Shown: in pieces, positions 1 to 64,000 of the stretch | How the letters are laid out: the number at the start of each line of letters is the position of its first letter | Position numbering within the stretch: the stretch's first letter is position 1 | Assembly: GCF_018977255.1 (NCBI RefSeq) | Contig: NW_024704746.1 | Coordinates: forward strand, 68,200,001-68,264,000 | Direction of reading: 5' to 3' | Source of the DNA: Callorhinchus milii | Taxonomy: Eukaryota | DNA length: 64,000 nucleotides | Notes under the pieces: model-generated | The model's database searches: none | What the model was told of the DNA's origin: nothing | The model's input: only the letters and a program-made list of their open reading frames with translations | Program-made: the position numbers and the translations under genes

Positions 1-35300: not shown

Positions 35301-35894
35301 GTTTGTTGTTTGTGTCTCATCAACCAGGGGAGTCATTTTTCACTGTGGCTCAGTGGTTGGAGCTCTCGCAAGCGATGGGACCCGGGTTCGATTCCTGGGC
35401 AGACAAAACATTAGGCAGTTTCCTTACTCCACGCGCCTCTGTTTACCCGGAGGTAAGTAGGAACCCAGTTGTTAGTCGATGGGCGGATCACTTTCCGGGG
35501 GTAATAATCCCTTCAAAAAATAAAATGTGGTCACTCAGCCCATTGGGGCATTGATGTGCGCAATTGGTCAACTCACTTCGCAGTATATCCTGCGAAGCGC
35601 TTTGAGACGTCTTGAAGGCGTGAGAAGGCGCTGTGTCAAACACAAGGGTTATTATTGTTATTATTAACGTGGTTTTGCCTCAGTGGGATTCTGCACAGTA
35701 GGCAGAACGGGGATGGACTGGGGCCCTGGGATCTCACTCCCAGACGGCGGAGTGTCTGATTAGATTATTTCCGAACAAATGCCGGTGGGATTCCAACACA
35801 CAATCGGGTGACATAACGTCCCCTTGTTCCCATTGTGGGCATTTCAATGGTCAAAAAAAAACATTAATAGAGGCACTCACTGTTTGCTCCGCGC

Positions 35895-36510
35895 AGTCAA
35901 TGCTGTTACTCACACACACACACACACACACACTCACATTCACACGCACAGTCACTGCTGTTACACACACACAGTCACTGCTGTTACACACACACAGTCA
36001 ATGCTGTTACACACACAGTCACTGCTGTTACACACACACAGTCACTGCTGTTACACACACACAGTCAATGCTGTTACACACACACAGTCAATGCTGTTAC
36101 ACACACACAGTCAGTGCTGTTACACACACACAGTCACTGCTGTTACACACACACAGTCAGTGCTGTTACACACACACAGTCAATGCTGTTACACACACAC
36201 AGTCACTGCTGTTACACACACACAGTCACTGCTGTTACACACACACAGTCAATGCTGTTACACACACACAGTCACTGCTGTTACACACACACAGTCAATG
36301 CTGTTACACACACACAGTCACTGCTGTTACACACACACAGTCAATGCTGTTACACACACACAGTCAATGCTGTTACACACACACAGTCAGTGCTGTTACA
36401 CACACACAGTCACTGCTGTTACACACACACAGTCAATGCTGCTACACACACACAGTCACTGCTGTTACACACACACAGTCACTGCTGTTACACACACACA
36501 GTCAGTGCTG
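35895..36510. repeat. ~21-23-bp CA-rich minisatellite
   Basis: Unit acacacacacagtca(c/a)tgctgtt. Confidence 0.95.
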
Positions 36511-36927
36511 ATATACACACACACAAGTACAGTTCAGTGCTGTTACTGTCACACACACATAAAAATAATCCTTGCATTTGATATAACGCCTTATCACGTC
36601 AGAAGGACGTCCCAAAGTGCTTCACGGAATATACTGTGGAATGGAGTGACGATGCAAATGCGGCAGCCGATTGATTCACACACACACAGAGTTATTTAAC
36701 CTCTTCGGTGGGCTCTCTTAGACAGATCACTCGCCTCTGAGTCAGACATTGGTAGCTTCAAGCCTCCCCCCACCTCCCCCATCCCCCACCACACGTCGGG
36801 ACTTTGAGCTCCGAGCCCAGGCAGACGCTCCAGTGCAGCACTGGGGGGAGAAAATAATAATAATAATAATAATAATAATAATCCTTGCATTTGATATAGC
36901 GCTTTTCACGTCGGGAGGACGTCCCCC

Positions 36928-36958
<31 letters not shown>

Positions 36959-37923
36959 CGCTGCATTGTCAGAGATGTCGTCCTTCGAAGAGACGTTAAA
37001 CCTCACTCCCTGTCTGTGCCCTGTTCAGGCGCACGTTAAAGATCCTCGAAGAGAGAAGGAAATTTTCGCTCTCTCACCCGGACAACAACCACAACAACAA
37101 CAACAAGATTACATTTGTATAGCGCCTTTCACGTCGGGACAACAATCCCCCTCCCCCAGATAAGATCACTTGCTCCCTCTACAACAGTTTGAGGGGACAT
37201 TGCAGTGTGCAACTTTGGCTGCTGCGAATTGCAAACAAAACACACAGTCATTACACTTTACAGCGAATCCTGTGAAGCGCTCTGAGACGTCCGCCTGACG
37301 TGAAAGGCGCTGTGTGAAATGCAAGGATTATTATGATGATGATGTCGATATCAGTCTGTGTCTCCCTCTCTCCCTCTCTCCCTCTCTCCCTCTCTCTCCC
37401 TCTCTCCCTGGGCACTTTGCGAATCGATTCCTCTCACAGAGACACTGTAGAGGAATGTGAAGGTGGTGTCTGGATTCTGTGAAACATTAAATTGTTCCCT
37501 CTATCTCTCACCCCCCAAGAACGTCACCACCAACCTTCCCATCCCGGGAGTGCGTAGGGGCTGTGACCACTCTAGTTTACATGCCGAATACCCTCCAGGT
37601 CTGTGATCTCTCAACAAACACACACACAGATCCACAGTGANNNNNNNNNNNNNNNNNNNNNNNNNNNNNNNNNNNNNNNNNNNNNNNNNNNNNNNNNNNN
37701 NNNNNNNNNNNNNNNNNNNNNNNNNNNNNNNNNNNNNNNNNNNNNNNNNNNNNNNNNNNNNNNNNNNNNNNNCCCACTGTACACATACACAGACTTGCAC
37801 TGCTATTGCCACCCCCTACAAACACACACATAGACACAGTGATACACACTGATATTGTCCCCACATACAGCACACACACGTATATACACACACGCGCACG
37901 CGCGCACACACAGCCCCTGTTAC

Positions 37924-38420
37924 CTGGCTCCACAGCACCGCCGGCTTTGCCCGATGGTAATTATTTTCTCTCTCTCCCTCGGCTCGCACAGACCGGTGGT
38001 TCTGCCCTGATGGTCCCAAAGCTCCGCTCCACTGAGCAAATTTCTTCAATAGCATCAGCTGTCTGTACCAGAGCCGGGCTGAACACTGGGAAACAGGCGG
38101 GAGGGGAGGGGAGGGGAGGGGGAGAGAGGAAGGAGAGGGTGGGAGCCAATTCAGCCCTCCCATTGTGTATGCACAGGACAAGTGGGGGGGGGGGGGGGGA
38201 GAGGAAAGTGCGGTGGGGAGGGTGGTGGGGGGGGGGGCAGAGAGAGACCGCTGCTCGTCTCCTCGCACAACTCGGCCGAGACGCGGAATGTACCAGAGTA
38301 CCGTGGACGGGAAAACGGCGCACATTACAACCGAGCCAAGCCGAGAGGTCAAAGGCTCCCAGCTCGTCTGCCAGCCAGCCAGACACGGGCAGCGGTAATC
38401 AGTTCCCCCGGCGCAATAAT
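37924..38420 (-). promoter_or_regulatory. GC/CpG-rich likely promoter and first exon of PRRT4
   Basis: Donor CAG|gtaac at 37924, CpG-rich sequence, G-runs, CCAAT. Confidence 0.45.
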
Positions 38421-38483
38421 CAATAACCTGGCCATTTTGGCGCACAGTTATGTCCCACATGCACAGCCACAAGGTGAATGTAC

Positions 38484-38835
38484 AGGCCTGTCGCTCAGTG
38501 GTTAGACCCCTCGCCTCGTAAGCGAGAGGACCCGGGTTCGAGCAGGACAAAACCTTGGGCAAGTTTCCTGACTCCACACGCCTCTGTTTACCAGCACTGA
38601 GTAGGAACCCGGTTGTTAATTGATGGACGGATCACTTTCTGGGGGTAATAATCCCTCCCAAAAACCTATATTTGGTCACTCAATCCACTAGTGTTTGTGT
38701 GGGACGCTGCTGTGGGCAATTGGCTGCCGCGTTTCACCCACAAAATACACAGGCAATTCACTTTAGTGTATATTCCGTGAAGCGCTTTGAGACATCTCGA
38801 AGATGTGATTTGGCGCTGTGTCAAACACAAGGATT
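38484..38835 (+). mobile_element. tRNA-derived SINE
   Basis: Family head, body and tail. Confidence 0.8.
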
Positions 38836-40184
38836 GGATGGGACGGCGAAGTTTGGTTTGGGGACAGAGCGTAAAAACAAAGGCATTTGGGAGATTGTTT
38901 GTGCCACAGTGATGAAGCCTGGAGGCAAGGCTGGGTCAATGTGGTGCCGTTTCCTCTCCAGCCTCCGCTCACAGTGATCATTAGCATCACAAAGCTTGGG
39001 GCAGGTCACACGTCAGTCAGCACAGGCCACACTGTTTGTCACTGTGTAAGGAGGTGAGGGTTTTCCTCCAGCTGTCCCCACTCCAGCGCTCGCTCCCCCC
39101 CACCCCCCTGTACAGACACACGCACCCCCCCCCCACTCCCCTTCCCTTTCAGACTTGTCTTTGTTGTTGATGAGTTTTCAGTCCGAGACCGATCTCATCG
39201 CCAATGACCTGCATGATAGAACTTGTCTGAAAAAACTCTGTTTCCCCGAGTGTGAGAAAATCTCCCATGTTGTGCCAGAACAATCCCGACACAAGTCCTG
39301 CCTCAGCTAATGTCAGCCCGAGCGAGCCGGGCACGAACACAGAGAGGGACGGAGGGAAAGAGGGTGTCAGAGAGACCGAGAGAGAGCGAGAGAGAGAGAG
39401 TTAGAGAGAAAGACAGAGAGGGTGTTTGTGTGTCAGAGAGAGACAGAGAGAGAAAATGTGTTAGAAAGACAAGAGTTGTGTGTGTCTGAGAGACAGACAG
39501 AGAGAGTGTGTGTGTGTGTGTCAGAGAGTCAGACAGAGAGAAAGTGTCAGAGTGTCAGAGATAGAGAGAGACAAAGAGTGAGTGTGTCAGAGAGAAAGAG
39601 ACGAGTATCAGAGAAACAAAGCGAGAGAGTGTCTGTCTCTCTCTCTCTGACATTTTCTCGCTGATACACTCTCTCACGCCTCTGTTTACCCAGCAGTAAG
39701 TAGGATCCCACTTGTTAGTCGATGGGCGGATCGCTTTCCGGGATAATAATCCCTTAAAAAAAACGATAGTAATCTGATCAATGAATCCACGACTGTCTGT
39801 GGGACGCTGCTGTGCACGATTGGCTGCCACATTTCATCCACAAAACACACAGTCAATTCATTTTACAATATATCCGGTGAAGCGCTGTGAGATGTCTCAA
39901 CGACGTGATTAGCCGCTGCGTCAAATGCAACTGCTATATTATTATTAATGTGGTGAGAAAGGGAGTGTGGAGTAACTGATGTGTCCACACAAAGGCACTG
40001 TTCCCTGTTTCTCTCACTCTACACTGTATACTGAGCTGTGAATGGGGTCAGTGAGTTTATTGTTTTACATAACAGGTTTAGAGATCTGCTCTCAATACGA
40101 AGGGCAGTTACCACTGTACAGTTTCTGGTGCCTGTGTTTGTGTCACTGCTGGATCTCTGGGTCAGTCTGACAGGTATCTCTCTC

Positions 40185-40216
<32 letters not shown>

Positions 40217-41493
40217 GGAGAGACAGAGTGTGGGTGTGAGAGAGTGTGTNNNNNNNNNNNNNNNNNNNNNNNNNNNNNNNNNNNNNNNNNNNNNNNNNNN
40301 NNNNNNNNNNNNNNNNNNNNNNNNNNNNNNNNNNNNNNNNNNNNNNNNNNNNNNNNNNNNNNNNNNNNNNNNNNNNNNNNNNNNNNNNNNNNNNNNNNNN
40401 NNNNNNNNNNNNNNNNNNNNNNNNNNTCCAGCGCAGATGTGATGGGCAGACGGTAAACTCCCAAACTGTTAAACTCTCTCTCTGATGCTGTGAATATTAA
40501 TTTTCTCTCTTCCGCAGTACAGTACAGATCCCCTCCTCGCTTCCCTTCTTGTTGTTCCATCTTGGAGATGTGAGTGCTACGTTCCTCCTCGGATATGTTC
40601 TCCGCGTAGGAGCCCAGGAGGGATTGGGTCCATCCAGCCCACCGCGCCGGTTTAGATCAGGAGATTCGTCAGACAGAAGGGCCGAGGTTGCGTTTGCTCA
40701 AATAGTGAGCGTTTGCACTTTACTGTAGCGTAGTGGTTAGCTCGCTCGCCTCGCAAGTGAGAGGACCCGGGTTCGATTCCTGAGGGGGGCAAAACCTTGG
40801 GCAAGTTTCCTTACTCCACACGCCTCTCCCACCATCGTGTCCGTGCTGGTGCTCGCTCCCCCCACTGGAGCTCTCTACTCTAATCCCAGAAAAAAAATTA
40901 CTCGCGCACTTCAAGGCTAGTTATGGGAACGTTGCTGTGTGCAAATTGCCTGATGTATTGGCTCTTCCAACAGTATAGGAAGACGAAAAAAAGACCAAGG
41001 TCCATCTAGTTCACCTTCTACCATCCTGGTAGTCACTTGCCACAGCAAAGGAGGTGTTGATAGCAATGAATCCTGTTATGGATTAGTCCACAACACAGTG
41101 GAAAGCTTTGGGAACCTTAGACCCAAAGTTGCCTGGTTCTTCCAAGCTGTATGTTTTGTGGGCGAAAGGCGGCAGCCAATTGCGCACAGCAATTAAGGAT
41201 CAAAAATCTATCTCATGTGTCACATTAGTCACATAGAAGTGAATAAATAATCAGACTTTTAATCGTTAAATCCACAACTGTTTGCGGGGACACTGCTATG
41301 GGCAATTGGCTGCTGCATTTTCCCCACAGTCACTACACTTTACAGTGTATCCTGTGAAGCGCTTTGAGACACCTCAAAGACGTGATAAGGCGTTGTGTCA
41401 AATGCCAGTATTATTATTGTTGTTGTTGTTATTATTATAGCAGTATTGAAGACGAGGCCCAGTGATTGAGCTTCTCATTTGCTACAGCTGGAG

Positions 41494-42899
41494 ATGAAGC
41501 GTCTCATCCAGACGTCTGTCTCTGAAGGGGTGACGGTGACCAGACTGTCCAGCTCCATCACCCTGCACCGGAGCCCGGCCCAGCCCCCACCGGCCAGCCC
41601 GAGGTGGGGAGATCGACAGTCTAAACCCCTGCTGCTGCTGCTGCCCTGGCTTGGAGCCCAGCCCCACTCCGTGGAGAGGTAACCCTGTAGCGTAGTAGTT
41701 AAAGCGCACACCTCGCAAGCCAGAGGACCCGGGTTTGATTCCCGAGGAGGGCGAAACCTTAGGCCAGTTTCCTCATTCCACGCGCCTCTGTTTACCAGCA
41801 GTAAGTAGGACCCTGGTTGATAATCGATTGGTGGATCCCTTTTCTGGGGGGAAATATCCCCTAAAAAAAATAATAATTCGGTCACTCAATCCACGACCGT
41901 TTGTGAGACACTGCTGTGCGCAATTGGCCACAAAATATATAGTCACTGCACTTTACACTTTACAGAGGCGTCTCAACGAACTGATAAGGCGCTGCGTAAA
42001 TGTAATTTGTTGTTGTTGTTGTTGTTGAGGTACCGGCAGATCTATTACCCTGAGGGCTATGACGTGCTGACGGTGGAGAGCTGTCTGGGACACTTCCTGT
42101 GGCCTGGGCGGGGGCTGAGCCACGCTGCCCGTGTGCTGGAGCTCCTACAGAGCGAGCGCTTTGCCTCGCGCCCCCTCCTCCTCCACGCCATCTCCCTGGG
42201 GGGCTACACCTTCAGCCAGATGATGATCCTCACCCTGAGGGACCCCTCGCTCCACACCGCCTTCAGTCAGCGCCTCACCGGCCAAATCTACGACAGTCTG
42301 GTGATCGGGAGCCTGGAGAGGATGGCGAAAGGTTAGCGTCCATTTCCCGAAACTCTGGAACTCTCTCCCTCAATCCCTCTGGCTGGCCCCCTCCCTCCCT
42401 CCCCCCCTCCTTCCCTCCCTCCCTCCCCCCCTCCCCTCGACGTGCTGTACCGGCCGAGCTCCAGGACTCCACAGTGAGTCCCCTGCACTCGAGTGGCCCG
42501 GACTCCAGCTAACCTTCTCGTCTCCTGATTCCAGGTGTTTCCCAGATGTTGTCCCATTCCCGGCTGGAGCCGCTGGTCAGGCGTTTGGTGCTCCTGTACT
42601 TCGGCCTGTTTGCCGGCAGCACCGTGCGGCACTACCGCACTGCAGTGGAGGTCTTCCGGAAGCTTCCGTGCCGGGCCCCGGCCCTGGTCTTCTCCTGCGG
42701 GGACGACCCGCTGAGCGAATGGCCCGAGCTGGAGGGGCTGCTGCAGAGCTGGCGGGGGAAGGGTTTGGCGGTGCGCAGCAAACACTGGGCACGATCCCGG
42801 CACGCCGGCCACCTCCGCCAACACCCCCGGGAATACCGGGAAACACTGCGCAGCTTCCTGCAGTCGCTCGGAGGCTTGCGCTTGGCAGCCAAGTTATAG
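41494..42899 (+). CDS. TMEM53-like / DUF829 alpha-beta hydrolase-fold protein (~283 aa) with C-terminal AKL
   Basis: Exons 41494-41678, 42030-42331, 42535-42899 in frame; motifs PLLLLLPWLGA, LLLHAISLGG, IYDS, DDPL, SRHAGHLRQHPREY; acceptor at 41488 implies upstream exon(s). Confidence 0.82.
41679..42029 (+). mobile_element. Full-length tRNA-derived SINE coinciding exactly with an intron
   Basis: Head starts at the GT donor, (TTG)n tail ends at the AG acceptor, GAGGTA at both ends. Confidence 0.88.
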
Positions 42900-43290
42900 A
42901 CAGGATCGAGCGGCGGTGGGTGTGTAACACAGGAACAGGAGAAATAATACAATAATAGTCCTTGCGTTTGACACGGCGCCTGATCCCATCGTCGAGACGT
43001 CTCACAGCGCTTCACACGATACAATGTAAAGTGTAGTGACTGTGTATTTTGTCGGCCAAATGCGGCAGCCAGTTGCGCACAGCAGCGTCCCCACAAACAG
43101 TTGTTGCTTGAGTGACCGCAGTATTTATTGTTATACGCTGTATGTTTTTTTTAGGGGATTATAATCCCCGGAAAAGCGATCCGCCAATCAACTAACAACC
43201 GGGTTCCTATGGCTCGTGTGGAGTGAGGAGACTTGCCTAAGGTTTTGCTCCGCCCGGGAATCAAACCCGGGTTTCTCCCACTGTCCACAA

Positions 43291-43595
43291 GGAGTCCTGT
43301 AGCTCAGTGGTTAGAGCACTCGCTTTGCAAGTGAGAGACCTGAGTTCAATTCCAGGCAGAGGGCGAAACCTTGGGCAAGTTTCCTTACTCCACACAGAGC
43401 CTAATAATAATCCTCCAAAACCAAAAACAATAATAAATTGGTCATTTTCAATCTACGACACTTTGTGGGACATTGCTGTGCGCAATTGGCTGCCGCGTTC
43501 GCCCACAAATATACAGTCAATTCACTTTACAGTGTGTTCTGTGAAGCGCTTTGGGACGTCCTCCCGACGTGAAAAGCGCTATATCAAATGCGAGG

Positions 43596-43627
<32 letters not shown>
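43291..43627 (+). mobile_element. tRNA-derived SINE, full length
   Basis: ggagtcctgtagctcagtgg head to (att)n tail; head-to-head with a minus copy at ~42950-43275. Confidence 0.85.
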
Positions 43628-44346
43628 AGATTATTATTGTTGTTATTATTGTTATTTGTTCTGGGCAAATCTCAATTGACAAACTGTTCATTTTTATTTA
43701 AAAATGCATTCATTAATTTGATTCTTTTTTGGTATTATTTAAAGATTTGTGCTTTGGGGGAGAGCGTTGGTGGGGGTGGGGGGGGAGTGGGGGGGTGGGG
43801 CGCGAGTACAATAACAACAACTTCTATTTACACAGCGCCCCTCACGCAGGGCAGCGTCCCAGAGCGCTTGACAGTGGGGGAGCATAACACCGAGCCGGGG
43901 TGGGGGGGGGGGGACGAAGGAGGGGGGAGGGGGAGGTGACAGTAGGCTCGGTTGAAGAGGAAGGTCTTTATGTGTGACCTGAATATTGGGGAGAAAAGCG
44001 GCAAGGCAGAGGTTTGGGGGTGACTGTGGAACAAGAGGACACGGGGGACAAGCAGGAGGCCCGACCGAGCCAGTGGAGCGGAGGCAGTGGGCTGCGGGTT
44101 GGGGAGTAAGCAGATCGGAGAGGTAGGGAGGTGTCAGGGTGGGAAGGGATTTGAAGACCAGGGTGAGGATCTTGAAATCGAAGAGGGCAAACGGGTGGGG
44201 GAGAGGGCTGGAGGTGGGGGGGGAGAGCAGCTGACAGTGACCCCCTCCCTCCCGTACTGACATCAGGTCTGTCTGTGACCTCACTCACACACATCAATCA
44301 AACTCCAGTGTCCTTGTGGGACCGATGACGTCTCAGAGTGGGGTGG

Positions 44347-47300
44347 ATGCTCAAAGCCCCAGCCATGCTCAATGCTGAATGGCCGTGTTTGCAATCGGAG
44401 AAGCCAGGGCAGGGGACCGCGGAGATCAGCTGCCCCGAAGCTGCCGCCTGGCACGCTCCCCGCTCTGTCCCGGCAATGCTGCCCCATGACTCGGTGAAGG
44501 TGGGTTTGGTCAGCCCATGTGGTGACTATCTGACCGCACAGAGCAACGGCACCGGAGTGAAGTTAGACAAAACCGAACTGGGCGCCAATCAGGTGATTGA
44601 TTCAGCAATAATAATATAATAATAATAGCAACAACATAAATAAGCCTTACATTTGATTTAGTGCTTTTTCGTGTCTTTGAGACAACAACAAACACAAAAT
44701 GACATTTGTATAGAGCCTTTCGCGTCGGGAGGACTTTCCGAGGCGTTTCACAGAATATATTGTAAAGTGGATTGACTGACTTGGCATTTTTTGAGCAAAA
44801 CGGGGCAGCCAATTGCGTACAGCAGTGAAAGTGATCCGTCAATCGACTAACAACTGGGTTTCTACTCACTCCGAGGTAAATAGAGGCACGTGGAGTGAGG
44901 AAACTTAATGATCCTGCCCGGGAATCAAACCCAGGTCCTGTCGCTTGTGAGGTGAGCGCTCTAACCAATGAGCTACAGGACTCCATGATGGTTGAGTGGA
45001 GCTCACACTTATTTTTGTTGGCAGTAATGAAAGATTAATTTCAGGATCTCGACGACCGAGCCAGAGAGGAGCCGCGCTAATCTGATGTCGCTGTCAACAG
45101 GAGTTGGTTCATAGCCTGTTGTGTGAAATTTTCATTGCGGGTTCTTTGGTCTTGAATTAGTACAAGTACATAATAGTAACCCGCTGGGTACAGTGTTTCT
45201 TTCCATCACAGCCATTATCATCACCATTAAATAATCTGTAGCTGAATCATTTACAGCAATGAGATGTTGGGAGGTGTGTGGGTGGTAATGCAACCCATCT
45301 CAACATGGATTCCTGACGTCTTGTAAATACCCAGTCTTGCTGCCAACTAGATTATTATTATAATAATATTATTTGGATAGATTATTACCGGCATGCCCTT
45401 GCATTACAGAGAAGCCTGCCTCAGCGTAGCGGCTGAAAGCGAGGCCACCGATGGTGGAACCGAGGGCACGGGGGACAAGCAGGAGGCCGGAGCCAGTCGA
45501 GCGGAGGCAGCGGGTAGTGGGTTGGGGGGTAAGCAGGTCGGAGGGAGGTGCCTGGGCATGAAGGGATCTGAAAATGAGTGCTAGGATCTTGAAATCGATC
45601 CATTCGGCGATAGGGAGGCTGTCAAGGACTGGTGTGATGGGGGTACGGAGTTTGGCACAGGAATTCTCTCTCACTCCCTCTGCTCTCTCTCTCTCTCTTG
45701 CTCTCTCGGGCAGGTCTGGGATGTGAAGGTGAAGTCCACGGAAGGATGCCAGACCCTGGTGGAGCTGAAGGGACCACATGGGCTTTCCCTGACCACTGAT
45801 GACATGGGTCAGGTCAAGTGTGGAGTCACGTGCTCCAACGCCAACATCTTCTTCCTGGAGACACAGTGTAACGGAACCTGGGTGTTCCGCTCGCTCAAGT
45901 TCGGGACCTACCTGGAGATGTTGGAGAACGAGGTGACCTGTTTGATGAAGACCCCCACCAAGTGCTCCATGTGGACCCCACACCTGGCCATCCACCCCCA
46001 TGTTGTCCTCTATCACCTCGAGACCAAGTGCTATACTCGCCTTCTCCCCGCACAGCACCAGCTCTGCACAGACTCCCCTTTGCCTCACTCCAATGAGTTC
46101 AACTTTATCCTGCACTTTGAAAAGGGCAAGTACCACCTCCAGACCAGTGACCTTCGCTATCTGTCCTTGGATGACCAGCTCCTCAGTAAGAGGTCCAAGA
46201 TGACCGCCTTCTCTCTGCACCTGAGGCCGGGCAACATGGTGTCCTTCCACGCTGCTCACCAGAGGGTGCTCTACCCCCATGGACGGACTGGGATTCTGAC
46301 TGTAGGGTCAAACCCCCCGGATTTGTTCCAGTATTTCGCCCTGAAGAAGAGCAAGCCTTGGGTCAGCATGAAGACCGCCTCCAAGAATTACCTGTCCGTC
46401 AACTACGGTGAGAAAGTTGGGTGGTATTTTCCATTCCTAGAATCCTGTTCTTTTTCTCCCCCCCACATCGTGTCTGTGCTGGGGCTCGCTCCCCCACTGG
46501 AGTTCTCTACTCTATTCCTGTAGCTCAGTGGTTAGACCACTCGCCTTGCAAGCGAAAGGATCTGGGTTTGATTCCTGGGCAGGTTCCCCTTACTCCACAC
46601 TCCTCTGTTTACCCAGCAGTAAGTAGTAACCCAGTTGTTTGTCAATTGGTGGATCGCTTTCTGGGAGGGTAATAATCCCTCCAACAAAAATGTGGTCACT
46701 CAATCCACGGCTGTTTGTGGGGACGCTGCTGTGCGCAATCGGCTGCCGCGTTTCACCCACAAAATACAGTTAATCCAGTTTGCAGTATATTCCGTGAAGC
46801 GCTTTGAGACGTCTTGAGAAGGTGCTGTATCAAATGCAAGGATAGTTAGTTAAACAGTATGTGTTGGTGACATTTCTCCCCCAGGGGTGGAGATCTACGC
46901 TCGCTTTGACCATCTCACACGGCTCTCCGTGTTTCAGTTTGAAGCGACGCAGAAAGGGGAGATGGTGAGACTTCGATCCTCCGACAATCAGCTCCTCGCT
47001 CAGGTAATGTTCATCTCACAGTCTTCACCCCTCACTCAGCGAACTTCACTCCTCTCCCTTTCAAAACTGCCAGCATGGAGTCCTGTAGCTCAGCGGTTAG
47101 AGCACTCGCCTCGCAAGCGAGAGGACCCGGGTTTGATTCCCGGGCAGGTCAGGGCGAAACCTGGGGCGTTTCCTCACTCCACACACACACACACACGCGC
47201 GCGCGCCTCTGTTTACCAGCAGTGAGTAGGAACCCGGTTGTTAGGCGACTGGCGGATTGCTTTCTGATGGGTAATAATCTCTCCAAGAAAAAAAGAATAA

Positions 47301-49389
47301 TTTAGTCACTCAATCTACAACCGTTTGCGGGGACGCTGCCGCGCGCAATTGGCTGCTGCGTTTCGGTCACAAAATTCGCAGTCAATTCATTTTAGAGCAT
47401 ATTCTGTGAAGCGCTTTGAGATGTCCCACCCCCACACCCCCACATACACACATCCACCCCCACACACACACACCCACACCCCCCCACACACACACAGAAC
47501 TGAGCCCTGAGACCTGGTAAAAGCCACTAACAAAATTATAATAATATTTGCATCTGACAGCAGCATCTGACAGAGTTTCTAGGAAATTGCTGCCAAGTGA
47601 CTATTCCTTGTTGGCAGTCAGTCAACATAGATCACTGTTCTATGCAATTGGCTGCCACATTTCGCCCACAAGGTACACTGAAAAGAAATAAAGATAATAA
47701 TAATAATAATAATCCTGGTATTTGATACAGCGCCTCATCGAGTCGTTGAGAAGACTCAAAGCGCTTCACAGAATACACTGTAAAGTTTTGTGTGTTTTGT
47801 GGGTGAAACCTGGCAGCCAATTGCACACACTTAGGGTCCCCACAAACAGCCGTGGGTTGAGTGACAAATTATTATTACATATAATAATAATAATAATAAT
47901 AATCCTTGCATTTGATATAGCGCTTTTCACGTCCTTTTCAAGGAGGACGTCCCAAAGCGCTTCACAGAACACACTGTAAAGTGAATCGACTGTATATCTG
48001 TGGGCGAACGCGGCAGCCAATTGCACACATATATATTCAGATAGCAGCGGCCGGCGGTGTGATTCTGTACTGTACAGCGCGGTGTAACATTGGCTGACTT
48101 TTCCATCGTGACTGTTTTCCCAGCGAGGACAGAGCGCTGTCCTGGCTGATGGGAAGGATGTGGAGGGAGTGACGTACTTCGGGATGGAGTGGAACCAAGG
48201 CAAGCTGGCTTTGCAGGCCGCCAACGGGCTCTACCTCCAGGTCAGGCCAATCGGGCAGGTCATAGCCAGCGCACAGGAGCCTGGTAAGCGAGTGTGTGGG
48301 TGTCTGTGTCTGTGTGTGTGAGCGTGTGTCAGTATGAGTGTGAACATGTCAGTGTGTCAGTCTGAGTGTGATTGTGAGAGTGAGTGTGGTTTGCAGGGTT
48401 AACAGGAGCTGAGGGGGAGGATTCCCTGCCCCCAGTGCCTGGTCCCCCTCCCTTCCAGGTCCTGCCAATGAGACCAGGTTGGGCTGATTGGAAGATATAA
48501 GGAGCATCAGTGCTAATTGTTGGTTACCATCAGGTTCTGATGGTGGGCGCTGTGTGTCTCTGTGTGTTCAGGTGTGGAGCAGGAGTTCACAGTCAGGCTG
48601 GTGAACCGGCCCTTCCTGATCCTGAGAGGCCGACATGGATACATCGGGTCCTCCTATCGATCCGACAAGCTGGTCTGTAACAACAACATGTACGACATCA
48701 TCGTACTGATCCCATGTTCCAGAGGTTTCTACCACTTCCAAGGTGAGAGAGAGAGAGAGGGGGAGGGAGGGAGGGAGGAGCAGGGTGAGAAAACCTCCTA
48801 CGTTACACTCTTTTCCGAGGGAGTGACCATCCCAGTCTCCTTGTGGTTCATTTGACCTCATTGACAAACCCCAGACATGTTCTTGAGATTGGGACCTTAA
48901 TAATCCTTGCATTTGATACTTGTCACAGGGCCTGACATGCACTCTAATAATAATAATAATCATCCTTGCATGTGACACAGCGCCTGATCACGTCTTGGAG
49001 ATGTCTCAAAGCGCTTCACAGGATATACTGTAAAATTTAGTGACTGTATTTTGTGAGTGAAGCCAGTTGCACACTAAGCTCCAGCGGGGGACGCGATGGG
49101 GCCGGTCATAGCACAGCACAGACACGATGGGGGGAGACACTGTATTGGGAGATTGGCTTCTCAAACTGAAACGTTTTCTCCAGGGAAGAACGGGAAGTTT
49201 TGGTCGATGGGGGAGAACTACAACTTTTATGTGTCGGGAGAAAATCCCCTGGATTTCTGTGTGGAGATCCGAGGAGACAACTTGCTGTCAGTGCTGGCCC
49301 CCAACGGCAACTACCTACAGAGCGATCAGAGTGGTATCCTTAGTGCCACTGACTCCACACTCTCCCCTGACTCACTCTGGGAATTCTAG
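44347..49389 (+). CDS. FSCN3: Fascin-3 (actin-bundling protein family)
   Basis: Exons 44347-44592 (start codon uncertain), 45714-46407, 46885-47003, 48124-48283, 48572-48742, 49184-49389; motifs VGLVS, WTPHLAIHPHV, NRPFLILRGRHGYIG, LAPNGNY, terminal LWEF; tail-to-tail with PAX4 as in mammals. Confidence 0.88.
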
Positions 49390-49454
49390 ACTTTACATTA
49401 CAAAGGTCAGTAACACTCGCTTTCTGACAGCCCAAATATATATATACTGTATAA

Positions 49455-49790
49455 ATATGGATAAGCTGTTTTATCTTGTACTGAACAGTAGAACCAGAGG
49501 ACACGGTCCGCAGTTCAATGGGGTTAAATTCAGAACAAATTTGCAGAAACACTATTTCAGTCAGCGAGCAGTAAAGTTATGGAATAGGCTCCTTGGAGAG
49601 ACAGACAGATGGTGGAACCAGAAAGTGTTGATTCTTTCAGATGCAATTTTAGTTTTTTTTAGGAAATAATATCTCGGGGATACAGTATATAGTTTGCATA
49701 TGTGCTTGCCACTGCCAGGATGGTGGAAAGTAAGTGAACTAGATGGACATTGGTCCTCTTTTGTCTAGCAAATTCTTATGTTCCTATATG
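49455..49790 (+). mobile_element. CR1-type LINE 3' end
   Basis: SRTRGH..KFRTNLQKHYFSQRAVKLWNRL. Confidence 0.8.
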
Positions 49791-49894
49791 TTTAACATGC
49801 ATTTATTTATATATGTGTATATATGTGTGTGTGAGTTTGTGTGTGTTTACTAACGTGCGTGTATATATATAATATGTGTGATTTATATATTAGC

Positions 49895-50150
49895 AGCAGC
49901 ACAGACACGATGGGGGGAGGGAGAGAGAGAGAGAGCAGGGAATGGGGTTAGAGTAGAGAGCTCCAGTGGGGGAGCGAGCCCCAGCACAGACACCATGGGG
50001 AGAGAGAGAGAGCAGGGAATGGGGTTAGAGTAGAGAGCTCCAGTGGGGGAGCGAGCCCCAGCACAGACACGAGGGGGGGAGAGAGAGAGCAGGGAATGGG
50101 GTGAGAGAGCTCCAATGGGGGAGCGAGCCCCAGCACAGACACGATGGGCT
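49895..50150 (-). repeat. Tandem copies of the ~70-bp element seen at 22531
   Basis: Reverse complement of the same unit. Confidence 0.88.
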
Positions 50151-51989
50151 GTTCACTCTAGGACTCTAACCCTCCTCTGTTTGTGCCAGCAGGTGCTATG
50201 AGTAACTTAGTGAAATATGGGACCAAACTTGTTGTCAGACATCCTGGCCGAACACGCTGAACTTTGAGCAGGAATGAAGAAGTTCTCTTATCTATTCACA
50301 AGAACTAAAAGTTCTTTCAGTCTTTGAATCGGAGCAATCCATTTGAGGTCACTTTTGAGTCAAACTTTTACTGTACTTTTCTCTCTGGGTGTAGTTAATA
50401 TCTTTAAAGTGCTTCCTCCCACCCCACCTCTGTTCCTTGCCCAGGAACGCTTTCCTTCCATCTCCACCCCATTGCCCACCTCCGACCTTACAGCACCTCC
50501 AAACGCAGCTGAAACCATCTTCCACGTCTTGGTCACCACCTACTTTGACTATTCCGATGACCCCACCCCCCTCGCCTGTCTCCCCAACTCCACTACCCAC
50601 AACTAATTCAAACCTCCACCTCCTGTATACTGCCCACTCTAAATCCAGAGATAGACTGTTGGAATGGAATGTGTGCTCTCGCTCCCCGGAGGGACAGATC
50701 CTGCTTACCTAATTCCGGAAAGTATTAGATTGGCGGGTTGGCAGGAGGCAAGGCTTGGGGGGAGCTCAGAGTGTGCCTTTTGGGTGTAACTACTGGAATC
50801 TAACCAGCTAAAACCACATTGCTTGCCATTGGGTGCACTGCTGGGTTGGTGAGTTGGGTGTGTGTGTGTTGCAATTATTGTGTGTGTGTGTATGTTTACG
50901 GATAATTACTCAGTGGACGTGTATGTGTGTATCCAGATTTGATCAGCCGGGTGTTTGCCCCATTACGGAAACCCATCACCATGTCTCCAAACCAGACTGA
51001 GAGTTCCTCATATGTATGCCACCAATGCATGGAAATTTCCCTGTGTCTGGAACTCTCTCCCTGGAGGGACGCACCCTGTTTACCTCATTCCGGAGAGTAT
51101 TAGGCACAGGTTGACAAGAGCCAAGTCTTGGGGGGCCCAGAGTGTGTATTGGGGTAACTGCTGGAGTCTAAGCAGCTAAACCCACACAGCTTGACCATTG
51201 AGAGCACTGTCTGGCCAAGCTTTCCCGCTGCTTGTCCAGCGAGGACCCCCCTCCCCGTTAGTTAGGGCTTTGGCTGAGGGGTTACCAGGAGCTGAGGGGG
51301 AGGATTCCCCGCCCCCAGTGACTGGTCAGCCCTTCCAGGTCCTGCCGATGGGCCGGGCCGGGCCGTGCTGCCATCAGCAGTGAGTGCCCTGGGACACTGC
51401 GGCCCCTCCCGGCTCAGGAACCGGGGACTGGAGACCGTCACAGAGAGTGGGGGCTCGGTTCCCACATTCCGTCGCCAGGCAGGTCACCTGGGAGCCAGTT
51501 CAGCTCCGAGGAGATCCCCTTTACCTCCCCACAAGGAGGATAGTTTCACCCACAAAACACATTGTCAATTCACTTTACGGTATATTCTGTGAAGATGTGA
51601 CAAGGTGCTCGGTTAGAGCATATGTTCTTATTATTCTCGGGGACAGTCCCAGGATGAGGTATTGCGTCCCTGGGGCCAAATTTGTCCCCGTCTTGAGCTC
51701 CGCCACAAACTAAGTGAGAAAAATAACATGGTAAGACAGAGCCACTCATTGAGGACCGAAACGCAGCCATTAATCCAACACGTTTCTCCAGTAACTGCCA
51801 ACATCAGGAACTGTGGTGAGTTCATTTTTGTTTATATACAGTATGTACTCGCGTCCCCAGATTTGGTTCACAATATGGTCGCCCTAATTACAGGGTCCAC
51901 GCGCTCCGAGACCCCACCCCACGTGAAAGGCACTGAGTAAATGCAAGTTGTTGTTGTTGTGGAAATGTTTCCTTTGCTCGGTTGGCACT

Positions 51990-52430
51990 GACGACCACCG
52001 TTGCCCCGATCCCAGCTGAGACCACGGAGCTCCTGCTGCGGGGCCATTAAACAAACATCCTGACATCCAAGTGGGGAAAGGAGCGGGGGAGGGGGTCCGT
52101 GCCGGGGCGCAGCAACAGGCCGCCGCTTCCGACCGAAACAACAGGAAATGACGCGCACTCTTTCCCGGGAAGAGGAAGTGAGGGGTAATCCATGCCCGGG
52201 AAGGGATGTGACATCACGGTGCCGGGAGAGACGACGAAGGGAGCCTGGTCTGGGGCGGGAACGGGAAGTGCCGGCCCCGTGTCAATCATCCCTGCGAAGC
52301 GGAAACATTGGAAGATGATTATTTTATCCTATCTATTTCCTTGCGTTTGATGCACAGTCACTACACGTTGTAGTGAAATCTTGCAGCTTTCGCGCGTGGG
52401 AGGGGGGGGGCGGACGACGTCCCACAGCAC
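51990..52430. promoter_or_regulatory. CpG-rich promoter-like island with ETS-type motifs
   Basis: High CpG density; CTTCCG, GGAAATGACG, GGAAGTG x2, CGGAAA, CTCTTTCC. Confidence 0.4.
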
Positions 52431-53447
52431 TTTGTAGGGTAGTGACTGCCACTGTGGTGACCGTGTTTTGAAGGTGAAAGCGGCAGCGCTCTCACCTCTG
52501 AGTCGGTCAGAGGTTGTGTGGGTTCAGGTATCATTGGAAACTCGGACAGTCCAAACCCAGACTCCAGTCCAGTGCTGGGGGCGGGCGGGGGGGCGGAGGG
52601 GGGGGGGGCAACGCATTGTCAGAGGTGGTCTGTGCTTGTTCAGGTGGATGTAGAAGATCCCTGGCACTATTTTACAAGAGAGAAACAAGTTTTTCACTCT
52701 CTCTCCCCCCCCCAGATAAAAATTACTCATTCAGTTCCTGGCCGCTGGTGGGGACGCTGCTGTGCGCAAATTGGCTGCCGCGTTTCACCCACAAAAGTCA
52801 CCGCGCTTTTGCAGCCTATCCTGTGAAACCTCATCCGCTTGAAAGTCCGACACTGCGTGATACCAAATGCAGGGATTGCTTATCAACAACAACAATAATA
52901 ATAATAATAATTTGGTCGCTCCGATCCACGAGTGTTTGCACAGTCAATTAATTCACTGTATAGTAAAATCTTGTGAATCGCTTTGCGTCAGAGCCCTCCC
53001 CACGCGGGAAAAGTGTGACATCAAACGCCAGGATTATTATTATTATTATTATTTGTACAATCATCGAATTGATTTCCAGTCTCCTCATTGCTCAGTTGAG
53101 GATTGGAAGAGTACTGGTGCCCTCTGCTGCAGGAAGCACACACGGCAGGCGATGGCTTCGTGTCCGACGCGGGTTCAAATCGAATCATTTTTGCGTTGGA
53201 CCCACTCCGAAAATTAAATTCAGTCCCAAACTCCTCACCCATCTCAACTCATTCTGGTCCAGAATTCCAGGGGCCCCCAAATTCATAATTATCCGTCGTA
53301 ATAATTAGGATACGGATACATGAACCTCGACACAGGGGCTTATCAGGGTGTCAGAATGTCTCAAAGCATTTCCCAGGATTTACTGTAAAGTGTAGTGACT
53401 GTGTAGTTCTGGGCAAACGCAGCAACCAGTTTGTACACAGAGATTGC

Positions 53448-53760
53448 GGAGACCTGTAGCTCAGGGGTTAGAGCACTCGCTTTGCAAGTGAAACATTTGG
53501 GTTCAATTCCAGGCAGGGAAACCTTGGGCAAGTTTCCTTACTCCACATACAGCCTAACAATAATCCCTCCAAAACAAAACAATAATAAATTGGCCACTTT
53601 CAATCCACGACTGTTTGTGAGGACGCTGCTGTGCGCAATTGACTGCTGCGTTTTGCCCACAAATATACAGTCAATTCACTTTACAGTCTATTCTGTGAAG
53701 CGCTTTGAGATGTCGAGAAGACGTAAAAAGCGCTATTTCAAACGCAAGGATTATTATATT
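53448..53760 (+). mobile_element. tRNA-derived SINE
   Basis: Family head, body and tail. Confidence 0.82.
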
Positions 53761-53814
53761 ATAAATGTCCTACAAACAGTCAGTGCAGTGAGTGACCAGT
53801 TTTATTTGGGGGAT

Positions 53815-54078
53815 TGTTGACCAGGACACCAGGAGAGAGAAACTCCCTTTCTCCAATAGTGCCGCGGGATGTTAAACATCCATCTGGACAGGCAGACAGC
53901 AGACAGGGGGTCTCGGTTTAATGACTCATCCGAAGGACGGCACCTCCTACAATGCCACACAGCGCTGCATCGGAGCATCAGCTTAGACTGTGTGATTCCA
54001 AGTTCCGACATGGGGGCTTGAACCCACAACCTTCTGACTCCGAGACGAGAGAGAGCGTTACCGACTGAGCCGGGCTGA
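53815..54078 (-). mobile_element. Second SINE family (DeuSINE-like)
   Basis: Reverse complement of the 7460 element. Confidence 0.72.
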
Positions 54079-54374
54079 CACACATGGGCTCAGAAAGGCG
54101 CTGTATAATAATCCTTTCACCTGATATAGCCCCTTGTCAAAGCGCTTCACAGAATAGACAGCAAAGTGAATTGACTGGACATTTTGTGGGCAGAACGCAG
54201 TGGATTATCACCCGCGGAAAGCGATCCGCCAATTGACTAACCGGGTTCCTACTTACTGCTGGTAAACAGAGGCGTGTGGAGTAAGGAAACTTGCCTGTGG
54301 TTTCGCCCTAATCTGCCTGGGAATCGAACCCGGATCCTCTGGCTCGCGAGGGTTGGATGTAAAGTGTTAGTGTG

Positions 54375-57300
54375 TTACACTGGCTCACCGTGAGCGATGT
54401 CCATGGGGTGGGTCTGGCTGGACCTCAGGCAGGGCTGAGAGGCTGTAGCCCAGTATGTCTCGTACCCACTCGCGAGCGCCCTCCAGCTGTGCGGAGCGGG
54501 ACTCGGGTGTCGCTGTGAGCTGACCGTCCGGTAAACGTCAAACCTCGGAGCCATCAGGGTATCTGGCAACGCAAAGGCCTGGGTTGGCTGCGGAGAAGCC
54601 TGTTGATACTACAATGGAAAGTAAAGGGTTAATCCCCACGATGGTGAGCTCACAGTGGATCAGCCAACTAACAGCACAAGTTCTGATTTCATTATAACAA
54701 TAATAATCCGTGCATTTGAATATAGTACATTATCACGTCTTCAAGACGTCTCCAAGAGCTTCACAGAATATATGGTGAGGTCAATTGACTGTATATTTTG
54801 CGGCAGCCAATTGCGCACAAACCGTCATGGATTGAGTGACCACATTATTTTATTTTTTTAAACTATTATAGAGCTACTAATATCACTTACAAATTCTCAA
54901 GCACTGATATCAATGCATAAGACACACCAGCTAGTGACTGAGGGATATACACAGATATATAGTGGTTAGGGGGCTCGCCTTGCAAGGGAGAGATCTGGGT
55001 TCGATTCCTGGACAGGGCGAAAAGTTTCCTTACTTCACTCTGTTTACCCAACAGTCAGTAGAAACCGCGTTGCCAGCGCCTTGGGACGCCCTCCTGATGC
55101 GAAAGGCGCGATACAAATGTAATTTTGTTGTTGTTGGTCGATTGGCGGATTGCTTTCCGGGGATGAGGATTGCTCAAAAGAAAATGTGATCACTCAATCC
55201 AAGCACGTATGTGCCTACAAAATACACAGTCACTACACTTTACAGTATATTCTGTGAAGACGCTATACGAAATGTGAGTATAATAATTATTATTATGATA
55301 CACTACCTGCAGAGCGAAGCTGTCAGCCAGGGAAGATGGGGGGAAGGTGGGACAGCCCTGAGGGGGGAGCTGTAATGGGTTCACGGCAGCACCACATGTC
55401 CTACCTGGAACAGAGCACAAAGAGCCGGGTCGGTACCTCTCGCGATAGGGTGAGACATGATTCAGAGAGGCAAAGGGTAAGAGACCTTAAGAACATAAGA
55501 ATTTGCCAGACAAAAGAAGACCAAGGTCCATCTAGTTTGCCTTCCACCATCCTGGCAGTCGCTTGACAGAGGCCGTGTCCCAAACTGTACACTGATATTA
55601 TTTCCAAACAGAAATCTGTTCTTGAAAGAATCAATACGATCTTCTGAGTCAGGAGTGCTACAGCACCAACTGAGCCAGGCTGACACCTTTAGATAGAGGG
55701 GTCGTTTCCAGGGGTACATTGGCGAGGCAAGGACGCAGACACAATGGAGTGACTGAGCCGTACCTCTGACAAAGCTGGGTCCATGTTTCACCTTGTCTTC
55801 TCGACGCCACTTTGCCCGTCTGTTGGAAAACCAGACCTAAAGTGAAGAGAAGTAGCTGTTATCAGTGGAGTCCTGTAGCTCAGTGGTGAGAGCACTCGCC
55901 TCGCAAGCGAATGGACCTCGGTTTGATTCCCACACACGCGCCTCTGCAGTAAGTAGGAACCTGGTTGTTAGTCACTTAGCAGATCGCTTTCCTGGGGTGA
56001 TGATCCCTTCAAAACAAAATAATGTGGTCACTCAATCCATGACTGTTTGTGGGACGTTCCTGGGCACAATTAGCAGCTGCGTTTCGCCCACAAAAATACA
56101 CGATCAATCCAGTTTACAGTATGTCCTGTGAAGCACTTTTGAGACATCTCAATGACGTCACGAGGATTATTATTATAAATGAGCCAAGCAAACATTGAAT
56201 GATCCACAAGAGCCGAACACAGTGTACGTTTGTCGACAAGAGGTTTTCTGTTGAATGCACAAAATGTCTTATGAAAAAATACTCTTATAAAGAAGAGCGA
56301 AGACCGAGTTCAGACCCAGCTCTTACCCGGATCCTGGCCTCGGGGATAGACGTTTTGGAAGCCAATTTCTCTCGGGCAAAAACATCAGGATATTGTGTCT
56401 TTGTGAATTCTGAAACCACAGAACAGATATCATCAAAACTTGTTATCATAGAGCACTCGCCCCGCAAGCGAGAGCATCCGATTCGATTCCCGGGCAGGAC
56501 AGGGCGAAACCTCAGACAAGTTTCCTTACTCCACTCACATGCCTCTGTTTACTCAGCAGTAAACAGGAACAGAGTTGTTCGTTGATTGGCAGATTATTTT
56601 TCTGGGGGTAACAATTCCTTTTAAAAAAAAGTAATAAATTGGTCACTCAATCCGCGGCTGTTTGTGGGGACGCTGCTGTGTGCAAGTGGCTGCCGCGTTT
56701 CGCCCACAAAATATACAGTCAATTCACTTTACAGTATATCCTGTGAAGCGCTTTGAGACATCTCGATGACGTGATGAGTTGCTACAACAAATGCAAGGAT
56801 TATTAATATTATTATTATTATGCTCTGCTTTTTCCTACCCTCGATATTTACGCCAAATCTCTTTTAGCTCCTTTACCTTGTTCCAATGCCTCAGATTGCT
56901 CCTGCATAAAAACTGTCCTGTTCCTTTGCTGGGAGTTTGTCTGGACTTTCTGAGCCCCAGGAAAGTCAGACGCCACAGTCTCTGTGGTTTCCTGCCCTCC
57001 GGAACCTAAAACAAATAAAAATAATATAACAATATACTAATAATCCTTACAATTCGATATCGCGCCTTTTATGTCTCAAAGCACTTCACAGAATTTATCA
57101 ATAAATAATAATCCTTGCATATGATAGAGCACCTTATGTCATTGAGACGCCTCAGAGCGCTTCACAGAATATACTGTAAAGTGAATTGGCTGTGGTCGAA
57201 AACATGGCAGCACGGCAATGTCCCACCAACAGGCGTGGAGTGAGTCACCAAATTATTATTAATATTTGTTGAGACTAATTCAGTGCGAAATTCGCTGCCG

Positions 57301-59057
57301 TGTTTTGCCCATAAAGTATACAGCCAATTCATTTTACAGAATATTCTGTGAAGCGCTTTGAGACGTCTCGAAGACGTGATTAAGCCCTGTATCAAATGCG
57401 AGGATTATTATTATTGCTGCTCCGATCCCCAGCGCCTCTGTCACCTCCCATCCACGTCGCTGTTGACATATCCTCAGCTGCAGGATGTTGCAGGTCGGAG
57501 TTCAGGTTCCTCAGGACTCGGTTGATGGAGGAGACCTGGAAATAGACACAGGTCTGTAACTGGCCAACGCCTCTCCCTCCTGTCAGGTTTTCATATAATA
57601 GGTGAATAAATCAGTGTTTTCTGTTCATCATTGTCTATCCACCGTATCATTGTCACCAACATCAACTATACAAACAGCGCCTCAGTACAACAACAACAAA
57701 ATTACATTTATATAGTGCCTTTCACGTCGGGAGGACGTCCCAAGGCGCTGAACAGTGACAATGTTACACAGCTCTATGTGTAGTGACTATTTTTATATTA
57801 TGCACAGTGACTGTTTTTGTAGGTAAACGATGGATGACTGCACGGATGCATGGATGGATGGAGAGAGAAAAAGAGAGAGAGATAAAAGAGAGAAAGATTT
57901 AGATTTACAATGTTCAGTATCCCCTCTGAAGTATTTTTTTCCACTCACGCTGGGAATTTTCCCCTTGCAGCAGATTCCCTGGGAGAGCAGCTTCCCGCGG
58001 ATTTCCCAGGCAAACATAGAGGGGTTTTCCCACTTAAGCTGAGCGATCTTAGCCACCACCTCTGGGGTGGAGAGACGTGGTTTGCTCCCACCAATGGCCT
58101 TTGGTCCAACGGAGCCCGTCTGATAATATCTGCCCAGGATCTTACTCACACAGCCATTGGAGACCTGTGGGTGAGAGACGACAACTAGTTACTGTAGATA
58201 GCTTTGCGATCCCAAACTGTCTGTCCAGTCCTGGCTGATCTCCAACAACAACAACCTACATTTACACGGCGCCTTTCGTGTCAGGAGGACATCACAAGGC
58301 ACTGGACTAGACAGGGATTTGGACCCGAGCTGGAGGTTGGGATCAGGAGGGTGGAGGGCAGGGAGGGTGGGGGTAGGAGAGTGGACAAAGGTGTGGTTGA
58401 AGAGGAGGGTCTTGAGACGGGCCTTGAAGGAGGCGAGGGAGGGGGCGTGACATAGGGACTGTGGGATGGAGTTCCAAAGGGTGGGGGCAGAGAGGCTGAA
58501 GGCCCGACCGCTGATGGTGGAGCGAGCAGGGCAGGGGGACATGGAGCAGGCCGGAGCCCGCTGAGCGGAAGCAGCGGACAGGTCGGTATGGAGTTAGCAG
58601 ATCACAGAGGTAGGGAGGAGCAAGGCCGTGGAGGGCTTTGAAAGCAAGGACGAGGATTTTACCTGTAATATCCGGGCGACATCACATGCCCGAATGCCAC
58701 TCACTGCCAGCTCTATGATTCGCTTTCTCTTACATGTGGGCAAAGGGCGTCCATTCACAAAGACGCCCCCCAGCTGGTTCAAACATCCCTCTCCTGGAGA
58801 ACGAGAGAGAGCGAGGAGATTGAGTCCGCCTTCCGTGCGGGTGTGAACCTCGCGGCTGAAATTCACCGCCAGCCTAGTGTGAATTCCACAGTTCACATAT
58901 ACAAAGTGAGAGGGGAGAAAGAAGACCGATAGAGAGAGAGTCCAAGTGGGGCTTGAACAGAAAGCCTTCTAACACAGAGGCGAGAGAGTGAGAGCCAGAG
59001 TCAGGCGCATCTTAAAATCAAATAGAATTGCTGGAGTTACATACCTTTATGCAGCAT
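54375..59057 (-). CDS. PAX4: Paired box protein Pax-4 (paired domain plus S50 homeodomain, ~355 aa)
   Basis: Exons 59057-59045, 58793-58663, 58164-57949, 57535-57445, 57005-56877, 56409-56327, 55836-55764, 55404-55307, 54608-54375 in frame (1068 nt). [49 protein letters not shown]; divergent from Pax6 and adjacent to FSCN3. The 3' exons are less certain. Confidence 0.92.
56448..56820 (+). mobile_element. tRNA-derived SINE in a PAX4 intron
   Basis: Family body and tail. Confidence 0.82.
58240..58660 (-). mobile_element. L2-type LINE 3' fragment filling most of a PAX4 intron
   Basis: [30 protein letters not shown] and (ttg)n tail. Confidence 0.85.
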
Positions 59058-59532
59058 TGTATCAGATTCAATATCCTGTCCAGTGTAATCTGAGTCCTGT
59101 AGCGTCCAGAGACAGCAAAGACATCACAACTTTAGAAACATTGTAAAGCTCCTCTACACTGTGCGTCCGTCCACACTCCCAGGTCAGGGTTAGAGACACA
59201 GTAAAGCTCCCTCTACACTGTGCGTTAAGAGTAGAGATGTCATGATTTCAGTTCACAAATGAGTTAACAAGTCAGATGCAAAACCCCAAGCGTCACCTTT
59301 AAACTGTTCCCACCACTAGACTAAGAGTATCACACTGTTAGGATAACACAAACGCACATCTGTCAGCAGAGTTACCGACTGGATGTCAGTCAGGACGTTT
59401 CTTACACCACAGTGTGTTTTTACCTTGTAATCTCAATGGTTTATCAATTGTCCCTGAGGGTGATAGCAGCACCTGCTGATTTATTTTTATATACACACAC
59501 ACATATATATATATATATACTCAGATCTCTCT

Positions 59533-59842
59533 TGGAGTCCTGTAGCTCGGCGGTTAGAGCACTAACCTTGCAAGCAAGAATTTTGGGTTCGATTCCCGGC
59601 AGGGTGAAACCTTGGGCAAGTTTCCTTACTCCACACGGCTGATAATAATCCCTCAAGAAAAAAACAGCGATGACAATTTGATCACTCAATCTACGACTGC
59701 TTGTGGGACGCTGCTGTGCACAATTGGCTGCTGCATTTCGCCCACAAATATACGGTCAATTCACTTTACAGTGTATTCTGTGAAGCGCTTTGAGACGTCT
59801 CGAAGACGTAAAAGCGCTATATCAAATGCAAGAATTATTATT
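59533..59842 (+). mobile_element. tRNA-derived SINE
   Basis: Family head, body and tail. Confidence 0.85.
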
Positions 59843-60576
59843 GTAATAATTACGCAGATTCTTACAGCGAAATATCGCAGAGGCACTTGCCACAGATATC
59901 ACACTAAACAAAACTCTCCCTGTCCCCCTCTTTCTCCATCTCTCTCCCACTATATCTCTACTCCCTAACTTTCTCTCTCTCACACACACTTTTTCTCTCT
60001 GCCCCCATCTTCCTCTGCACTGCTTCATATCAGTCTGTCTCTCTCTGACAATTCTCAGATCTGTTTACCTCCCAGCCTCCATCCCCATCTCCCTTCGTCA
60101 GTCTTTCTTTCTCTCTATTTCTCCTCTCTCACTTTGTCCCTTTCCTCTCTCCGATGGTCTCTCTCTAGCCCTCTCTGTCCTCTCTCACTCTATTTTTTTC
60201 TCTCCATCTCTGTCCCTACCCCCCCTCTCTCTCTCTCTCTGTACTCTCTCTCTCCTCTCTGTGTGTGTGTGTGTGTGTGTTTCTGTCTCCCTCACTCTCT
60301 CTCCCTCCCTCTCCATCTGTTTCTCTCCTTCTCTATGTCTCTCTCTCCCTCTTTCCATTTCCCATCAACTCATTCACTCTTATTGGGGACTTTTATCAAT
60401 CAAATCGAACTTTTACAACTCAATCGATCCAGACTATCTCTCTCTCTCTCTCTGTCTCTCTCTCTCTCTCTGGAGTGTGATTCCCTGCTCTACAAACCCT
60501 GACAGCCAGTCAGTGTTGGGAGGTTGATCCGCAGTAAGTGTTTAACAACAGGAGAAAGGAATGAGAGGGCAGTTAC

Positions 60577-60690
60577 CTTACAACACACAGTCAGTGTCCT
60601 GTGCCTCTCAGTGACTCTGTCCCACTGCTGTCCTCATACCCACTGGAGCCCCAGTTAAACCAGTCCCTTGTTCCTGCCTCTATTTAACCC
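60577..60690 (-). promoter_or_regulatory. Putative PAX4 core promoter and non-coding exon 1
   Basis: TTAAATAG at ~60687; donor AAG|gtaact at ~60577; ATG exon has an acceptor near 59096. Confidence 0.4.

Positions 60691-64000: not shown

Follow-up and report, generated by a model that had tools for sequence, protein, structure and literature searches.

A probable SINE-mediated gain of a coding intron in a TMEM53-like gene of Callorhinchus milii

The si:dkey-5i3.5/TMEM53-like gene of Callorhinchus milii carries, within the 64-kb stretch of DNA analysed here (the window, numbered from its first letter), a coding intron that is a single SINE. The intron is a phase-2 GT-AG intron of 351 nt (41679-42029, on the plus strand, as are the other features of the gene), and it is made of one full-length tRNA-derived element in the sense orientation. 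Very probably it is a one-off case of SINE-mediated intron gain: an old insertion into a continuous coding exon, which duplicated the target GAG|GTA and which is now removed exactly. Both splice sites are best read as coming from the target duplication.

Results

The insert interrupts the coding sequence of a single-copy gene

The gene specifies a 283-aa product, P0002, annotated as 'transmembrane protein 53-B'. Its first coding segment (41494-41678) begins with M1 and ends two bases into the codon of R62; it corresponds to the N-terminal part of P0002 and has no Pfam match. The SINE intron splits codon 62 in phase 2, 185 coding nt from the start of the ATG at 41494. The exon downstream of the insert is 100% identical to P0002. 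It is the second coding exon (42030-42331, DUF829 profile positions 19-109), and it is separated from the last coding exon (42535-42899, ending with the stop codon; profile positions 151-242) by an older phase-1 intron of 203 nt at G163 (42332-42534), the point at which homologous sequences from fish and sharks break off too. DUF829 scores above the Pfam cut-off in both of these exons. In the unspliced reading frame a TAA stop is met at once, at 41680-41682, whereas with the SINE removed the DUF829 reading frame is intact over 283 aa. Excision from GT to AG yields ...V-E-R-Y-R-Q..., the same junction as in P0002, and the restoration of E-R-Y-R proposed in the preliminary description is thereby borne out. 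The P0002 model is already joined across the insert, and the RefSeq and UniRef gene models likewise join the coding sequence over the SINE.

The exon matches once in the C. milii assembly (G000), which shows no retrocopy of it. The only other DUF829 loci in the assembly are two TMEM53-type copies elsewhere on C5; these two genes are near-identical and lie in tandem about 5 kb apart (L315, L316, L318, L319; G000:C5:21669679-21675846). In the window, the TMEM53-like gene is followed by a fascin-domain gene (45585-47225). Past G163 the bamboo shark model P0007 continues into sequence that looks, by eye, like the frame at 46854-47225, which suggests that the bamboo shark has the same neighbour, with either a fused model or read-through. 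On the upstream side (41411-41493), a transcript contig described below (X5 contig 25) covers 41440-41493 and 29 letters further upstream, with the CAG near 41488 left unspliced; the 5' UTR may extend as far as the tail of the upstream SINE.

The intron is one SINE copy from end to end

In an alignment with its 29 nearest copies, the insert spans the first and the last of the 377 majority columns, covering 346 of them, and leaves 5 nt outside; the intron is SINE end to end. The initial description of the interruption as a full SINE thus holds, with the addition that its head is decayed. This tRNA-Ala-like head (41684-41755, end approximate) aligns with heads that ARAGORN calls as tRNA-Ala in 8 other copies in the window; in the focal copy itself ARAGORN made no tRNA call and Rfam gave no listing for the head. 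The family has about 40 matches within the window and 8903 first-look candidates in the assembly, the best 39 of which, other than the focal copy, are 76-83% identical to it. The tRNA-Ala heads of the sister copies, the dispersed high copy number and the (TTA)n tail of the family are those of a tRNA-derived SINE. A tRNA SINE of C. milii has been named SINEX-1_CM/SINE2-1_CM and paired with CR1-2_CM, in the portion of PMC3747384 available to us; by description, the basis of this comparison, it resembles the focal family in being tRNA-derived, abundant and from the same species.

The copy is old, as judged from its divergence: it lies 17.9% from the majority of the 29 nearest copies, against a median of 9.7% for those copies themselves, and at 26% it is the most diverged when set against a mostly younger group of 82 copies. 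Elsewhere in the window, three minus-strand copies of the SINE (14579-14782, 17108-17315 and 19637-19835) share the same flanks and near-identical tails at a spacing of about 2.5 kb, and represent a local tandem triplication.

The SINE is removed exactly from a probable transcript

Contigs from four of 24 listed read runs were compared at the locus: X5, which we guess to be RNA, X1, which is probably DNA, X11 and X13. X5 contig 25 (1101 nt) aligns in three pieces, with 41678 joined to 42030 and 42331 joined to 42535, and so skips 351 and 203 nt. Because the older intron is also absent from it and the assembly shows no retrocopy, the contig is best read as spliced mRNA. The SINE is removed exactly in this transcript, on the evidence of one contig from one sample, a run that is probably RNA; the arithmetic of the contig places the donor in the left GAG|GTA and the acceptor in the right one. 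The junction 41678^42030, predicted from the DNA with the caveat that GAG is a weak acceptor, is therefore the one found, and GAG acceptors are rare in ordinary introns. The next CAG acceptor (42037-42039) was considered for the same contig and rejected, since the junction arithmetic does not fit. The X13 exon contig stops 26 letters before 42039 and X11 is without cover at 42001-42306, and neither was counted as evidence. Contigs drop rare forms, and give no levels of retention or mis-splicing.

A spliced product and an empty, pre-insertion allele have identical sequences, and X5 contig 25 differs from the assembly at two bases, 41477 and 42644, from which we take X5 to be another haplotype. 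(At 42644, a synonymous third position, X5 has C, as do two related organisms, B and C; the assembly has A.) It could thus be argued that the SINE is polymorphic or disrupts the gene, and that the joined transcript stems from an empty allele. We regard this as very unlikely. The copy is old, with a divergence of about 18% from its subfamily, while the frame flanking it is intact and about 48% identical to homologues, and the exon is present once in the assembly. Moreover, the insertion is found both in the assembly and in X1, a probable DNA run, whose contig 1 (41440-41738) is unbroken across the exon-SINE junction. Splicing of the element from an RNA that contains it remains our reading of X5 contig 25.

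The element is bounded by a short target-site duplication of a length typical of its family

GAGGTA, at 41676-41681 and again at 42027-42032, is the longest direct repeat at the junctions of the insert, and its presence on both flanks agrees with what was first noted at the locus. The left copy is the source of the donor (GAG|GTAACC) and the right copy that of the GAG acceptor. The repeat alone proves little, because AGGT flanks the old intron of the gene as well, at both ends of 42332-42534; it carries weight because it is placed exactly at both ends of the whole element.

The SINE family makes short target duplications, AGGT-containing ones among them. In a genome-wide pattern search, AGGT before the head was matched by AGGT close to the tail in 143 cases, compared with 43 for the control tetramer TGGA. 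In the loci fetched, AGGT stood directly behind the tail for 144 of 214 heads preceded by AGGT; the focal copy is counted among the 144, and so is at least one duplicate. The repeats are 4-11 nt long, mostly 5-6 nt, and 121 of the 144 rows exceed the 4 nt fixed by the selection. Among 26 copies unselected for AGGT, repeats of at least 4 nt were found in 2, not significantly different from shuffled sequences (mean 3%, maximum 19%). Looser patterns based on the tail gave mostly chance matches (315 and 301), and 60 of their loci, together with five listed matches, were included in the duplication scan. In 23 of the 26 unselected copies, which come from the window and from fetched loci, T stands directly before the GGAGTCC head; the position before that is G in 13, and several repeats overlap the head. 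This bias suggests a 5' start that varies, with microhomology favouring GT at the junction.

Homologues suggest that the exon was formerly continuous

Among 46 homologous ORFs from Logan/ENA, 33 run in frame through the site of the SINE and break at or just after the G163 intron; these ORFs are presumably unspliced DNA. In a quick tree all 33 group with ray-finned fish proteins, and P0002 groups with two shark proteins (support 81). The ray-finned fish homologues, the only group whose exon structures were compared, thus appear from their reading frames to have no intron at this position. No unspliced ORF from a shark or another chimaera was present among the homologues, for search lengths of 55 to 2000 aa, and four of ten short homologue matches begin past the site and are uninformative on it. 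The shark models also diverge at G163; being spliced protein models, they are silent on the SINE site. In the two TMEM53 paralogues the intron is in phase 0 and lies 25 nt downstream of this site. Sliding of an intron from the paralogue position was considered and rejected, as it would have to account for both the 25 nt and the other phase. In the related organisms B and C the SINE family occurs in thousands of contigs and the orthologues of the exon are about 85-90% identical; among the contigs listed for the two organisms none crosses the site. Over 71 codons compared with organism B, at least 11 synonymous and at least 14 non-synonymous codons, and no stop, were seen among the rows listed, a rough and weak comparison of which no use was made.

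The same data bear on whether a cartilaginous-fish ancestor already had an intron at this position, into which the SINE landed and from which the remaining intron sequence was later deleted. SINEs are dense in this region, AGGT flanks ordinary introns too, and the intron-free structures come from ray-finned fish, with none from a shark, a ray or another chimaera. However, such a history would have to leave only 5 of the 351 nt outside the SINE majority columns and a 6-nt repeat, of a length typical for the family, exactly at both ends of the element; the GAG acceptor, moreover, follows directly from a duplication, and the intron is absent from the 33 fish ORFs and lies elsewhere in the paralogues. 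We therefore give an overwritten older intron only a small chance. The original proposal of intron gain at an AGGT site is upheld by the anatomy of the insert, by the spliced contig and by the 33 intron-less ORFs, while the part of it that concerns ancestral absence extends as far as the ray-finned fish homologues in which that absence was seen.

The focal copy departs from the family norm where splicing may require it

The donor of the focal copy, GAG|GTAACC, is unusual within the family: a GTRA start is found in just 5 of 143 other rows, and the commonest donors over all 144 rows of sense copies are GTGGAG (61) and GTCCTG (20). At the 3' end, an AG just before the tail is kept in 81 of 82 other copies, whereas the focal copy is without it and thus has 39 AG-free nt before the acceptor. 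Its tail, (TTG)7 at 42007-42027, differs from the family norm of (TTA)n, TTG exceeding TTA in one of 82 other tails, and is likely to serve as the pyrimidine tract. Candidate branch points (41981-42006) are A41984 and A42005, at -46 and -25, respectively. The ends of the element do not, as a rule, bring ready-made splice signals with them, since sense donors are weak and the AG before the tail is nearly always retained.

The residue at the split codon is K in nine, and H, N and R in one each, of 12 aligned homologues; a phase-2 intron at AG|G requires an AGG codon for Arg. The antisense copies matched have an internal ACAG|G near their end, which was a requirement of the search pattern. Of 90 antisense copies (L321-L410), 50 would present a GTAA donor where the SINE tail follows the AGGT duplication; cryptic donors or imprecise introns could arise from such tails.

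Other AGGT-flanked copies of the family were not found within host-gene domains

It had been suggested that this abundant SINE might behave as an introner element in the lineage. Patterns were used that sought AGGT-flanked copies in both orientations, and 137 other sense copies and, for the antisense orientation, 90 of 121 matches were examined. Both flanks were open over at least 22 codons in 45 of the 137 sense and 17 of the 90 antisense copies. The 100 peptides from sense flanks gave RVT_1 twice and three weak, sub-cut-off matches on single flanks, and the 36 peptides from antisense flanks gave RVT_1 once; no Pfam domain of a host gene was found on the flanks of any of the other copies with AGGT duplications (0/137 sense, 0/90 antisense). 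The SINE copies with RVT_1 matches (L076, L204 and L329) lie in or beside LINE reading frames, and the flank of L098 is one that we take to be CR1-like. The coding share of the genome is estimated at about 3%, so that in the absence of selection three or four of the 227 copies should lie within coding sequence in the sense direction; none was seen, and most coding landings therefore seem to have been removed. Copies with diverged heads, short exons and regions outside Pfam escape the survey.

That the family is an introner, which has made many coding introns in chimaeras, could be argued from the hundreds of copies with AGGT duplications in either orientation and from the GTAA donor of so many antisense copies; decayed copies, which are expected among old introns, would also escape a survey of this kind. 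On the other hand, the sole matches above cut-off were to RVT, most sense copies have weak donors and keep the AG before the tail, and fewer intron changes are reported for C. milii than for any other vertebrate in the comparison, bony vertebrates included, in the part of PMC3964593 available to us. One supplement of that article, in the portion available, has no match to 'intron gain' or 'SINE'. The idea of a family of introners is thus unsupported, within the limited sensitivity of the survey, no host gene having been found beyond the focal one, and we consider it highly improbable.

Discussion

We favour the view that the SINE would have been inserted by LINE-driven retrotransposition into what was most likely a continuous coding exon, with duplication of the target GAG|GTA. 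With the left GT and the right AG as splice sites, one copy of the target and the original frame remain. The insertion may have been survivable because the duplication provided an AG|GTAA donor and placed the T-rich tail before an AG|G; loss of the competing AG and the change of the tail from TTA to TTG, at insertion or later, may have helped the weak GAG acceptor to be used accurately, and the SINE-bearing allele would then have become fixed. We see the intron as an infrequent side effect of a highly abundant SINE whose insertions leave short duplications, and not as the work of an intron-making specialist.

The mechanism itself is already known from the SINE-derived intron of rice CatA, from notothenioid slc26a2 and from Alu-derived introns in 3' UTRs; apart from the main text of PMC12130899, the papers discussed below are represented by portions of their text. 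In the AGGT model, an insertion duplicates AGGT and thereby creates a donor AG|GT and an acceptor AG|G (Yenerall and Zhou, 2012; PMC3443670). The focal intron is like this model in its AGGT target, its duplication-borne splice sites and its unchanged coding sequence. The table of cases that accompanies the model, in the portion available, has entries from Oryza, Drosophila, Oikopleura and Zea, with no vertebrate among them (PMC3443670). The intron of the rice catalase A gene (Iwamoto et al., as cited in PMC2394776 and PMC3151243) is a plant case, which we compare through the descriptions of the citing papers.

For vertebrates, it was stated in 2007 that introns born from SINEs had been unreported (Sela et al., PMC2394776). 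Four cases of Alu intronization in human last exons, all of them in 3' UTRs and alternatively retained, are described in the same article (PMC2394776). These cases resemble the focal one, in that an exonic SINE gave rise to a new vertebrate intron; they differ from it in that their splice sites lie inside the Alu or the exon, whereas the focal intron is coding and bounded by the duplication. A coding case is intron 3 of notothenioid slc26a2, which arose from NTE-1, an element with putative terminal inverted repeats, and which was lengthened by a second element (Torii et al., 2025; PMC12357937). Here too a mobile element produced an intron in a vertebrate coding exon, with its GT-AG in direct and inverted repeats. 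However, the notothenioid intron involves an inverted-repeat element and an extra insertion, whereas the focal intron is one tRNA-derived retroposon with nothing added. In contrast, the SINE in exon 2 of dog PTPLA, which likewise lies between direct repeats within a coding exon of a vertebrate, disturbs splicing and lowers the wild-type transcript by 99% (PMC3465307), a harmful outcome and not a fixed intron.

In surveys of introners about 5% of the classified families are non-LTR elements, and no introner pattern was reported for vertebrates in the portions available (Gozashti et al., 2022, PMC9860276; Gozashti et al., 2025, PMC12130899); neither 'SINE' nor 'Callorhinchus' occurs in the main text of PMC12130899. 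Introners resemble the focal element in that the ends of the element are the ends of the intron and in that a splice site is provided by the duplicated target, but they are families that make many introns, whereas one coding case was found for the focal family. The insertion acts like that of an introner, yet the family fails the test of numbers. A survey of intron gains on the human lineage counted 342 and, in the part of the article available, assigned no transposon origins to them (PMC12124190). Within the largely open-access literature covered by our search, no paper described the focal intron, and none reported a coding exon of a vertebrate in which a whole SINE had become a precise intron. 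More speculatively, and in our view rather unlikely, further and more decayed coding introns from the same SINE family might be scattered across chimaera genomes; the family would then be a weak retrotransposon introner and the focal case the first clean example in a vertebrate of a constitutive coding intron made of a whole SINE, with the steps of its domestication (the GTAA donor, the disappearance of the competing AG and the change of the tail from TTA to TTG) still readable.

Vertebrates have gained few introns, and in most cases the source is no longer recognizable; here the element, both copies of its target and the spliced product are all visible. Why inserted elements come to be spliced is a question named as open by Yenerall and Zhou, in the part of their article available (PMC3443670). 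The hundreds of sister copies with the same AG|GT ends make it testable which departures from the family norm accurate splicing needs. Moreover, if it is common to some families only, the intron would be a rare marker for the phylogeny of the chimaeras.
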